A stretch of DNA of 64,000 nt, taken from the NCBI GenBank assembly GCA_964448115.1, contig CAYUVA010000009.1, positions 1 to 64,000 of the forward strand. Direction: 5' to 3'. The DNA is from an uncultured bacterium. Lineage in GTDB: Bacteria; CAYUVA01. The notes under the pieces were generated by a model. It ran no database searches, was not told the origin of the DNA, and saw nothing but the letters and a program-made list of their open reading frames with translations. Shown here piece by piece: positions 1-64,000 of the stretch (position 1 is its first letter; each line of letters begins with the position of its first letter). The position numbers and the translations under genes are program-made.

Positions 1-1052
1 TGATCCTCTTAAACAAGAGTTTAACCACGATCTCTGCGTTCCCTTTTTCCCGGTTTATCGTAGTGCGTTCAGCTTGCTGGAGGTGTGGATGACAGATCAG
101 CCTGCCGCAGAGGCTTTTTCAAAGATAAAGGGTATTCTTCGTTTTAGCATAACCAAATTGTGTTTGGGCTATCTGCGAAAGAAACATGACCAATCTCTCT
201 CAGAAGGTCATGATGAGCCAATAGGTCAGCCCTTGTTAGAAAGAGATTTCAACTCCGAGACTTTGAATAGCGATTCTTTTTCAATTCCCGATGAGGAAGA
301 CGAACAGATTGAGGAGGAAACTCTCAAACAAAAGACCGAGTCTGCTGTATCATTTGAAGAAGTGCCTAGTAAAGAGAAACCTGGTTCACAAAGTGTGAAC
401 GAAGTAGAAATACTATCCAAGGAGATTGATGAGATCGTAGAAGATACTAAAAGTAGCTCAATAATAGTGCAAGTGGAGGAGAATGAGGGTACTAACATCA
501 CAGATTGGGAGGATAATCCCGATAAAAATGTGATTGAAGATGAAGAAGCTATCGGCTCCAATGTTCAAATAACACTTTCCTCTGAACAAGAAACATCTGC
601 GACAGATATAAATGATAAGTATATACAAGTTTCTCATAAGAGAAAACCAGTGGAAAGAGGAGGTAGGTCTCGAAGCAAAGCTAAGGCGCTATAAGGTTGA
701 GGTGGACAAAAAAGAGCTTGCCATTCCTTTGCGGGATTTCCGCGATGCTGAAGAGGTTGAAAATAAGCATAAAAAATCCTATTTTAGAATACTGATCCGC
801 AGTAAAGGCGAACAACTAAATGAAGCTATTATTGGTGTTGTTCTAGTTGAAGAAACTACAATATCTCCCCCTCCACCTCCGATTGTAATTGGTGGCAGAA
901 AAAAGAGAAATGGTAAAGGTTACAGTATAAAAGAGATCGAGAAAGCAAATATACCATTAGCGAGTGTAAAACAGTCTAAAATACCTTATGACAAGCGCAG
1001 GAAAAGCTTACATTCATGGAATGTTGAGAGACTTAAACATTTTAGGATTTAG
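1..1052 (+). pseudogene. 5'-truncated acidic hypothetical protein, probably one disrupted gene (frames <2-694 and 612-1052), ending in an eL13-like domain
   Basis: The frame of ORF 74-694 is open back to base 2 and has a D/E-rich linker. The overlapping ORF ends RNGKGYSIKEIEKANIPLASVKQSKIPYDKRRKSLHSWNVERLKHF. Confidence 0.5.
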
Positions 1053-1055
1053 AAA

Positions 1056-1710
1056 ATGGATGTAATGAATCTTACAAAACAAGTCGAAGAAAGGTATGGG
1101 CGCTATATTGAAACTGCCTTTTACTTCCAGGATCCCGACTTTGTTGGCAGAATAGGAAATGGGGAATTAATCGAGGCTATCCGTGATCCTGGTGATCCAT
1201 CATTTAAGGTAACTTTTTTCGCCCCTTTGAAGAAGATTGGAACGAAGCAGCAAGTGATGAAAATAATAAGGTTAACGCCAATCTGTTTCAACTTTGTCTT
1301 GAATGCGGAGCAATAATCCCCTATAAGTCCAAAGAAAACCAGCTATCATGTGGACATAGCCATTGGATTCTAGCTGAGCGACAAGATGAAGCTCAGCAAA
1401 AAGAAGATCGACTTCCAAGGTGTAGCGTCTTAGGAGATGATACATGTTTTACCCTTGCTGAAGCGGAAGTTTCAAGCGATTTCAGAACGATAAAAAAGCT
1501 TGAGGATATTTAGGCAAGAGAAGGAGATTATGACACTGCCAAATGGGCTAAGCTTCGCTCTAATGCAATTGTTGAGGAAGATGTCCTCTCCTTTCTCTCA
1601 CGCAAGGCTGTGATCCCCAAATATGGTTTTCCGGTAGATGTAGTAGAATTGGACACCCAATCGCTAGGGACATCGGAATCCTCTGAAATCTTACTTCAAA
1701 GAGACCTCAT
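1056..1710 (+). pseudogene. Heavily deleted DEAD/DEAH-box DUF1998-type (DruE/DrmB-like) helicase remnant
   Basis: N-terminus MDVMNLTKQVEERYGRYIETAFYFQDPD. Cys segment LCLECG..SCGH in another frame. VLSFLSRKAVIPKYGFPVDVVEL..LQRDL with an in-frame TAG at 1511-1513. No Walker or DEAH motifs remain. Confidence 0.65.
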
Positions 1711-1945
1711 TGTAATAGGCGATGTACTCTTGGGGCAGCTTTATGGCATGATCCTCGTTGAAAATAAAGTAAGCCATAAGCCGCGCAATTTTCTGGATCG
1801 GGAAACCATAGGAAAGCTCCTCGGTCTGCTTCCCCTCGAAGCTAGGATCTTCTACATGGTGAAGTTCTGGTGTGCTTTGCGCCACGTACGGGGAGTTTGG
1901 TTCTTTGTGGCACACGAGTGGTACAGGGTGTAAAGAGATTTCACT
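1710..1945 (-). mobile_element. Possible degenerate IS transposase (integrase-core) scrap
   Basis: Minus-strand peptide FIFNEDHAIKLPQEYIAYYN resembles the C-terminal segment of rve integrase-core transposases and abuts the helicase breakpoint. Confidence 0.3.
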
Positions 1946-2002
1946 TGTTTGTTTTCATCGGCGGTGCTCGGATGTCCGTTTCACGGTCTTTTTTCCTAAC
2001 GA

Positions 2003-2076
2003 TACGCCCAGAGGGATTCGAACCCCCGACCTACTGATTCGTAGTCAGTCGCTCTATCCAGCTGAGCTATGGGCGC
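2003..2076 (-). tRNA. tRNA-Arg(ACG), 3' CCA not encoded
   Basis: Reverse complement GCGCCCATAGCTCAGCTGGATAGAGCGACTGACTACGAATCAGTAGGTCGGGGGTTCGAATCCCTCTGGGCGTA folds as a cloverleaf with anticodon loop CT-ACG-AA. Confidence 0.97.
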
Positions 2077-2261
2077 ATATAAATAAAAACAAGGTCTAAT
2101 TATTTTCACTATTTTTCTTGTGTTCAATTTTTGACCATATTAAGTGGACCCGATTCATTGGACAGCAAATCGACATAATTAAGTTAGATTTTGCTTCGGT
2201 ATTACTATAGCTCTTCATTTTTACTTAGTTCCTTTTTGCTATCGCAAATCATCATGTAAAA

Positions 2262-2290
2262 AACCTAACATTCGTCGAAAAGAATGTCAA
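2262..2290 (-). promoter_or_regulatory. Putative sigma70 promoter pointing toward tRNA-Arg
   Basis: Minus strand TTGACA-N17-TAGGTT with TG extension. Confidence 0.4.
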
Positions 2291-2525
2291 GAAAAACTTT
2301 ACTTTTAATACAACTCCCATATAATTTTTTCCCCTATCCACAAGATAGGGCTTGGCTGGGGAGTCCCGATAAATCGGGAAGCGCCAAGAGGAGCGACAAG
2401 ACAAAATGGGCAGGGCAACTATCCTGCCTTCTTTACTGCAACATTCGCTAACTTACTTGACTTTAATAAAATATTTTTATAAATATTGAATGTTATGATA
2501 AATATTTTCTTTTGCTAGGTTTAAC

Positions 2526-2795
2526 ATGTCGGTTACATGGGAAAGCAAGGGCTACTGGTGGTTGCCAGAAGTGAACAAAAAGGTTGCTGGTACAATAATA
2601 TTTGATACTGATAAGGGTATTATATTAGATTTATTTGGAAAATTAACTGATGATATTGATTTTTGCTATAAAAATTGCGAAATTATAAATGGCCAACTAC
2701 ATAATGGCGTTCTAATTACATTGTTCGATAGCTTCGATTTAAAAGATATTTTTCTCCTAAAAATAATGTACCAACAAGTTATTTTTAATAAATGA
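2526..2795 (+). pseudogene. Truncated ApeA-like protein (N-terminal domain only, HEPN part missing)
   Basis: ESKGYWWLPE..VAGTIIFD..GIILDLFG..IINGQLHNG..ITLFD matches the ApeA N-terminal pattern. It is only 89 aa and very AT-rich. Confidence 0.6.
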
Positions 2796-2880
2796 AGCCA
2801 ACAGCAATATATTAATATAAAATATGGGTTAACAATATGGTTGAATACTTATAATAAAATATTTGTTATTACACGATCCG

Positions 2881-5280
2881 ATGAGCAAGATATTGCTACT
2901 GGGGTTGGCGCCGCTGCCCTTTGAGAATACAACCAAGACCTTCGGTCCTGGTATCCGCGCCTGGCAGTTCGCCAAACCGCTGATAAGTCAGGGACACGAG
3001 CTGCTGCTAATCGCCTCTCGCATACCGTTCGTATATAAGGATCGTCCCAGAGTCGAGGTTATCTCCCAACAGGACAACTTCAAATACATACAGGTCGAAC
3101 AGCAGGAGTTCGAGATGGGAGACCTGCTGCACAAGCAAATCAAGGAGTTCGAGCCTGATTGCATCGTCGGCGCTACCTCATTCCCATCGTACATAGCCTC
3201 GCTGCTTGAGGGCGACCTGCCTGCCTGGATGGATCTCTTCGGCTCGGTGATGGCAGAGGCTCAGGCGAAGGCTTACGCTTACGGCGATGACAGCTACATC
3301 CGCCACTTCTGGCGCCACACCGAGGCTGCACTGGACAGGGGCGATGCCTTCTCCAGCGTCTCCAACTACCAGAAATACGCGCTGATCGGCGAGCTTGGAA
3401 CCAGGGGGAGGCTCAACGCTGCAACCGCCGGCTACGAGTTCGTGCATACCATCCCCTGCGGCATCGAGGGAGAGCCGTATAAGCACACCAGGCAGGTAAC
3501 CAGGGGGATCGACACCCCAAAGGACGCCTTCATCGTGCTACACAGCGGGGGCTACAACACCTGGATGGATGTCAAGACCCTCTTTCACGGCCTGGAAAAG
3601 GCGATGGCAAAAGACCCCTCGATTTACTTCGTATCCACCGGCGGAGCCATACAGGGGCACGACGAGATGACCTATCCTTGGCTGGAAAAGGCTGTCACTG
3701 GCTCGCGCTTCAAGGGGCGCTTCATCTTGAAGGGATGGCAGCCCAAGGATGATGTCCATAACTATTACTTCGAGGCTGATGTGGGGATCAACCTCGACAA
3801 GCATATCTACGAGGGGCTTTTAGGGAGTAGAAACCGCTTCCTCGATTGGATGCGAGCCGGGTTGATCGCGGTTACCACCGAGCTATGCGAGCTATCCAGC
3901 GAGCTTATAAACATGGAGCTTTTCTTCAAGGTCAATGCCAAAGACGCGGACCATCTCGCCCAGGTGCTGCTTAAACTAAGCGCCGATAGGGATAAACTCC
4001 CCGAATTAAGGCGAGAAGCCAGCGAGTTCGTGTTCAAGCGCTACAGCTTCGAGGAGACCACCAAGCCCCTGATAGCCTGGGCGGATTCACCCAAGCGGGC
4101 GCCAGATGCGCAAAGAGCCGTTGATATGGTAACTCCCCTCCAAGCCAGGCTCGACCGCGAATCAAAGAAAATTCAGCGATACTTGCAGAAGCTTGAAGCG
4201 GTGCTCGATGCAAAAAATAGCGAGCTGCTTGAGCTTAGGCGCTATCTTAGACATGTGGAGAGCGAGAACCGCAAGATACTAAGCCAGCCCTGGATGTTCG
4301 CCTTATATAAGCTCAAAGAGCTGATATTCAAAGGCAAGCAAAAAAAAAATGACTGGCGACCGCTGAAACCGCTGCCCAAAAAGCCGCTCGTATCGGTTGT
4401 TATCGTAACCTATAACTCCCAGGATGTTATCGAGGATTGCCTGCATAGTTTATACGCCTCCAAGTACCACAACATGGAGGTCATCGTGGTGGATAATGAC
4501 TCAAGCGATAACACGGTGGAGATTATTAAAAGGAAATTCCCTGGAATTAAGGTGATCGAAGCGGGCGAGAACCTCGGTTTCGCGGGAGGTAATAATCTCG
4601 GTTTCAGGCACGCTAGCGGGCAAATCATCTTTATGCTCAACCCGGACACGGTCATTGAGCCAGGGACAATTGGCAGCCTGGTCGAGTTCATGGCCAGCGA
4701 TACCAGAGGCGAGATCGGCATGGTCGGCTGCAAGCTGTATAACAGCGATAAGAAGACCTTGCAGCACTGCGGGGGCATTCTGCATCCCAATGCGCTGACC
4801 GATCATTTCGGCGCTGGCGAGGCTGACAGCGGGCTTTACGAGCGAATGCGCGATGTTGACTATGTTACCGGCGCTGCGCTCGCCTTCAGGGCTGATTTGC
4901 TTGATGTTATCGGGCAACTACCCACCATCTACTATCCTGCCTACTACGAGGAGCTTGATTTCTGCTGCCGCGCCAGGAAGGCAGGCTATCGGGTGGTTTA
5001 CTATCCCAAAGCGAAGCTGGTGCACAAGGAATCGACCATCCTGGGCAAGCTGAGCCAGCGCTTCCTTTACCTGTATCACCGCAATCGCCTGATATTCGTG
5101 CTTATGAACTACTCGCTGCGCGGAATATTTGATCGTTTCTTACCCGCTGAGCTAGGATGGCTGAAGAATGCTCGCCCAAGGGATCAGCTAAAGGCGTTGT
5201 TAAAGGCATATAGTTACAATATAATCAAGCTGCCGATTACATTATTCACCCGATGGTTCAGGGTGAGACGAAGATTGTAA
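2881..5280 (+). CDS. Bifunctional glycosyltransferase: GT-B (GT4-like) + coiled coil + GT2
   Basis: C-terminal VSVVIVTYNS, VVDNDSSD, NLGFAGGNN, LNPD and YYEELD are GT2 motifs. N-terminal region has a GT-B pattern. ATG at 2881 preferred as start. Confidence 0.85.
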   Translation: MSKILLLGLAPLPFENTTKTFGPGIRAWQFAKPLISQGHELLLIASRIPFVYKDRPRVEVISQQDNFKYIQVEQQEFEMGDLLHKQIKEFEPDCIVGATSFPSYIASLLEGDLPAWMDLFGSVMAEAQAKAYAYGDDSYIRHFWRHTEAALDRGDAFSSVSNYQKYALIGELGTRGRLNAATAGYEFVHTIPCGIEGEPYKHTRQVTRGIDTPKDAFIVLHSGGYNTWMDVKTLFHGLEKAMAKDPSIYFVSTGGAIQGHDEMTYPWLEKAVTGSRFKGRFILKGWQPKDDVHNYYFEADVGINLDKHIYEGLLGSRNRFLDWMRAGLIAVTTELCELSSELINMELFFKVNAKDADHLAQVLLKLSADRDKLPELRREASEFVFKRYSFEETTKPLIAWADSPKRAPDAQRAVDMVTPLQARLDRESKKIQRYLQKLEAVLDAKNSELLELRRYLRHVESENRKILSQPWMFALYKLKELIFKGKQKKNDWRPLKPLPKKPLVSVVIVTYNSQDVIEDCLHSLYASKYHNMEVIVVDNDSSDNTVEIIKRKFPGIKVIEAGENLGFAGGNNLGFRHASGQIIFMLNPDTVIEPGTIGSLVEFMASDTRGEIGMVGCKLYNSDKKTLQHCGGILHPNALTDHFGAGEADSGLYERMRDVDYVTGAALAFRADLLDVIGQLPTIYYPAYYEELDFCCRARKAGYRVVYYPKAKLVHKESTILGKLSQRFLYLYHRNRLIFVLMNYSLRGIFDRFLPAELGWLKNARPRDQLKALLKAYSYNIIKLPITLFTRWFRVRRRL

Positions 5281-5293
5281 CCGCTCTTTCCAA

Positions 5294-6139
5294 ATGCGAG
5301 ACAAGGAGTTTTCGATGCGTAAAAGTGCCCTGTTTTCGATTGTGATGTCGATCCTGATGGTGGTGATGCTGGCGCTGGCTTGCACAAAAGCCAAGGATGC
5401 TGATGACTACTTTGCGGCTGGCAAGCAAGCCTTCGAGAATAAAGAGTATGACAAAGCCATCGAGCATTATCAAAAGGCTTTAGCACTGGAGCCGAACTCG
5501 TTCTATGGCTACAACCTGCTCGGCATGGCTTATCGCTTCAAGTTCCTCGCCAGCGGCGTCAAGCATTACAGGCAAAAGGAGGTCGAAGCCTTCAAAAAGG
5601 CTATCTCGCTGGAGCCGGAGTACTGGGTTGCGCTGATCAACCTGGGAACAACGCTGTATCATTCCGGCAGTCGCAAGGCTGGCGCCGTTTACCTCAAGAA
5701 GGCGCTGGAGGTCAATCCCAACCACCCCGAACGACAAGAGATTCAAAGGATGATCGATACAGCCAGCCAGGAGGATTACTTTGCAAAGGGTATAGAGGCT
5801 TTCCATGACCAGGATTATGATAAAGCCATCGAACATTATCTCAATGGTATCGAGCGGGAGCCCGACTCGACTGAGGGCTACAACCTGCTCGGCATGGCTT
5901 ATCGCTTCAAGTACAACATGTCCGGCAATGATGAGTACCGAGACAAGGAGATCGAGGCGTTCAGAAAGGCTATCGAGCTGAATCCGCGCAACTGGATGGC
6001 GCATATAAACCTGGGCATGAGCCTGCGACTTAGCGGCAAGGTGAGTAAGGGGAATGAGCATCTGAAAAAGGCGCTTGAAATCAATCCAGATCACCCCGAA
6101 AGGGACGATATCTTGAAAATGATAAGCAAGGATGATTAA
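5294..6139 (+). CDS. TPR-repeat lipoprotein built from two tandem ~123-aa units
   Basis: Lipobox LALAC, TPR motifs, internal duplication. Confidence 0.85.
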   Translation: MRDKEFSMRKSALFSIVMSILMVVMLALACTKAKDADDYFAAGKQAFENKEYDKAIEHYQKALALEPNSFYGYNLLGMAYRFKFLASGVKHYRQKEVEAFKKAISLEPEYWVALINLGTTLYHSGSRKAGAVYLKKALEVNPNHPERQEIQRMIDTASQEDYFAKGIEAFHDQDYDKAIEHYLNGIEREPDSTEGYNLLGMAYRFKYNMSGNDEYRDKEIEAFRKAIELNPRNWMAHINLGMSLRLSGKVSKGNEHLKKALEINPDHPERDDILKMISKDD

Positions 6140-6151
6140 AAGGAAGGGCTT

Positions 6152-7102
6152 ATGGAAACCTATCGTCTCGGCATTGTAGGTGCGGGGCACATGGGCAAGA
6201 TCCACGCCCGCATCCTCAAGGATATCCCCCAGGTCGAGATTGTCGGCATCGCTGATATCGATCTTCGAGCAGCCTCGCGTCTGGCATCCGAGCATAGCGC
6301 TAACTACTACACCCACTGGGAGGAGATGCTCCCGGAGATAGACATCATCTTCGTGGCAACTCCCAACACCTTCCACACCGATGTTGTGCTGGCAGCGCTG
6401 GAACGCGATATTCATGTCTTCTGCGAGAAACCGATGGCAGCCACCCTGGAGGACGCTAGGCGCGTTTATGAGGCTGCCAATAGCTCCAGGGGGAGGTATC
6501 AGCTCGGCTTCAACAAGCGGTTTACCCCGGTCTATCGCACATTGAAGGAGCTAATCGTACAAGGCTTCAAGCTGTACTCGGCACATATCAAGCGCAACCG
6601 TGGCGAGCTGCAGGATCCCTTCTGGGTCTCGGACCGCAAGATAACCGGCGGTTTCTTGAACGAATCGACCGTGCACCTGCTCGATCTATCGATGTGGCTT
6701 TTCGGCGATGTGGTAAGGTTCGTCTGCTGGGGGAAGAAGGATTGCTACCACGAGTACGATGACTTTCACATACTATTCGAGTTCAGCTCCGGCTTGGTTG
6801 CATCATTCACCTCTTGTGCGCACTCCAGTTGGGTCTTCCCCTTCGAGAGCATCGAGGTTTACGGCGAGCATAGCTCGATCATCACCGAGGAGATGGAGAG
6901 GATAACCCACAGCCCCGGCATCAAGGAGGAGGTCATTCGTCGCGATTTCAGCCATCTTGATCCCGAAGACAAGTGGGGCTATCGGGCAGAGGACATCGCC
7001 TTTATCGAAGCGATAGTGAACGACCTCGAGCCAGCAGTATCTCAAAAGGATGGTCTGCGCAGCGCAGAGCTGGTCGAGGCGCTATACCAATCGATTGAAT
7101 AA
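6152..7102 (+). CDS. Gfo/Idh/MocA family oxidoreductase
   Basis: GIVGAGHMG Rossmann motif; HVFCEKPMA. Confidence 0.92.
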   Translation: METYRLGIVGAGHMGKIHARILKDIPQVEIVGIADIDLRAASRLASEHSANYYTHWEEMLPEIDIIFVATPNTFHTDVVLAALERDIHVFCEKPMAATLEDARRVYEAANSSRGRYQLGFNKRFTPVYRTLKELIVQGFKLYSAHIKRNRGELQDPFWVSDRKITGGFLNESTVHLLDLSMWLFGDVVRFVCWGKKDCYHEYDDFHILFEFSSGLVASFTSCAHSSWVFPFESIEVYGEHSSIITEEMERITHSPGIKEEVIRRDFSHLDPEDKWGYRAEDIAFIEAIVNDLEPAVSQKDGLRSAELVEALYQSIE

Positions 7103-7159
7103 CAAGAGGATTTTGTTTTAATTTTCATTTTAAGCTACAATAACATAAAGGACAGATAG

Positions 7160-10100
7160 ATGGGTAGGTTTGCGATCATGAGACGGGGAGATCCTTTATC
7201 AGGCATCCTTCTTTTGCTTTTATTTTCATCAGCCTTTGCCTCCAATGTGGAGAGACAAAGGGAATTTATCGAGAGGATCGGCTACTACTGGGTACAGGTA
7301 CCCGGCTATGAGATGGAGTTGATGGTCATACCGGGCAATAACGACTGGGCGCTCGAATATCTTAAAGATCCGCTCAATCACCCTTTCGGACAGCGAATCA
7401 AGGCTTGGGAAAAAACGCACGGGCACTATGGCTATCCATTCTGGATGACCCGCCTGGCAAGGGAGATCCTCGGATTGCCCGACTATCCAGAGCTGGAGGA
7501 TATACCGACTACCGAATGCAGCGGTGAGATCGTGTTTCCGCCAAAGGGAGGCTGGCTGTGCAACGCCGTAGAGCAGGGCGCCAAAGGCTCCAAGGGGGAT
7601 GATGTCCTTTATATCAAGATCTATAACTACGATGCGCAGAGTGGTTGCCCAAACTGCGGAGATTTTCTTAACACTGCCGACATCAGGCTAGCAGCGTATT
7701 ATAAGAATGGCTCCTCATGGGCTTGCCTGGGCATGACAAACTACTGCAATGAGTGCTGCTATGGACAAAGCGACCTCCCCAAGACATTCAGTGTAACCCT
7801 GGGCAGCCACTCCACCTTGTATGATGTGAAGATAGGAGCCATAGACTACGACTCGGCGAACGATGATGATCTCTGGTGCGAGAACAACCACTATAATATC
7901 GGAAGCCCCGGCATCTCCAGGGGGTGGCGGAATCTTGATGGAGATTTATCCACCGACTGTGGATCCGGCACCGGCACCTGCCGTGATTCGCCTAAGATGA
8001 AGGCTGACTACGAGGTCTGGTATGGCGACAACGGCATTGATGATCCGAGCTGGTCTTCCACACCGAACGCCTCCACCTGGTACAAGAGCTTCAATTTCAG
8101 TTGGATACTCCCCTCGGACAGGAGCGGCATCCAGAAGTCTGAGCTGCACTTCAGCTCCAACACTATCTTTAGCAGCGCTGATGAAAAGATCTATACGCTC
8201 TATGGCTCGGACAACATGCAGAGCGTAGGCGGAGGTCAAGGCTTGGCTGATCGTGATGGCTGGTACTACGCGGTCATTGTCTATGATAATGCCGGTAATC
8301 CGAGCGACTACAATGACAACGGCTTAGCGGTATTCAGGTTCGATGCCACCAATCCATATCACAGCGATAGCTCCAACCTGCTGGTCTCGGATGAGGCGAC
8401 CTCGGATGCGAGCGCTTATGACTGGGGTGGCTCCGATGCCAAGATAAACATGTCAGCAGCCAACGATGCCACCAGCGGCAGGGCTTATTATCAGTATGAC
8501 CGCGACAATGACCCATCGGATCAGTCCCAGCAGACCAACTGGTCTAACAACATAACCGTAAGCATCCCCGGCTGGATGAACTCGGATGGCTACCATACGG
8601 TCTATGTGCGCATAGTAGATAATGCGGGCAATGACATAGTGGTCTCGGACACGCTATACTGCGATGTGAAAGATCCGACCATCGATAAGCCGCAGTTCAG
8701 CGCTCCCACGGATACCAGCGAGCTTTCTTTCACCTCCAATCCTTATGATTCAGGCTCCGGGGTCGATAATGTCCGCTGCCAGATCACCGAGGATGGGATA
8801 ACCATTTATGATGATTGGGTCGGAAGCGACGGGGATGTAACCATCTATGACGGGGAGCACAACAAGACATATCGGGCATACATGTACGCCAGGGATGAAT
8901 CGGGCAGGACAGGCAGCGGTCAGTGGAGCGACCCGGTGACCCTGGACTGGAATCCGGCTTCTCCTTCTGGCTTGAGCGTGAACTACACAGCCGGAGGGGT
9001 TGGCTTGAGCTGGTACGATAACTCCTCCAACGAGACCGATTTCAGGGTGGAGAAGGGTGAAAATGGCACTACCTGGAGCGAGATCGGCTCACCGACAAGT
9101 CCAAGCTATAACTATAGCTGGCTATCTGGGGACACGAACAAGCGTTTCAACTTCAGGGTGCGAGCGCACAGATACTATCAGAGCGGGCACTACTACTCGG
9201 CATACAACACGAACAGCAACTGGTACTATGCTCCGCCGGCGGCGCCAAGCCAGCTCGAGGCGAATAATGTAACCAACACCTCGATAAACTTCCGCTGGAA
9301 TGATAATTCAGCCTACGAGACCGGATTCAAGGTGGTCTTGAGCGGAGTAGGTACAAGGACTGCGGATCCAGACACTGAGTACTATAGCTGGACGAGCCTG
9401 ACACCCAATACGAACTATACCTCGACCATATATGCATACATCAACGCCAGTGGCGGTTATCCAGGCGACAGCGAGCCATCCAACACCAGGATGACCTGCA
9501 CACTGGCGAGCATCCCCGCCGCCCCGACGGTCAGCAGTTACCCGCAGGATATGCACCGCCTGAATGTGAAGGTCAATCACGGCACCGGCAATCCCGANNN
9601 NNNNNNNTACGTCATCAAGGTTACTTATGCAGGGAAGGTTACCAAGTATGTGGATGCATCAGGCAACCTGGTTGACAGCATGGTCTGGCGGACGCGGGGA
9701 GACTGGGGAGGCAGCAGCGGCATCGATGTTGTCGGCTTGCAGCCGGGCACGCAATACTGTTTTTCCTGCTTTGCCCGCAACTTGAATAGTGTGATCACAG
9801 AGGAAGGAGGCATTGCCTGTGGAACCACCTCTGCGCCGACCTCCACGCCGACCAGAACCCCTAGCGACACTCCGACCTTAACTCCCACGGACACGCCAAC
9901 GACTACACCGACTGTTACCCAGACCCCGACTCGCACTCCAAGCAGAACTCCGACCAACACTCCATGCTATGTAGATGATCCCCTGGAGGCGACGCCGGGG
10001 AATGATACCCCCTTCGATGCACCATTCATTGCGCCCAACGGCATCCCGGTGCAGGAGTTATTCTGCACATCGACCGACCCGGACTGGCATCGGGTCTATG

Positions 10101-11506
10101 TTTACGACAACTACGCGTACCGCTTCTGGACATCGGAGCTAGGTAGCGGTGTTAGAACCAGCATCATACTTTACGACAGCGAGGCTTCTGGAGTGCTAGG
10201 CACCGCCAACCCGGATCCGGTCACCGGTGCCGCGTCCATCTCGTGGGTATATGACACATCAGGGGTTTATTACTTCCTGGTTCAGCCCTCGCAGAGCGCC
10301 TGGGGATACGGCGCGGATTACAACATGCAGGTTCTGGAGATGACCTTCACCCCTACCGGCACGCCGACGGTTACGCAGACGCCCACGGCGACTCCACCCC
10401 CGCCGGGAGCACCTTTGCTCGATCCAGAGCCACCCTATACTGCCGGAGCCAGCAACCGTATCTCGTGGATCCAGGGCGATCCGCCTTATGGAATCGAGTT
10501 TTACGCGCAACGGGCTATAGATCCTATGTTTAACGAGGATGTGGCTGCCAGTGGCTGGATCCCGCAGATGAACTTCACCTTTACTGACCTGCAACATGCG
10601 CAGCTTTACTATTACCGAAGCAAAGCGCGAGATGCAGACGGGAAGCAATCCCCGTGGAGCAATATCGAGTACTCCACGCAGGATTCCATTGCTCCGATAT
10701 GTCAGCTAGATCAGCCATCGCCGGGATTCATTTACGACTTCCAGTATGTCTTCAACGCAGAGGTTATCGAGGATACCAGCGGCATCGACCGCATAGAGCT
10801 TTATTACATGTACAACTATCTACCCCCCTGGCAGTTGTACATGCGATATTACTACGGCTCTCGCATCCCGTTCAATTGCCTGGAGGCTGATGGTTACGGG
10901 CTTTACGAGTTCTACACCGTCGCTTACGATAATGCGGGGAATCGAGAGGCTCAGCAGGCAACGCCAGAGTCCTTAGTAGTATTCAAGCTGACTCCCACGC
11001 CGACAGCTACACCCAGCGACACCCCGCTGACCACAGCGACACCGACCAGCACGCCAACCCCGACCTTCACTGCCACCAGCCCCTATACATCAACCCCGAC
11101 TGGCACCGGGACTCCCAGCGCAGCGCCATCCAACACGCCGACTAGAACTCCGACCAACACCGGCACGCCGTTGCCTAACCTGCGACCCGCTATTATGCTC
11201 GGTGGCTACTTCGACACCCGGCTAAATGCTGCAAGTGGCGGGATATTCAGGATGCTCGCCTTTGTGATCGACAATGATGATCCCATACGATCGGTGGAGA
11301 TTTACTACTCAGGTGTAGGCACCGGGATCTACCTGTTCGATGATGGATCTCACGATGACTTTGGGGCAGGGGATGGTATCTACGGCTTCCCGGTCAGCGG
11401 CATCGGCGGCGGACTGGTGCCTAGCAAACACCTGCTTACCCTTATAGCAACTGATGATCGTGAACTTCAGAGCCTTCGCTGGCCCTACCTCGAAGCAGGG
11501 GAATAA
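7160..11506 (+). CDS. Large secreted modular protein: Cys-rich N-domain, Ig/FN3 repeats, Thr-Pro linkers, C-terminal choice-of-anchor-X-like domain
   Basis: Signal peptide (FSSAFA). FN3 motifs LSWYDNSSNE and FRWNDNSAYE. TPT linkers. C-terminal LFDDGSHDDFGAGDGIYG. A 10-N gap at 9598-9607 means the frame across it is assumed. Confidence 0.8.
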   Translation: MGRFAIMRRGDPLSGILLLLLFSSAFASNVERQREFIERIGYYWVQVPGYEMELMVIPGNNDWALEYLKDPLNHPFGQRIKAWEKTHGHYGYPFWMTRLAREILGLPDYPELEDIPTTECSGEIVFPPKGGWLCNAVEQGAKGSKGDDVLYIKIYNYDAQSGCPNCGDFLNTADIRLAAYYKNGSSWACLGMTNYCNECCYGQSDLPKTFSVTLGSHSTLYDVKIGAIDYDSANDDDLWCENNHYNIGSPGISRGWRNLDGDLSTDCGSGTGTCRDSPKMKADYEVWYGDNGIDDPSWSSTPNASTWYKSFNFSWILPSDRSGIQKSELHFSSNTIFSSADEKIYTLYGSDNMQSVGGGQGLADRDGWYYAVIVYDNAGNPSDYNDNGLAVFRFDATNPYHSDSSNLLVSDEATSDASAYDWGGSDAKINMSAANDATSGRAYYQYDRDNDPSDQSQQTNWSNNITVSIPGWMNSDGYHTVYVRIVDNAGNDIVVSDTLYCDVKDPTIDKPQFSAPTDTSELSFTSNPYDSGSGVDNVRCQITEDGITIYDDWVGSDGDVTIYDGEHNKTYRAYMYARDESGRTGSGQWSDPVTLDWNPASPSGLSVNYTAGGVGLSWYDNSSNETDFRVEKGENGTTWSEIGSPTSPSYNYSWLSGDTNKRFNFRVRAHRYYQSGHYYSAYNTNSNWYYAPPAAPSQLEANNVTNTSINFRWNDNSAYETGFKVVLSGVGTRTADPDTEYYSWTSLTPNTNYTSTIYAYINASGGYPGDSEPSNTRMTCTLASIPAAPTVSSYPQDMHRLNVKVNHGTGNPXXXXYVIKVTYAGKVTKYVDASGNLVDSMVWRTRGDWGGSSGIDVVGLQPGTQYCFSCFARNLNSVITEEGGIACGTTSAPTSTPTRTPSDTPTLTPTDTPTTTPTVTQTPTRTPSRTPTNTPCYVDDPLEATPGNDTPFDAPFIAPNGIPVQELFCTSTDPDWHRVYVYDNYAYRFWTSELGSGVRTSIILYDSEASGVLGTANPDPVTGAASISWVYDTSGVYYFLVQPSQSAWGYGADYNMQVLEMTFTPTGTPTVTQTPTATPPPPGAPLLDPEPPYTAGASNRISWIQGDPPYGIEFYAQRAIDPMFNEDVAASGWIPQMNFTFTDLQHAQLYYYRSKARDADGKQSPWSNIEYSTQDSIAPICQLDQPSPGFIYDFQYVFNAEVIEDTSGIDRIELYYMYNYLPPWQLYMRYYYGSRIPFNCLEADGYGLYEFYTVAYDNAGNREAQQATPESLVVFKLTPTPTATPSDTPLTTATPTSTPTPTFTATSPYTSTPTGTGTPSAAPSNTPTRTPTNTGTPLPNLRPAIMLGGYFDTRLNAASGGIFRMLAFVIDNDDPIRSVEIYYSGVGTGIYLFDDGSHDDFGAGDGIYGFPVSGIGGGLVPSKHLLTLIATDDRELQSLRWPYLEAGE

Positions 11507-11553
11507 GCCCGAGATATATATTGTTAGCTCATGGCGAGCTGAAATAGCAGATA

Positions 11554-13257
11554 GTGGGTAGAAAACCGAAGAAAATCAGATCCCCCTGGCAAGCTAACTT
11601 TAGGGCATATTTTAAGCGACTTCGCGTCCATGGGATAATCACAGGTATATTAGCCATTTACATTATCATGAGTTCATGTCAGGTTAGTCTCCCCGGCTTC
11701 TACTATGATGAGGCTCGTTTGGTGAATCATGCACTATCCTACCTCGATAATATTAAATATACCGGCATAAAGGGCTATAAGTTCATCGGTGGGCGAATTT
11801 ACCCGACCATGTTGCGCAAGTACTGTGGTTCGCTCAAGGCATACCTGATAGCTCCCCTGATAAAAATAGCTGGCAGAAGTTTGTATGTATATCGAGGTAG
11901 CGCGATCCTTTTCACCGTGATTGGATTGGTATTCATGTTTCTTGCCTTGAAACACTGGTTGGGGATATTACCGGCAAGCCTCGCAATGTTGCTATTGGTC
12001 CTGGATCCCAGCTTCATTTACTTCTCTAGCAGGGATTTTGGACCATCTGCACTAATGTTCATGTTCAAGGGATTGTTGTTTTTTTTCATTGTACTTTGGA
12101 GCAATTCTTTTCATTTAATAAGCCTAAAAAGTTATAAACCGACCCGAATCACACTTATTTATTCCCTGGTAATTGGATTGATCGCCGGGCTGGGGTTCTA
12201 TAACAAGGCAAACTTCTTATGGTTAATGATAGCTATAGCTGTAGCTGCAATCTTGTTCTACAGGAAAGAGCTTTTGTCCAAGCTGAAACCCGTACCATTG
12301 CTTTTATTCATTATTGCCTTTCTTCTTAGTGGCTGGCAGATGATTCAGTTCAATCTTTTTATTGCTCCAGAGAACATGGTTCAGGAAGCGATTGAACGCT
12401 CGGTTTCTAAGGGCTTATTTCAAAACCTTGTTTCCAGGATCAAGCAGTTCGAGCAGACCATATCAGGCACAATTTCCGGGAAGCTTTTCTTTGGAGAGCA
12501 ATGGACTCACAGAAACATCGTCATGGTCATGTTTTTCACTGTTTTTTCAATCGCTGCCTTGGTATATAAATACATTTACAGGCAAAATAGCGAACAGAGC
12601 ACGCAGATATCGATCTCAATAACAGTGATAGCAATAGTTATCCTGCTATCCATACTTACACCCACCGATCTTAGCCCACAGCATCAGCTTATCCATTATC
12701 CATTTCCCCACCTAGTAGTAGCAGTTGGTATCTCCTTTTTTTTGAAGCTGAATGTAAAGTCATTGAAAAATCATGGCGCCCCGGTTGCGGTATTGCTTAT
12801 GGCTATAATCTTCAACAGCATATATCTAAATGCAAATTACATCGGTGAACTTGAGAGAACAGGCGGCAGGGGGAATTGGAGCGATGCAATATACGACCTT
12901 ACCGACTGGCTCTTGTTAAACAATCTTGCTGCCGTATGCGTTGATTGGGGTTTTGAGGAGTCCTTGATCGCGCTAGGTGGCGGAAGGATCAAGACAGCGG
13001 AGATCTCGTATAATCCATCAAAGAGAAAGCTGCTGTTTTTTGCAAAAAGATCGAGCAACTTCGTATTTGTCTGTCATTCAAAGGGAAAAAGAAACTTCGA
13101 GGATAATGTGGAGCTGTTCTTTAAGAACGCAAGGGAACTGAACATGCCCCTGGCGCCGGTAAGGGTGTTCGCAGAACGGGATAAAACGCCGGTTATCTCG
13201 GTGTATCGACTTGTCAGGAGCTATTCCAAGAGCCGTAGCAGCTCAGCCATGAAATAG
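11554..13257 (+). CDS. GT-C (ArnT/PMT-like) membrane glycosyltransferase
   Basis: Multiple TM helices; PGFYYDEA acidic motif after the first TM; AT-rich. Confidence 0.75.
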   Translation: MGRKPKKIRSPWQANFRAYFKRLRVHGIITGILAIYIIMSSCQVSLPGFYYDEARLVNHALSYLDNIKYTGIKGYKFIGGRIYPTMLRKYCGSLKAYLIAPLIKIAGRSLYVYRGSAILFTVIGLVFMFLALKHWLGILPASLAMLLLVLDPSFIYFSSRDFGPSALMFMFKGLLFFFIVLWSNSFHLISLKSYKPTRITLIYSLVIGLIAGLGFYNKANFLWLMIAIAVAAILFYRKELLSKLKPVPLLLFIIAFLLSGWQMIQFNLFIAPENMVQEAIERSVSKGLFQNLVSRIKQFEQTISGTISGKLFFGEQWTHRNIVMVMFFTVFSIAALVYKYIYRQNSEQSTQISISITVIAIVILLSILTPTDLSPQHQLIHYPFPHLVVAVGISFFLKLNVKSLKNHGAPVAVLLMAIIFNSIYLNANYIGELERTGGRGNWSDAIYDLTDWLLLNNLAAVCVDWGFEESLIALGGGRIKTAEISYNPSKRKLLFFAKRSSNFVFVCHSKGKRNFEDNVELFFKNARELNMPLAPVRVFAERDKTPVISVYRLVRSYSKSRSSSAMK

Positions 13258-13721
13258 GGCAGATCATGCGGGTGTCGCGAGGTAACCAGGTTGCCATCCA
13301 CGATGACCGGCTTGTCCTGGTATTCTGCGCCAGCAAAGCTCAGGTCATCTCGCATCCCCTTGTAGCAGGTTGCCTTTCGTCCCTTTAGTCGATCGGCTGA
13401 TATGAGCACCTGTGCGCCGTGGCATATAGCGCCGACCGGCTTGCCTTTGTCCATGAAGTCCCTGGCGATGCGCAGGGCATCGACATCCAGCCTGATCTTC
13501 TCCGGAGCCTTACCACCAGGCAAAATCAGCAGGTCATAGTTGCCTGGCTCTACCCTTGAGAACTCACTGGTTGCCTTTATGGAGTACCCGGTTTTCCCTT
13601 TGATCATATTCTCCTTGAAAGAGGCTATATCGACCTCGAAGCCAGCCTCCTTGAGGCGAAAGTAGGGATAGAAGACCTCAAGATCCTCGAAATCATCCGC
13701 TGCAATTATAAGTGCTTTCAT
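13221..13721 (-). CDS. PfpI/DJ-1 family type 1 glutamine amidotransferase-like protein
   Basis: FEDLE, ILPGG, AICHG nucleophile elbow, DGNLVTSR. Confidence 0.93.
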   Translation of the reverse strand: MKALIIAADDFEDLEVFYPYFRLKEAGFEVDIASFKENMIKGKTGYSIKATSEFSRVEPGNYDLLILPGGKAPEKIRLDVDALRIARDFMDKGKPVGAICHGAQVLISADRLKGRKATCYKGMRDDLSFAGAEYQDKPVIVDGNLVTSRHPHDLPYFMAELLRLLE

Positions 13722-13883
13722 AGACTTACCCTCCTTTGGTTTATGATTATGTTAGCAATAGCAGTATATCTCAAGAGTATCCCAAGATCCATCACCATGG
13801 ATAAAGCAAATAAGCAGGAACCTGGAAAGGGTAAAGAATATAGACAGAGCACTTAGCCTGTTTACGCTGAAGGATATCCGCCT

Positions 13884-13966
13884 CCCCTCTTATCCTCCCA
13901 AACTTGGGGGGGATATAGGGGGTATTCCTCGACTCGCTCGCTTACGCTCGCTCGCTCGGAATGACA
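13884..13966. repeat. Two adjacent REP-like palindromic elements
   Basis: CCCCTCTTATCCTCCCAAACTTGGGGGGGATATAGGGGG hairpin followed by ATTCCTCGACTCGCTCGCTTACGCTCGCTCGCTCGGAATGACA. Confidence 0.55.
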
Positions 13967-14122
13967 GGTTATGGGACTTCTTTGACATTTTGAGACAGAC
14001 TCCATCTGGAGAGGGAATGATCCCGGGTTCTGTTTTGGGATAACTTTGACCGAGCTAGTTCTTTTTAATATAGTGGCTATCTGTAATCGAAAATATGACC
14101 TAGCGGAGGTGCGCTCGTTAAA

Positions 14123-14734
14123 GTGGAAGATCTTGAACATCTAAAACAAGAATTGGCAAGCTACTGTCAACTAGCATATCATCGCCTCTACACCTGTGGC
14201 ACTGGCGGAAACATAAGCGTTAGAATCTCAGACACGGATACAGCCCTGATCAGCCCGAGTGGCTATTCGCTGCGTGATGTCTGCCGTGAAAATATTATTA
14301 CCATGAACCTTCGCGGCGAGAAGATCGATGGACCATCAGGAATGAAGCCTAGCAAGGAAGGGCGGATGCACGGGGCTATTTACGCATCTCGCCCGGATGT
14401 GAAGGCAGTTTGTCATCTTCATCCGCCTTATTCGATAGCTTGGTCTGCGCGCCACCAGGCTATTCCTTTAGTTACAGTATCTGCTGAAGCCAAGCTAGGC
14501 GTTACCTCGATAATCCCCAAAGCTCGTCCAGGTTCGGATGAGCTTTTGCAGTATGTAGCCGAGGAGATCAACCGGATGCCAGAGAAGGATCATACTATGC
14601 TGCTTGTAAACCACGGCATTATCAGCTTCGGGGAATCTCTGGCAGATGCCTTCAACAAGGCAGATCTAGCCGAGGAGACAGCAAAAATAGCCTTTATGAT
14701 GATCAATCTCGGCGTAAAGGACTACAATTTCTAA
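14123..14734 (+). CDS. Class II aldolase/adducin family protein
   Basis: GTGGNISVR, PSKE..MH, HLH and NHG metal ligands. Confidence 0.9.
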   Translation: MEDLEHLKQELASYCQLAYHRLYTCGTGGNISVRISDTDTALISPSGYSLRDVCRENIITMNLRGEKIDGPSGMKPSKEGRMHGAIYASRPDVKAVCHLHPPYSIAWSARHQAIPLVTVSAEAKLGVTSIIPKARPGSDELLQYVAEEINRMPEKDHTMLLVNHGIISFGESLADAFNKADLAEETAKIAFMMINLGVKDYNF

Positions 14735-14739
14735 AAAGA

Positions 14740-14768
14740 TTGACATTATAAGCTAAAGCTATTATGCT
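14740..14768 (+). promoter_or_regulatory. Putative sigma70 promoter
   Basis: TTGACA-N17-TATGCT upstream of ORF 14815. Confidence 0.55.
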
Positions 14769-14814
14769 CAGACCCAGGTAATTTCATGCCAATCAAAAAA
14801 GGGGTGTACGAACC

Positions 14815-16413
14815 ATGAGGGGAAAAGGAACTCTCACAGTAATTCTACCTGTATGTGCTTTGGTCGTTCTTGCGGGGACGACATTTGGAGCCTGGAATCA
14901 AGATCCATCTGTAAATGTAGTCGTCTCAAACGGTGCACTAAAGCAGATGGTGCCAAAGGCTATCTCCGATGGTGCTGGTGGCGCTTATGTGATCTGGCAC
15001 GATACCAGGGGAAGCGTGGATCGACTCTACGCCGGGCATCTTTTGGCATCTGGCGCCCAGGATATCTCCGGCAATTGGTACCTGGACGGCATCTCCATTT
15101 CGACCACAGATCTGATGGGAAGTTATGTGATCTTAAGCGATGGTGGATCAGGCTCGATAGTTATCTGGTGCGTTGCGCCGGGTAACATAGCAGCACATCA
15201 TCTTCTAAGTGACGGTTCAATCGATACCACTGGTGGCTGGAGCACAGGCGGGGTCGCAGTCTGCAATGCACTCAACCTTCAGGACAACATGGATGCAATT
15301 CCTGATGGCAGTGGGGGAGCTTATATCGTCTGGGAAGACAATCGCGGCTCAGACACGGATATTTATATCCATCATCTGTTAAGCAGTGGTTACATGGACT
15401 CCACTGGAAGTTGGACTGCCGATGGCGTTGCCGTATGTACTTATACCAGGGATCAGGTTGATCCCAGGATAGCCTTGGGGGACTTAAATGGGATCTTCGT
15501 TGCCTGGACAGACTATCGCTCGGCAGCAGAGGCGAACCGACCGGATGTATATGTACAAAGGGTCAGCGAGGATGGTCAAGTCGGTGGCAGTGGCTGGGCG
15601 GTAAATGGAGTCGGTGTTACAACCGATGAAGCAAACGAGCAGACTCTAGCCGCAATTATCGCCGACGATGACAACGGAGCTTATATCATCTGGGAGGACA
15701 AAAGAAATCACCTTCCACCAACACAGTTATACTTCACCGATATCTATGCAAGCAGAATAAAAAGCAACGGCAGCTTCTATAACACAGGCTCATGGACCGA
15801 AAACGGCACCGGCTTGGTGGTCGGAACTCCCGACTCTTATAGCCCGGTTGCGATTCCAGATGATAACAATAATGTAATAATTGCCTATATAAGCACCATC
15901 GGTATAGACACTTATCATTTATATGCAGTGAAACTACTGCCTGATGGTTCACTTGATGATAGCGAAAGTTGGCTACCGGGAGGCGTTCTTCTTTCGACCT
16001 CGGAGGCACAAAAGGATAATCCGGTCATAATATCCGATGGCGAGAATGGAGCGATAGTCGCCTGGGAAGACTACAGAAACGGGGCTGATCCTGATGTCTA
16101 TGCCCAAAGGATTACTAGTCAGGGGGTCGCTGGTGGCTGGAGCTGGTGGCTAGCTGGCAAGGCGATGTCAACCGCGAATGGCTCACAGAGCAACATCTCC
16201 GCTGTTACCGACGGAGACAGCGGTGTCATAGTAATCTTCCAGGATGACAGAAACGGCAAAGGCTCCTTTGATGATATTTACGCACAGAAGGCAAACCAGG
16301 TAGGCTGGCTGGATCCCAATTTGCCATCGATGAGCACCTGGGCGGTCATTTTCTGTATCCTTTTGATCTCGCTGTTATTTACGCTCTCTTACCGCAGCCG
16401 ACAGAAGGCATAA
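14815..16413 (+). CDS. Secreted repeat protein with IPTL-CTERM-like sorting signal
   Basis: Signal peptide. About eight repeats of DG.GGA.I.W.D.R...D.Y.Q. C-terminus LPSMSTW + TM helix + RSRQK. Confidence 0.8.
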   Translation: MRGKGTLTVILPVCALVVLAGTTFGAWNQDPSVNVVVSNGALKQMVPKAISDGAGGAYVIWHDTRGSVDRLYAGHLLASGAQDISGNWYLDGISISTTDLMGSYVILSDGGSGSIVIWCVAPGNIAAHHLLSDGSIDTTGGWSTGGVAVCNALNLQDNMDAIPDGSGGAYIVWEDNRGSDTDIYIHHLLSSGYMDSTGSWTADGVAVCTYTRDQVDPRIALGDLNGIFVAWTDYRSAAEANRPDVYVQRVSEDGQVGGSGWAVNGVGVTTDEANEQTLAAIIADDDNGAYIIWEDKRNHLPPTQLYFTDIYASRIKSNGSFYNTGSWTENGTGLVVGTPDSYSPVAIPDDNNNVIIAYISTIGIDTYHLYAVKLLPDGSLDDSESWLPGGVLLSTSEAQKDNPVIISDGENGAIVAWEDYRNGADPDVYAQRITSQGVAGGWSWWLAGKAMSTANGSQSNISAVTDGDSGVIVIFQDDRNGKGSFDDIYAQKANQVGWLDPNLPSMSTWAVIFCILLISLLFTLSYRSRQKA

Positions 16414-16572
16414 GACACAAGCCCAATTATTTCCCAGGTTGCTTTTTTGGCTTAATACGGTATCACGGCAACAAGGCATGAGATGGGGCAGTGTTGGTCG
16501 CCGCTGCTTTGCCTTTACTTTTTTGCTTGCATTTTATTCCCCTTTGGGTAAATTATATCCTCGTTTGAGCAA

Positions 16573-16662
16573 GCATCTGGGAGTGGTTTGCACAGTATTA
16601 GGGGCAGCCTGAGATAACATCCCTGGAACCTGATCCGGATAATGCCGGCGAAGGAAAGATGC
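16573..16662 (+). promoter_or_regulatory. TPP riboswitch (THI element)
   Basis: P1 GCATCT/AGATGC, CTGAGA, and GAACCTGATCCGGATAATGCCGGCGAAGGA core, directly upstream of thiM. Confidence 0.93.
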
Positions 16663-16748
16663 AAAGCGACTCTCGTGCAGGTACCCCTTAAAACAAGACA
16701 ATCCCAGACGGCTTCTGATGAAGAACCATTAGCTTTATGGGAGGTATC

Positions 16749-17558
16749 ATGACTGAATGGGATACATTCACAGGTCAAAGCCTGGCGGCTATTCGAGCAG
16801 AGAAGCCCCTTATCCACAACATCACCAACTTCGTGGTGATGAACAGCACGGCAAACACGATCCTTGCAGTCGGTGCTTCGCCGGTGATGGCGCATGCTAT
16901 CGATGAGGTCGAGGAGATGGTCTGTTATGCAAAGGCGCTGGTGCTTAACATCGGAACTTTGGACCATGATTGGATCGCGGCAATGATAAAAGCGGGGAAA
17001 AAAGCGAACCAGTTATCGATCCCGGTAATTCTTGACCCGGTTGGTGCTGGTGCTACGGGGCTGCGCACAAGGGCTGCCACCAGCATAATCGAAGAGGTAA
17101 AGATCAGTGTGTTACGGGGCAATGCCTCGGAGGTAAAAGCGGTAGCTGGAAGCTCGACTAACATCCGCGGCGTTGACAGCCTGGAAGACTCGGCTGCGGT
17201 AGTCGAGCTTGCTGGCGACCTGGCAACCGACCTCAGGGCGGTGGTAGCGATCACCGGCGCGGTCGATTACATAACCGATGGAAACGAGATATACTCCTGT
17301 CATAACGGGCATGAGATGTTCTCCAGGGTTACAGGCACTGGCTGTGCAGCGACCACCGTTATCGGCTGCTTCTGTGCGATCAATAGCGATCTTTTAAAGG
17401 CTTCTGTTTCAAGCCTGGCTTACTTTGGGCTTGCTGGCGAGATGGCTGCTGAAAAATCTAAAGGTCCAGGTTCATTTCAGGTAGCGCTTTATGATTCATT
17501 AGCGAACCTGGATGTTGAAAAATTAAAAGGAAGGTTAAAGATAAAATCAATGCGCTAA
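16749..17558 (+). CDS. thiM: Hydroxyethylthiazole kinase
   Basis: PLIHNITNFV, GASPVMA, LNIGTL, LDPVGAGA, RGNASE, VTGTGC. GGAGG precedes ATG 16749. Confidence 0.96.
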   Translation: MTEWDTFTGQSLAAIRAEKPLIHNITNFVVMNSTANTILAVGASPVMAHAIDEVEEMVCYAKALVLNIGTLDHDWIAAMIKAGKKANQLSIPVILDPVGAGATGLRTRAATSIIEEVKISVLRGNASEVKAVAGSSTNIRGVDSLEDSAAVVELAGDLATDLRAVVAITGAVDYITDGNEIYSCHNGHEMFSRVTGTGCAATTVIGCFCAINSDLLKASVSSLAYFGLAGEMAAEKSKGPGSFQVALYDSLANLDVEKLKGRLKIKSMR

Positions 17559-17591
17559 CAGGTACACACTTTTTATCAACATCTTTTTTTT

Positions 17592-19124
17592 TCATGTTAT
17601 GGTTACCCAGAATTGCCTGATGCAAAGGATATAACCCGCCTGGAGCAGAATTAGCATCACCAGAGACCATCGCTTTTGAGCGAGCACCTCGAATCGCTCG
17701 CCCAGGGATAATAATATCAGAGGCATCATGAAAAACCAGATCCTGCCGGTCTCGCCGCGCACGCTACCACTCAGCGTCATCGCTATCAACGACAATAGCG
17801 TAATCCAAAAGAACAGATTCAACGACTCCACAAGACTATAACGCAGCTTAGAAATCTCATCCTTTAGCTGCGATAGATACAGCAAGCTCAGCGGTAACCC
17901 GGCTAGCACAAAGAAATCATAGAGATTATACGGCACCCAGAGCCAGTAACTGCGATTAAGCGTAAAGCGATCGAGGTGTATGCGATGAGCTACCCTGAAA
18001 ACCTCGATCAGATCCAAGCCGGTCGCGGTTTGCACAAGCAGGTAAACACCTGCAAATCCCAAGCAAAATAATGCAGCAAAGGAGATGAAAAATCGCGCAT
18101 AGGCTATTTTTTCGGCTCTGTTTACATCCTTTATTGCCCTCAGATAAGCTTGCCCCGAGTAAAGTGCCATAGGTAGCAGAAAATAAAGCATCCCGAAGCT
18201 GAAAAAAAGGCTGGTGTAAAATATAATTCCAGCAATCGGCGCGAAGACAAGCCTCCTCTTATTTAATCCCCGGCAATACAACCAAAATGAGGTGTAAAGA
18301 AACAGCGGATAAACATGATCCATGTCCGGGGTAATAAGCGACCTGGTTCCCAGGAGAATATATCCGATGGCCACGATATTAGAAGCTCTGGCGCTGAAGT
18401 GGAGCCTGGAAACCAGATATACCGGTATGGCCGCCAGGCAGCCTAGAAGCATGGTCAAATATCCGCCGCCTAAAGCAGCGCTCAGATGGTATGAGCGAAG
18501 CGGCGGTGTGGCGCTCAGGCGCTCGGCAGGGACATCGTTGCGGCGCATCCAGGATATGACAGCGTGATTGAGCTTTGGATGATGATTGAAGAACTGGATG
18601 ATCGCATAGTAGTAAAGCACCCCGCCTGGGGGATGCGTCTGGGTATGTAAAGCCATCTTGGGCATAAGATTATGATATTCGGCTAAGACCTTGGATGCAT
18701 GGTGAATACGCCTGGCAACCTCGAAGTAGCTGGTGAATGTATGGCTGACCACGCGCTGAACCATGATAATGTGCATGTTTTCGCGATATGGATACAGGTG
18801 GTCGTAGTCCATCATGAATACTCCGAGAGAGAACAAACATCCGCATACAATCAGGCTCATCAGCCCAAGAAGCTCCCTTAGCATGCCGGCTCGACTAAGG
18901 TAACGGGTAAAGATGAGGCTAATGAGAACAAGCGCTATGGTTGCGATCACAAAGAGTAGCCCCTTGCCTATCGTATCTCGATATAGATACCACCAGCGCC
19001 ATTCGGGCGGCCACTCAGCCGGACCGCGCAGGTAGGGGCTAAGGTCCAAAACAACCGCCAGGCAAAATAAGGCGGTAACACCTGAGATCAGGATCAAACG
19101 CTTATCGAGTCTTTTTCGCTCCAC
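17592..19124 (-). CDS. Polytopic membrane protein, GT-C-like glycosyltransferase
   Basis: Many TM segments; THPPG and ETGRIWFF motifs. Confidence 0.65.
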   Translation of the reverse strand: MERKRLDKRLILISGVTALFCLAVVLDLSPYLRGPAEWPPEWRWWYLYRDTIGKGLLFVIATIALVLISLIFTRYLSRAGMLRELLGLMSLIVCGCLFSLGVFMMDYDHLYPYRENMHIIMVQRVVSHTFTSYFEVARRIHHASKVLAEYHNLMPKMALHTQTHPPGGVLYYYAIIQFFNHHPKLNHAVISWMRRNDVPAERLSATPPLRSYHLSAALGGGYLTMLLGCLAAIPVYLVSRLHFSARASNIVAIGYILLGTRSLITPDMDHVYPLFLYTSFWLYCRGLNKRRLVFAPIAGIIFYTSLFFSFGMLYFLLPMALYSGQAYLRAIKDVNRAEKIAYARFFISFAALFCLGFAGVYLLVQTATGLDLIEVFRVAHRIHLDRFTLNRSYWLWVPYNLYDFFVLAGLPLSLLYLSQLKDEISKLRYSLVESLNLFFWITLLSLIAMTLSGSVRGETGRIWFFMMPLILLSLGERFEVLAQKRWSLVMLILLQAGYILCIRQFWVTIT

Positions 19125-19467
19125 AGGGTTATGATATAATGATCATGAAGTGAAATGCCAATAATATACCTCTTTATTTTTTTAAACTGTCAATTGGAAT
19201 GACCGGTAAAAAACTTTGTATAGTAAAGTTATCTGTTTTTTTTTAACTTGATTTTAATAATAACAGTATTGTAGTATGAGAACTAGGCATGATGTTCTTT
19301 GTTGTATGGGAGATGATATAGACAAAAACATTCCTAGGGACAGGGTTCTTTCACCAGTCTGGTGTACATTTTCCTTGGGGATTCTGTACTTTATCATTTC
19401 CCTAAAGAAAATCAGGAAGTTATCCGATAGACTAATCGGAGTAATGACCTTAACCAAGGAGAAAACT

Positions 19468-20076
19468 ATGAGAAGAGGTCTGATTGCAGTTTGCATTATG
19501 GCAATGGCAGTAGGTTTCTATAGCCTGGCAGGTGCGGCGACCTATCCTATCGATCAAGGGGTATGGTTCGGCATGGGTAGTCTCGATATCGCCAGTTTAA
19601 GCGGCGAAGCTTATGAGAACGAGGATGGTGATGGTAAATTCAACTTCTATCTTGAAGATACTGGTGGATACTTTATCATGCCCAACCTGGCAATCGGCGG
19701 CAAGGTCCTGATCGACTACACCTCTTGGGGCGATTACAAGGAAACAGTATGGGGCATAGGTCCTTTTATCGCCTATTTCTTCGGTGGAGCACCGGCTGAG
19801 GTAAAAGGCTCCTATTATCCTTATGTGGGGGGCACCTTCCTCTATGCATCGAGCACCACAGAATATCCAAATCCTATTGACCAAGGTACAACCGAGATCG
19901 AATCAACCATGACCAAGTTAGGTGTCTTCGGTGGAGTAGTCTATATGCTGACCAAGACTGTGGGCATTTTTGGTGAAGTCGGATTCAGCATGGATAGCAT
20001 AGATCCGGATGAAGGCGACTCAGAGGATGGCAACAGGATAGGCATAAAAGCGGGCGTTTCCGCTTTCTTATACTAA
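19468..20076 (+). CDS. Outer-membrane beta-barrel protein
   Basis: AAGGAG SD before ATG 19468, signal peptide, alternating beta strands, terminal aromatic residue (SAFLY). Confidence 0.8.
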   Translation: MRRGLIAVCIMAMAVGFYSLAGAATYPIDQGVWFGMGSLDIASLSGEAYENEDGDGKFNFYLEDTGGYFIMPNLAIGGKVLIDYTSWGDYKETVWGIGPFIAYFFGGAPAEVKGSYYPYVGGTFLYASSTTEYPNPIDQGTTEIESTMTKLGVFGGVVYMLTKTVGIFGEVGFSMDSIDPDEGDSEDGNRIGIKAGVSAFLY

Positions 20077-20110
20077 AGTCGGAAAATCGAGCTAAAGAAA
20101 CCTGGACAAC

Positions 20111-20147
20111 AAAAAAGGACGGGCTTTATAAGCTCGTCTTTTTTTTT
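20111..20147. terminator. Bidirectional intrinsic terminator
   Basis: AAAAAAGGACGGGCTT-tat-AAGCTCGTCTTTTTTTTT between convergent genes. Confidence 0.8.
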
Positions 20148-20160
20148 CATCAATGATCGC

Positions 20161-22314
20161 CTATTGCTCGACTGGCGGGTTTTTGAACTCGTGGATAAGC
20201 TCCTTGAGGCTCTGATCGAACTCGCTTTTTACCTTTACCTCGCCGGGAACGAATCTGAAGCTCCCCTCATGTAGGGTGAACATGTAAAATAGCACCTCTT
20301 TGCCCGATTGCTTGTTGAGAGTCGTTTTTAGCAATCTCCCCTCCTGGAGATAGAGGCGTCCTTCTCCGAAATCTCCTTTTATATAAATAATTCCAGTTGC
20401 TCTCTTGGATTCCAATATTTGCAGAAGATTAGGCAAGGTAACTAGCTTGAGCTGCCCGCGTGTTATCTTGCTTCGGTTTTTCATTATTCTAACCGCTGCC
20501 AGAATGATGATTATCATGGCGATAAATCCGATAATTCCAGCTAAAGCATAATCTGATGTGGTCAGTTTTATGCCTCGGAATCGGTCAATTAGACCATCGG
20601 GTAATCCTTGAGACTGATCGACTTGTTGTAGCGCTGGTTTGGTAGCCTCCAGCTCCATTTTCCTCTCTTTTGCCCATTCATTATAAGGATCTCTGCTCAG
20701 TATCTCATCTATCAATGCAGCGGCAAGGTGTCTTTGACCATTTTTAAGGTATCCTTGGGCGATATCGATAAGTGCGTTTATCTCTGGTTGTCTAACTATT
20801 ACTATGGTCGAAGTCGGTAGAGTGGTTGCTGTATAAGTGGGCAGTGGCCTACTGGTTGGCTCAGGGGAAGGCAGTTTAGTAGGGCTTATTAGGATTGCAG
20901 TGGCGGCGGATGGTTGTATTGTTGGCTTAGCTCTTTTTTGCACAAAGATAGTAGAGGTTGGTTGGGGCTTTTTTGGCTCACTGGGCGTGTATCCTGGCCA
21001 ACCTTCTGTATCCGCAGCGGCAACCAGAGGGCTTAGTTGCTCTATTTGCCATTTAATATCCTCGTTTTGGGGATCTAAATCCAGGGCAGACTCCAAGTAT
21101 CTCAAGGCTGATCTGTTATCCCCCATATAGCGATAAATCTTTGACATAAGTTGGTATTCCCTGACTCCAGCAACTCCACCTTCTATCATTCGCTTTAATG
21201 CATCTAGTGCGCGATTGAGTTCATCGATCTTAAAGCAGCTTTCGGCAAGCAAATAAAGCTCCCCTAAGCTTAGCTTGCCGGCTTCATCTACTGCACGCAG
21301 GTATCTAGTAGCATCAGCAAAGTCACCGCGCTTGTAGCTGATAAGCCCCATGAGCCGTTTGGCTTCGATATCATCCGGCTTGATCCGCAGATACTCCAAA
21401 AGGTATCTCTCAGCGCTGTGCATGTCCTTTTGTTGATAATAAAGACTTCCCAAATCCAACCTCAACTCATCCTCTGCTTGCTCATATTCTAATGCTTCCT
21501 TATAAGCGCGACATGCTGCTGGGATATCATCGCACTGCTGGTATGCATCGCCCAAGTTGGTTTGTAGCCTATAATGCAGTCTTGCTGGAATAGGTACCTG
21601 CGATCTCTTCTCCATATCAAGGACAGCCTGAAGCTGCTCAATAGCATCTTGACATCTATTTTGTTTGATATGCAGGATACCCAGATTGATCCTGGCTTCG
21701 ATGAGGGTTGCATCCAGTGATACAGCCTTCTTCAGGTATGGCTCTGCCTTTTGGTAGTCTTCTTTATCCAAATAAAGCGCACCGAGCATATATTGTGCCT
21801 TTGCATCCCCGGGGAGATTGGAGGATAGTTTCAGGGCATAATTTATTGCCTTATCTAGATCGCCAATCTCCTCATTCACAATTATGGACAACTTAAGTGC
21901 CCTATTATTATCAGCGTTGATCTCAAGGATTTTTTCAAGGGTGGTTCGAGCCTTTAATAGCTGACCTTTCTTGTATTGCGTAACAGCAAGATTATACAGG
22001 ATCTTCTCATCACCAGGCGCTAGTTTTGATGCCTTCAAGAAGGCATCCAGGGCATCATCAGTTCTGCCCTGCCTGAAGAGGCAATCGCCGAGATCATTGT
22101 AGGCATCTGCATACTGCGGATATATATCTATTGCGCGTTGGAAGGCTTCTATGGCTTGCTCATAGTCGCCTGTCTCCATGAAGCGATGACCCTTTTTATA
22201 GTAGGTTTGAGCATCATAAGGGATCAACGCAAATAGATCAGATGAATGCAAGCATAAAAGGATAGCAATGGAAGATAAGATAAGATAGCTATATCTGTCC
22301 CTTAACTTTCCCAT
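20161..22314 (-). CDS. Signal peptide-TPR array-Pro/Thr linker-TM-DUF4388 protein
   Basis: Many TPRs; TM YALAGIIGFIAMIIIILAAV; C-terminal GQLKLVTLPNLLQILES..TGIIYI..GRLYLQEGRL..EGSFRF. Confidence 0.8.
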   Translation of the reverse strand: MGKLRDRYSYLILSSIAILLCLHSSDLFALIPYDAQTYYKKGHRFMETGDYEQAIEAFQRAIDIYPQYADAYNDLGDCLFRQGRTDDALDAFLKASKLAPGDEKILYNLAVTQYKKGQLLKARTTLEKILEINADNNRALKLSIIVNEEIGDLDKAINYALKLSSNLPGDAKAQYMLGALYLDKEDYQKAEPYLKKAVSLDATLIEARINLGILHIKQNRCQDAIEQLQAVLDMEKRSQVPIPARLHYRLQTNLGDAYQQCDDIPAACRAYKEALEYEQAEDELRLDLGSLYYQQKDMHSAERYLLEYLRIKPDDIEAKRLMGLISYKRGDFADATRYLRAVDEAGKLSLGELYLLAESCFKIDELNRALDALKRMIEGGVAGVREYQLMSKIYRYMGDNRSALRYLESALDLDPQNEDIKWQIEQLSPLVAAADTEGWPGYTPSEPKKPQPTSTIFVQKRAKPTIQPSAATAILISPTKLPSPEPTSRPLPTYTATTLPTSTIVIVRQPEINALIDIAQGYLKNGQRHLAAALIDEILSRDPYNEWAKERKMELEATKPALQQVDQSQGLPDGLIDRFRGIKLTTSDYALAGIIGFIAMIIIILAAVRIMKNRSKITRGQLKLVTLPNLLQILESKRATGIIYIKGDFGEGRLYLQEGRLLKTTLNKQSGKEVLFYMFTLHEGSFRFVPGEVKVKSEFDQSLKELIHEFKNPPVEQ

Positions 22315-22443
22315 CCTGAAAAAAAGAATATGTAATTATTAAATAAATATCAATCCTGACTTTGTCCCCCAAGTTCTTAGCTTGGATTTTACAAAGGAAA
22401 ATTTTTATAAAAATACACAAGATACCACTGGAGGTTTTTAAAT

Positions 22444-22479
22444 AAGACGGGGGAGCCAAGATAAGGCTCCCCCGTTTTT
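22444..22479. terminator. Intrinsic terminator after the minus-strand CHAT cluster
   Basis: AAGACGGGGGAGCC-aagataa-GGCTCCCCCGTTTTT. Confidence 0.8.
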
Positions 22480-22506
22480 CGGGTATAGTGGGTTAACTTT
22501 CCTAGT

Positions 22507-24481
22507 TTATCTTAGCGATGGATATCCGGCTGCCTCAAGAGTGAAATCGAGAACCGTCTCCTCTTCAGCCACCAGCTCTATCTGCACGAACTCAGGCATA
22601 TAGCCTTGCTTCCATGCAACTGCGGTGTATTGGCCAGCGGGTACATTCTCCAAAAGGTAAACGCCATCTTCATTGGTCCTGGTATATCTGATGCCGTGAA
22701 ATCCACCCATGCCGCCCCTTAATTCCTGTCCAGGGGTGAATCCAGGTGGCAAAAGCGCGACCCAAGCCTCGGCAAGAGACTCGCCGCTGTCTGCATCAGT
22801 AACCGTACCGCTCAATGTTGCCAATCCCGGTGCTTGGAGCGGAGATAGGGCAAAGTCCATCACGGTCAGCTCACCTTCTATGATCTCGACCTCAGCGTGT
22901 GCAGGCTGGTAACCGGCTGCTATGACTGCCATAGGCCAGGTGCCTTGAGGTACATTCTCAAAGGAGTAATAGCCATTCTCATCGGTACGAGTTACGAAGC
23001 GACCATGCGGTCTCCTGCCACCCCAGCCTTCGGGAAGCCCGCGGAAGCTGTGCGGATTGCGCACATGGGGTCCAGCCATAACCGCTACAAAGGCACCGCC
23101 GATCGGCTCGCCGGTATCAGCATCGGTTACGAAGCCTTCCAGCGCTCCAAAGGGGATCTCGCCGCGCCTGGTCAAGCCGATGTCATACTCGATCTCCTCC
23201 TCGCCGATGATCTCGAAGCTGTCGGTGTAAAGCTCATACCTTGATGCCATGGCGATAAGTGTGTACTCGCCCTCCGGGATGTTGGTTATCTCGTAGTATC
23301 CCTGCTCATCGCTTACGGCATGGAGACCACAAGGCGGACGATGGGGAGGCTCTTCACCTTCACCCCTGCCGAACACCTGTCTCGGCGGGAATTCCACATT
23401 GCCAGGTATAAGCACTATATGAGCGCCGGCAATCGGTTCCTCGGTCTCGACATCATAGACAATGCCGTACAGCGTGGCGTCGCCCTCTGGCGGCGGAGGC
23501 GGTACATTGGATTCGAGAGCGAAATCGACTGTAACCGTGCTTTCAGCTATAACCTCGACCGTTGCCTCAGCCGGGAGATAACCATGCTTATGGGCACGAA
23601 CTATGCGCTCACCAGCCGGCACCTCTTCAAGCAGGTAGTATCCCTGCTCATTGGTAACCGCAAAGCAACCGTTCCATTGGCCAACATTGACCATCGCCCN
23701 NNNNNNNNNNNNNNNNNNNNNNNNNNNNNNNNNNNNNNNNNNNNNNNNNNNNNNNNNNNNNNNNNNNNNNNNNNNNNNNNNNNNNNNNNNNNNNNNNNNC
23801 AGCTATCGGCTCGCCGGTGGCTGCATCGGTAACTATCCCCTCGATGGCGCCGAATTCATCTGGTGGTGGAGGCGGCTCCTCGCCGGGCATAAGCTCGAAG
23901 TTAAGCTCTGCCACCTGGTCGGGGATGACCTGGACGCCAGCGTGGGCGGGCATGTAGCCTTCCTTGAAGGCGTGCACCATCTGGAAGCCAGGCATCACAT
24001 CATCGAGCAGGTAATAGCCGTTCTCATCGGTGATAGCGGAGAACTCCGGTCCCCAACCTAGGCTGATCACAGCCCCAGCTATCGGCTCGCCGGTGGCTGC
24101 ATCGGTAACTATCCCCTCGATGGCGCCGAACTCATCTGGTGGGGGTGGCGGCTCTTCTGCATTCAATCCGATCTCGACATAATTTATCTCGCCGGCTACT
24201 ACTTCGACCTCGACGGTAGCCATCTCGTATCCAGGGGCAACCACATTGAGCAGCCAGGTGCGAGCCATAATATGCTCAATGAAGAACATACCCTGTTCAT
24301 CGGTGTAAGCCTGCCACATGCCAGCCATTACATGGGCGCCTGCTATAGGCTGCTGGGTAGCTGCATCATAGACCAGCCCCTCGATACTGCCGTACTGATT
24401 GGGTGGATTGGCGTAAGCGCCGAAAGCACCCGCCAGCAGCAGGATCATAATAAGTGTGAAAAGTTTTGCTGAAGATCTCAT
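22507..24481 (-). CDS. Secreted protein of tandem carboxypeptidase-regulatory-like (Cna-B-type) beta-sandwich repeats; one gene split by a 100-N gap
   Basis: Signal peptide. Repeats of G.V.DA.TGEPI.GA.V...TDENGYY...VP.G on both sides of the gap. PPPP linkers. AAGGAG SD. Confidence 0.8.
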
Positions 24482-24682
24482 AACTTCAACTCCTTATGTT
24501 TTGTTGGTTAACATCTCCTGGGGTCAAAAGGATGACCGGACTAACATCTTCAGTTGGTTTGCAATTATTCAACTGTTCGATTAACATGTTACTAGGGGTA
24601 GTTGAGCGAGCCTCCTGGCAGTGGATAACGCTCCGGCAGGTCTCCTCAACTATTCCCATCAACGCTATCACCTCCTTGATGA

Positions 24683-26389
24683 TCATTTTATCAAACCCTT
24701 GTTGCTGTTAATATCTTTTATCCTTATTTCGGGCTTCATGTCCAAGATAGTATGCATCGGCATTTCCTTAATGCGTAGCGATTTATTCGGATCATCATCG
24801 CTGGCATCCAATGGATCTGCTCCGCGCATAAGCTCGTAGTAGTCCTCCTCGCCGCCGCCATCGGTATCCACCAGGCCAGGCGACATCTCGCGAAGCGAGT
24901 AGAATGACATCCTCTCCAGGTCATCTCCTTCATCATCAGCAAGCACTATCGAGTCTGCCTTTGAGTTGTTTTTATTAGGCTCAATGATGCCAGCCCTGGG
25001 TGAAACCAGCGCCCAGATATGCTTTATCCTGAGCTGATCGTATTCGAGCTGCTGCTCGCTGCGGGGATAGAAGTAATACTCGGCATTATCGCTCACCAGG
25101 CGATCCATAACCTCCTCAGTGATGGGCAGCGGTCCCTCGGTAAATACATCGTGAGGTGGCGTGATCTTTTCCCATATAATGTAAAGCTCGCCGTCCTCGA
25201 TGATGCCTGTATCCTCATTGGCAGGGCTTCCACCTACAACAGCCACCTGTAGCGAAGGGCTGGCGAAAACAAATATCTTGGAGTAATGGTAACCTTGATC
25301 TATAGGCATATAATCCGGAGCATGATTAACATCGGTGGTGCCGAAGATGGGCGCTCCAAATCCGCAGGGGATATCAGGCTCCCCAGCATCAACACCTGGA
25401 GAACCAGCAGGCAGGTAATACTCTCCTAGCGGTCCCGTAATGAAAGGCTGCGGTTCCGAGATATTATGGTACACCGGGTGCTGGAAGTAGGGATCGAGGT
25501 TCGAAGACCAGTTACCTGCTGGATTATCTGCAACATTATTATATCTGAAGTTCATCAAGAAACCTTGCGCCACCAGTGCAACACCACCTAAATTTTCTAC
25601 GATGATATTGCTGGAGAAGAATATCTGGGGGCTGCCATCATAATAAACACCCGAACCGATCAGCGCGAAGTTATCTACTATCGTATTGCTGATTATACTT
25701 CCCATGCCTCCGCTCTGCTCCACCCAGAAGATGGCTCCACCGCTGGATTGATATGGCTCCTCGTCTAGCTCCGGGCAGTGGTTGTGAGCGATGATGTTGT
25801 TGGAGATGATCGTAAAATTGCTGCCGGCGACGAAGATACCCGCGCCTTGCTGGGCAAAATTGTCCATGATATGATTATTTGTGATCAGACAATACAGGGA
25901 ATTCGACACGCGAAAGCCTCCCCCATGCGGTGATGAGCCGCCTGTAATGGTGAAGCCCTCGACTATATTGAAGAAGCCATTCTCGATGGATATGACCGGA
26001 GCTTGCTCGTTGCCAACAATAAAGGTCTTGTCCGGACCTGAGCCATACAGCGCTACTGGAAAATCTATCTGTAGGTTCTCATGGTACTCTCCGGGGGCAA
26101 CCATTATCTCAGCGAAGACATCTTGAAGCGACTCAGCCTCGCTGATTGCCTTGCCGATAGTTCGATATGGAGAAAATACGCTTCCATCGCCCTGATCATC
26201 GTCTCCCCAGGGACTGACATAGAGGGTTATCTCTGTCTCTGGTATCGGATTCCTCCCCCGCTGAGCATAGGTCAGTGTCGCAATGCTGCCCAGAAGGATA
26301 AGTGCCGAGAGTATAAAGATTGCCAGAGCCAACCGGCTCTTATTTTTGCTGAAAAACTCTTTATGTCTCATGATATCATCTCCCTTCAT
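24683..26389 (-). CDS. Secreted right-handed beta-helix (DUF1565/pectin-lyase-like) protein with a Ca-binding TSP3-like C-terminal motif
   Basis: YVSPWGDD..GDGS..PYRTI..AI, VAPGEYHEN, IEGFTITGG-type strands, DTDGGGEEDYYE..GADPLDASDD. Confidence 0.8.
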   Translation of the reverse strand: MKGDDIMRHKEFFSKNKSRLALAIFILSALILLGSIATLTYAQRGRNPIPETEITLYVSPWGDDDQGDGSVFSPYRTIGKAISEAESLQDVFAEIMVAPGEYHENLQIDFPVALYGSGPDKTFIVGNEQAPVISIENGFFNIVEGFTITGGSSPHGGGFRVSNSLYCLITNNHIMDNFAQQGAGIFVAGSNFTIISNNIIAHNHCPELDEEPYQSSGGAIFWVEQSGGMGSIISNTIVDNFALIGSGVYYDGSPQIFFSSNIIVENLGGVALVAQGFLMNFRYNNVADNPAGNWSSNLDPYFQHPVYHNISEPQPFITGPLGEYYLPAGSPGVDAGEPDIPCGFGAPIFGTTDVNHAPDYMPIDQGYHYSKIFVFASPSLQVAVVGGSPANEDTGIIEDGELYIIWEKITPPHDVFTEGPLPITEEVMDRLVSDNAEYYFYPRSEQQLEYDQLRIKHIWALVSPRAGIIEPNKNNSKADSIVLADDEGDDLERMSFYSLREMSPGLVDTDGGGEEDYYELMRGADPLDASDDDPNKSLRIKEMPMHTILDMKPEIRIKDINSNKGLIK

Positions 26390-26392
26390 CTA

Positions 26393-29242
26393 TTATACCC
26401 CAAACAGCCTGAATGCGCCCCACAAGAAGGGGTGGTTGTATTTTTCTCTAACTTGAATCTGTGCGTATTTTAGCGAATCTTCAACGCTGTTACTATTTAA
26501 TATAATACCATTATAGAATTTTTCCATTAACAAAGCGGTCGCATCATCATCCACCTTCCAGGAACTCGCCAGGATGTTACTTCCCCCAGCCATGAGAAAT
26601 CCCCTAATGAAGCCCTCAAGCTCATCACCACTAAGCGGAGCTGCGCTGCCGGTCTGGCAGGCAGAAAGGGTAACCAACTGCGCGGATAGATGTAGCGAGG
26701 CTATATCTCCAAGGAACAATGCGGAGTCGTTCAACTGTATGTGCGACAGGTATGGTTTCTGTGAATCGAGTATCGCATGACTGGCAATATGAACCAGGCT
26801 CTTCCCCTTCATCCGGGCACTAAGCGCACTGGATTGGTCCTTTAGGGCAATCTGCGCGCCAGGGATAAGCTCTGCCAGGTAGTACACCTCTTTTTGAATG
26901 CCGGGGAACCTATGATCTTCGATGCCGGCAAGCAGTGTATCCTTGAATATCGAATCTATATTCATGGTGCTCCTGTGGAGCAGAAGCTGCCCAGTGGGAA
27001 GATATCGGAAGGCAATTCTATCCCCGATATATCCCTGAGTGTCCCTAAGCAACCCGTAGTTAAGGCTATGCAGCACCCCGTAAGGAACGATAAAGACCAT
27101 GCTTTTATCGCCAAGCAGCGCCATGACAGGCTCCATGACAAGATGATAAAGCCTGTTGAGCCACCAGTTGGTGCTTATCAAAAGCTGTTGGCTGTTTTCC
27201 TTGAAGAGCTTCGGCTGCGCCTCGAAGAGAAGCAGCTCCTGGTTATGGAATTCAGCGCATTCTCTGCGGATAGTTTCATAATTGCCGATATCGATGACCC
27301 GCACAGAGTCAACGGTCAGCACGAAAGAAAGCAGCCTTCCCATGACCTTGTAGTACTCGCAAAGAGCCTCGTCATCGGCTAGAGATGCCATGATTCCTTT
27401 TATATTGAGGCTTCTCGTCTTGGAGCTTTCCTTGGCGCGCAGAGGATAAAGCTCCTGCTGCATCCTAGCCGAGAGGTGCTCGAAGCGCTCGGATAGCGCC
27501 TGGAGCTGCTCGTTTATATCTGTATCTATTGGAGCATAGTATTGTCCGCGGGTCTTATGGTAACCTCTCAGCTCCTTATACAAGGCTGACAGCCGCTCTG
27601 CTACCATATTATATTCCTTTATCAACCGCTTCTGCGAGCTGCTCAGGCTCCTGGCTTTGATTTCAAGGCGATTAGCTATGCGTTCGATGAACACAGCCGA
27701 CCTTGCCCCCTCAACCAGCCGCAGTGCGCTTAGTAAATGCTCCTCATCGCCCACCTCAATGCACAGGTTTATCGCCTCCTCGAAGAGCTGTATCTTGTCT
27801 TCCAGGTAACCGATGGCAGCCCATTGTGCTGGGGCGAGCGATAATCTCAAGTGATCGATAGCTTTCAATGCCTTTAGATATAGTTTGATCGCTTTTTTCT
27901 TTTGTCCAAAAGAGGCGTGCTGGGTGGCTTGAAGCCGTATAGCGCGAAATTCAAGCTCTACGAAACGATGTTCCCTGGCTATATCGAGCGCAGCATTGGT
28001 AAACTCAGCTTGCTCCTTATAATGCCCCCTGATGCCTGCCAATTCACCCAGGGTAATCAGCATAAGGCATTTTCGCCAGGGGGATTCATCGATCTGGGGC
28101 AATCTTTGCAGCTCTTCTGCCGCTTTCTCAGCCTTATCCAACTGCTTCATCTTAAGCAATAATTGCAGCCTTTGGATTATGGCAGAGCACAGCAGGGTTA
28201 TATCCCCGGCGTCACCAGCATATTCCTCTGTTTTAGCCAATAGTTCCAATGCTTGATCATAATCTCCCTTAAAAGCGTTGATACGCGCCAGCGAAAGCCT
28301 GCATTGGTTCAATTCTAGTTTGATACCTAAGTCCTCATAAAGGATCACCAGTTTATTCAGAAATCTAGCTGCCCCGCTGTGGTCATTCAAAGCAATGAGC
28401 GCCTCTGCCTTGGTCTGCATGGCAACCGCTAGCTCTCTCTTCAGTCCATGCTTTTTATAAGTATCGATTAGATGATCGACCTTCTTTATCCCTTGCAGGT
28501 ATTTGCCCCTGTTGATGTAAGTGGTTGCCAGGGCTAGATCGACTGCTGCAACATTGAGTTTCTCTTTTCGAGCCTTGAAGACCTTCTTGGCTGTAAACAG
28601 AGCCTTTTGAGCATCCTGGTAATAGCCGAGATCATTCAGGCAGACCGCCCGGTTGGTCTCGTTAATCGCAAGGTCGTCCTCCATGCCAAGCCTATTGAAA
28701 AGCTCGCTGGCACGCAGGTAATCATTGTGTGCATCAGTTAATTCGCCTTTGAATAACCTGAGATTCGCTCGACGAGTTAATAACCTGGCAAGCCCGGCTT
28801 CATCCCCTTTCTGCTCGAAGTTATCTGCCAGGTCGTCACTGATGGTCATTGCCTGTTCGTATCTTCCCAGGTACATCAGTGGAGAGATAAGAGCCATCAG
28901 AGTACGATCAACATCCGGCTGATAGCCTAGCTCGCTAAAGTGCTGATACGCTTGTTCCAGGGTCGAGACAGCCCTCTCATAATCAGCCATCATGGTGGCA
29001 ACCGTGCCTTGCCAGAACAACGAACCGGCGATTAACTGCTTTTTCCCAGATTGATCAGCCAGATATCGGTATGCATAAACAAGCGTGAGCGCATCCTGGG
29101 GCTTGTTTCGTCTCATCGAGTCGATGGCAGACTCGATCTCTGAGACAAGTTTCCCATCAAGGCGCTTTACAAGCCGGTCAAGATATCCCTGTCGCTCGCT
29201 CTCGGATGAGAAGCCCAGTATTTTCCTGATCACGCTGTTCAT
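26393..29242 (-). CDS. TPR-CHAT domain protein (clan CD caspase-like protease)
   Basis: N-terminal TPRs; FIVPYGVLH, HIASHA (His), LVTLSACQTG (Cys), SWKVDD, HPFLWGAF. Confidence 0.92.
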   Translation of the reverse strand: MNSVIRKILGFSSESERQGYLDRLVKRLDGKLVSEIESAIDSMRRNKPQDALTLVYAYRYLADQSGKKQLIAGSLFWQGTVATMMADYERAVSTLEQAYQHFSELGYQPDVDRTLMALISPLMYLGRYEQAMTISDDLADNFEQKGDEAGLARLLTRRANLRLFKGELTDAHNDYLRASELFNRLGMEDDLAINETNRAVCLNDLGYYQDAQKALFTAKKVFKARKEKLNVAAVDLALATTYINRGKYLQGIKKVDHLIDTYKKHGLKRELAVAMQTKAEALIALNDHSGAARFLNKLVILYEDLGIKLELNQCRLSLARINAFKGDYDQALELLAKTEEYAGDAGDITLLCSAIIQRLQLLLKMKQLDKAEKAAEELQRLPQIDESPWRKCLMLITLGELAGIRGHYKEQAEFTNAALDIAREHRFVELEFRAIRLQATQHASFGQKKKAIKLYLKALKAIDHLRLSLAPAQWAAIGYLEDKIQLFEEAINLCIEVGDEEHLLSALRLVEGARSAVFIERIANRLEIKARSLSSSQKRLIKEYNMVAERLSALYKELRGYHKTRGQYYAPIDTDINEQLQALSERFEHLSARMQQELYPLRAKESSKTRSLNIKGIMASLADDEALCEYYKVMGRLLSFVLTVDSVRVIDIGNYETIRRECAEFHNQELLLFEAQPKLFKENSQQLLISTNWWLNRLYHLVMEPVMALLGDKSMVFIVPYGVLHSLNYGLLRDTQGYIGDRIAFRYLPTGQLLLHRSTMNIDSIFKDTLLAGIEDHRFPGIQKEVYYLAELIPGAQIALKDQSSALSARMKGKSLVHIASHAILDSQKPYLSHIQLNDSALFLGDIASLHLSAQLVTLSACQTGSAAPLSGDELEGFIRGFLMAGGSNILASSWKVDDDATALLMEKFYNGIILNSNSVEDSLKYAQIQVREKYNHPFLWGAFRLFGV

Positions 29243-29248
29243 GATTTT

Positions 29249-30040
29249 TTATGGTATTGAAAGGTTTACCTCGTAGATATGGTCGGTATATACCAGAACC
29301 AAGTACTCGCCAGCAGTTATATTCTCGAACTTATGGAAGCCCGGTGCCTTGAGATCATTTGCAATGATCTCTCCATCCAGCTTATCTATAAGCATCAGCG
29401 GCATTACAACATCGTTAAGTGTATCGCCTGTTCGGTGCAAAAGCCTTATGGTCAGTGAATAAGTCCCCTCTTTGTCTTTCAAGGAGTATTGGATGATCAC
29501 CTGGGTATTATCATCCAGGTAAGCCCGGTAAATACGAATATCGCTTTGATTGAGAGATGAAGGCATTGCCGAACGCAAGCTGGAGGCGGTGGCGGTGATA
29601 GGCTGCAAGGAAATTAATGATTCCTTTATATCATTCAAAGCGGTCGAGGCATCTCCTAGCGCTCTTTTATTCAAGTCCTTGAAGTATCTTATTCCCTTCT
29701 CGATGATAGGATAAGCCTTCTCCTCGACTGATACATCGGCTAGTATCTCGACAAGCTCCTTGCATTGCCGGCAATATTGGATGTGCTGCTCTATTTCACA
29801 AGCCTTTTCCTGGATTAATGAAGGATCGCCAGAGGCATAGGCGATAAGTAGATCTTCATCGGGGCAAGAAACATCAAAGAGATCCCGGTTCTGGGATAAT
29901 AGATCAATAAAATTCTCAGCACTGTTTTTTCGCTTCTGGCACCTGGCGCAATCGCAGTCATGCTCGTAGCCATGCTCTTCCACAGGGCTTGCCAGCTTTC
30001 TCAGAAGTTCGTCTTGATGTACATGCTTACTGCTCATCAT
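29249..30040 (-). CDS. Soluble zf-HC2 (ZAS) anti-sigma-like protein with two Zn motifs and a C-terminal beta-sandwich
   Basis: HDCDCARC and CPDEDLLIAYA..HIQYCRQC; C-terminal GFHKFENITAGEY; no TM segment. Confidence 0.7.
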   Translation of the reverse strand: MMSSKHVHQDELLRKLASPVEEHGYEHDCDCARCQKRKNSAENFIDLLSQNRDLFDVSCPDEDLLIAYASGDPSLIQEKACEIEQHIQYCRQCKELVEILADVSVEEKAYPIIEKGIRYFKDLNKRALGDASTALNDIKESLISLQPITATASSLRSAMPSSLNQSDIRIYRAYLDDNTQVIIQYSLKDKEGTYSLTIRLLHRTGDTLNDVVMPLMLIDKLDGEIIANDLKAPGFHKFENITAGEYLVLVYTDHIYEVNLSIP

Positions 30041-30271
30041 CTCTCAACGCTATTATCGTAAAAGCGGTTCATTTCCTTTCAATCATCAAGAAAGAATTTA
30101 AACTAAAAAAATGCCCGCCTAAAAATGTCCAGGTGGTTCTGATAACGTTCATAGTTTAAGCCTCAAGCCTAATTTGATATTTGCGATCGCATCGCTTAAT
30201 ATCAATCACCGAATTGACTATATAACAACAATGCTGTCATCCATTGATGGCAGTAAATACGAGGTGAATAG

Positions 30272-32167
30272 ATGCTTCAGTCGCTCAGGAATAACCTGCA
30301 GAAGTTCAAATGGCTGCTCTGGTTGGTCATATTCGGAACCATCGGGGGTCTGGTAGTTATGTATGGAACCGTAAGAGGCGGCAAGGATGAGGTGCCTCCC
30401 GGTGCAATGGCTAAGGTGAACGGTATCATAATCCCATACCGACACTACCAGGATACCATACGATTTATGCAGAATATGTATCGACAAATATATGGCGAGA
30501 ACTTTGATCAGTTTACCAAGAACATCGACTTCGAGAGCCTCGCTTACGACGAGGTGATCAAGGAGGCGCTGTTGGTCTCCGAGGCACAAAAACGAGGCAT
30601 AATGGTTGATGAAGACGAGATCACCATGCGTATCGTTAATACCCCAATGTTTCAGAACAATGGCGTCTTTGATCAACAACGATACCGACAGATATTGGCT
30701 ATGAACCGGATGTCCCCTCAAGAGTTCGAGGAGAACCTGCGCATAAACATCCTTACCCAAAAGATGGAGGACCTGATAAAGGATATGGTGGTCGTCTCCA
30801 AAGGAGAGGTCTGGGAGAGCTACATAAACGAAAACGAAAAGATCAAGCTAAAACTGGTCCTAGTGCCCACCAAGGATTACCTGGATGAGGTTACGGTTAC
30901 CCCGAAGGAGATCGAACAATACTATAACCAACACGCCAGCGACTACCAGATCCCCACTAAAGTCAGGCTCGACTACTTCGCGGTAACCATTGACTGGTTA
31001 AAGGAAAAGGTCAAGATTACTGAGCAAGATGCTAAAGACTATTACAATATGAATTTATATGCGTTTACCCAGCCAGAGAAAATAAAGGCACGCCATATCC
31101 TGTTCAAGCTCGATGCCGAGGCTGATCCCCAGACTGAGGAGATGGTTCGAAACCGGGCAGAATCGGTTCTTGGAGAACTGAAGCAGGGCGCAGATTTCGC
31201 AAAGATGGCTGAGAAGTACTCCGAGGATGAATCCACCGCGCCCAGCGGCGGAGACCTCGGCTTCTTCGGCAGAGGCGAGATGGTCCCTCAGTTCGAGCAA
31301 GCTGCCTTCGCCCTTCAAGCTGGGGAAATGAGCGACCTGGTGAGAACCCGTTTCGGATATCACATCATCAAGGTAGATGAGATCCAACCCGAAGAGACAT
31401 TACCTTATGAGCAGGTTAAACAGGAGTGCATTGATGGAGCAAAGACCTGGAAGGCTGAGGAGCAGTTGGACATACTCTCCAGGAAAATGTACTACTCGAT
31501 GATAAAGGGTGAGAAATTTCACCATGTAGCTGCCGATTATAATCTACAGGTGGTAACCACCGAACTGTTCGATGCGGAAAATGTGCCCTCTGAGCTTGCT
31601 AAGATAGAGGATCTAAAAACACAAGCCTTCACCCAGGAGCTTAATAAACCGATGCCTCCCTTCATGATCCCCCAAGAGGGTGCCTATTTCACAATACCTA
31701 TCGAGCGCATCATTGCCCACCAAGCATCGCTTGAGGAAGCCAGGGTTAAAATAGAGACCGAACTGATCGAGAAAAAGGCAAAAAACCTGGCAAAACAACA
31801 AGCTTTCCAATATTCGAGGATGCTCACCGAGGGGATGACCTGGGATGAGATGGTCGATAAGTTCGACCTCAAAGAGAGGGAAACGAGGGACCTGACCCGC
31901 AATAGCTTCGTTACCTACATAGGCAATAATGCAAAATTCGACCAGATCGCATTCTCCATGCAGCCTGGCGAGGTCGGTGAACCGTTCGAGGCTAAGGCTG
32001 GATGGGTGTTGTTCAAGGTGATGGACAAGGTGACGCCAGATCCCCAAGCCTTTGATGAGAGCTATTATTCCTTATACGCCAAGCTACTGAAAAAAAAGCA
32101 GAAAACATTCTTCGACATGTTCGTTGAAGAGCTAAAGGATGATGCTGAGATAATAAGTTACAGGTAA
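30272..32167 (+). CDS. PpiD/SurA-like membrane-anchored parvulin PPIase chaperone
   Basis: N-terminal TM, SurA N-domain, KARHIL, GGDLGFF, FGYHIIKV. Confidence 0.9.
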   Translation: MLQSLRNNLQKFKWLLWLVIFGTIGGLVVMYGTVRGGKDEVPPGAMAKVNGIIIPYRHYQDTIRFMQNMYRQIYGENFDQFTKNIDFESLAYDEVIKEALLVSEAQKRGIMVDEDEITMRIVNTPMFQNNGVFDQQRYRQILAMNRMSPQEFEENLRINILTQKMEDLIKDMVVVSKGEVWESYINENEKIKLKLVLVPTKDYLDEVTVTPKEIEQYYNQHASDYQIPTKVRLDYFAVTIDWLKEKVKITEQDAKDYYNMNLYAFTQPEKIKARHILFKLDAEADPQTEEMVRNRAESVLGELKQGADFAKMAEKYSEDESTAPSGGDLGFFGRGEMVPQFEQAAFALQAGEMSDLVRTRFGYHIIKVDEIQPEETLPYEQVKQECIDGAKTWKAEEQLDILSRKMYYSMIKGEKFHHVAADYNLQVVTTELFDAENVPSELAKIEDLKTQAFTQELNKPMPPFMIPQEGAYFTIPIERIIAHQASLEEARVKIETELIEKKAKNLAKQQAFQYSRMLTEGMTWDEMVDKFDLKERETRDLTRNSFVTYIGNNAKFDQIAFSMQPGEVGEPFEAKAGWVLFKVMDKVTPDPQAFDESYYSLYAKLLKKKQKTFFDMFVEELKDDAEIISYR

Positions 32168-32287
32168 TATGAGGCTTAAGGCTTTTACTTAAATAAAAAT
32201 ATAGCATGATACATAATAGCGAGAGTGAGCGAGCACTCCCCAAAATGTCAATCTGTTAGGGTAGTGGCTCAGAAAAGGAGATGAGAC

Positions 32288-33778
32288 ATGAAGAAAAGAT
32301 GGCTATGGCTGTTTGCGCTATGTAGCTGCCTGTTGCTACCGGGCGGCAACCTGTTGTGGGCAAAGGGAGAGACCGATGAGCCAATAAAGACCTATACTGG
32401 CGGAGAGACCATCGGGATATTTACCTACAAGGGACGGGACCTGAAGGTATTCGTTGGCGCTCAGATCGAGATTACAAACGAGTTCAGGGACAAGTATTTC
32501 TTTACCACTAAACCAAATGATTACATCAAGCCAGAGGGTGAGGGCGGGTTCCCCAAAGATAAGGCAGCCTTCGTTGAACAAGAGACCAGAATGGATGTAG
32601 GGTTCACCTACCGGGACATCATCGAGTCTCGAATCCGCTGGGAAGTGCAAGCCTTCTGGGATACAGACAGCGAGGAGGCTGCGATCACAAGCTACGATCC
32701 GCTGAACGATGAGAATACCAAGTGGGATGCCATGCTTCTGCTTGAGGATGCCTGGGCTTCGTTCAAGCCCTTCGAGGCGCCGGTAAGCCTGCGCGCCGGC
32801 TTGCAGGACTTCAAGATTACCCATACGGGAATCCTGTACAATGCCGATGATTACGGATACTTACTTCAGGGCGACTTTGACATGTTCTACTTCTTTGGGG
32901 TCTTCTCAATGGTGCAAGAAAGCGTACAGGACAGGGGCAACAGGTACGACTACCTCAACAGCATCCGTTACGACAGGCTGACCCGCAAGTGGGAGGATAA
33001 CACGGTAACCGCACTGGCTGGCGGAGTAAGAGGAATGGGCGGAGACCTGAGACTATATTATGTAAAAGATGACAACGGCTACTCTGAGACCCAGTTGATA
33101 GATAGAAATTACCTGGGTCTCAGCGCAAAGGCAGCCATGGGGCTAATCAAGATCCAGGCAGAGCTGGTAACTCAAAGCGGCACCGTCCAGTCAAAGATAG
33201 AGGGGACTAAAGATATCGATATCAGTGGATTTGCCGCCATGGCTCACGCCGAGTACGACCTTGGCAAACTCAAGGTGCGCAGCTCTGTTTTCTATGCCCC
33301 TGGAGACGATAAAGCCAATGACTACAAGTGGGAGTCCTTCATGCCAATACGACAGGGGCTATACGGATACTTCGGCATGGATGGAATCTGGGTTGATGAC
33401 ACGCTGCCCATTGCTGGAGTCGATGAGGATACCATAGTTCCAAATATCGGATACGAGACCCATGCACCGATCGGAATAAATGCCCTGAGCCTGGGATTCG
33501 AGTTCTCGGCTCATAGAAAAGTTAGATTGTACGGCGATGCCAGCCTGTTTAATGCAGGAGCTACCGATGGATTGACCGCTCCAACCGGAAAGGCTGATAT
33601 AAGTAAATCCCTAGGTACCGAAGCTGGCTTGGGAATCTATTACCGCTACAGCCAGAACTTCCAGGTTAGAGCACAATATAGCCTATTTATGCCCGGAGAT
33701 TTCTTCGTTGACTATTACGGATCCGGCGTTGACGAGACTGCCTCCAACGGCATCCTCGAATTCAAATGGAGGTTCTAA
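32288..33778 (+). CDS. Outer-membrane beta-barrel porin (alginate-export-like)
   Basis: Signal peptide, amphipathic strands, C-terminal FKWRF. Confidence 0.7.
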   Translation: MKKRWLWLFALCSCLLLPGGNLLWAKGETDEPIKTYTGGETIGIFTYKGRDLKVFVGAQIEITNEFRDKYFFTTKPNDYIKPEGEGGFPKDKAAFVEQETRMDVGFTYRDIIESRIRWEVQAFWDTDSEEAAITSYDPLNDENTKWDAMLLLEDAWASFKPFEAPVSLRAGLQDFKITHTGILYNADDYGYLLQGDFDMFYFFGVFSMVQESVQDRGNRYDYLNSIRYDRLTRKWEDNTVTALAGGVRGMGGDLRLYYVKDDNGYSETQLIDRNYLGLSAKAAMGLIKIQAELVTQSGTVQSKIEGTKDIDISGFAAMAHAEYDLGKLKVRSSVFYAPGDDKANDYKWESFMPIRQGLYGYFGMDGIWVDDTLPIAGVDEDTIVPNIGYETHAPIGINALSLGFEFSAHRKVRLYGDASLFNAGATDGLTAPTGKADISKSLGTEAGLGIYYRYSQNFQVRAQYSLFMPGDFFVDYYGSGVDETASNGILEFKWRF

Positions 33779-33872
33779 AAAAATCGTTTCTAGTTGCTTG
33801 GTTTCTGGATCATGAAGCCTCTAAGCGAGACTCTTAGCATGGAAACTAGATCCTATTTTATCGAAAAAGGTC

Positions 33873-33901
33873 TTGACAAGCCTGATTCGGTTCTATAATA
33901 T
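33873..33901 (+). promoter_or_regulatory. Putative sigma70 promoter of the nuo operon
   Basis: TTGACA followed by TATAAT (15-nt spacer) or TAATAT (17-nt spacer). Confidence 0.55.
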
Positions 33902-33961
33902 GCGTGCTGATTTTTTTCTAGGTCAAGAGCTGGAAACCGGGACCAGAAAGCGACAGTTGAT

Positions 33962-34369
33962 ATGAGTCAAGCTCAAAGCGTGGTAAACGAAGCGACTAGG
34001 CTGATACAGACCTACAGCGGATCCTACCTGGCGGTGCTTATATTCTTCTTAGTCATGTCAGCCATAGGATTCGGCATCCTCCTCGTTGCCTTCTTTCTCA
34101 GACCTCACCGGCCAAATGCTCAAAAAGGCTCGGTCTATGAGTGCGGCATCGAGCCGGTCGGCGATGCCCGCAGCAGGCAGATCGTCAGGTTCTTCATCGT
34201 CGCCATGCTCTTCGTTGTCTTCGACATAGAGACCATCTTCATCTTCCCTTGGGCGGTAACCTTCGGGATCATCGGTGTGTTCGGGCTTATTGAGATGGTG
34301 CTCTTCATCGTTATCGTGCTAATCGGGTACCTTTACATTGTCCGCAAGGACGGGCTTAAGTGGGTATGA
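33962..34369 (+). CDS. nuoA: NADH-quinone oxidoreductase subunit A
   Basis: YECG, FVVFDIE, FPWAV. Confidence 0.95.
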   Translation: MSQAQSVVNEATRLIQTYSGSYLAVLIFFLVMSAIGFGILLVAFFLRPHRPNAQKGSVYECGIEPVGDARSRQIVRFFIVAMLFVVFDIETIFIFPWAVTFGIIGVFGLIEMVLFIVIVLIGYLYIVRKDGLKWV

Positions 34370-34372
34370 TCA

Positions 34373-34957
34373 ATGACCCTTGATGATAAAAAACGGATAG
34401 AAGGTTTGACTGAAGAACAAAGCCGCCTGGTGCAAGGGAGGGTTATGCTGACCACGGTGGAACGCTTCCGAGATGCGGTGCAGGCTATAACCGCAAAGGT
34501 CAAGCCGCTCGACAAGGGGATCGCCTGGATGCGCAAATCATCTCTATGGCCGCTCGGATTCGGGCTGGCTTGCTGCGCTATCGAGATGATGGCGACCTTT
34601 GTCTCCAGGTGGGATATAGATCGCTTCGGGGCCGGCGTTATGCGCCCCTCGCCAAGGCAGGCGGACCTGATGCTGGTCGCCGGCACGGTTACACTGAAGA
34701 TGGCGCCGGTGGTTAAAAAGCTCTGGGACCAGATGCCGGATCCCAAGTACAGCATCGCTATGGGAAGCTGTGCCATGAGCGGCGGTGGATTCGATACTTA
34801 TGCGGTTCTGCAAGGCGTCGATGAAGTTATCCCTGTCGATGTCTATATCGCCGGCTGCCCACCGCAGCCAGAGAACTTGCTGGAGGGGCTGTTCAAGATG
34901 CAAAAGATCATTATGGAGCGCGAGGGACAACTGCTCGAAGATATATGGGCTAGATGA
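34373..34957 (+). CDS. nuoB: NADH-quinone oxidoreductase subunit B
   Basis: [19 protein letters not shown]. Confidence 0.96.
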
Positions 34958-35478
34958 GCAAGAGAACAGGACATCTCGAACCAACAAGGCTGCTCGAAAG
35001 CATAAAAGGGAAGCTGGGAAGCAAGGCGGACAGGCTGATCCTCGATCATCGCATCTATGCCGGGGAGCTGACCATCGAGATACCAAGAACAGAGGTCTTC
35101 AATCTGTGCCAGTTCCTGAAGGACGATGAAGATCTCGATTTCTCATACTGCAGCGATGTAACCTTTGTCGATTACCTTAACCAGGGGAGAAAGCCGCGCT
35201 TCATGCAGGTCATTCACCTTCTCTCTATGGATAAACAACACCGCATACGCATCAAGGCTGGGATCGATGATGGCGAGAGTGCTCAATCGATCACAGCGCT
35301 TTATGGCGGTGCTAACTGGCACGAGCGCGAGGCTTATGACATGTTCGGCATCGAGTTCGAGGGGCACCCTGATCTGCGGAGGCTGCTCACACCGCAAGGA
35401 TTCGAGGGATACCCGCTGCGCAAGGACTTCCCCCTCAAGGGCACAACCAAACAGAAACCGATATATGAGAATAAGTAG
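34954..35478 (+). CDS. nuoC: NADH-quinone oxidoreductase subunit C
   Basis: [30 protein letters not shown]. Confidence 0.96.
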
Positions 35479-35481
35479 ATA

Positions 35482-36684
35482 ATGACCGAGGAGCTGCTGA
35501 AAGAAGAGCTGCAAACGCTCGATATACAGTTGAACATGGGTCCCCAGCACCCCAGCACCCACGGAGTGCTGAGGGTAATACTCACCCTGGATGGCGAGGT
35601 GATCCACAAGGCAGACCCGGTCATCGGCTATCTGCATCGGGGTATGGAGAAGCTCGGCGAGTCGCTGAATTATGCACAGTTTGTCCCTTATACTGATAGG
35701 CTCGACTATGTGCAGTCCATGTTCAACAACATCGCCTACTGCCAGGCGGTGGAGAAGCTGGTGCAGCTCGAGGTGCCCCAACGTGCCGAGTATATCCGCG
35801 TGATCATGTTCGAGCTTACCCGCCTTGCCAGCCATCTGATTTGGCTGGGGACACACGCTCTCGACATCGGAGCCTGGACAGTATTGCTATGGTGCTTCCG
35901 GGAGCGGGAGCAGATCCTCGACATCTACGATAGTTACTGCGGTCAGCGCTTGACCCATAACGGCGCACGCATCGGCGGCATGCCTCATGACCTAAGCGAT
36001 GAGACCATGAGAATGATCGAGCGCTTCGTCGATACCCTGCCCGGTTACATCGACCAGTATGAGGCTTTGCTCACAGAAAACAGGATTTGGCTTAATCGAA
36101 CAGTTGATGTGGGAGTAATAACCAAAGAACAGGCGATCAACCTTGGGCTGTCCGGACCTATGGCTCGCGGCTCCGGGGTTGACTGGGATATCAGGCGCGA
36201 CCAGCCTTACTCGGTGTATCCCAAGCTCGATTTCATCGTGCCAGTGAAACAAAACGGCGATACCTACGATCGCTACCTGGTAAGGCTAATCGAGATGCGA
36301 CAGTCATGCCGTATCATAAAGCAGTGCCTAAGTCAGATACCGGACGGGGATCACATCACCCCCGATCTGCGCTATCGCAGCGCACCGAGAGAGCTGATCA
36401 AGAAGGACATGGCGGTCATGGCAAACCACTTCAACTTCGTAATACACGGCTTCAAGGCACCCAAGGGTGAGATATATCACTGCGTGGAAAGCCCCAAGGG
36501 TGAGCTGGGATTCTACCTGGCATCGGATGGCGGAAGCAAACCGCTTCGGCTGCGAGTGCGATCCTGCTCGCTGGTCAACCTCTCATCAATAACCACAATG
36601 ATCAAGAACCGGCGCACATTCATGGCGGATATGGCTGCGATTATCGGCAGCATCGATATTATCATGGCGGAGATAGACAGGTAG
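35482..36684 (+). CDS. nuoD: NADH-quinone oxidoreductase subunit D
   Basis: NMGPQHPSTHGVLR, GYLHRG, ESPKGE; no NiFe CxxC motifs. Confidence 0.96.
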   Translation: MTEELLKEELQTLDIQLNMGPQHPSTHGVLRVILTLDGEVIHKADPVIGYLHRGMEKLGESLNYAQFVPYTDRLDYVQSMFNNIAYCQAVEKLVQLEVPQRAEYIRVIMFELTRLASHLIWLGTHALDIGAWTVLLWCFREREQILDIYDSYCGQRLTHNGARIGGMPHDLSDETMRMIERFVDTLPGYIDQYEALLTENRIWLNRTVDVGVITKEQAINLGLSGPMARGSGVDWDIRRDQPYSVYPKLDFIVPVKQNGDTYDRYLVRLIEMRQSCRIIKQCLSQIPDGDHITPDLRYRSAPRELIKKDMAVMANHFNFVIHGFKAPKGEIYHCVESPKGELGFYLASDGGSKPLRLRVRSCSLVNLSSITTMIKNRRTFMADMAAIIGSIDIIMAEIDR

Positions 36685-36697
36685 AAGAAGTGATAGA

Positions 36698-39211
36698 GTG
36701 ATAAAGGGAAACAAGGACATAGAAGGGAAAACTGACCTGGTTACCATAACCATCGACGGTACCGAACTTAAGGTAGCGGATAAATCATCTATCATTGAGG
36801 CTGCCGAGTCTATCGGGATTCATATTCCGGTACTCTGCGATTTCAAGAGCATGCGTCCCTTCGGCGCCTGCAAGATCTGCACTGTAGAGGCTATCGATGC
36901 CAAGGGGAGCAAGATGCGCGCCGCCTGTGTGCTCAAGGCGAGCGACGGATTGATCATAAACACACAGCACCCGGAAGCGATCCGAACCCGCCATGATGCC
37001 CTGATCTCAATTATCGAGCGACATCCGCTCGAATGCACAATCTGCGACAAGTCCGGGGAGTGCGAGTTGCAAGACCTGGTCGATCAGTTCGCTATCATGG
37101 AATCCCCCACGGACAAAGAGAAACTGAATATACCCCCGGTTTATGACAATCCCTTCATTGCCCGCGAGATGTCCAAGTGCATGCTGGCTAGCATGTGCCG
37201 ACGCTGCGTCCGGATCTGCAAGGACATTCAGGGAGTCGAAGCCCTCGATTATGTGAGAGAGGGAGTTCAATACATAGTCCCTAAGAATGCCCAGGTGCTT
37301 GATTGCGAGTTCTGTGGGCAGTGCGTGGCTGCCTGCCCGGTCGGGTGTATCATCGATGCCACCTTCAAGAACAAGCTCCGCGCCTGGGATTGCGTGAAGA
37401 CTACCACTGTCTGCCCCCACTGCGGGGTGGGCTGCAACCTGGAGATAAATACCTATCGCAACCAGTTCATGAGGGTAACCACCGAGCCGAACTTTGGGAT
37501 AAACAAGGGCTGGCTCTGCGTGAGAGGGCGCTTCGGCTGCGACTATGTGCAAAGCGATAAAAGGCTTAATACCCCGCTAGTCAAGGATGGTAACTCGCAT
37601 AAGGTGGCATCCTGGGAGCAGGCATACAAGACTGCTGCTGAAAGGCTTTCTTCGATAATCGAGCAACATGGAGCAGACAGCGTTTCTGCTGTGCTCTCCG
37701 CCAGGGCTTCCAACCAGTCCAACCAGGCGATGATCCAGTTCATGCGCAATGTGATCGGCTCTGAGAACATCGGCGCTACTGTTTCCTACAAGCAGCCGGC
37801 GCTGATCGAGGCCATGGCAGCGACCCGCGGCACCTACCATGGCAGCGCGTCCCTGCAGGATATCGCTGACTCGGAGGTCGTGGTCTGCGGTGGCTTCGGT
37901 TTTGTGCAATCGCACCCGGTCATTGCCAACATGATCTTCAAGGCGGTGCAGGATAATCGCGCCAAGGTGGTCGGTATCGGCAGCGCTGACCATAAGCTCA
38001 CCGGCATCAAGAAATCGATATTCCTCACCCCCAAGCCGGGATGCGAGCTGAATGTATATATCGCGCTGGCAAAGGCGGTAAGCGAGCTGCCGGACAAGGA
38101 AACAAAAGGGCTGGAAAAGGTAAAGAGGTACAAGAGCTTCACCAATGCGCTCGGTTCTTATGAATATGCCAAGCTGCTCGATGGCACCGGGATTAGCCAG
38201 GCTGAGGTGAAGAAGGCTGCCGAAACTATCGGCGCGGCGAGCAAGGTTACCTTCATCATCTCCCCAGAGGACGAGGCTGCTGTGCACGATATCGAGGCTG
38301 CCACTGCCTTTTGCAACCTTGCCCTGATCAGCAATACCGATGACAAGGCTATCTGCCGCCTGCTTCCCACCTGGGAGAAGGTCAATACCCTCGGCGTTCT
38401 CGATATGCTTAGCGGATTGGATGGCGATATCAAGCGGATACTGGGCGGAATAATTGAGGGCAGGATCAAGGCTTTGCTGGTGATGGGAGATGACCTGCTC
38501 AATGATTTTAGCGTGCATGACCGGTTGAGGGAAAAGCTAGAAAATCTCGAATTGCTGGTCGTCATTGACCCATTGCAGACCGCCATGACCGAGATAGCGG
38601 ATATTGCTCTGCCCTGCACCACGCTAATGGAATGCGATGGCACGGTAACCAACATCGAGGGTCGGGTACAGCGTCTTGGCAGGGCGCTGTTCCCTGCCGA
38701 AAATATAAAACCTGAGCCTGAGATACTTCAGCAGCTTGCCAAGGCGATGGGCAAGGAGCTTCACCTGCAAGGGGTTACTGCCCGTGTCCAGGAGGCAATG
38801 GTCGTTAAAAACGCTGGCTTCGTTGCGCTCAAAGCCAGGGAGCTGTCCGAAGGTGAGAGCAAGATAGGGGGGCTGCGTGCTATGGTGGGCAAGGATCTCT
38901 TCCATCATGGCAAGCTGACCGAGGCGAGCGCCAATATAGCAAAGCTGGAGCGCAAAGGGTGTATTTATCTTAATCCAACTGATGCCGAACAGGTGGGCAT
39001 TACAGATGGTGATACCTTAAGCCTAAGCAACCACAAGGTTGAGATCAAAGCCATTGCCCGTATAAATCGCCATCTCGCTGTTCCCAAGGGAGCGATTCAC
39101 ATCCCCTCCAGCGAGCTTGATATGGCAAATCAGTTGGATTTGTTATATTCATTGGCTGATTACCTGGAGGGAAAGCCTCCGCAACGGACTTATCTGAATA
39201 TAAAGAAATGA
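36698..39211 (+). CDS. nuoG: NuoG-like Fe-S subunit (2Fe-2S, His/Cys 4Fe-4S, 2x4Fe-4S, Mo-bisPGD-like fold)
   Basis: GACKIC, HPLECTICDKSGEC, CRRCVRIC, CEFCGQCVAACP, CPHCGVGC..LC; lies between nuoD and nuoH. Confidence 0.85.
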   Translation: MIKGNKDIEGKTDLVTITIDGTELKVADKSSIIEAAESIGIHIPVLCDFKSMRPFGACKICTVEAIDAKGSKMRAACVLKASDGLIINTQHPEAIRTRHDALISIIERHPLECTICDKSGECELQDLVDQFAIMESPTDKEKLNIPPVYDNPFIAREMSKCMLASMCRRCVRICKDIQGVEALDYVREGVQYIVPKNAQVLDCEFCGQCVAACPVGCIIDATFKNKLRAWDCVKTTTVCPHCGVGCNLEINTYRNQFMRVTTEPNFGINKGWLCVRGRFGCDYVQSDKRLNTPLVKDGNSHKVASWEQAYKTAAERLSSIIEQHGADSVSAVLSARASNQSNQAMIQFMRNVIGSENIGATVSYKQPALIEAMAATRGTYHGSASLQDIADSEVVVCGGFGFVQSHPVIANMIFKAVQDNRAKVVGIGSADHKLTGIKKSIFLTPKPGCELNVYIALAKAVSELPDKETKGLEKVKRYKSFTNALGSYEYAKLLDGTGISQAEVKKAAETIGAASKVTFIISPEDEAAVHDIEAATAFCNLALISNTDDKAICRLLPTWEKVNTLGVLDMLSGLDGDIKRILGGIIEGRIKALLVMGDDLLNDFSVHDRLREKLENLELLVVIDPLQTAMTEIADIALPCTTLMECDGTVTNIEGRVQRLGRALFPAENIKPEPEILQQLAKAMGKELHLQGVTARVQEAMVVKNAGFVALKARELSEGESKIGGLRAMVGKDLFHHGKLTEASANIAKLERKGCIYLNPTDAEQVGITDGDTLSLSNHKVEIKAIARINRHLAVPKGAIHIPSSELDMANQLDLLYSLADYLEGKPPQRTYLNIKK

Positions 39212-40317
39212 TAACTATACCGACATTTCTGGCTGGGCTGGGGATCGTGCTGGTGAAGATCCTCATCGTGGTTATCGTGGTCTTTCTTGCTGTCGCTTAT
39301 TTATCGCTGGCTGAGCGCAAGGTCTCGGCGCACATCCAGGTTCGCTGGGGACCGATGAAGGTGGGGAGCCATGGCTGGCTGCAACCGATTGCCGATGGGA
39401 TCAAGCTGTTCCTCAAGGAGGATATCATCCCCCTGGCAGCGGATGCGCCGGTCTATGTAATCTCTCCTATAATCATCCTGGTCGCTGCGTTGCTAGTATT
39501 CGTAACCATTCCCTTTGGACCGGGTCTTTATATTACCGATCTCAATATCGGGCTGCTGTTTATCCTGGCAGTCAGCTCCATGGGCGTCTATGGCATAGTC
39601 ATGGGGGGATGGTCGTCCAATAATAAGTATTCGCTAATGGGCGGATTGCGTAGCGCCTCGCAGATGATAAGCTACGAGGTGCCGCTGGCGCTGGCGGTGA
39701 TCGGCGTGGTGATGCAGGCGGGGAGCCTATCCATGGTCGAGATCGTCGAGGCTCAAAGGGGGCTGTATTTCGGCTTCATACCCAAGTGGTTTTTATTCTG
39801 GGCGCAGCCGCTCGCCTTTTTCATCTTCCTGGTCGCCTCGCTTGCAGAGAACAATCGCCTCCCCTTTGACCTCCCAGAAGCGGAGGCAGAGCTGGTGGCT
39901 GGCTTCTTCACTGAATACAGCGGGATGAAGTTCGCCTTTTACTTTTTGGCTGAGTACGCCAACATGATAGTGGTTGCAAGCATTGGCACCATCTTATTTT
40001 TAGGTGGTTGGCTGGCGCCGCCCTTGTGGCTCTGGGTATTGGTGATGGGACCGTTTATCATCCTGGCGATTCGGGGGGGGAACTTTATTATTTCCACAGT
40101 AGTTATCTTTATACTTGGCGTTATCTTTATCTTTATCCCCGGCGGCGTTTTCTGGTTCGTCTTCAAGGTGGCATCGCTTATTTTCCTTGCCATGTGGATA
40201 CGATGGACTTATCCGCGATTTCGCTTTGATCAACTGATGAGGGTCGGCTGGCAGTGGCTGCTGCCCCTGGCATTTTTGAACATAATCGTAGTCGGAATAA
40301 TACTTAATCTTGTATGA
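39208..40317 (+). CDS. nuoH: NADH-quinone oxidoreductase subunit H
   Basis: ERK..GP, QPIADGIK, PFDLPEAE.ELV.G. Confidence 0.96.
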   Translation: MITIPTFLAGLGIVLVKILIVVIVVFLAVAYLSLAERKVSAHIQVRWGPMKVGSHGWLQPIADGIKLFLKEDIIPLAADAPVYVISPIIILVAALLVFVTIPFGPGLYITDLNIGLLFILAVSSMGVYGIVMGGWSSNNKYSLMGGLRSASQMISYEVPLALAVIGVVMQAGSLSMVEIVEAQRGLYFGFIPKWFLFWAQPLAFFIFLVASLAENNRLPFDLPEAEAELVAGFFTEYSGMKFAFYFLAEYANMIVVASIGTILFLGGWLAPPLWLWVLVMGPFIILAIRGGNFIISTVVIFILGVIFIFIPGGVFWFVFKVASLIFLAMWIRWTYPRFRFDQLMRVGWQWLLPLAFLNIIVVGIILNLV

Positions 40318-40790
40318 GCAGATGGTTTAATACATTTACGCTAAGGGACCTGATCAAGGGGCTGTGGACTACCATCAAGGTCTTCTTCGAGGATCCGATA
40401 ACGGTGATGTACCCGGATAAGGAACGTAAGGTTCATCCGAATTATCGCGGCGAGCATGTCTTGCAGCCCAAGCCGGATCATAGCGGGCACAGGTGCGTCG
40501 GCTGCGGGCTTTGCGAGGCTATCTGCCCCAGCCACTGTATAAAGGTCATCACCGAAAACGGACCCAATGGCGAGCGGGTGGTCAAGGACTACATCATAGA
40601 TATCAGCAGATGCCTTTACTGCGGGCTTTGCGAGGAGGTCTGCCCGGAGTTCGCCATCGAGATGGTAAACGACAACCGGGTCATACTGACCGAGCGGAAG
40701 GAGTTTTACTTTGATGCAAAGAGGCTTATGGATGCAGCGATGAAGCATGCTGAGCCTCAAAAAGCAGAAGCGAAGGGGGAAAAGCGATGA
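40314..40790 (+). CDS. nuoI: NADH-quinone oxidoreductase subunit I
   Basis: CVGCGLCEAICP, CLYCGLCEEVCP. Confidence 0.96.
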   Translation: MSRWFNTFTLRDLIKGLWTTIKVFFEDPITVMYPDKERKVHPNYRGEHVLQPKPDHSGHRCVGCGLCEAICPSHCIKVITENGPNGERVVKDYIIDISRCLYCGLCEEVCPEFAIEMVNDNRVILTERKEFYFDAKRLMDAAMKHAEPQKAEAKGEKR

Positions 40791-41335
40791 TAGTAGCTAT
40801 CTTTATGGGAGTTTCCCTTGCTCTTATCATCGGTGCGCTGATGGTGATCATCAGCCGCAGCCCGGTGCATAGCGCGCTGTGGCTCATCTTCTCCTTTTGC
40901 TGCATTGCGGTGCTTTACATCATGGCGGGAGCCGAATTCCTGGCTGCGGTACAGATCTTCGTATATGCCGGCGGGATCATGATCCTTTACATCTTCGTTA
41001 TCATGCTCGTCTCCTGGAAGGAGCTTGCCAAGCAGAAGCCGTTCCATGTGCAGTGGGTACCGGCATTCATGCTCGGCGTGCTTATACTCATGGAGATCAT
41101 CGCTGTATTTATGCTCAGCGATCTCAAGATCAACTACGACATCTACTCGCCGGACAAGGTGCAAGCGCTGGGGGGCAACATCAAGGTGATCGGGGTGAAA
41201 CTGCTCAGCGACTATGTGCTTCCCTTTGAGATCGCCTCGGTGGTAATCATCGTTGCCATGCTTGGCGCCATCGTCCTCGGCAAGCAGGTGATCACGGTAA
41301 AAGACAAGCAAGAGGAAGAAAAGAGAAAGTTCTAG
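40787..41335 (+). CDS. nuoJ: NADH-quinone oxidoreductase subunit J
   Basis: AEFLAAVQIFVYAGGI, PFEIAS. Confidence 0.95.
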   Translation: MIVAIFMGVSLALIIGALMVIISRSPVHSALWLIFSFCCIAVLYIMAGAEFLAAVQIFVYAGGIMILYIFVIMLVSWKELAKQKPFHVQWVPAFMLGVLILMEIIAVFMLSDLKINYDIYSPDKVQALGGNIKVIGVKLLSDYVLPFEIASVVIIVAMLGAIVLGKQVITVKDKQEEEKRKF

Positions 41336-41336
41336 C

Positions 41337-41642
41337 ATGTGGATAAATTACGATCATTATATAATAATCGGAACCCTGATATTCATCATCGGCATGATCG
41401 GCCTGCTGGTGAGAAGGAATATACTCATAGTTCTTATGGCGCTTGAGCTTATGCTAAACGGCGTAAACCTTAACTTCATCGGCTTTTCCAGGAAGCTAGC
41501 TGGCTTGGACGGGCAGATATTCGCTATCTTCGTGATAACCATCGCCGCTGCCGAGGCGGTGGTAGGTCTGGCTATACTAGTCTCGGTGTTCAGAAGGAGA
41601 AAGACCTTCCAGGTGGACAAGATGACCATAACCAAGTGGTAG
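41337..41642 (+). CDS. nuoK: NADH-quinone oxidoreductase subunit K
   Basis: RRN..ELML, AAAEAVVGLA. Confidence 0.95.
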   Translation: MWINYDHYIIIGTLIFIIGMIGLLVRRNILIVLMALELMLNGVNLNFIGFSRKLAGLDGQIFAIFVITIAAAEAVVGLAILVSVFRRRKTFQVDKMTITKW

Positions 41643-41650
41643 GAGTATAG

Positions 41651-43690
41651 ATGCTGGATTATTGTTGGCTGATACCGATCTTACCCCTGCTGGGCTTCGT
41701 GATAAACGGCTTGCTAGGTCGAACCCTGCTGCCCCGCAAGGCTGTGCACTGGATTGCCTGCGGCTCAGTCGGGATCTCATTTATTCTAGCCATTGTTCTC
41801 TTTATCCAGGTCGCCGGGCTACCGGTTGAGCAGCGGGCAGCACAGGTTACAATCTACCAGTGGTTCTATGCCGGGGTGCTCAATGTAGGCTTGACCTTTT
41901 TGATCGACCAGTTGTCGCTGGTGATGCTGCTCACCGTCTGCGGTGTCGGCTTTATCATCCATGTTTACTCCATCGGGTACATGAGCCACGAGCCATCCTA
42001 TTATCGCTATTTCGCATACTTGAACCTTTTCATGTTCTCCATGATCCTGCTGGTGATGGGAGGTAACTTCCTGGTGCTTTTCGTCGGCTGGGAGGGTGTC
42101 GGCTTGTGCTCTTACCTGCTCATCGGGTTCTGGTACGAGAAGAAGTCGGCAGCAGACGCGGGTAAAAAGGCTTTCGTTGTCAACAGGATCGGTGATTTCG
42201 GCTTCCTGTTGGCAATACTGCTCATCTACACGCATTTCGGCAGTATCGACTTTTTAGCCGTTTTCGAGGCTGCACCGCATACGCTGACCTACGGCGGTCC
42301 GGTAGTTACCGCTATATGTTTGCTTTTATTCCTCGGCGCCATGGGCAAGTCAGCGCAGATACCGCTCTATGTCTGGCTTCCGGATGCCATGGAGGGTCCC
42401 ACCCCGGTCAGCGCCCTGATACACGCAGCCACCATGGTTACCGCCGGCGTTTACATGGTCTCGCGGTGCAATATCTTGTACATGATGTCGCCATTTGGCT
42501 TGGAGTGGGTCGCCGTCTTCGGGGCAGCAACCGCTTTTTTCGCTGCTACTATGGGCTTGGCACAGAACGACATCAAGAAGGTGCTGGCATACTCCACCAT
42601 CAGCCAGTTGGGTTATATGTTCCTGGCTTGCGGTGTAGGCGCATTCACGGCGGGGATCTTCCACCTGATGACCCACGCATTCTTCAAGGCTCTATTATTC
42701 TTGGGTTCGGGCAGCGTTATTCACGGCATGGGCGGCGAGCAGGATATGAGGAAGATGGGAGCGCTCAAGGCAGAGATGCCGGTTACATTCCTCACCTTCA
42801 TCATCGCCACGGTTGCGATCAGCGGTATTCCTCCCTTTGCCGGCTTCTTCTCCAAGGATGAGATCCTGGCAAAGACCTTCTTTGGCGGGCACACATTGCT
42901 TTGGGTCATAGCTGCAATTACGGCTGGGATGACCGCCTTTTATATGTTCAGGCTGGTCAACATGACCTTTCGTGGCGAGTCGCGGGTGCCAGAGAAGATC
43001 AAGCATCACCTTCACGAGTCCCCCAAGGTTATGCTTATACCTCTGGTAGTGCTCGCCATCTTATCAGTAATCGGAGGCTGGATCGGGCTGCCGGAGGTAC
43101 TGGGCATAGTTACCGGCATCGAGCATATCAATATCTTCGAGGGGTGGCTGCACCCGGTATTTGCCGATGGTCAGCACATAGTTGCCTCTATCGTTCACCA
43201 CGGCGAGGGACATGCGCATCATCCACCGCTGGCTCTGGAGTTCCTGCTCATGGCAGTCTCCATCGGGATTGCGCTGATCGGCATCTTGGTAGCCGAGGTA
43301 TTTTACATCCGCAAGCCTGAGCTGCCCGATAAGATTGTCCAGCGGTTCAAGAACGCCTATAAGGTGGTATATAACAAGTACTATGTCGATGAGTTTTACG
43401 ATGCGGTCTTTGTCGAGGGGACCAAGAAGTTCGCCCGCGGGCTGTGCAGATTCGATTTGGGCATCATCGATGGCATAGTAAACGGGATCGCTTACCTGAC
43501 CAGGAGAAGCGCTACCGGCTCCATGTACTTCGATCTCGGGGTGGTCGATGGAGCGGTGAATTTATCTGCCTGGATCACCGGCAAGGTAGGAGAATTGAGC
43601 CGGCGAGTCCAGACCGGGCACCTGGAAAACTACGCTCTTTTTATGGCTTTGGGAGCGTTTATACTTATCGGGATAATCGTACTTCTATGA
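41651..43690 (+). CDS. nuoL: NADH-quinone oxidoreductase subunit L
   Basis: GWEGVGLCSYLLIGFW, KSAQ.PL..WLPDAMEGPTPVSALIHAATMV. Confidence 0.96.
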   Translation: MLDYCWLIPILPLLGFVINGLLGRTLLPRKAVHWIACGSVGISFILAIVLFIQVAGLPVEQRAAQVTIYQWFYAGVLNVGLTFLIDQLSLVMLLTVCGVGFIIHVYSIGYMSHEPSYYRYFAYLNLFMFSMILLVMGGNFLVLFVGWEGVGLCSYLLIGFWYEKKSAADAGKKAFVVNRIGDFGFLLAILLIYTHFGSIDFLAVFEAAPHTLTYGGPVVTAICLLLFLGAMGKSAQIPLYVWLPDAMEGPTPVSALIHAATMVTAGVYMVSRCNILYMMSPFGLEWVAVFGAATAFFAATMGLAQNDIKKVLAYSTISQLGYMFLACGVGAFTAGIFHLMTHAFFKALLFLGSGSVIHGMGGEQDMRKMGALKAEMPVTFLTFIIATVAISGIPPFAGFFSKDEILAKTFFGGHTLLWVIAAITAGMTAFYMFRLVNMTFRGESRVPEKIKHHLHESPKVMLIPLVVLAILSVIGGWIGLPEVLGIVTGIEHINIFEGWLHPVFADGQHIVASIVHHGEGHAHHPPLALEFLLMAVSIGIALIGILVAEVFYIRKPELPDKIVQRFKNAYKVVYNKYYVDEFYDAVFVEGTKKFARGLCRFDLGIIDGIVNGIAYLTRRSATGSMYFDLGVVDGAVNLSAWITGKVGELSRRVQTGHLENYALFMALGAFILIGIIVLL

Positions 43691-43774
43691 GGAAGATAAA
43701 TGCAGAAAGGGATCGAGCCAAGCTCGATGGAAAATACAGATATACAAGACTAACCTGCGGAGGTAACCGAAGTT

Positions 43775-45460
43775 ATGCCTGAGTTGATATCCTGCTGGGA
43801 TCAGGTGGGTCTTCCCATCCTGTCGATAATAGCCTATTTGCCGCTGGTAGGTGCACTGGCAATCATCTTTTTCTCCAAGAAGGACGACCACAAGCGCATA
43901 ATGTGGTCTGCCTTTGCCATCTCGGTGATAGATTTTCTTATATCACTGGTGCTCGTGTTTTACTTTGTCAAGGATCGCCACTGCATCCAGTTCGTTGAGA
44001 AGGTGCCCTGGATCAAGTCGCTGGGGATACAGTACTACTTTGGGATCGATGGTGTCAGCATCCTATTAGTGCTGCTCACCACATTCCTGGGGATGCTTGC
44101 CATATTAAGCTCCTTTACTGCCATCAAGGAGCGTGTCAAGGAATACTATGTCTTTATGCTTCTATTGCAGACCGGCATGTTGGGTGTCTTCATGGCGCTC
44201 GATTTCTTCCTGTTTTACATATTCTGGGAGGTCATGCTGGTGCCGATGTACTTCTTAATCGGCGTCTGGGGGGGACCCAGGAAGCTCTATGCAGCCATCA
44301 AGTTCTTCCTATACACATTGTTCGGCTCGGTGTTCATGCTGCTCGGTATCCTTGCCTTGTATTTCTATCATCACAGCGTTAGCGGCGAATATACCTTTGA
44401 GATCTTCAGGCTGTACGACCCGGCTATCCCATATAACCTTCAGATCTGGGTATTCCTGGCATTCTTCCTTGGATTTGCCATCAAGGTTCCGATGTTCCCG
44501 TTCCACACCTGGCTTCCAGATGCCCATGTGGAGGCGCCGACTGCGGGGAGTGTAATCCTTGCTGGCGTCCTGCTGAAGATGGGTACTTACGGCTTCGTGC
44601 GCTTCAGCCTTCCCATGTTCCCCGATGCGACCATCAAGTTTTTGCCTTGGATGATATTCCTTTGCATAGTGGGGATCATCTACGGCGCACTGGTGGCGAT
44701 GATGCAGCCGGACCTAAAGAAGCTGGTCGCCTATTCGAGCGTCAGCCACCTTGGCTTTTGCATGCTAGGCGTATTTGCGCTCAACATCGAGGGCTTGAAG
44801 GGCGGGATGCTACAGATGATCAATCATGGTCTCTCCACAGGCGCATTGTTCCTTATCGTCGGGCTGATTTATGAGCGAAGGCATACCAGGATGATCGCCG
44901 ACTTTGGCGGATTATCCAAGGTATTACCGGTATATTCGATGCTTTTTATGATCATCACCTTATCATCGATCGGCTTGCCGGGCTTGAATGGATTCATCGG
45001 CGAGTTTCTGGTGCTGGTCGGCGTGTTCAAGGTGAATATCTATTGGGCTGCCTGTGGTGCAATTGGAATCGTTCTCGGTGCAGCCTATATGCTCTGGATG
45101 TTCCAACGGGTGATGTTCGGCAAGATAACCCACGAGGAGAATGAGGGGCTTAAAGATCTCGACTTCAGGGAGATTATGACCCTAGTGCCGATAGTCTTTT
45201 TCTGCGTCTGGATCGGCATTTATCCTTCACCGTTTCTGAGGTTCATGGATGCCTCGCTGAATCATACCATCGATGTGGTCAATCGAGCCAAGCAGATTGA
45301 GCCGCTCGAAAAGCAGATGCAACCGGCTGGGGAAGAACCGGTTCAAGAGCCTGCCAGTCATTCGGAACATGCGCTAAGAGATAATGACCACCTGGCTTCC
45401 AAGCAGACGGTCTCTATCAACATGGATGAATGGATACCTGTAACTGAATCGAGCAGATGA
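43775..45460 (+). CDS. nuoM: NADH-quinone oxidoreductase subunit M
   Basis: FWEVMLVPMY, PFHTWLPDAHVEAPTAGS. Confidence 0.96.
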   Translation: MPELISCWDQVGLPILSIIAYLPLVGALAIIFFSKKDDHKRIMWSAFAISVIDFLISLVLVFYFVKDRHCIQFVEKVPWIKSLGIQYYFGIDGVSILLVLLTTFLGMLAILSSFTAIKERVKEYYVFMLLLQTGMLGVFMALDFFLFYIFWEVMLVPMYFLIGVWGGPRKLYAAIKFFLYTLFGSVFMLLGILALYFYHHSVSGEYTFEIFRLYDPAIPYNLQIWVFLAFFLGFAIKVPMFPFHTWLPDAHVEAPTAGSVILAGVLLKMGTYGFVRFSLPMFPDATIKFLPWMIFLCIVGIIYGALVAMMQPDLKKLVAYSSVSHLGFCMLGVFALNIEGLKGGMLQMINHGLSTGALFLIVGLIYERRHTRMIADFGGLSKVLPVYSMLFMIITLSSIGLPGLNGFIGEFLVLVGVFKVNIYWAACGAIGIVLGAAYMLWMFQRVMFGKITHEENEGLKDLDFREIMTLVPIVFFCVWIGIYPSPFLRFMDASLNHTIDVVNRAKQIEPLEKQMQPAGEEPVQEPASHSEHALRDNDHLASKQTVSINMDEWIPVTESSR

Positions 45461-46950
45461 ACCAAAGCGTGCTACAGTTTTTTGCCCCAAAGATCGATTA
45501 CTGGATGATAAAGCCTGAGCTTGTGGTGCTTATCTTAGGCTTTATGGTGCTGCTTTTAGACCTTGTAATCCCCAAGGATAAGAAGCGCTATTTGGGATAT
45601 ATAACCCTTGCTGGGCTGGCTTACTGCTTTTATTGCATTACTCGTCTGCCGCATGGTGCCGAGCATCAGACGCTGATGCAGCTATTTAAGCTGGATCCGC
45701 TAGCCATATTCATCAAGTACCTTTTCATCTTTGCTGCCTTTGTTACAGTACTATTATCCATCACTTACATAAGGCGTGAGCGAGTGGAGCGGGGCGAGTT
45801 CTACGAGCTTATCCTGTTTGCCACCAGCGGCATGATGTTCATGACGAGCACGGAAAACTTCGTGATGATCTATCTCGGCTTGGAGCTGATGGCGCTTTGT
45901 GTTTATATCCTGGCTGGATTTTTGGTATATGATGAGAAATCGACCGAGGGCGCGCTGAAGTACTTTATCCTGGGCACATTCTCATCGGCGATATTCCTTT
46001 TGGGCGTCTCCTTCCTATACGGGATGACCAATTCGCTGAACATTTACACCATTGCCGGCAATATGGCTGCACTGTACGAATCGCAGCCGATGCTTTTTTC
46101 GCTGTCGATGATCCTCGTAGTCGTCGGATTTGGCTTCAAGATCGCCATGGTTCCATTTCACTTCTGGTGTCCGGATGTATATGAGGGCGCTCCCACTCCG
46201 ATCACCGCCTTCATGTCGATTGCGCCAAAGGCTGCCGGGATTGCAGTCATTCTGCGTGTTTTCACCTCCACCTTTTGCAGCATTACAAACGACTGGCTTC
46301 CGCTTTTTTACTTCGCAGCCATACTGTCGATGACGCTAGGCAATGTGGTGGCCATCTGGCAGCAAAATATCAAGAGAATGCTTGCCTATTCATCGATCGC
46401 CCATGTCGGTTTCATGCTTATCGGGCTGGTTGCTTCGAGCAATATAAGTGGCGATGGCTTGCCGGACGGGCTGAGTGCCATTCTTTATTACCTATTCGCC
46501 TACGCATTTGCCAATCTAGGCGCATTTGCCATCGTGATCTACCTTGGCAGGGAGGGGAAGGTCGGCGACAAGATCGAGGACTACAATGGCTTGGCATACA
46601 AGTCCCCCTACGCAGCAGCGGTGATGACCATATTCTTGCTTTCGCTGGCTGGCATTCCTCCCACTGCGGGCTTCGTTGCCAAGTTTTATATTTTCGGCGC
46701 AGCGATCCGGGAGCATTTCTATGTGCTGGCGGTAATTGGCATTTTAAATGCGGTTATCTCATTGTATTACTACATGAAGGTTACCATGAACATGTACATG
46801 CGGGAATCGAGGCTGACCTTGGACTTGAACCGTAGCGGTGCGCTCCATGCCGGCATTGTCCTGATGGTAATTCTCACCCTCTATTATGGCATCTTCCCGC
46901 GTTGTATCCTCGATTTTGCAAGGCGTGCGATAGAGATCCTGGTAGCATAA
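45457..46950 (+). CDS. nuoN: NADH-quinone oxidoreductase subunit N
   Basis: EGALKYF, PFHFWCPDVYEGAP, KRMLAYSSIAH. Confidence 0.96.
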   Translation: MNQSVLQFFAPKIDYWMIKPELVVLILGFMVLLLDLVIPKDKKRYLGYITLAGLAYCFYCITRLPHGAEHQTLMQLFKLDPLAIFIKYLFIFAAFVTVLLSITYIRRERVERGEFYELILFATSGMMFMTSTENFVMIYLGLELMALCVYILAGFLVYDEKSTEGALKYFILGTFSSAIFLLGVSFLYGMTNSLNIYTIAGNMAALYESQPMLFSLSMILVVVGFGFKIAMVPFHFWCPDVYEGAPTPITAFMSIAPKAAGIAVILRVFTSTFCSITNDWLPLFYFAAILSMTLGNVVAIWQQNIKRMLAYSSIAHVGFMLIGLVASSNISGDGLPDGLSAILYYLFAYAFANLGAFAIVIYLGREGKVGDKIEDYNGLAYKSPYAAAVMTIFLLSLAGIPPTAGFVAKFYIFGAAIREHFYVLAVIGILNAVISLYYYMKVTMNMYMRESRLTLDLNRSGALHAGIVLMVILTLYYGIFPRCILDFARRAIEILVA

Positions 46951-46970
46951 TTTAATGAAGATAAAGTAAA

Positions 46971-47462
46971 TTATAATTTATTAAAATAGGGCAAAAGGCG
47001 CTGGTAAACCTGCTTAAGAGTCTCCGGTACCACGCGAGTATCGCTGCAAATAGTCATAAAACTCGTGTCTCCATGCCATCTTGGCACCAGGTGGATGTGG
47101 ACATGCTCCTTGTAGCCGGCTCCAGCCGCGCTGCCGACATTCACTCCGATGTTGATCCCTGCTGGATTGTAGGCTTCTGTTATTATGCGCTCGCACACAG
47201 GCACCAGGGAAAGCAGATCCTCCTGCTCATTGGCAGGTAAGGAGAAGATATTACTTTCATGGCGAAATGGCGCGATCAGCAGATGCCCGTTGTTGTATGG
47301 GTAAAGATTGAGCATAACAAAGGAATGACGAGTATTGTAAAGGATATACTCATCAGCAGGATCTTTAACCTTTGGCTTCTCGCAGAATATGCAGCCACCT
47401 TCTTTATCTGACAATATGTACTCCAGTCTCCATGGTGTAAAAAGAATATCCATAGCTCTCAC
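46971..47462 (-). CDS. HIT family hydrolase (Ap4A phosphorylase-like)
   Basis: CIFC, NLYPYNNGH, HVHIHLVPRW. Confidence 0.92.
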   Translation of the reverse strand: MRAMDILFTPWRLEYILSDKEGGCIFCEKPKVKDPADEYILYNTRHSFVMLNLYPYNNGHLLIAPFRHESNIFSLPANEQEDLLSLVPVCERIITEAYNPAGINIGVNVGSAAGAGYKEHVHIHLVPRWHGDTSFMTICSDTRVVPETLKQVYQRLLPYFNKL

Positions 47463-47464
47463 AT

Positions 47465-48571
47465 CTATTCGTAGAACTCTCTTATCGCCACCACCACCTC
47501 TGCTAATTGCCTTTCAGACAACTCTGGAAATACCGGTATCGAGATCACTTCCTTGCTTGCCTGTTCGCTTGTAGGGAAATCTCCTTCCTTGTAACCGAGA
47601 TAGCTGAAGGCTTGCTGCAGGTGCATCGGTATTGGATAATAGACCGCATGTCCAATGCCTTTAGATTTCAGGTGCTCGACCAGTCCATCTCTATTAGGTA
47701 CTCGAAGCGTATATTGATTGAAAACATGGAATCGTTCGGGCATATTCTTAGGTGTTTTAACCTGCGGAATATCCCGCAGAAGATCGTTATAGGCTCTTGC
47801 ATTGGAGCGCCTGGCTTCTGTCCATTGCTCCAAATAGGGTAGCTTCGCGGACAGGACCGCTGCTTGCAGGGTATCGAGTCGGCTATTTATGCCGATCCTC
47901 TCGTGCAGGTATCGATTCTCTCCCTGACCGTGAACTCTTAGGGATAAAAGCAATTGATATAGCCTCTCACCTGAGGTGGTTATCATACCTCCATCCCCGA
48001 ACCCGCCCAGGTTCTTGCTGGGAAAGAAGGAGAAACATCCCATCTTGCCCATGGAGCCGGCACGCTTACCCCTGTAGCCAGCAAGTATCGCCTGGGCAGC
48101 ATCCTCGATTACAGGGACTCCAGCAGCACCAGCTATCTCCATTATTGGATCCATATCTGCGCACTGCCCGAAAAGGTGCACCACGATGATAGCTTTTGTC
48201 CTATCCGTGATCGCAGCGCTTAGCCTTTTTGGATCCATGTTGAAGTCATCTTCGCAGATATCAACGAATACAGGTTTCGCTCCTACATTAGCTATCGCTC
48301 CCACGGTGGCGATGAATGTGAACGGTGTGGTGATCACCTCATCTTTCGGCTTAATATCCAGTGCTTTGAGCGATAGAATCAGGGCATCGGTGCCTGAGGC
48401 ACAACCTACAGCATATTCGACGCCACAGAGCTTTGCTAGCTCTTGCTCCAGTGTTTGGACCTCTGGTCCGAGTATGAAATACTGCGAATCTACCACCTTG
48501 CGGATAGCTTTATCTATCTGTTCTTTTATGTTCTGGTATTGCAGCTTGAGGTCTAGAAGCGGTACAGGCAT
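47465..48571 (-). CDS. DegT/DnrJ/EryC1/StrS PLP-dependent aminotransferase
   Basis: SGTDAL, EDAAQA, SFFPSKNLG.FGDGG, NSRLD. Confidence 0.94.
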   Translation of the reverse strand: MPVPLLDLKLQYQNIKEQIDKAIRKVVDSQYFILGPEVQTLEQELAKLCGVEYAVGCASGTDALILSLKALDIKPKDEVITTPFTFIATVGAIANVGAKPVFVDICEDDFNMDPKRLSAAITDRTKAIIVVHLFGQCADMDPIMEIAGAAGVPVIEDAAQAILAGYRGKRAGSMGKMGCFSFFPSKNLGGFGDGGMITTSGERLYQLLLSLRVHGQGENRYLHERIGINSRLDTLQAAVLSAKLPYLEQWTEARRSNARAYNDLLRDIPQVKTPKNMPERFHVFNQYTLRVPNRDGLVEHLKSKGIGHAVYYPIPMHLQQAFSYLGYKEGDFPTSEQASKEVISIPVFPELSERQLAEVVVAIREFYE

Positions 48572-48730
48572 GAATAACTCCTATTTATTTATTGATTAAC
48601 CGACCGTGTCCTGTAGGCGAACTAAGAAATATAAGTTCCACCGCATACTCGGCATACCTTACCACAAAAGTCATATAGCATCAATTCAGCTAGTATGCCA
48701 CCGACACCTACCGAAAACCAGTCAGTTGCA

Positions 48731-48929
48731 CATATCGGAGTGGCCGGGTACTGGAATACACCCCTCAGCGCTGATGGGGGAACACTGCTCATCCTCGCAC
48801 TTCCAGGCAATGATCAGATATCCAACATACCCTGTATATTATGAAGCCAATCCACTAGCGATATCCTTGTTGGATGATGGAGCTAGTGGCGATCTTGATC
48901 CAGAAGACGACATATTCGGATTATTATAG
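48731..48929 (+). pseudogene. Frameshifted remnant of the C-terminal domain also found in ORF 7160-11506
   Basis: HIGVAGYWNTPLSADGGTLLILALPGNDQISNI / frameshift / VYYEANPLAISLLDDGASGDLDPEDDIFGLL*, compared with IMLGGYFDTRLNAASGGIFRMLAFV..IYYSG..LFDDGSHDDFGAGDGIYG. Confidence 0.65.
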
Positions 48930-49207
48930 CCACCAACACCCCCTATCCAAGCCAAGACCATAAGCGAGTGGTAATCCTTTCATAGCCACCACTCAGTGGC
49001 GAATCCGCAAAACACCCTCCTAAAGATCCAATTATTCTACATAATATCCGATATCAGACTATTTAATAAGTATAATTGCCTAAATAGGGCTTATGAACCA
49101 CCCCTTCAAGCCAATATTCATAGGGGTATAATTTGAGGATCCAAGTGCCACTGCCATTTATAAAAGCTCGATCTTGCAAATAAAGGCTTTGTCAAATAAA
49201 GAATTAA

Positions 49208-49223
49208 TGTTCCATGTGGAACA
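49208..49223. promoter_or_regulatory. parS-like site
   Basis: TGTTCCATGTGGAACA versus the consensus TGTTNCACGTGAAACA; intergenic. Confidence 0.65.
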
Positions 49224-49524
49224 TATGACTTAAATAATTGATTTTTTAGGTGGTTTTTCTCCAAATCTACATCAACGGACTCAAGTTTAAAAGCCCAAAA
49301 CGAGGGGTTCTAATTGATCTATTTAGATTAACTCATTGAGATTAAAGAATAATTTTTTTGAAAAATTCCTCCGAGGATCCTCAAGCCTCCAATTATGCCC
49401 CCGATAAATCGTGCCAAAATGGCACGCAGAAGGGATAACTCATTGATTTAATTGAAGATTATGATTGGATAATATTATTTTATATTGATTATAACTCGTC
49501 TTTCGGGGGGTGCCGCCTTAAATA

Positions 49525-49790
49525 ATCTGCGCCATACGCCGCAGATCTCACGCAAAGACGCAAAGAACGCAGTTAAGGAGCATATATATATATCCGAGCC
49601 GTGAGCGTAAGCGAACGGTCATTCAAGGCTTTAGGCTTCGGGAGAAAGGAAAGAGGATCACGCGAAGACGCAAATTAAGAACTAGGAACTAGAAACAAAA
49701 AACTAGAAACTAGCCACGAACATAAGTATCGACCCTGTCGGGATTAGCAATAAGAGCCTTCAAGATTTGGTTGCGGCTACGCTGCCTTAG
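49525..49790. repeat. Cluster of short REP-like and tandem mini-repeats
   Basis: CACGCAAAGACGCAAAG (variant repeated at 49658), GAGCCGTGAGCGTAAGCGAACGG, AGAAACT-type heptamers, TTGGTTGCGGCTACGCTGCCTTAG. Confidence 0.5.
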
Positions 49791-49989
49791 TTAGATCCTG
49801 ATCGATGTGATGTGATATTGGTGTAACCATTGTAAATTATCTTTCCTGGAAATCACCCAGCTAAGTATGGTTATTATTTGACATGACTTGGATTATAGGG
49901 TATCAAACAGATCGATAAGGCTGATAATATCGGCTCATTGACGCGGTATAAATCGGGAACTAGACAAACGCTTTTAGGGAGCTTTAAAT

Positions 49990-52425
49990 ATGTACTTTGA
50001 TCGCTTCTCGGAGAGCGCCAGGAATGTAATTCTACTCGGTAGAGAAGAGGCTGAGAAACTAGGACATAACTATGTCGGCACCGAGCACTTGCTTCTGGGA
50101 CTTCTAAGGGAGAAGCGAGGTATCGTTCCAATCATTTTCCAGAATATAGGGATCGATATCGGCGATATGCGCCGCGAGATTGAAAGACGGATGACCAGAG
50201 GCATCGATTTCACCTCCTCTCGAAATATACCCTTCAGCCCCGGCGCAAAAAAGGTGCTCGAATATGCAATAGAGGAAGCAAAGACTGGAGGACAAAACTA
50301 TGTCGGCACCGAACATGTACTGCTGGCGCTCTCCAGAGATCAAGAAGGTATAGCTGGAGAGGTTCTAAGGCTCTTTGATATCAATCCTGAACTGCTTCAA
50401 CGAGAGATATTCAGCCTGATGACAAAAAGCAGCATGCACCAGAAGCGACGCAATAAAACGCCTACACTGGACAACTTCGGCAGAGACCTGACACAGATGG
50501 CACTGGAGGGGAAACTGGATCCGGTCATTGGCAGGGACGATGAAATAGAAAGAGTTATCCAGATCCTGAGTCGCAGAACAAAGAACAATCCGGTACTTAT
50601 AGGCGAGCCAGGTGTCGGTAAGACTGCAATCGTGGAGGGATTGGCACAGAAGATCGTAGATGGTGAGGTGCCGGAGATCCTGCTTGATAAACGAATTATC
50701 ATGCTCGACCTGGCTCATCTGGTCGCTGGCACCAAGTATCGCGGGCAATTCGAGGAAAGAATGCAACAGGTTCTAAAGGAGCTTAGGGAGACCGAGGATG
50801 TGATTATCTTTATCGATGAGCTGCATACCATCGTCGGCGCCGGCGCAGCAGAAGGATCTATGGATGCCTCAAATATGCTCAAACCAGCCCTATCTAGGGG
50901 CGAGATACAGTGCATCGGAGCAACTACCCTAAGCGAATATAGAAAGTACATAGAGAAAGATGGCGCACTGGAAAGAAGATTCCAAACCATAATGGTCCAA
51001 GCACCATCGGTAGAGGAAACCGTGGAGATTATCAAGGGGCTTAAGGCTAGATATGAGTCTCACCATAACGCAGAGATTACATACGAGGCTATCCTGGCTG
51101 CTGCCAGACTCTCTGACCAGTATATATGCGACCGGAACCTGCCGGATAAGGCTATCGATGTCATCGATGAGGCAGGCTCAAGAGCCAGATTGAATAGCAT
51201 GATCATCCCCGAGGAAATAAAGAACCTGGAAAAGAAGATCCAGAAATACTCGATGGCTAAGGAGATGGCTCGCAAGGATGGCAACTTCGAGAGAGCACAC
51301 AAGATGGGTGAGATCGAATATCGACTTCGCAACCAGTATGAATCGCTAAAACAAAGCTGGAGACAAAATCGAGCAAACGCAAAGGTCTTCGTAAACCAAG
51401 ATGACATCGCCTATATAGTCTCCAAGTGGACCGGAATCCCCCTTAGCAAACTGCAACAGGAAGATACTCTTAAGCTAATAAACATGGAAGAAGAACTTCA
51501 TAAATATATCGTAGGCCAACAGGAGGCTATACGGGAATTAGCCAGAGCTATTCGGCGATCCAGGGCCGGGATAAAGGACCCTCGAAGACCGATCGGCTCA
51601 TTTATTTTCGCCGGACCCTCCGGAGTTGGCAAGACCGAGCTTAGCCTTGCTCTTGCCAGGTATCTGTTCGGAAGCTCCGAAGCCTGCATTCGCATAGATA
51701 TGTCCGAGTACATGGAGAAGTTCAATGTCTCCAGGCTGATCGGCTCCCCGCCGGGATACATCGGCTATGAGGAGGGTGGACAGCTAACCGAAAAAGTAAG
51801 GCGCAGACCATACTCGGTGGTACTGCTCGACGAGATAGAAAAAGCACACCCCGATGTATTCAATATCCTTTTGCAGATGCTGGAGGATGGAAGGCTCACA
51901 GATAGCCTGGGTAGAAGGGTCGATTTCAGGAACACGGTTATCATCATGACCACCAACATCGGCGCTAAGACCATAATGAAGGGCAAAACCATGGGATTCT
52001 CCGCCCAGGCAGATGGCTTCTCATACCAAGACATGGTCAGAACTATCGATAATGAATTACGAAATCTATTCAGACCGGAGTTTCTAAATAGGGTGGATAA
52101 AAGGATCATCTTCCATCCCCTTTCAAAAGACGACCTTTTGAGTATAATTGACCTTCAGATCGCCGAGGTGAACCAAAGGCTCAAGCATGCGATGCTGAGC
52201 ATTGATATCTCGAACAAGGCGAAGATGTGGATACTTGAAAGGGCATATAGCCCAACATCAGGTGCTAGACCCATAAAAAGAACTATACAAAACCATATTG
52301 AAGACAGCATCGCAGAGAAGCTGCTTACCGGTGAACTAAACAAAGGCGCGGAGATCTTTATTGATGTTAAGGAAGAAAAGCTGCACTTCAGTGAGACCAA
52401 GGCAGATACAGTCGTCCCCTCGTAG
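49990..52425 (+). CDS. clpC: ATP-dependent Clp protease ATP-binding subunit ClpC
   Basis: Two Clp-N repeats, [11 protein letters not shown]-like M domain, [11 protein letters not shown] ClpP-docking loop. Confidence 0.94.
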
Positions 52426-52455
52426 TACACGGATTGTTCAACCCAAATCTCACCT

Positions 52456-54939
52456 ATGCCATTGAGATCGATTAGCCGTAAGCAAAACCGTACAATAGTC
52501 ATCATCGCCCTGCTGATACATATTCTAATCATGCAGGTTTATGCCGCTACTGGCGATCAAGAAAACATAATAAGCTCTATCGAGATCAAGGGTAATAACA
52601 TTATAAAGACCGAAACCATCCTTTTTATCATAAAATCCAAGATCAAAGAGCAGTTCTCATCAAAGAAGCTACGCAAGGATGTGGAGATGCTTTATAAAAC
52701 AGGCTTCTTCAAGGATATACAGGTTGAGGGAGAGCAGACCGCTAGCGGCGTTAACTTGACCATTATTGTCGAGGAAAAGCCGATCATCCGAGATGTAACC
52801 TTCAGCGGCAATAAACAGATGAGCGATGAAACCCTCAAGGAGAAGATTAGCCTTAAGAAGAACACCATCTACCGACCGGAAAAGGTGCAGGAGATCATCT
52901 CCTCGATAAAAGAAGAATATATAAAAAAAGGTTATAACTACGCAGAGATCGAACCTATCGCACATCAATACAACGAGGATGAGATAGTATTGGAGCTTAA
53001 GATCTTCGAAAACGCAAAAGTCCGCATCCGGGAGATCAAATTCACCGGCAATAGCGCCTTTAGCGATGACAAGCTTAAAGGTGTTTTAACAAAAACCGAG
53101 GAACACTGGTGGATGTCGTGGCTAACCGGTTCGGGAAAATATAGCAAAGAGAGACTAGAGGAGGATCTGGACCGGCTGAAGTCATTTTACGCGGATCGTG
53201 GATACGCAAAGATCAAGATCGGAGAGCCTATCGTTGAAATTAAGAATATCCCCAAGTCTAAAAAGCCGAAAAAAGCTGTATTTATCACCATCCCTCTCGA
53301 TGAAGGGGATAAATATAAGATCAAAGAGATCACCATCGCTCCCCGCAAGAATAGTGAAGAGGAACAGCCACAGGGCGCCGGTTTTGCAACCGAAAGCGGC
53401 ACCGGTAAGCTGGTCTTTGAGCAGAATTTATATAACAGGGCTATTGAGAATGCTAAAAAAACCAACATTTTCACCCGCACCATTTTCTCCGTTGGAGAGC
53501 AGAAGCTGGCGACTGGCCAGGCCTACAATGGTACTTTAGTGGAAAATGCCCGCACCAATATAATGGATATGTATCATAATCATGGCTATATCGATGCGGT
53601 TGTATATCCGCGACTCGGCTACGATGATCTAAATAAAACCGTGGCCGTGCAGTTCATCATCGATGAGGGATCCGGCAAGGCATATCTCAATAGGGTTGAG
53701 TTTAAGGGGAATAAAAGGACACGAGACAAGGTTCTGCGCCGCGAGATGGTGCTCGCCGAGCAGGATGTGTTTCGTGCAGATGACTTCAGGGCATCATTGG
53801 CAAGGATCTACTATCTTGGCTACATCGAAAATATCGTACCTGACATAAAAATAAACCGAGATGACCCGGACAAGCCGATGGTAGATGTATCCATCAGTCT
53901 GGAGGATCAACATCGCACAGAGCTTCAGTTCTCCGGGGGATGGAGCTCGGTGGATCGCTTTGTCTTCACCACCCGCCTAACCGAGCACAACCTGTTCGGC
54001 AAAGGGCAGGAGCTTAGCTTCTCAGCCACCATCGGCAAGGTTAGACAGTACTATAACATCTCCTTCGCCGAGCCATGGCTTTTCGACACCCCTACCTATG
54101 CTGGCGCTGGTATCTTCAACACGGTGCGAAACTTTAACAAGTTCGATGAAAAGGGAACCGGAGCAAACATATCATTAGGCAGAAGATTGACCTATAACCT
54201 GTCCATAAGAGCTCAATACGAGTATAAAATCGTCAACATCACCAATATTTCAAGAAGCCTGAAGGAGACCGAGGAGGAGAACCCGCAGGATCTCACCGAC
54301 TGGGAAAGAACCATCCTTGCCTCCGAGGGCAAGAGCAGAAATAGCGCAATGACCTTGTTTAGCATTCTTGACCGGCGGGATAATCGGCGCGATCCCACTA
54401 AGGGGAATAAGCTAGCCCTTACCTATGAGTTTGGCGGTGGAATGCTGGGGGGAAACAACCATTATTATAAGGTCAACTTTGATTACGCACATTACTTTCC
54501 CCTGTGGCGCAACATAGTCTTTGCCTTTCACCATGAGTTACAATATGCCGATACCTGGGGGAGTCATGACTTTCCGGTCTTCGAGAAGTATCGCATGGGG
54601 GGAGAGTATGATGTCAGAGGTACCGGCTGGGACACGATTGGTCCCTATGACAAGCATGGAGATACCACGGGTGGTAATAAGAGCCTCTTGTTTAACAGCG
54701 AGCTGATCTTTCCATTGGCAGGTCCGCTCAAGCTGGTCCTCTTTTTTGACGCCGGCGATCTCTATGACTTCGATGAAAAATATGATATTCGCACATTGAA
54801 CAAGACAGTGGGAACTGAGCTTCGTTTCTATATACCACAGTTCTGGGTTCCAATCCGATTTATCTGGGGATATAACCTCGATGCGCTATCCTTCCAGCCG
54901 CAGAGTGAGTTCCAGTTCGCCATCGGGACTATATTTTAA
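52456..54939 (+). CDS. bamA: Outer membrane protein assembly factor BamA
   Basis: POTRA repeats, GNKRTRDKVLRRE, NLFGKGQ, VRG loop, terminal FAIGTIF. Confidence 0.93.
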   Translation: MPLRSISRKQNRTIVIIALLIHILIMQVYAATGDQENIISSIEIKGNNIIKTETILFIIKSKIKEQFSSKKLRKDVEMLYKTGFFKDIQVEGEQTASGVNLTIIVEEKPIIRDVTFSGNKQMSDETLKEKISLKKNTIYRPEKVQEIISSIKEEYIKKGYNYAEIEPIAHQYNEDEIVLELKIFENAKVRIREIKFTGNSAFSDDKLKGVLTKTEEHWWMSWLTGSGKYSKERLEEDLDRLKSFYADRGYAKIKIGEPIVEIKNIPKSKKPKKAVFITIPLDEGDKYKIKEITIAPRKNSEEEQPQGAGFATESGTGKLVFEQNLYNRAIENAKKTNIFTRTIFSVGEQKLATGQAYNGTLVENARTNIMDMYHNHGYIDAVVYPRLGYDDLNKTVAVQFIIDEGSGKAYLNRVEFKGNKRTRDKVLRREMVLAEQDVFRADDFRASLARIYYLGYIENIVPDIKINRDDPDKPMVDVSISLEDQHRTELQFSGGWSSVDRFVFTTRLTEHNLFGKGQELSFSATIGKVRQYYNISFAEPWLFDTPTYAGAGIFNTVRNFNKFDEKGTGANISLGRRLTYNLSIRAQYEYKIVNITNISRSLKETEEENPQDLTDWERTILASEGKSRNSAMTLFSILDRRDNRRDPTKGNKLALTYEFGGGMLGGNNHYYKVNFDYAHYFPLWRNIVFAFHHELQYADTWGSHDFPVFEKYRMGGEYDVRGTGWDTIGPYDKHGDTTGGNKSLLFNSELIFPLAGPLKLVLFFDAGDLYDFDEKYDIRTLNKTVGTELRFYIPQFWVPIRFIWGYNLDALSFQPQSEFQFAIGTIF

Positions 54940-54961
54940 CCTTATGCGAAAAAAATTAGCT

Positions 54962-55240
54962 ATGAACCGCCGTGAATTGGAGAGAAAGCTCGCTGAGACC
55001 TCTGGTTGTAGCCTTGATGAATCAAAGATCATACTCGACACCATTCTTGAGGTTATCAGCCATGGGCTAAAAGACGGAAAAGTTATAGAACTTCGTGGGC
55101 TGGGAACATTTAAAACCGTGCAACGAGGGGGAAGAATGGGCATGAATCCTCGAAGTGGAAAAAGGTGCTATATCCCTCGCCGCAAGGGGGTATCGTTCAA
55201 GCTATCCCGGCTTCTGTTCGATAAACTGAATCGCGGTTAG
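54962..55240 (+). CDS. HU/IHF family DNA-binding protein
   Basis: MNRRELERKLA, IELRGLGTF, GMNPRSG, VSFKLS. Confidence 0.9.
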   Translation: MNRRELERKLAETSGCSLDESKIILDTILEVISHGLKDGKVIELRGLGTFKTVQRGGRMGMNPRSGKRCYIPRRKGVSFKLSRLLFDKLNRG

Positions 55241-55246
55241 TCGGAA

Positions 55247-57688
55247 TCAACCACACTTGTCCCAACCGCACTGCTCGCACACAACGCAGGTCTCTATATG
55301 AGACAGCTTACCCCCGCATAGCGGACACTGTGGGTTCAATCCTAGCTTGATCTGTGGCATCACATCATCTGCTGGAAGATACTTGGAGAGAATATATCCG
55401 ATGGCATCGGCGCAGCTATTTACTTTTCGTCCCTGTATAAAGACCTGCTCTGGGCATCGTATCCCCTGGAGCTGTTTGACTATGGAGCTAAGTTTTATGC
55501 CGGAGCGCAGCGCCAGTGAGGTTAGCCTTGCAATAGCCTCATTTTGAGAGGTTGCACATCCACCTGATTTTCCCATGCTGATGAAGACCTCAAATGGCTT
55601 ATCCTTGATGAGATTGATGGTTATATAAAGATTCCCGCAGCCGGTCTTTACTCGTTCGGTAATTCCATGCAGAGCCTCCGGCCTTGGCAATGGCTCGATG
55701 CCGTTTCCGAGAATTTCAGTAACATCTGGTTTATCTGCCTTTTTCTTTTGCGCCCTGTTTAGAACCTGCACCTCTCTGCTGCCATCGCGATAGACTGTCA
55801 AGCCCTTGCATTTTAGTTCATAAGCCATCAGGAATGCCTTTTTGATATCCTCTTTGGCAGTATCGTGTGGAAAGTTAATCGTCTTGGATACGGCATTGTC
55901 GGTATATTTTTGGAAGGCTGCCTGCATTTTTACATGCCACTCAGGGGTGATATCGTGAGATAGTACGCAGATTTTCTTGATCTGATCAGGAACCTCAGCG
56001 AACTCGGAGATCTGTTTCCCTTCCCCTAATTCTTCAAACATTTTGTGATTATAAAAGCCCTCTTGCTTAGCGATCTCTTTGAATGCTGAATTAACATCGA
56101 GCAATTCGTCTCCATCCAACACCTTTCTTATAAAAGCTAAGCCGAATAATGGCTCGATTCCGCTTGAGCAGCCGGCGATGATGCTGATGGTGCCAGTGGG
56201 GGCGATAGTAGTAGTGGTGGCATTGCGTAGCTTTGCTTGACCCTTCTTATGGTATTCGCTCTTGTTGAAATTGGGGAATGCGCCTCGCTTCTTTGCCAGC
56301 TCTTTACTTGCCTCTCGGGAGGTCTTTTGGATGTAAGCCATAAGGCAGCCACCAATCTTGACTGCCTCCTCAGAGTTATATGGAACCCGCAGCTTTAACA
56401 ATAGGTCAGCAAAGCCCATTACTCCCAAGCCGATCTTGCGGTTCTGCTTGGTCAGTTCCTCAATCTGCGGCAGAGGGTAGTTGTTCATATCGATAACATT
56501 GTCCAGGAAATGCACCGCATCATGCACCGTCTCTCTCAGAAGGTCATAGTCTATATCATAGCCTTGGTCTTTTTTCCTTGCCATGGCAGCTAAATTGATG
56601 CTGCCCAGGTTACAAGATTCATAAGGCATGAGAGGTTGCTCGCCGCATGGATTTGTGCTCTCGATCGCTCCTAACTTTATCAGCGGATTGCTCTTGTTGA
56701 TCTGGTCGATGAACACGATGCCCGGCTCACCGTTGCTCCAGGCACGATCGACTATCTCATCGAAGATCTTCTTCGCAGGTATAGATTCAGTAACCTCGCC
56801 GGTGAGAGGATTGATCAAATCAAAATTCTGCTCTTCCTTATATGCCTCCATAAACTTCTCGGTGATAGCTACCGATATATTGAAGTTATTCAGCCGGTCG
56901 TTTTCTTGCTTTGCCCTAATGAATTCAAGGATATCCGGGTGATCTACTCTCAAGATCGCCATATTGGCTCCTCGCCTGGTGCCACCTTGTTTAATGGTCT
57001 CAGTGGCGGCGTCAAACACGGTCATGAATGAGATAGGTCCGCTAGCGATCCCTTTTGTAGATTGGACCACCTCGTTCTTTGGCCTGATCCTGGAGAAAGA
57101 GAATCCAGTGCCCCCACCACTCTTGTGGATTAAAGCGGTGTTCTTGATCGCCTCAAAGATGCTCTCCATCGAGTCTTCAACAGGAAGTACGAAGCAGGCT
57201 GATAGCTGCTGTAGATTAGAGCCGGCGTTCATCAATGTCGGGCTATTGGGCATGAAGTAACGATTGGTCATCAGGTCATAAAACTTCTGAGCTGTTTTGT
57301 TGATATCCGCCTTGGGATCATAAACCTTATCCGCCTCGGCGATATTATTCGCCACCCTCCTGAACATCTCTTCAGGCGTCTCTATTGTCTTGCCGGTCTC
57401 ATCCTTGCGTAGATACCTCCTGATAAGCACGATCAGTGCATTCTCGGAAATACCGAGCCTTTCGGCGCTATCCAGGATCCTTGGATCCAGGTCTTCTTTC
57501 TTTATATTAATCATTACAGCCATTTCATTTTCCTGGGACTCCTCATTCTGGTTATCTTTACCCTCTACAAGCTGGTTTTTGGCATCAGCTTGTTGTCCAA
57601 GTTGCTGTTCGTCCCTTCCATTGCCGCCCTTGCTAGGCATCTTATCATCGTTGTTCTTTTTTATGTAAGACTCCTTGCTTACAGCCAT
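55247..57688 (-). CDS. nrdJ: Class II (B12-dependent) ribonucleotide reductase with C-terminal TSCPD/Zn-ribbon; start codon uncertain
   Basis: FMPNSPTL, LSACFV, TNPCGEQPL, TIAPTGTIS, YRDGSR, CPLCG..CEQCGWDKCG. Confidence 0.93.
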   Translation of the reverse strand: MAVSKESYIKKNNDDKMPSKGGNGRDEQQLGQQADAKNQLVEGKDNQNEESQENEMAVMINIKKEDLDPRILDSAERLGISENALIVLIRRYLRKDETGKTIETPEEMFRRVANNIAEADKVYDPKADINKTAQKFYDLMTNRYFMPNSPTLMNAGSNLQQLSACFVLPVEDSMESIFEAIKNTALIHKSGGGTGFSFSRIRPKNEVVQSTKGIASGPISFMTVFDAATETIKQGGTRRGANMAILRVDHPDILEFIRAKQENDRLNNFNISVAITEKFMEAYKEEQNFDLINPLTGEVTESIPAKKIFDEIVDRAWSNGEPGIVFIDQINKSNPLIKLGAIESTNPCGEQPLMPYESCNLGSINLAAMARKKDQGYDIDYDLLRETVHDAVHFLDNVIDMNNYPLPQIEELTKQNRKIGLGVMGFADLLLKLRVPYNSEEAVKIGGCLMAYIQKTSREASKELAKKRGAFPNFNKSEYHKKGQAKLRNATTTTIAPTGTISIIAGCSSGIEPLFGLAFIRKVLDGDELLDVNSAFKEIAKQEGFYNHKMFEELGEGKQISEFAEVPDQIKKICVLSHDITPEWHVKMQAAFQKYTDNAVSKTINFPHDTAKEDIKKAFLMAYELKCKGLTVYRDGSREVQVLNRAQKKKADKPDVTEILGNGIEPLPRPEALHGITERVKTGCGNLYITINLIKDKPFEVFISMGKSGGCATSQNEAIARLTSLALRSGIKLSSIVKQLQGIRCPEQVFIQGRKVNSCADAIGYILSKYLPADDVMPQIKLGLNPQCPLCGGKLSHIETCVVCEQCGWDKCG

Positions 57689-57780
57689 CTTCTTAACCTT
57701 CCCTTCAAGTTCTTGAGAGATGACTACTCCCTCTAGCGATAATTTCACCTGTCTTTATAAGCTGAGTATCTTTCTTTATA

Positions 57781-57827
57781 TACCCATATTTTGTGGATGT
57801 CAAGAGAAAAATAACAAGATATTGCGT
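57781..57827. promoter_or_regulatory. Tandem NrdR boxes flanking the nrdJ -35 element
   Basis: TACCCATATTTTGTGG (57781) and TAACAAGATATTGCGT (57812), 31 bp apart, with minus-strand TTGACA at 57798-57803 between them. Confidence 0.75.
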
Positions 57828-57961
57828 TTTTTGATCATCTTGGGCAATCCCACATATAAAGGGATCACGCTATGCAGTCATAAAACATTGAGCCTGTTAG
57901 TTTAATTTATTATTATCATAATCTGCTAGGTCAGTCCAAAACACCAGCGAGCAGGTTTGAT

Positions 57962-58417
57962 ATGAGAGCAGTAATACAAAGGGTTAAAAGAGCCGAGGTA
58001 AGGATAGATGGCCAAACTGTCGGCGCCATAGAGCATGGCCTGCTAGTGCTCTTGGGGGTCAAAAAAGGCGACACTATGGACGATGTGGACTACCTCGCTC
58101 GTAAGACCGCAGCCTTGCGGATATTCGATGACAAAGAGGGCAAGATGAACCTGTCGCTTGCGGATGTGGGTGGTAAGGTACTGGCTGTTAGCCAGTTCAC
58201 ACTCTATGGAGATACTAAAAAAGGAAACCGCCCTAGCTTCATAGAGGCTGCCAAGCATGAGCAGGCACAGGATCTCTATCGCAAGTTCGTTAAGAGACTG
58301 CGAATGGAGGGCATCGATGTGGAGACCGGCAGGTTTGCCGCTATTATGGAGGTGGAACTTATTAACCATGGACCTGTTACCATTATCATCGATAGCAAGC
58401 AGCGAACTAGTAAATAA
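57962..58417 (+). CDS. dtd: D-aminoacyl-tRNA deacylase
   Basis: [23 protein letters not shown]. Confidence 0.96.
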
Positions 58418-58433
58418 TTAAAGGAGAGATACA

Positions 58434-59066
58434 TTGCTTGTAAAGACATTCGAGGTGGGCGCGCTGGGAGTGAACTGCTACATAGCCACCTGTGATGAGA
58501 CAAAAGAATCGGTGATCATAGACCCCGGAGCCGATCCTTTGGTGATAACCAACTTCATTAGATCTAATAACCTTTCGGTAAAGTATGTGATCAATACACA
58601 TGGACACATAGATCACACTGGTGCCAATAAGGATATTCTCAACGAATTCCCCGTGCCCCTAGTTATCCATAAGGACGAGGTTGGAATGCTTAAGGTCGGA
58701 CACCTGACCCCCTTTGCAGTTATGATTGGAGCCAAAAGCTCCCCTCCACCAGGAATGCTGGTCAGTGAGGGTGATGTGATCACCTTTGGACAACAGGAGC
58801 TTGAGGTTCTTCATACTCCAGGACACTCGCCAGGTGGAATGTGTCTTTATTCAAGAAAAGATAGGATACTATTCTCCGGAGACACTCTATTTGCAATGGG
58901 CATAGGACGCACAGACCTGCCGGGTGGAAGTTACGAGTTACTCATGAGATCCATAACCGATAAGATATATACGCTGCCGGATGATGTGGTCGTTTATCCA
59001 GGTCATGGACCGGCTACCACTGTTGGCGATGAGAAAAGAAACAATCCCTGGATCAGGGATCAATAA
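58434..59066 (+). CDS. MBL-fold metallo-hydrolase (glyoxalase II-like)
   Basis: THGHIDH, HTPGHSPG, SGDTLF, GRTDLPGG, PGHG. Confidence 0.93.
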   Translation: MLVKTFEVGALGVNCYIATCDETKESVIIDPGADPLVITNFIRSNNLSVKYVINTHGHIDHTGANKDILNEFPVPLVIHKDEVGMLKVGHLTPFAVMIGAKSSPPPGMLVSEGDVITFGQQELEVLHTPGHSPGGMCLYSRKDRILFSGDTLFAMGIGRTDLPGGSYELLMRSITDKIYTLPDDVVVYPGHGPATTVGDEKRNNPWIRDQ

Positions 59067-59080
59067 GGACCCATCAAGAG

Positions 59081-60028
59081 ATGAACCAACCTAAGAGCCT
59101 TGTGGAAGAAGCCTTTGAGAAGGCTTTCAGGGCTTATTTTATATACCTTTCCGCTGAAAAGGGACTTGCGAAAAACACGGTTAATGCATACCGGCAAGAT
59201 CTGGAGAATTTCCTTGGGTTCTTGGATGAGAATTACCCTGGTTTTAAGATCGATCAGGTTGAACAGTCAACTATTATCTCCTTTATGGAGCATCAGAAGA
59301 AACAGGACAAGAGCATCTTAAGCATCATCCGCAGCCTAGTGAGCCTGCGCAGCTTTTTTGGCTATGCTGCCCTGGAAGGATTCATGCCAGCAGATATAAC
59401 TGCGAACATCGAATTCCCCTCCTTCTGGCACAAACTGCCCACTGTGCTAACCATTGAGGAGATGGATCGAATTCTTAGGGTGCCTGACATAAGCAAACCG
59501 ATCGGCTTAAGAGACCGCACAATTCTGGAGGTGCTTTATGCCACAGGGCTTAGGGTTTCGGAGCTGGTAAACCTGACCACCAACGATGTGAACCTTGATA
59601 TGGGATTTATCGCATGTCGAGGCAAGGGAGACAAGGAGCGCATCGTTCCATTGGGCGAGGCGGCTATCAACTGGATAAAGCGATATCTCAAGGAAGCGAG
59701 GATGCTGGTAAGCAGCAAACCGCTAGCAAAGCCACACTTGTTTATAAATCGTTGGGGTAATAGACTCAGTCGAGTTTGGGTTTGGAAGATGATCAAGCAT
59801 TGTGCGATTGTGGCTGGCATAGACAAGGAGATCTCCCCACATACATTCAGGCATACATTCGCAACCCACTTACTTTCCGGTGGCGCAAATCTTCGGGCAA
59901 TACAGGTCATGTTAGGACATGCGGATATCTCTTCTACGCAGATCTACACTCACATAACTGATGAGGACCTAAGAAAGACTTACGATGAGCGACATCCCAG
60001 GGCAAAGAAATTTCATGTTATGAAATAA
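59081..60028 (+). CDS. xerD: Site-specific tyrosine recombinase XerD
   Basis: LYATGLRVSEL, GKGDKERIVP, SPHTFRH, LGHADISSTQIYTH. Confidence 0.9.
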   Translation: MNQPKSLVEEAFEKAFRAYFIYLSAEKGLAKNTVNAYRQDLENFLGFLDENYPGFKIDQVEQSTIISFMEHQKKQDKSILSIIRSLVSLRSFFGYAALEGFMPADITANIEFPSFWHKLPTVLTIEEMDRILRVPDISKPIGLRDRTILEVLYATGLRVSELVNLTTNDVNLDMGFIACRGKGDKERIVPLGEAAINWIKRYLKEARMLVSSKPLAKPHLFINRWGNRLSRVWVWKMIKHCAIVAGIDKEISPHTFRHTFATHLLSGGANLRAIQVMLGHADISSTQIYTHITDEDLRKTYDERHPRAKKFHVMK

Positions 60029-60097
60029 ATGAAGGTAACTTGCAACCATAAATATTAACTCCATAAGTTAAAAGGATAAGGATTAAAAGTAAAGAAA

Positions 60098-60625
60098 ATG
60101 GCTATCTATGAGTTTGACCAAAAGAGACCCAAGTTTGGGAAGGATTGTTATGTCGCTGATGAGGCTACCATCATCGGTGGAGTTACCATCGGCGATGGTT
60201 GTTATGTTGGACCTGGAGCAGTGCTGCGAGGCGACTACGGCGATATTGTCATCGGCAGCAATTGTAGCATCGAGGAGAATGTCATGATCCACGCTCGTCC
60301 TTCTGAGATCTGCACAATCGGTGATCATGTAACTGTCGGACATGCCTGTATGATACACAACGCTAAGCATATTGGCGACTGGTGCGTGCTAGGCATGGCA
60401 AGCGTGATCAGCGACTGGGTGGTTCTGGGCAAGTGGGTGGTCGTTGCCGAGGGGGCAGTGGTTAAAAACAACACCAAGATACCTGATGAAAAGGTGATCG
60501 CCGGCATCCCTGCAAAGATAATCGCAGATGTAAAGCCTGAGTATATGAAGATCTGGGGAGAGTTCAAACGCATCTATGTCGAGCTTGCCCGCACATACAG
60601 GGATAGGCTTAAAAGGATTAAATGA
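60098..60625 (+). CDS. Gamma carbonic anhydrase family protein
   Basis: Hexapeptide repeats, VLRGD, VTVGH..IH. Confidence 0.9.
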   Translation: MAIYEFDQKRPKFGKDCYVADEATIIGGVTIGDGCYVGPGAVLRGDYGDIVIGSNCSIEENVMIHARPSEICTIGDHVTVGHACMIHNAKHIGDWCVLGMASVISDWVVLGKWVVVAEGAVVKNNTKIPDEKVIAGIPAKIIADVKPEYMKIWGEFKRIYVELARTYRDRLKRIK

Positions 60626-60669
60626 GAATGTTTATGTTTTGAAATAATAACCTTTGCTTGATTGAAGAT

Positions 60670-62514
60670 ATGGGTAGAATAAAAGTCATGTCACCGATTC
60701 TGGCTGATATGATCGCTGCTGGCGAGGTGGTAGAACGCCCGGAGTCAGTTGTCAAGGAGATTTTAGAGAACGCTATTGATGCCGAGGCAGACTATATTGA
60801 GCTTACCATTGAAGGTGGCGGAAAGAGGTTGATCGGCTGCAAGGACAATGGCTGCGGCATGGATGCGGATGATGCGGCTCTCGCATTTATGCGCCATGCC
60901 ACCAGCAAGATCTTCGAGCCGGAGGACCTGGAGGCGATACGAACCCTCGGCTTTCGCGGGGAAGCGCTGCCTAGCATAGCTTCAGTGGCAAGAGTTGAGG
61001 TCATAACCAAGAGTCCGACCTGCAAACTGGGAACCCATCTTAAGATACATGGCGGTGAGGTAGTATATAGCTGCCAGGTAGAGGCTCCTCAAGGAACTCA
61101 TATCAAGGTAATGGATCTGTTTTATAAGACACCGGCGCGCCGTAAATTCCTGAAGTCAGATGAGACCGAGGCAAGAAGATGCTTAAGTGTAATTGAGAGG
61201 ATCGCATTATTTTACAAGGAGATACATATCAATTACATAAAGGATGGCAAACAACTCATGACCGCCTTGCCGTCATCGGACTACCGTCAACGCATCGCCT
61301 CCATCTTTGGCAGCGATCTGGCAATAGGGCTGCTCGAGGTGAACTACCAGGCAGGCGAACTTGCATTGCACGGTTATATCAGCAAGCCGGGCAACTTCAA
61401 AAACAACCGCAATTACTTGATCCTATACTTGAATGGGAGATTGATCAAAGATCCAATCATCCAGTCCGCCATCCACAAGGGGTATGACCGATTGCTACCA
61501 TCTGGCAAGTACCCGGTTGCCATGCTCTTTTTATATATCAACCCTGCTGCGGTTGACATAAATATCCATCCAACCAAGCAGGAGGTTCGCTTCTCCAACA
61601 CCAGCGAGATCTTTGCTGCGGTCAATAATGCCGTATCAAGGGCTTTGCGAGGGATGACTCCACCTGACATGGACCTGGGGCATGATAGAGGCAGGAAAAG
61701 CAGCAAAGCAGGCAAGGTGGATGACAGCTTCTTCACGCCGCCACCTAGACCTGGTATCCAAGGCCAAATATCTCCGGATAGTGAGGGGAGTGCTGGGGAT
61801 ACTGGGAAATGGCGTGATTCCCCTGAAGATTCCTTCACTGGCAAGGCATCCATGCCCCAGATGAAGGAACTCGAACATGCGATCCCAGAGCGGGCAAAGT
61901 ACAATATAAACCAGGATGTAAAAGGAAGCCTCGATGTTGAAAGCTGGCAGGTCGTGGGACAGCTTTGGAATACTTATATAATCGTGCAAGGTACAGATGA
62001 GCTTCTTTTAGTAGATCAACATGTGGCTCACGAAAGAATAATCTACGAGGATCTAGTTGAGAAAATGAAGAAAGGCAAGCTCTTTATTCAATCGCTAGTA
62101 ACCCCATTGTGTATAAACCTGAAGCCAGATCATTATCAATTCGCGCTCAAGAATCTCGAGGCATTCGCATCACTTGGCTTCGACCTGGAGGACTTCGGAG
62201 AGAATACGCTTTTGCTGCGCGGTTTACCTTCCGGGCTTAAGATTAAGGATGTTGAGGGGCTTATACTTGATATACTGGAGGAATTGCTCGATGAAGAAAC
62301 GCCATCGAGCATAAATTCGCTGCGCGATGCGGTGCTGATATCGACTGCCTGCAAGGCAGCAATCAAGGCAAATCAGGCGCTAGATTTCCGCCAGATGCAG
62401 TCGCTTATAAAGCAGCTTGCACGAACTACCACACCTCATGTTTGTCCCCATGGCCGTCCGGTCATCATGCGCCTCTCCAAGGGCAAGGTAGATAGCAACT
62501 TTCAGAGACCATAG
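60670..62514 (+). CDS. mutL: DNA mismatch repair protein MutL
   Basis: IAAGEVVERP, GFRGEAL, DQHVAHER endonuclease motif, CPHGRP. Confidence 0.96.
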   Translation: MGRIKVMSPILADMIAAGEVVERPESVVKEILENAIDAEADYIELTIEGGGKRLIGCKDNGCGMDADDAALAFMRHATSKIFEPEDLEAIRTLGFRGEALPSIASVARVEVITKSPTCKLGTHLKIHGGEVVYSCQVEAPQGTHIKVMDLFYKTPARRKFLKSDETEARRCLSVIERIALFYKEIHINYIKDGKQLMTALPSSDYRQRIASIFGSDLAIGLLEVNYQAGELALHGYISKPGNFKNNRNYLILYLNGRLIKDPIIQSAIHKGYDRLLPSGKYPVAMLFLYINPAAVDINIHPTKQEVRFSNTSEIFAAVNNAVSRALRGMTPPDMDLGHDRGRKSSKAGKVDDSFFTPPPRPGIQGQISPDSEGSAGDTGKWRDSPEDSFTGKASMPQMKELEHAIPERAKYNINQDVKGSLDVESWQVVGQLWNTYIIVQGTDELLLVDQHVAHERIIYEDLVEKMKKGKLFIQSLVTPLCINLKPDHYQFALKNLEAFASLGFDLEDFGENTLLLRGLPSGLKIKDVEGLILDILEELLDEETPSSINSLRDAVLISTACKAAIKANQALDFRQMQSLIKQLARTTTPHVCPHGRPVIMRLSKGKVDSNFQRP

Positions 62515-62521
62515 ATAATCC

Positions 62522-63442
62522 ATGCCCATACTCGTCATCGCAGGTCCCACCGCAGTTGGCAAAACCAGCCTGGTTGTACAGCTTGGCAAACTACTGCCTA
62601 TCGAGGTGATCAACGCAGACTCCAGGCAGGTGTATCGCTACATGGATATCGGCTCGGCAAAACCGACCGCTGATGAACAGGAGATGGTAAAACATCATCT
62701 TATAGATGTCGTTTATCCGCATCAGGGATTCAGCGCCGGCGATTTCATGGTTCGAGGTAGATCTCTTATCGAGGAGATAATAAGTCGCGGAAAACTCCCG
62801 GTTATCGCCGGGGGCGCAGGCTTGTATATAAAAGCGCTTATTGATGGAATCTTCGAGGCACCGGTTATTCCCCAGGATTTTCGCTCTCAGGTCAGGGAAC
62901 AGGCAAAGGGGATAGACTCGACCAAGCTCCATGCACTATTGAAGAAGTGCGATCCAGTCTTCGCAGATAGGATAAACCCCAGGGATCGCTATCGGATACT
63001 GCGCGGATTGGAGGTGTACCGCTACTTTGGAAAGCCCATATCTGAGTTGCATAAGCAAAGGGTAGCTATCGAGGATAAGTATGACTTTAGCTTTATCTTC
63101 CTGGTTCGTCCTCGGCAAGTACTTTATGAGCGTATAGATGCTCGTGCAATCCAGATGATCGAACAGGGGCTGATCGATGAGACCAGGAGGCTTCTCGATA
63201 TGGGCTACACTCCTGATTTGAAATCAATGAGCGGAATGGGATACCGGGAGATGATCGACTACCATGCTGGCGAGATTACCTTGGAACAAGCCTTGCAGCA
63301 GATGTGTCAGCGTACCCGCAATTACGCTAAGAGGCAGCTTACCTGGTTCAAGAAGGATACAAGATACCGCTGGATAGACCTGGGCAATAGTACCGACTTT
63401 CATAAAACAGCAGTAGAGCTTTTGAAAATTGCAAAAACCTAG
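62522..63442 (+). CDS. miaA: tRNA dimethylallyltransferase
   Basis: GPTAVGKT, DSRQVY, GGAGLY, YAKRQLTW. Confidence 0.96.
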   Translation: MPILVIAGPTAVGKTSLVVQLGKLLPIEVINADSRQVYRYMDIGSAKPTADEQEMVKHHLIDVVYPHQGFSAGDFMVRGRSLIEEIISRGKLPVIAGGAGLYIKALIDGIFEAPVIPQDFRSQVREQAKGIDSTKLHALLKKCDPVFADRINPRDRYRILRGLEVYRYFGKPISELHKQRVAIEDKYDFSFIFLVRPRQVLYERIDARAIQMIEQGLIDETRRLLDMGYTPDLKSMSGMGYREMIDYHAGEITLEQALQQMCQRTRNYAKRQLTWFKKDTRYRWIDLGNSTDFHKTAVELLKIAKT

Positions 63443-63473
63443 GGTTCTAATATACTTTTACCAGATACCTTGA

Positions 63474-64000
63474 ATGAGCCAACCTATAGTAAAACAGGAA
63501 AAATCGGAACGAGCATTGCTGGTGGGAGTTGAGTTTTCACACGCCCTACTCGATCACCTTGAATATTCATTAGAGGAGCTTAAGCAACTAACCTTGGCAG
63601 CCGGGGCAATCTTCGTGGATGCAGTGTCAACAACTCGCCACGGACCGGATTCAGCCTATTTCATTGGCAAGGGCAAGGTAGAAGAGATAAAGGAACTGGT
63701 GGAGGATGAGAAAATAGATATAGTCATCTTCGATGATGCGCTTACTCCGTCACAGCAACGAAACCTTGAGGATGCGATCGAGTGCAAGGTGATCGACCGC
63801 GAGGCGCTGATCCTAGATGTTTTCGCTCGACGGGCAAAGACCTCAGAGGGCAAGCTACAGGTGGAGCTTGCCCAATACATGTACTATCTGCCCCGGCTTG
63901 CTGGATTATGGAAGCACTTCAGCAGGCTGGGAGGCGGCATCGGCACCAGGGGACCGGGTGAAACGCAGCTCGAATACGACCGCCGGGTAGTCAGAGAGCG
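63474..64000 (+). CDS. hflX: GTPase HflX (3'-truncated by window end; absent from the ORF track)
   Basis: Hand translation: MSQPIVKQEKSERALLVG..SLEELKQL..YFIGKGKVEE..LTPSQQRNLE..LILDVFARRAKTSEGKLQVELAQ..GGIGTRGPGETQLE. Confidence 0.95.
   Translation, partial: MSQPIVKQEKSERALLVGVEFSHALLDHLEYSLEELKQLTLAAGAIFVDAVSTTRHGPDSAYFIGKGKVEEIKELVEDEKIDIVIFDDALTPSQQRNLEDAIECKVIDREALILDVFARRAKTSEGKLQVELAQYMYYLPRLAGLWKHFSRLGGGIGTRGPGETQLEYDRRVVRE

Follow-up and report, generated by a model that had tools for sequence, protein, structure and literature searches.

The beginning of the window, that is, of the whole 64-kb stretch of DNA analysed here, carries the remains of a two-gene operon whose upstream gene ends in a piece of a ribosomal-protein fold. 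Our main reading, to which we assign a probability of about 0.68, is that positions 870-1052 encode the eL13-fold tail of a helper protein, that this helper belonged to a two-gene Druantia-like defence operon inserted beside a tRNA-Arg gene and put out of action by several deletions within it, and that the tail would act as a nucleic-acid head. The identity of the tail and of the system, taken by itself, is well supported and highly probable. Druantia is one of the large defence families built around a helicase, and the understanding of its helper proteins is only beginning.

A decayed operon whose helper ends in an eL13-type module

The window makes up the initial 64 kb of contig C9, one of 86 contigs in a genome of 3.98 Mb. 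It starts at the contig end, so the sequence upstream of base 1 sits on another contig. The features of the remnant and of its surroundings are as follows.

2..694, + strand: open frame in frame 2, cut by the contig end, of acidic low complexity and ending in RGGRSR (656-673)
612..1052, + strand: 3' remnant of the partner (helper) gene, an open frame of 146 aa that matches P0008 and aligns with intact partners
~654-860, + strand: last strands of the final Ig-like domain, within the 612..1052 frame
~861-890, + strand: PPPPP linker, within the 612..1052 frame
897..1046, + strand: eL13-like module, the C-terminal tail of the partner (Pfam PF01294, six-frame match to NF008914, PDB hits, structural model)
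1050..1714, + strand: fragments, in two frames, of a DruE-like helicase of the YprA/MrfA family (six-frame search with the helicase of the intact locus L005; PADLOC DruE3)
2001..2077, - strand: tRNA-Arg (ACG) (ARAGORN; Rfam tRNA, 69.1 bits)

The open frame 612..1052 ends in TTISPPPPPIVIGGRKKRNGKGYSIKEIEKANIPLASVKQSKIPYDKRRKSLHSWNVERLKHFRI, with its stop at 1050-1052, exactly as an earlier note on this DNA had quoted it, and the profile and structure searches of the frame which that note had proposed bear out its reading of the C-terminal end as an eL13-like domain. Pfam PF01294 (Ribosomal_L13e) matched the 146-aa product at 26.6 bits, above the gathering score of 24.9 (E 6e-6), with ORF residues 96-145 aligned to profile positions 60-113 of 180, and the 60-aa tail by itself scored 29.2 bits. 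The archaeal L13e model of NCBIfam, NF008914, gave 49.7 bits (E 2.1e-13) over profile positions 26-74 of 83, which is under its equivalog cut-off of 96 because the core alone is present; neither profile was covered over its whole length. A phmmer search of the PDB sequences returned 53 hits at E<=1, without exception eL13 chains (best E 0.0049), aligned to the tail over eL13 residues ~61-120. An AlphaFold2 model of the 146-aa product (30-row alignment) placed the tail (~88-146) at a pLDDT of at least 90, as a beta-hairpin followed by three short helices. The best 50 Foldseek hits of this model in the PDB were all eukaryotic ribosome or pre-60S chains, 14 of them chains named eL13 in the phmmer search (probability 1.00; rmsd 1.9-4.0 Å over 57-74 columns), the best E value being 2.5e-3 and no hit reaching 1e-3. 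Model confidence, Foldseek and PDB sequence hits agree on the eL13 core fold.

It might be argued that a basic peptide of only ~50 residues resembles eL13 by chance or by composition, all the more as its score stays below the NCBIfam equivalog cut-off and the Foldseek E values above 1e-3. Such an origin can practically be dismissed. Pfam above its gathering score, NCBIfam at E 2e-13, PDB sequence hits exclusively to eL13 and a concordant Foldseek list are four independent lines that exclude it, and the eL13 signature residues are kept across 30 aligned sequences; residues E108, A112, D127, R129 and R130, invariant in the family, are intact in the window copy. With ribosomal eL13 the tail shares the common core R.G+GFS..E...AG.....+...I..D.RR+..H..NV..LK and the fold of hairpin plus helices, whereas it consists of the core only and is fused to the end of a non-ribosomal bacterial protein of 650-900 aa.

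The genome is bacterial: the uS9 gene present in it reaches 185 bits with the bacterial S9 model (cut-off 112). To our knowledge, bacterial ribosomes have no eL13 site. The tail is a genuine eL13-type module outside any ribosomal context, and the suggestion that such a module had been co-opted in a bacterium was well founded. No NF008914 match at E<=1e-5 was found in 100 other genomes of the same domain, in a search in which 14 control genomes were also silent and the window was the sole positive.

With respect to the rest of the partner gene, window positions 654-1043 correspond to residues 596-743 of the 747-aa P0008 (E 9e-19). The part of the 146-aa product before the tail was modelled at a pLDDT of ~35-57, a low confidence that is expected because the domain is truncated. 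Just upstream, in a different frame, lies the frame-2 open frame of 230 codons; its RGGRSR at 656-673 is the single occurrence of RGG[RK][PS]R in ~128,000 six-frame residues of the window, and phmmer gave no hit between this frame and the partner ORFs. On weak grounds, we read it as the probable spacer and basic motif of this partner gene, which loss of the whole Ig array would have fused, in the wrong frame, to the 3' remnant.

A DUF1998-type helicase had been placed 3 bp downstream of the tail in the earlier note. The spacing and the helicase hold good, since the first ATG after the partner stop is at 1056, three bases on, and the following sequence matches residues 10-39, 509-606 and 1151-1247 of a 1573-aa intact relative; E values of the fragments against the intact DruE-like helicase are 6e-29, 7e-15 and 5e-7, and the remnant matches PADLOC DruE3 at E 1e-5. 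The DUF1998 part of the claim does not apply to the window, where this domain has been deleted: Pfam found no DUF1998/MZB on the two pieces of the window that were scanned, and the retained residues fall outside the MZB position of the intact protein. Only ~220 of ~1570 helicase residues are left, in two frames and with a TAG inside, and the window helicase is without DEAD, Helicase_C and MZB/DUF1998. The operon in the window is dead, with the whole Ig array lost from the partner and the helicase in pieces, which agrees with its earlier description as a decayed module.

The 3' end of the tRNA-Arg gene points to the remnant operon, which lies on its 3' side, and the 3' side of a tRNA gene is the usual side for integrated islands. 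Rfam matched this tRNA alone in positions 1-5000, and bases 35-93 and 106-157 are repeats that are also present on other contigs of the genome. A separately assembled contig of 1989 bases from the probable source sample covers positions 50-2038 with 2 differences, and because it spans this region the deleted form is not a scaffolding artefact; the check draws on contigs from three runs of one sample, which do not amount to independent evidence. These source-sample contigs contained no joints and no intact alternative form, an absence that proves nothing where contigs only are concerned.

A six-frame search of the own genome revealed no second or intact copy of the helper or the helicase; the remaining helicase matches, on C17 and C5, were weak, at best E 1e-11, and covered nothing but the RecA-domain regions of the query. 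A near-length, word-indexed protein search returned only the window's own 116-aa product, 40 genomes related at domain level only gave no match to the 146-aa ORF, and in a viral contig collection none of 66 pattern matches was confirmed as a relative. One could suppose that the 116-146-aa ORF is retained as a small protein with a function of its own, made of the tail plus half an Ig domain, given that the frame is open, that the invariant tail residues are intact and that short forms starting nearby exist (P0002 with 176 aa, P0004 with 143 aa, P0005 with 173 aa). We consider this very improbable: the poorly modelled stretch that precedes the tail is an incomplete beta-sandwich, the other gene of the operon is destroyed, and P0005 and P0010 look like decay products because they have unrelated N-terminal sequence before the same 3' piece, while the short library entries may be contig-end fragments. 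The window copy is read here as a pseudogene, to which no functional weight is given.

Intact relatives and their tails

An exhaustive phmmer search with the tail-bearing ORF over 1.84 billion representatives gave 73 hits. Some were free-standing short L13e-like proteins of 59-142 aa (12 scanned, 50-89 bits on NF008914), and others were long proteins of 560-820 aa, plus one of 1268 aa, that carry the tail at the end. L13e was the only Pfam match of the long proteins (12 of 16 at E<=0.01, six above the gathering score), and PADLOC had no match for any of 16 partners at E<=0.01, nor for any of four at E<=1e-4. The same eL13 module ends other non-ribosomal proteins (P0014, P0019, P0020, P0038, and P0052), and in P0027 it lies beside helix-hairpin-helix repeats. 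With seven close members aligned as the query, one genome for each prokaryotic species was scanned, which yielded 52 loci from many phyla, one archaeal MAG among them. The partner ORF was identified in 50 of the 52 loci; L055 and L056, with matches of 33-50 residues and no partner ORF, were left out. At least eight named groups are represented among the bacterial MAGs with tails of the eL13 type.

The intact partner, of 650-900 aa, has a membrane helix at its N-terminal end, then a charged spacer and an RGGRPR motif, and after these an array of tandem Ig-like domains, a proline-rich linker and the tail. Among the 45 partner ORFs whose 5' end is complete, 32 contain a hydrophobic segment of 19 residues (Kyte-Doolittle mean at least 2.3), which in most stands right at the beginning of the called ORF and in four lies 43-68 residues into it. 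In the sequences read, 100-200 charged and often E/K/R-rich residues separate the helix from the motif, and [KR]RGG[RK][PS]R stands directly before the conserved core in most partners. Basic residues follow the membrane helix and none precede it in the few sequences read by eye, which suggests an N-out, C-in anchor with the remainder of the helper in the cytoplasm. A model of the L005 core and tail (566 aa, 42-row alignment; mean pLDDT 88.6, pTM 0.74) comprised an all-beta core (~27-480), a disordered linker (489-505) and a folded tail (510-566), and Foldseek related the core to tandem Ig-like arrays, namely DSCAM (E 5e-8), PirB, titin and the MG domains of complement C3. The partner profile gave no hit among PDB sequences at E<=0.1, and an ESM Atlas search with the Ig core gave no lead (best score 0.77). 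Distant helpers with eL13 tails were connected to the core profile by hhalign, with probabilities of 100% for P0053, 97.8% for P0023 and 96.6% for P0015.

The earlier note had envisaged a two-gene module and proposed that the gene neighbourhood of intact homologues be examined. A DruE-like ORF lies directly after the partner on the same strand in 44 of 50 loci, and in 44 of the 45 that can be assessed, because five of the six exceptions have no room before the contig end: four partners are cut by the contig end and in one locus 69 bases remain, while L038 alone has room and lacks the helicase. The linkage was assessed by phmmer with the L005 helicase, and all 45 downstream ORFs matched. The helicase ORF overlaps the partner ORF or starts from a few to ~60 bases on (the latter in L041). 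An intact helicase has ~1550 aa, and 27 of the helicase ORFs have at least 1500 aa. All 10 helicases scanned with PADLOC matched DruE1 best (E 5.7e-158 to 2.2e-192) and DruE3 at ~1e-150 to 1e-166, compared with only 1e-11 to 1e-26 for DrmA, DpdJ and BrxH. In each of the four intact helicases scanned with Pfam, DEAD (~100-310), Helicase_C (~945-1026) and MZB/DUF1998 (~1449-1532) were identified, and no nuclease or PLD domain was found. The DruE profile together with these three Pfam domains marks the intact relatives as DruE-type helicases.

The helicases are better conserved than the helpers (mean column identity 63% versus 36%), and identity to the L005 helicase is 78% for L006, 78% for L007 and 75% for L010, an eL13-tailed locus of a Firmicutes MAG. 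Neighbours beyond the pair vary, and six of 10 large upstream ORFs scanned match PADLOC defence models (type IIG R-M twice, a DrmMI-like methylase, a second DruE-like helicase, PDC-S06, and a subtilase). As far as sequence goes, partner and helicase form a conserved two-gene module in defence islands with a putative role in defence; literature searches found no experimental phage-protection test for any member of the partner family.

Tails were typed on the last 75-130 residues of the 46 partners with a complete 3' end, which were grouped by motif; the counts are not independent because L014/L015 and L034/L035 are near-duplicates.

eL13-like tail: 10 of 46 partners; net charge +9 to +15 (10 of 10 scored)
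uS9-like tail: 8 of 46 partners; net charge +5 to +26 (6 of 8 scored)
Cys/His zinc-finger-like tail: 16 of 46 partners; net charge -11 to +1, neutral to acidic (10 of 16 scored)
Basic helical tail: 8 of 46 partners; net charge +15 to +17 (4 of 8 scored)
Other tail: 4 of 46 partners

By eye, the tail of L019 fits the helical type and that of L038 resembles the tail of L041.

Pfam L13e was found in all 10 eL13-like tails (eight above the gathering score) and Ribosomal_S9 in all eight uS9-like tails (six above it). A uS9-like tail matched the bacterial model NF001099 at E 3e-18 over positions 6-103 of 130 and uS9 chains of the PDB at E 5.5e-14 over residues 4-103 of 129; it is nearly the whole globular uS9 domain and lacks only the C-terminal extension. 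On a core tree (FastTree, 36 rows; six short rows dropped, the window copy among these), tail types are interleaved, some inner nodes being weak (0.2-0.65). L005 (eL13) clusters with L007 (uS9) and with L006 and L017 (zinc finger) at a support of 0.97, this group is nested in an otherwise eL13 clade at a support of 1.0, and L020 (uS9) pairs with L019, also at 1.0. Core identity is 76.7% for L005/L007, 70.6% for L005/L006 and 78.9% for L020/L019. The tail is accordingly exchangeable between close relatives, with at least four interchangeable types, and the picture given in the earlier note needs correction in that the eL13 tail is, by these comparisons, only one of several.

Candidate roles of the tail

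In the mechanism that we propose, the helper would be anchored at the cytoplasmic side of the membrane through its single N-terminal helix, followed by the long charged spacer, RGGRPR, about five Ig-like beta-sandwich domains, the flexible proline-rich linker and the exchangeable tail, while a compact DruE-like SF2 helicase (DEAD, Helicase_C, MZB) would be translated from the next, often overlapping, gene. The tail would be a small, basic, nucleic-acid-binding head on its flexible linker, which may hold or recognise phage DNA or RNA beside the Ig array, and the helicase would then unwind the substrate so held. The window copy would be inactive. Binding or recognition of nucleic acid seems the most likely role of the tail, at roughly even odds. 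It is favoured by the strong positive charge of three of the four main tail types, by the derivation of two tail types from rRNA-binding proteins, and by the corresponding region of DruH, which helps to form a single-stranded DNA site; in the part of the report available, this site of E. coli DruH lies between Ig5 and the C-terminal domain (10.64898/2026.05.12.722862). The description as a basic nucleic-acid head does not cover every tail, because the zinc-finger tails are neutral to acidic.

A different function is suggested by P. aeruginosa DruH, whose C-terminal helical domain contacts the stalk of DruE according to the accessible portion of another report (10.64898/2026.05.13.724313). The tail likewise follows the Ig array in the chain and could be a docking piece that keeps the helper on the helicase and binds no nucleic acid. 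We think this unlikely. Unrelated tails (eL13, uS9, and zinc finger) are found on cores that are 71-79% identical, and the helicases stay similarly conserved (75-78% to L005), so that one helicase surface would have to take very different folds; the strong basic charge of three tail types is, moreover, typical of polyanion binders. A complex prediction for the helicase insert 320-940 with Ig5 and tail (187 aa) scored 0.00 and speaks neither for nor against binding. The descent of two tail types from ribosomal proteins, the retention in the uS9-like tail of the whole globular domain up to the C-terminal extension, and the conserved eL13 residues kept in the tails would also be compatible with ribosomal-protein mimics that bring the helper to ribosomes or rRNA, the system then sensing translation instead of DNA; the uS9-like head might compete for the 16S head site or read hijacked translation. 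This appears more improbable still, in that eL13 tails occur in bacterial MAGs although the ribosomes there offer no site for them, zinc fingers or a basic helical module fill the same position in close relatives, and the partner enzyme comes from a DNA helicase family.

Returning to the nucleic-acid head, a bolder version of it is possible but rather doubtful. The pair would constitute an undescribed Druantia subtype with a membrane-tethered Ig-array helper and a cassette-swapped "reader head", two of the heads having been captured from eL13 (of archaea or eukaryotes) and from bacterial uS9 with their RNA-backbone-binding surfaces kept. Such heads might sense structured phage nucleic acid at the inner membrane face on genome entry, and head exchange might alter the target range.

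The family offers a natural experiment in which one Ig-array scaffold and a well-conserved helicase are combined with four or more unrelated small tails, and the role of the C-terminal domain is testable by tail swaps because the same scaffold carries unrelated tails. Ribosomal-protein domains are here clearly put to use outside the ribosome, and the eL13 core, otherwise absent from bacteria, must have passed between domains of life. When genomes are annotated, an "L13e" match in a bacterium should be read as a putative defence helper and not as a ribosomal protein.

Relation to Druantia and other helicase-based systems

The earlier note had described the partner's helicase as Druantia/DISARM-like, and only the first half of this name can be kept. 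All 10 helicases scanned were of the DruE type, and DISARM was rejected: the helicase is a single fused protein, and DrmA reached only 1e-11 to 1e-18, far below DruE. DISARM has a split helicase DrmA with DrmB (DUF1998), DrmC and a methylase, whereas no conserved methylase or DrmC lies beside the present pair. In the MrfA/YprA DNA-repair helicases, the set of DEAD, Helicase_C and MZB (DUF1998) is the same as here; the present helicase exceeds these by far in length, its RecA domains being separated by large insertions, and is tied to a helper gene and not to MrfB. Druantia types I, II and IV were set aside as well. Their accessory genes beside DruE are DruA-D, DruM/F/G or DruF/DruL (type IV as defined in PMC8565338), while the present partners match no PADLOC model and the upstream neighbours vary and belong to other systems. 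The Druantia and YprA texts searched contained no mention of L13e or ribosomal proteins, although their supplementary tables may list the clade, and literature searches yielded no paper joining L13e with DUF1998 and nothing related for L13e domains.

The closest resemblance is to Druantia type III (III-A, E. coli and P. aeruginosa). Both are two-gene systems found in defence islands, with the helper first and the DruE helicase second, and the present helicase matches DruE models at E 1e-150 or better. In the helper, too, a C-terminal domain comes after a tandem array of Ig-like domains; DruH is described, in the parts of two reports at hand, as six Ig-like domains plus a C-terminal domain (10.64898/2026.05.12.722862; 10.64898/2026.05.13.724313). 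The likeness, taken from such descriptions, is one of architecture only, because no relation of the partner to DruH could be detected in sequence. E. coli DruH (L067) matches 11 PADLOC DruH models (E 0 to 1e-14), whereas all 20 helpers scanned match none of them, and hhalign gave the partner profile a probability of 0.2% with E. coli DruH; by sequence, the helper is ruled out as a DruH. The two also differ in length (650-900 aa here, ~1100 in DruH), at the N terminus (a membrane helix and charged spacer here, a globular domain in DruH), and in the C-terminal domain, which is small and exchangeable in the present helper. The helicase has ~1550 aa, compared with 2114 aa in E. coli Druantia III, and the PLD/nuclease domain was not found in it by Pfam. 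Reports of 2025-2026, so far as their available text goes, are at odds on whether DruH senses, binds single-stranded DNA or cuts, a sensor role being argued in one of them (10.64898/2026.05.12.724681).

A compact helicase also fits two recent descriptions, with which the present system is compared by description only: subtype III-B, given in the accessible text as a compact DruE without PLD domains paired with DruH (10.64898/2026.05.13.724758; Himpich et al., 2026), and the "type III-like" branch, which the available part of its source describes as mostly without nuclease (Bell et al., 2025, PMC12458937). A Clostridium butyricum plasmid carries a pair of the III-B layout, a 1069-aa helper with a 1559-aa DruE-like helicase, and its helper shows no similarity to the present helper family (hhalign 0.2%). 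We file the system as one that would work like Druantia III, with a helper family that falls outside DruH by sequence.

Apparent mobility of the L13e-like module and likely decay products of the helper

The L13e-like module appears to be a mobile module. Six non-ribosomal proteins of 280-559 aa found by phmmer with the eL13-like ORF of the window (P0014, P0019, P0020, P0027, P0038 and P0052) also carry it, matching NF008914 with E-values of 1e-13 to 1e-16. Its position is C-terminal in five of the six; in P0027 it lies near the N-terminus and adjoins helix-hairpin-helix repeats similar to the ones in topoisomerase I and RadA. Products resembling the decayed helper of the window, with the 3' end kept, seem to occur in other genomes too. 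Two short proteins, P0005 and P0010, each join an unrelated N-terminal piece to the 3' part of the helper, comprising the last Ig strands and the eL13 tail, and on visual inspection the N-terminal piece of P0005 is similar to a tyrosine recombinase N-terminus.

Repeats and gaps in the assembly

The contig end at the start of the window is probably caused by a 59-base repeat at window 35-93, where the contigs of the source sample branch. This repeat is 95% identical to C67:880-938, part of an ORF on another contig of the same genome, and both encode the peptide CVPFFPVYRSAFSLL.VWMT. Close to it, the frame-2 open frame (window 2..694, +), a probable though weakly assigned spacer of the helper gene, contains a conserved element, about 52 bases long, with at least three copies in this genome at 82-87% identity:

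Window 106-157, copy 1, inside the frame-2 open frame
C43:35769-35820 (-), copy 2
C62:9353-9403 (+), copy 3

On contigs C43 and C62, a gene oriented like the element starts about 130-170 bases downstream of it. The element could act as a promoter or belong to a 5' leader, or it could simply be a small repeat. Its location within the frame-2 open frame argues that the first ~160 bases of that frame are non-coding.

Two runs of N are present in the window:

9598-9607, run of N, 10 bases
23700-23799, run of N, 100 bases

The shorter run lies within a 1448-aa ORF (7160-11506), the product of which looks secreted and has Pro/Thr-rich linkers.

Variation among intact loci

Among the intact related loci, eight (L007, L020, L023, L030, L031, L034, L035 and L039) encode helpers whose tail is an almost whole globular uS9 domain of bacterial type, without the C-terminal extension; one of these, L007, comes from an archaeal Methanophagales MAG. 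The neighborhood of the helper-helicase pair at locus L022 is as follows:

L022 576-17116, island with a DrmMI-like methyltransferase and a second DruE-like helicase upstream of the helper-helicase pair

Directly upstream of the pair lie the methyltransferase (1412 aa) and the second, different helicase (1678 aa), so that two DruE-type helicases are found within one island.

Most partner proteins share a conserved motif, [KR]RGG[RK][PS]R, just N-terminal to the Ig array (for example, residues 109-115 in L005). Pfam returned no AT-hook at E<=0.01; we take the motif to be reminiscent of the AT-hook GRP core.

Follow-up and report, generated by a model that had tools for sequence, protein, structure and literature searches.

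Whether a caspase-like protease can gate a sigma factor in a locus without any link to CRISPR is the question raised by a four-gene operon (g1 to g4) found in a 64-kb window, i.e. the whole stretch of DNA that was analysed. The initial annotation had proposed that the TPR-CHAT protein encoded by g2 cleaves a soluble zinc anti-sigma-like protein encoded by g1, thereby releasing an ECF sigma factor that drives surface proteins. We have examined the operon, its products and a set of related loci by sequence, profile and structure comparison, and the features on which the argument relies are collected in Table 1.

Table 1. Features of the operon (positions in the 64-kb window)
Feature	Position	Strand	Description
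Candidate promoter, 5' of g1	30055..30082	-	sigma-70-like, TTGAAA-16-TACGAT, 9/12 consensus match only
g1	30040..29249	-	263 aa; soluble; ZAS-type anti-sigma domain (predicted), disordered linker, C-terminal transthyretin/CarboxypepD_reg-like beta-sandwich
g1 anti-sigma domain core, residues 57-104	29729..29872	-	candidate zinc ligands C59, H86, C90, C93
g1 linker, residues 105-167	29540..29728	-	long low-confidence helix 111-139, then predicted disorder including R156
g1 R156 codon	29573-29575		
g1 beta-sandwich, residues 168-263	29252..29539	-	CarboxypepD_reg/transthyretin-like type
g1-g2 gap	29243-29248		6 bp
g2	29242..26393	-	949 aa; TPR-CHAT, cytoplasmic by sequence
g2 CHAT domain, residues 695-948	26399-27160	-	PF12770, E 3.8e-41
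g2 dyad H822	26777-26779	-	in HIASH
g2 dyad C862	26657-26659	-	in SACQTG
g2-g3 gap	26390-26392		3 bp
g3	26389..24683	-	568 aa; exported or membrane-anchored right-handed beta-helix, DUF1565/NosD-like
g3-g4 gap	24482-24682		201 bp
g4	24481..22507	-	secreted, CarboxypepD_reg repeats, S-layer-like; interrupted by N run
Scaffold gap in g4	23700-23799		100 N
Intrinsic-terminator-like hairpin, operon end	22475..22447	-	11-pair stem, 9 G-C pairs, 7-nt loop, then CTTATTTAAA

The layout described by the initial annotation, namely four co-oriented genes with very short gaps between the first three and a terminator at the end, is borne out by the coordinates (30040..22507, all on the minus strand) and by the hairpin, which has the longest stem among the eight terminator-like sites of the region. 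With a shuffle mean of 6.7 for these eight sites, their number as such is not enriched. The candidate promoter sits in a 231-bp divergent intergenic region common to g1 and a PpiD-like gene, and promoter-like sites number 13 for 10.2 expected. The two proteins announced as secreted also answer to that description: g3 (DUF1565, E 5.9e-11; Beta_helix, E 2e-8) has a strongly hydrophobic N-terminal segment (KD19 of 2.53 at residue 20), and g4 starts with a signal-peptide-like N-terminus. The two halves of g4, called as separate ORFs on either side of the scaffold gap that its coordinates span, match CarboxypepD_reg (E 3.5e-30 and 1.3e-46), and sub-threshold matches to the Kustd1514 S-layer family are found as well. 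In the explanation we favour, both belong to the envelope, are exported and are cotranscribed with g1 and g2.

The g2 product is a putative caspase-like protease (clan CD) with a long TPR arm. Both domains stand above their cut-offs (CHAT, 141.9 bits for a cut-off of 24; TPR_12, 38.6 bits for a cut-off of 30.1), and the protein is devoid of an N-terminal signal-like segment and of a transmembrane-like segment (maximum KD19 of 1.54). The His/Cys dyad is intact as initially annotated, with H818, H822 and C862 invariant in an alignment of 25 relatives; H822 is the probable catalytic His of the dyad.

Using a 4-sequence CHAT alignment, 78 TPR-CHAT loci were collected. In 24 of them the genes form a cassette encoding an ECF sigma factor, a g1-like protein, the TPR-CHAT protein and a secreted S8 subtilase, the latter encoded downstream in the same orientation in 22 cases; the sigma factors exceed the TIGR02937 ECF cut-off. 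Wherever the upstream DNA extends for at least about 1.5 kb (19 loci), the sigma gene and the g1-like gene are both present, the g1-like gene lying directly 3' of its sigma neighbour in 18 cases, and the g1-like gene occurs in two further loci whose upstream DNA is truncated. The linkage of the two genes that the initial annotation treated as one functional unit is thus conserved in this neighbourhood survey: of the 24 cassette loci, 21 have a g1-like ORF adjoining the CHAT gene, and in the remaining three the contig stops at that gene. The 21 paired loci come from Chloroflexota, Acidobacteriota and MAGs labelled Bacillota. Sigma, g1-like and S8 subtilase genes are all absent near the CHAT gene in the other 54 loci. 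A crude k-mer count gave no shared promoter motif upstream of the 19 cassette sigma genes.

In a tree, g2 falls on the side of the cassette proteins, separated from 49 non-cassette CHAT proteins by a split with 98% SH-aLRT. The N-terminal TPR half of the CHAT protein (residues ~1-445) aligns only among cassette members, the 54 non-cassette proteins aligning mostly from about residue 200-450 on. The relationship is distant: the closest relatives of g2 share merely 21-25% identity with it, its end branch measures 3.38, and g1 and g2 are both on long branches. This strong divergence of g1 and g2 from the cassette proteins means that their function may have drifted. Among the PLSDB plasmids, tblastn gave no match for g1 or for one cassette g1-like protein, and matches to g2 are limited to the CHAT domain; the Streptomyces plasmid locus that was inspected (L079) holds a lone 1287-aa CHAT protein and not the cassette.

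The nature of g1 is less apparent from its own sequence. On its own, g1 matches no Pfam family at E<=10, its only hint in NCBIfam being a sub-threshold match to ChrR (E 0.029; 14.2 bits for a cut-off of 124.5), and phmmer against the PDB returned no anti-sigma chain. Word-based searches for relatives gave g1 alone or g1 with one other protein (P0037), so that a full HMMER scan was needed to reach its closest relatives, P0030, P0032 and P0037, which are remote and have the same architecture. These three, like the closest relatives of g2 (P0003-P0006), come from metagenome contigs. The zf-HC2 score of P0037, 35.4 bits, exceeds the cut-off (22.2). The candidate zinc ligands, spaced C59-x26-H86-x3-C90-x2-C93, are invariant in g1 and these three relatives.

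Structure prediction with AF2 is consistent with a three-part protein. A first model made without an alignment (pLDDT 48.7) was replaced by an alignment-based one, in which the core 57-104 reaches block-mean pLDDT values of 88-92 and strands are predicted at residues 168-262, with block means of 84-96 from residue 171. Between them, the linker falls below 50 at residues 106-115, 130-133 and 135-163 (block means 31-51). Residues 1-56 are an extra, unconserved segment with a second H/C cluster. A Foldseek search of the PDB with the whole model gave no match at E<=0.001, the top entries being generic beta-sandwiches and ChrR coming 9th (E 0.018). A transmembrane anti-sigma factor, also considered, was rejected since g1 lacks a transmembrane segment (maximum KD19 of 0.92).

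It is at the level of the family that g1 can be placed. A profile built from g1 and its three closest relatives was searched against 1169 ORFs and matched the CHAT-adjacent ORF of 12 related loci, at E values from 2e-11 to 5.5e-3, with one extra match (E 0.001) to a large ORF that is not CHAT-adjacent (L078, 5517-8162). The reverse profile, made from the loci only, recovered g1 in the window (E 7e-4) with a colinear match spanning residues 59-248; besides g1, it matched only g4 there, through the beta-sandwich domain that g4 repeats (E 7.2e-5). Aligning the g1 subfamily with the cassette family by hhalign gave 98.4% and E 6.1e-15 over 187 columns, a tie that covers the full length of g1, at 12-24% identity between g1 and the cassette g1-like proteins.

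The family profile in turn matches solved anti-sigma domains, namely RsiW (5wuq_C, E 1.9e-6), DdvA (8rlz_A, E 5e-4), ChrR (2q1z_B, E 1.2e-3) and RslA (E 0.043), and, through the beta-sandwich, NOMO2 (9c7v_B, E 1e-20). CarboxypepD_reg matches 13 of the 24 family members, zf-HC2 (PF13490) matches four at E<=0.01 and exceeds the Pfam cut-off in relatives, and the C...H...C..C pattern occurs in 16, most cassette members having an H-x4-C-x2-C spacing. In the top protein-atlas clusters (score 0.95), zf-HC2 is present in 23-56% of members. The zinc anti-sigma-like assignment made initially for g1 hence stands for the family, and is not confirmed by the g1 sequence taken alone. Altogether, the small CarboxypepD_reg protein encoded beside the cassette sigma gene carries a predicted anti-sigma domain, and g1 is probably the anti-sigma component of the operon, which would bind a sigma factor.

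This domain is not a constant of the family. Five cassette loci (L012, L033, L046, L054 and L065) have kept the sigma gene with a short g1-like protein lacking the ZAS domain, and the g1-like proteins of two others (L003 and L004) have lost the cysteines, so that the ZAS domain is dispensable in part of the family and a simple anti-sigma model is weakened. Beyond the ZAS domain, the best-conserved regions are the short linear motifs LIFDS, xVRS and RQxLF, and R156 is the sole residue invariant across all 24 family members, which makes it a candidate cleavage or docking site.

What is missing around the operon bears directly on the mechanism. The ECF sigma factor that the initial annotation had the locus release is not found: the 54 larger ORFs scanned (the 1448-aa ORF at 7160-11506 lying outside the scan) contain no Sigma70 domain, and a six-frame translation of the window gave no match to the cassette-sigma profile. 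The supposed partner of g1 is thus absent locally. Likewise, none of the six frames matched the S8 profile, g3 and g4 occupying the place where relatives have the secreted subtilase, and no homologue of g3 was found in the 78 related loci. The literature promoter motif of ECF54 (GTATCAG ... CTCC) has no match in the window. The independence from CRISPR that had been put forward agrees with what is seen, since no Cas gene, Cas7-11 included, was detected in the same 54 ORFs and no CRISPR-type repeat array in the window, and a CRISPR link was therefore rejected. A known defence system was rejected too, PADLOC 2.0 giving no family for g1, g2, g3 or either half of g4.

Our preferred reading, to which we assign a probability of roughly 0.45, is that the operon is a divergent, sigma-less derivative of an ECF54-type cassette, and that g1 is an anti-sigma factor cut by CHAT, freeing an unlinked sigma factor. 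The gene order, the domains, the homology between g1 and its cassette counterpart, the conserved linkage and the lack of sigma and subtilase genes in the window are observed; the cleavage of g1 by g2, the binding of sigma, the cue and the regulon are inferred. In the resting state, g1 would hold an ECF sigma factor encoded elsewhere in the genome. The TPR arm of g2 would sense a cytoplasmic cue and render CHAT active, which would then cut the linker of g1. R156 is a possible cleavage site, and the beta-sandwich would be the handle on which the protease docks. The freed anti-sigma fragment would be degraded, and the sigma factor could switch on envelope genes, including this operon. A complex prediction using family alignments and trimmed chains (g2 78-949 and g1 136-263, thus missing the first 77 residues of g2 and the ZAS domain of g1) gave no answer, with a score of 0.00 that speaks neither for nor against binding.

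Several other readings have to be weighed. The operon might be a sigma-independent module, with g1 acting as a zinc-thiol sensor or inhibitor of a caspase-like effector triggered by redox change or stress, or with the pair serving in envelope-protein quality control or processing, or in conflict or defence; we regard this as unlikely. The lack of a sigma gene in the window and the replacement of the subtilase by unrelated exported proteins would fit, as would the additional N-terminal segment of g1 with its second H/C cluster and the long branches of both proteins. ZAS domains are, moreover, known thiol-redox sensors, RsrA being an example. Such sensing is also discussed in the available part of the DdvA paper (PMC11506125). 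However, all four zinc ligands are retained in g1 and its anti-sigma fold is predicted with confidence, as expected of a sigma binder. ECF sigma factors are often encoded apart from their regulators. Direct processing of g3 and g4 is unlikely because they are exported and g1 and g2 are cytoplasmic, and the absence of any PADLOC match for g1 to g4 argues against a defence role.

It is quite unlikely, in our view, that g2 acts by binding without cutting, the TPR arm sequestering the linker or beta-sandwich of g1 away from the sigma factor and the CHAT site being used otherwise or clearing g1 later. TPR arrays are protein-binding modules, the TPR half of the protein is precisely the part that aligns among cassette members only, and the LIFDS, xVRS and RQxLF motifs could be docking peptides. 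Nevertheless, the invariance of the His/Cys dyad in 25/25 aligned proteins argues for selection on catalysis, and every characterised sigma-linked TPR-CHAT system involves or proposes cleavage.

A small chance is left for a protease that targets the sigma factor itself, or other proteins, the g1-like protein being merely an adaptor or the product of a target gene. This would agree with the five cassette loci devoid of the ZAS domain and with ECF54 having been published without a putative anti-sigma factor, its protease-type neighbours being proposed to regulate or respond (PMC7826278 and PMC8999054, as far as their available parts go). However, the g1-like family matches solved anti-sigma domains, and 16 of its 24 members display the zinc motif. 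Anti-sigma genes usually lie directly downstream of the sigma gene, and this is the very position of the g1-like gene in nearly all informative loci (18/19). Finally, a chance adjacency of unrelated g1 and g2 is most improbable given the 6-bp gap and the homologous pair standing side by side in 21 loci.

Extending the preferred reading beyond this operon, the free-standing TPR-CHAT proteins of the clade might be dedicated, CRISPR-free anti-sigma proteases whose soluble substrate combines a ZAS domain, a disordered linker with a single invariant arginine and a beta-sandwich for docking. ECF54-like groups, at present listed without an anti-sigma factor, might be caspase-gated sigma switches, and would then be the cytoplasmic, split counterpart of DdvA and the CRISPR-free counterpart of Craspase/Csx30. 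This extension is tentative and rather doubtful. Under the same extension, the window pair would have parted from its sigma gene and become associated with new envelope genes, and would be acting in trans on an unlinked sigma factor or be sigma-independent.

In ECF classifications, the ECF54 neighbourhood is listed without an anti-sigma factor and its mode of regulation is not settled; here, an anti-sigma domain is seen beside the sigma gene, and the g1-like protein pairs with TPR-CHAT in every informative locus. A vague proposal of proteolysis would thereby gain a concrete protease, a substrate, a candidate site (R156) and a catalytic residue (C862). If the preferred reading is right, caspase-like control of sigma factors exists beyond CRISPR systems and the DdvA protein of Myxococcus, and the sigma-less version in the window illustrates the re-use of a protease/anti-sigma pair. 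If it is wrong, the operon amounts to no more than a divergent TPR-CHAT locus that also encodes two envelope proteins.

Comparison with known systems puts the proposal in perspective. The ECF54-type neighbourhood was reportedly described by Huang et al. in 2015. According to the available part of supplement file 1 of Casas-Pastor 2021 (NAR, PMC7826278), it comprises a sigma factor, a CarboxypepD_reg protein (+1), a subtilase (+2) and a TPR-CHAT protein (+3), in this order, and is confined to Actinobacteria. The idea is therefore less new than first proposed, the neighbourhood being already in print. The window shares with it a CarboxypepD_reg protein that adjoins TPR-CHAT, and the 24 relatives share in addition the ECF sigma factor and the subtilase, a likeness drawn from the neighbourhood description and not from ECF sigma group models. 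The window differs by having neither sigma nor subtilase, and the relatives by belonging to Chloroflexota and Acidobacteriota and by their order (sigma, g1-like, CHAT, subtilase). As far as the available parts of PMC7826278 and of a 2022 review (PMC8999054) go, ECF54 is stated to have no putative anti-sigma factor, and the review proposes proteolytic control for it; in contrast, the CarboxypepD_reg protein carries a predicted anti-sigma domain here.

Relative to classical ZAS anti-sigma factors (RsrA, ChrR, RslA and RsiW), g1 has the same H/C-x(23-27)-H-x3-C-x2-C ligands and a predicted helical anti-sigma domain, but no adjacent sigma gene, and a C-terminal CarboxypepD_reg-like domain takes the place of a cupin or transmembrane segment.

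In DdvA, the characterised anti-sigma factor of the Myxococcus xanthus DdvA/DdvS pair, a ZAS domain is fused and functionally coupled to a TPR-CHAT part whose His/Cys dyad is canonical (PMC11506125, available part). There, self-cleavage in a flexible linker is the proposed trigger. DdvA is matched by the profile of the g1 family in its full-length chain (8rot_B, E 0.034) as well as in its ZAS domain. It is, however, a single transmembrane polypeptide whose TPR-CHAT part is periplasmic, with subsequent intramembrane proteolysis by RseP, whereas the window encodes two separate cytoplasmic proteins without transmembrane segments, from genes 6 bp apart, and the beta-sandwich of g1 is absent from DdvA. 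DdvA controls a CBASS/CRISPR island according to the same source, whereas no defence genes are seen in the window.

Finally, the type III-E system Craspase (Cas7-11, Csx29, Csx30 and CASP-sigma) is activated by target RNA via Cas7-11 (PMC10028731, available part), whereas the window has no Cas7-11 in the scanned ORFs and no array. The g2 protein gives no match to the Csx29 model at E<=1, and one cassette CHAT protein reaches 42.5 bits, far under the cut-off of 300. In the available part of that paper, Csx30 is not described as a ZAS protein. Craspase is the closest functional analogue of the proposed switch, being a system in which a cytoplasmic TPR-CHAT protein, Csx29, cleaves a separate, soluble inhibitor of an ECF-type sigma factor, Csx30, and thereby relieves the inhibition of CASP-sigma (PMC10028731, same part).

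The operon reads on the minus strand and encodes an anti-sigma-like protein (g1), a TPR-CHAT protein (g2), a beta-helix protein (g3) and a protein of CarboxypepD_reg repeats (g4). The four co-oriented genes, gaps of 6 and 3 bp and closing terminator described in the initial annotation are confirmed; the g3/g4 gap measures 201 bp, and a divergent PpiD-like gene lies upstream of g1, 231 bp away. Directly past the terminator, a 717-aa protein with its own promoter-like site carries numerous TPR repeats together with a single TM segment and, at its C-terminus, DUF4388; it shows TPR-only similarity to neighbours in several related loci. In the low-GC first 2 kb of the window (0.416), a tRNA-Arg(acg) is followed by an 89-aa ORF whose match to the ApeA N-terminal domain is confined to the beginning of that domain (E 1.3e-13), and this region may be what is left of an inserted element or a defence gene.

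Coordinates of the operon and of other features of the window
Feature	Position	Strand	Remarks
g1	30040..29249	minus	263 aa
g2	29242..26393	minus	949 aa
g3	26389..24683	minus	568 aa
g4	24481..22507	minus	broken by 100 N at 23700-23799
Terminator-like hairpin	22475..22447	minus	11-pair stem, G+C-rich, then T-rich tail
TPR/DUF4388 protein	20161-22314	minus	717 aa
tRNA-Arg(acg)	2001-2077	minus	
ORF with partial ApeA match	2526-2795		89 aa
Long ORF	7160-11506	plus	1448 aa; 10-N gap at 9598-9607

Besides its TPR repeats, g2 has a CHAT domain (PF12770, E 3.8e-41, residues 695-948) whose His/Cys dyad is intact as claimed, with both HIASH and SACQTG present and H818, H822 and C862 invariant in an alignment of 25 relatives. 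The view that the last two genes encode secreted proteins agrees with the predicted features of both: g3, a DUF1565/NosD-type beta-helix protein with a homologue in none of the 78 related loci surveyed, has a strongly hydrophobic N-terminal segment, and the repeats of g4 follow a signal-like N-terminus. Because of its 100-N scaffold gap, g4 is of unfixed length and frame; the gap falls inside near-identical repeat units, the peptide just ahead of it repeating one about 100 aa upstream; that the two halves stand in different frames as written is meaningless, since the gap length is a placeholder.

Taken alone, g1 has no TM segment and matches no Pfam family, not even at E<=10, and a word-based search returned only g1 itself. 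Scanning 1.84 billion representatives in full with HMMER gave 11 proteins at E<=0.001, among them P0030, P0032 and P0037, small and of the same length class, and the longer P0035. zf-HC2 matches P0037 and P0035 above its cut-off, and a C-terminal CarboxypepD_reg/transthyretin-type match is seen in P0037 and P0030. When g1 is aligned with the three small relatives, C59, H86, C90 and C93 are the same in all four proteins; they correspond, as judged from sequence, to the ligand pattern of a zinc-type anti-sigma (ZAS) domain. In an independent protein-atlas search, the nearest clusters (score 0.95) consist of proteins of about 230-240 aa, occur most often in Omnitrophota and Chloroflexota and have zf-HC2 in 23-56% of members. 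The N-terminal extension of g1 (56 extra residues, 29873-30040) contains a second His/Cys cluster (H27, C29, C31 and C34, within 8 residues) that the nearest relative lacks; P0032 shares the extension, not its Cys residues.

The survey of gene linkage covered one genome per species (GTDB); the query, g2 aligned with its three nearest relatives, yielded 78 loci, the source genome not among them. A profile of the g1 subfamily (g1, P0030, P0032 and P0037) matches 12 ORFs adjoining the CHAT gene, with one further match in a large ORF elsewhere in L078 (E 0.001). Pfam scans of the neighbours revealed a recurring cassette of ECF sigma (Sigma70_r2/r4), g1-like protein (160-265 aa, matching zf-HC2 or CarboxypepD_reg), TPR-CHAT and Peptidase_S8 (S8) subtilase with a fervidolysin-type pro-domain. 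Local sigma, g1-like and S8 profiles, run on six-frame translations of the 78 loci and the window, matched in 19, 21 and 23 loci, respectively, all confined to one set of 24 in which CHAT proteins measure about 930-1030 aa. The five of these without sigma are exactly those with a contig end <800 bp upstream of CHAT, and therefore sigma and the g1-like gene accompany CHAT in 19/19 informative loci, which bears out the linkage expected by the initial annotation. S8 lies downstream on the same strand in 22/24 (exceptions L007 and L025), and in L010 (3205-8414) the order is sigma, CHAT, g1-like, S8, so that the g1-like gene adjoins CHAT, not sigma. The cassette sigmas tested exceed the TIGR02937 ECF cut-off; on visual inspection, the subtilase N-termini resemble signal peptides, and no TM segment is seen in the g1-like proteins. 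The other 54 loci, mostly from Syntrophales, Geobacter and Thermodesulfovibrionales, have CHAT proteins mostly of about 705-840 aa, plus two of about 1030-1090 aa and a handful cut short by contig ends, and none of the three neighbours was found there by six-frame profile search, a weak sigma match 7.8 kb off in L051 being a near-exception. They make up a second, larger TPR-CHAT clade (e.g. L005, L016, L034, L052 and L069) that aligns to g2 mainly from about residue 200-450 on.

Three tests agree that g1 is, by sequence, the same protein as that of the cassette. The loci-only g1-like profile finds it in the window (E 7e-4, colinear over residues 59-248), the only other match being g4, on a repeated beta-sandwich domain (E 7.2e-5). 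When the g1 subfamily is compared profile to profile with 19 cassette proteins, the match extends over 187 columns, from the ZAS domain to the beta-sandwich, at 98.4% probability (E 6.1e-15). Finally, among solved structures, a profile built from 24 family sequences matches the anti-sigma domains of RsiW (E 1.9e-6), DdvA (5e-4), ChrR (1.2e-3) and RslA (0.043), and its C-terminal half NOMO-type transthyretin-like domains. The label "Zn anti-sigma-like" is confirmed by the family profile and the ligand set, not by model matches of g1 alone, which gives only a sub-threshold match to ChrR. AF2 modelling of g1 with the family alignment predicts with confidence both a helical anti-sigma domain (residues 60-104; block-mean pLDDT 88-92) and a beta-sandwich (residues 168-263; 84-96 as block means from residue 171), joined by a low-confidence linker (pLDDT <50 at 106-115 and 130-163) containing R156, which alone is invariant across the 24 sequences.

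The full C...H...C..C pattern is kept in 16/24 family members. L010 retains H-x3-C-x2-C with a His at the first ligand position, two further cassette proteins lack the cysteines, and in L012, L033, L046, L054 and L065, cassettes of Pyrinomonadaceae/Chloracidobacterium type, the g1-like protein (132-163 aa) begins past the ZAS domain with an ECF sigma gene still directly upstream. In several of these ZAS-less cassettes the subtilase is followed by a secreted FG-GAP/CHRD protein. As the ZAS domain or its cysteines are missing in some members, the constant feature of the family must be something else, and sequence comparison points to the linker motifs and beta-sandwich. ZAS loss beside a kept sigma cuts against a simple anti-sigma model.

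The window departs from the cassette in several respects. No sigma-70-family gene was found among the 54 larger ORFs scanned with Pfam (the 1448-aa ORF apart), and neither the cassette-sigma nor the S8 profile matches its six-frame translation. Divergence from the cassette proteins is very high for both g1 (12-24% identity) and g2 (21-25%). When the CHAT proteins are placed in a tree by their last 510 residues, a 98% SH-aLRT split separates off 49 non-cassette proteins and leaves g2 on the side of the cassette, a placement made unsure by the end branch of g2, the longest in the tree (3.38).

The proposal of a TPR sensor activating CHAT to cleave g1 and free an ECF sigma for surface proteins stands as to g1 family homology and linkage, and falls short as to sigma, for which no gene was found in the window. 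Given the anatomy, homology and linkage observed, we infer as the best-supported reading that g1 would be an anti-sigma member of the cassette family and g2 its cognate protease, which would cut, or otherwise inactivate, g1 in the disordered linker and so release a sigma encoded elsewhere. A rival is that g2 sequesters without cleavage; a second, to be set beside the sigma-less window, is a sigma-independent role in this genome; a third is that the protease acts on sigma itself. Under the anti-sigma reading, the exported g3 and g4 would occupy the place of the relatives' secreted subtilase, probably as output genes.

The ECF54 group reportedly originates from Huang et al. 2015. In their 2021 supplement, Casas-Pastor et al. 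(PMC7826278) describe ECF54 as an Actinobacteria group in which position +1 is taken by a CarboxypepD_reg-domain protein, +2 or -1 by a subtilase and +3 or -2 by CHAT/TPR. DdvA of M. xanthus, in the account given of it, is a single fusion of ZAS domain, TM helix and periplasmic TPR-CHAT, CHAT self-cleavage being a proposal only, not demonstrated there (PMC11506125), and in type III-E CRISPR, Csx30, an inhibitor of CASP-sigma, is described as cleaved by Csx29 (PMC10028731). Literature searches, mostly without subscription journals, turned up no work on a free-standing TPR-CHAT accompanied by a soluble ZAS protein as a separate polypeptide. Compared with the ECF54-type neighbourhood, which it resembles in gene neighbourhood only, the operon lacks sigma and subtilase: it is a sigma-less, subtilase-less version of an arrangement already catalogued, and the comparison refines that catalogue in that its "CarboxypepD_reg protein" appears to be a cryptic anti-sigma-domain protein.
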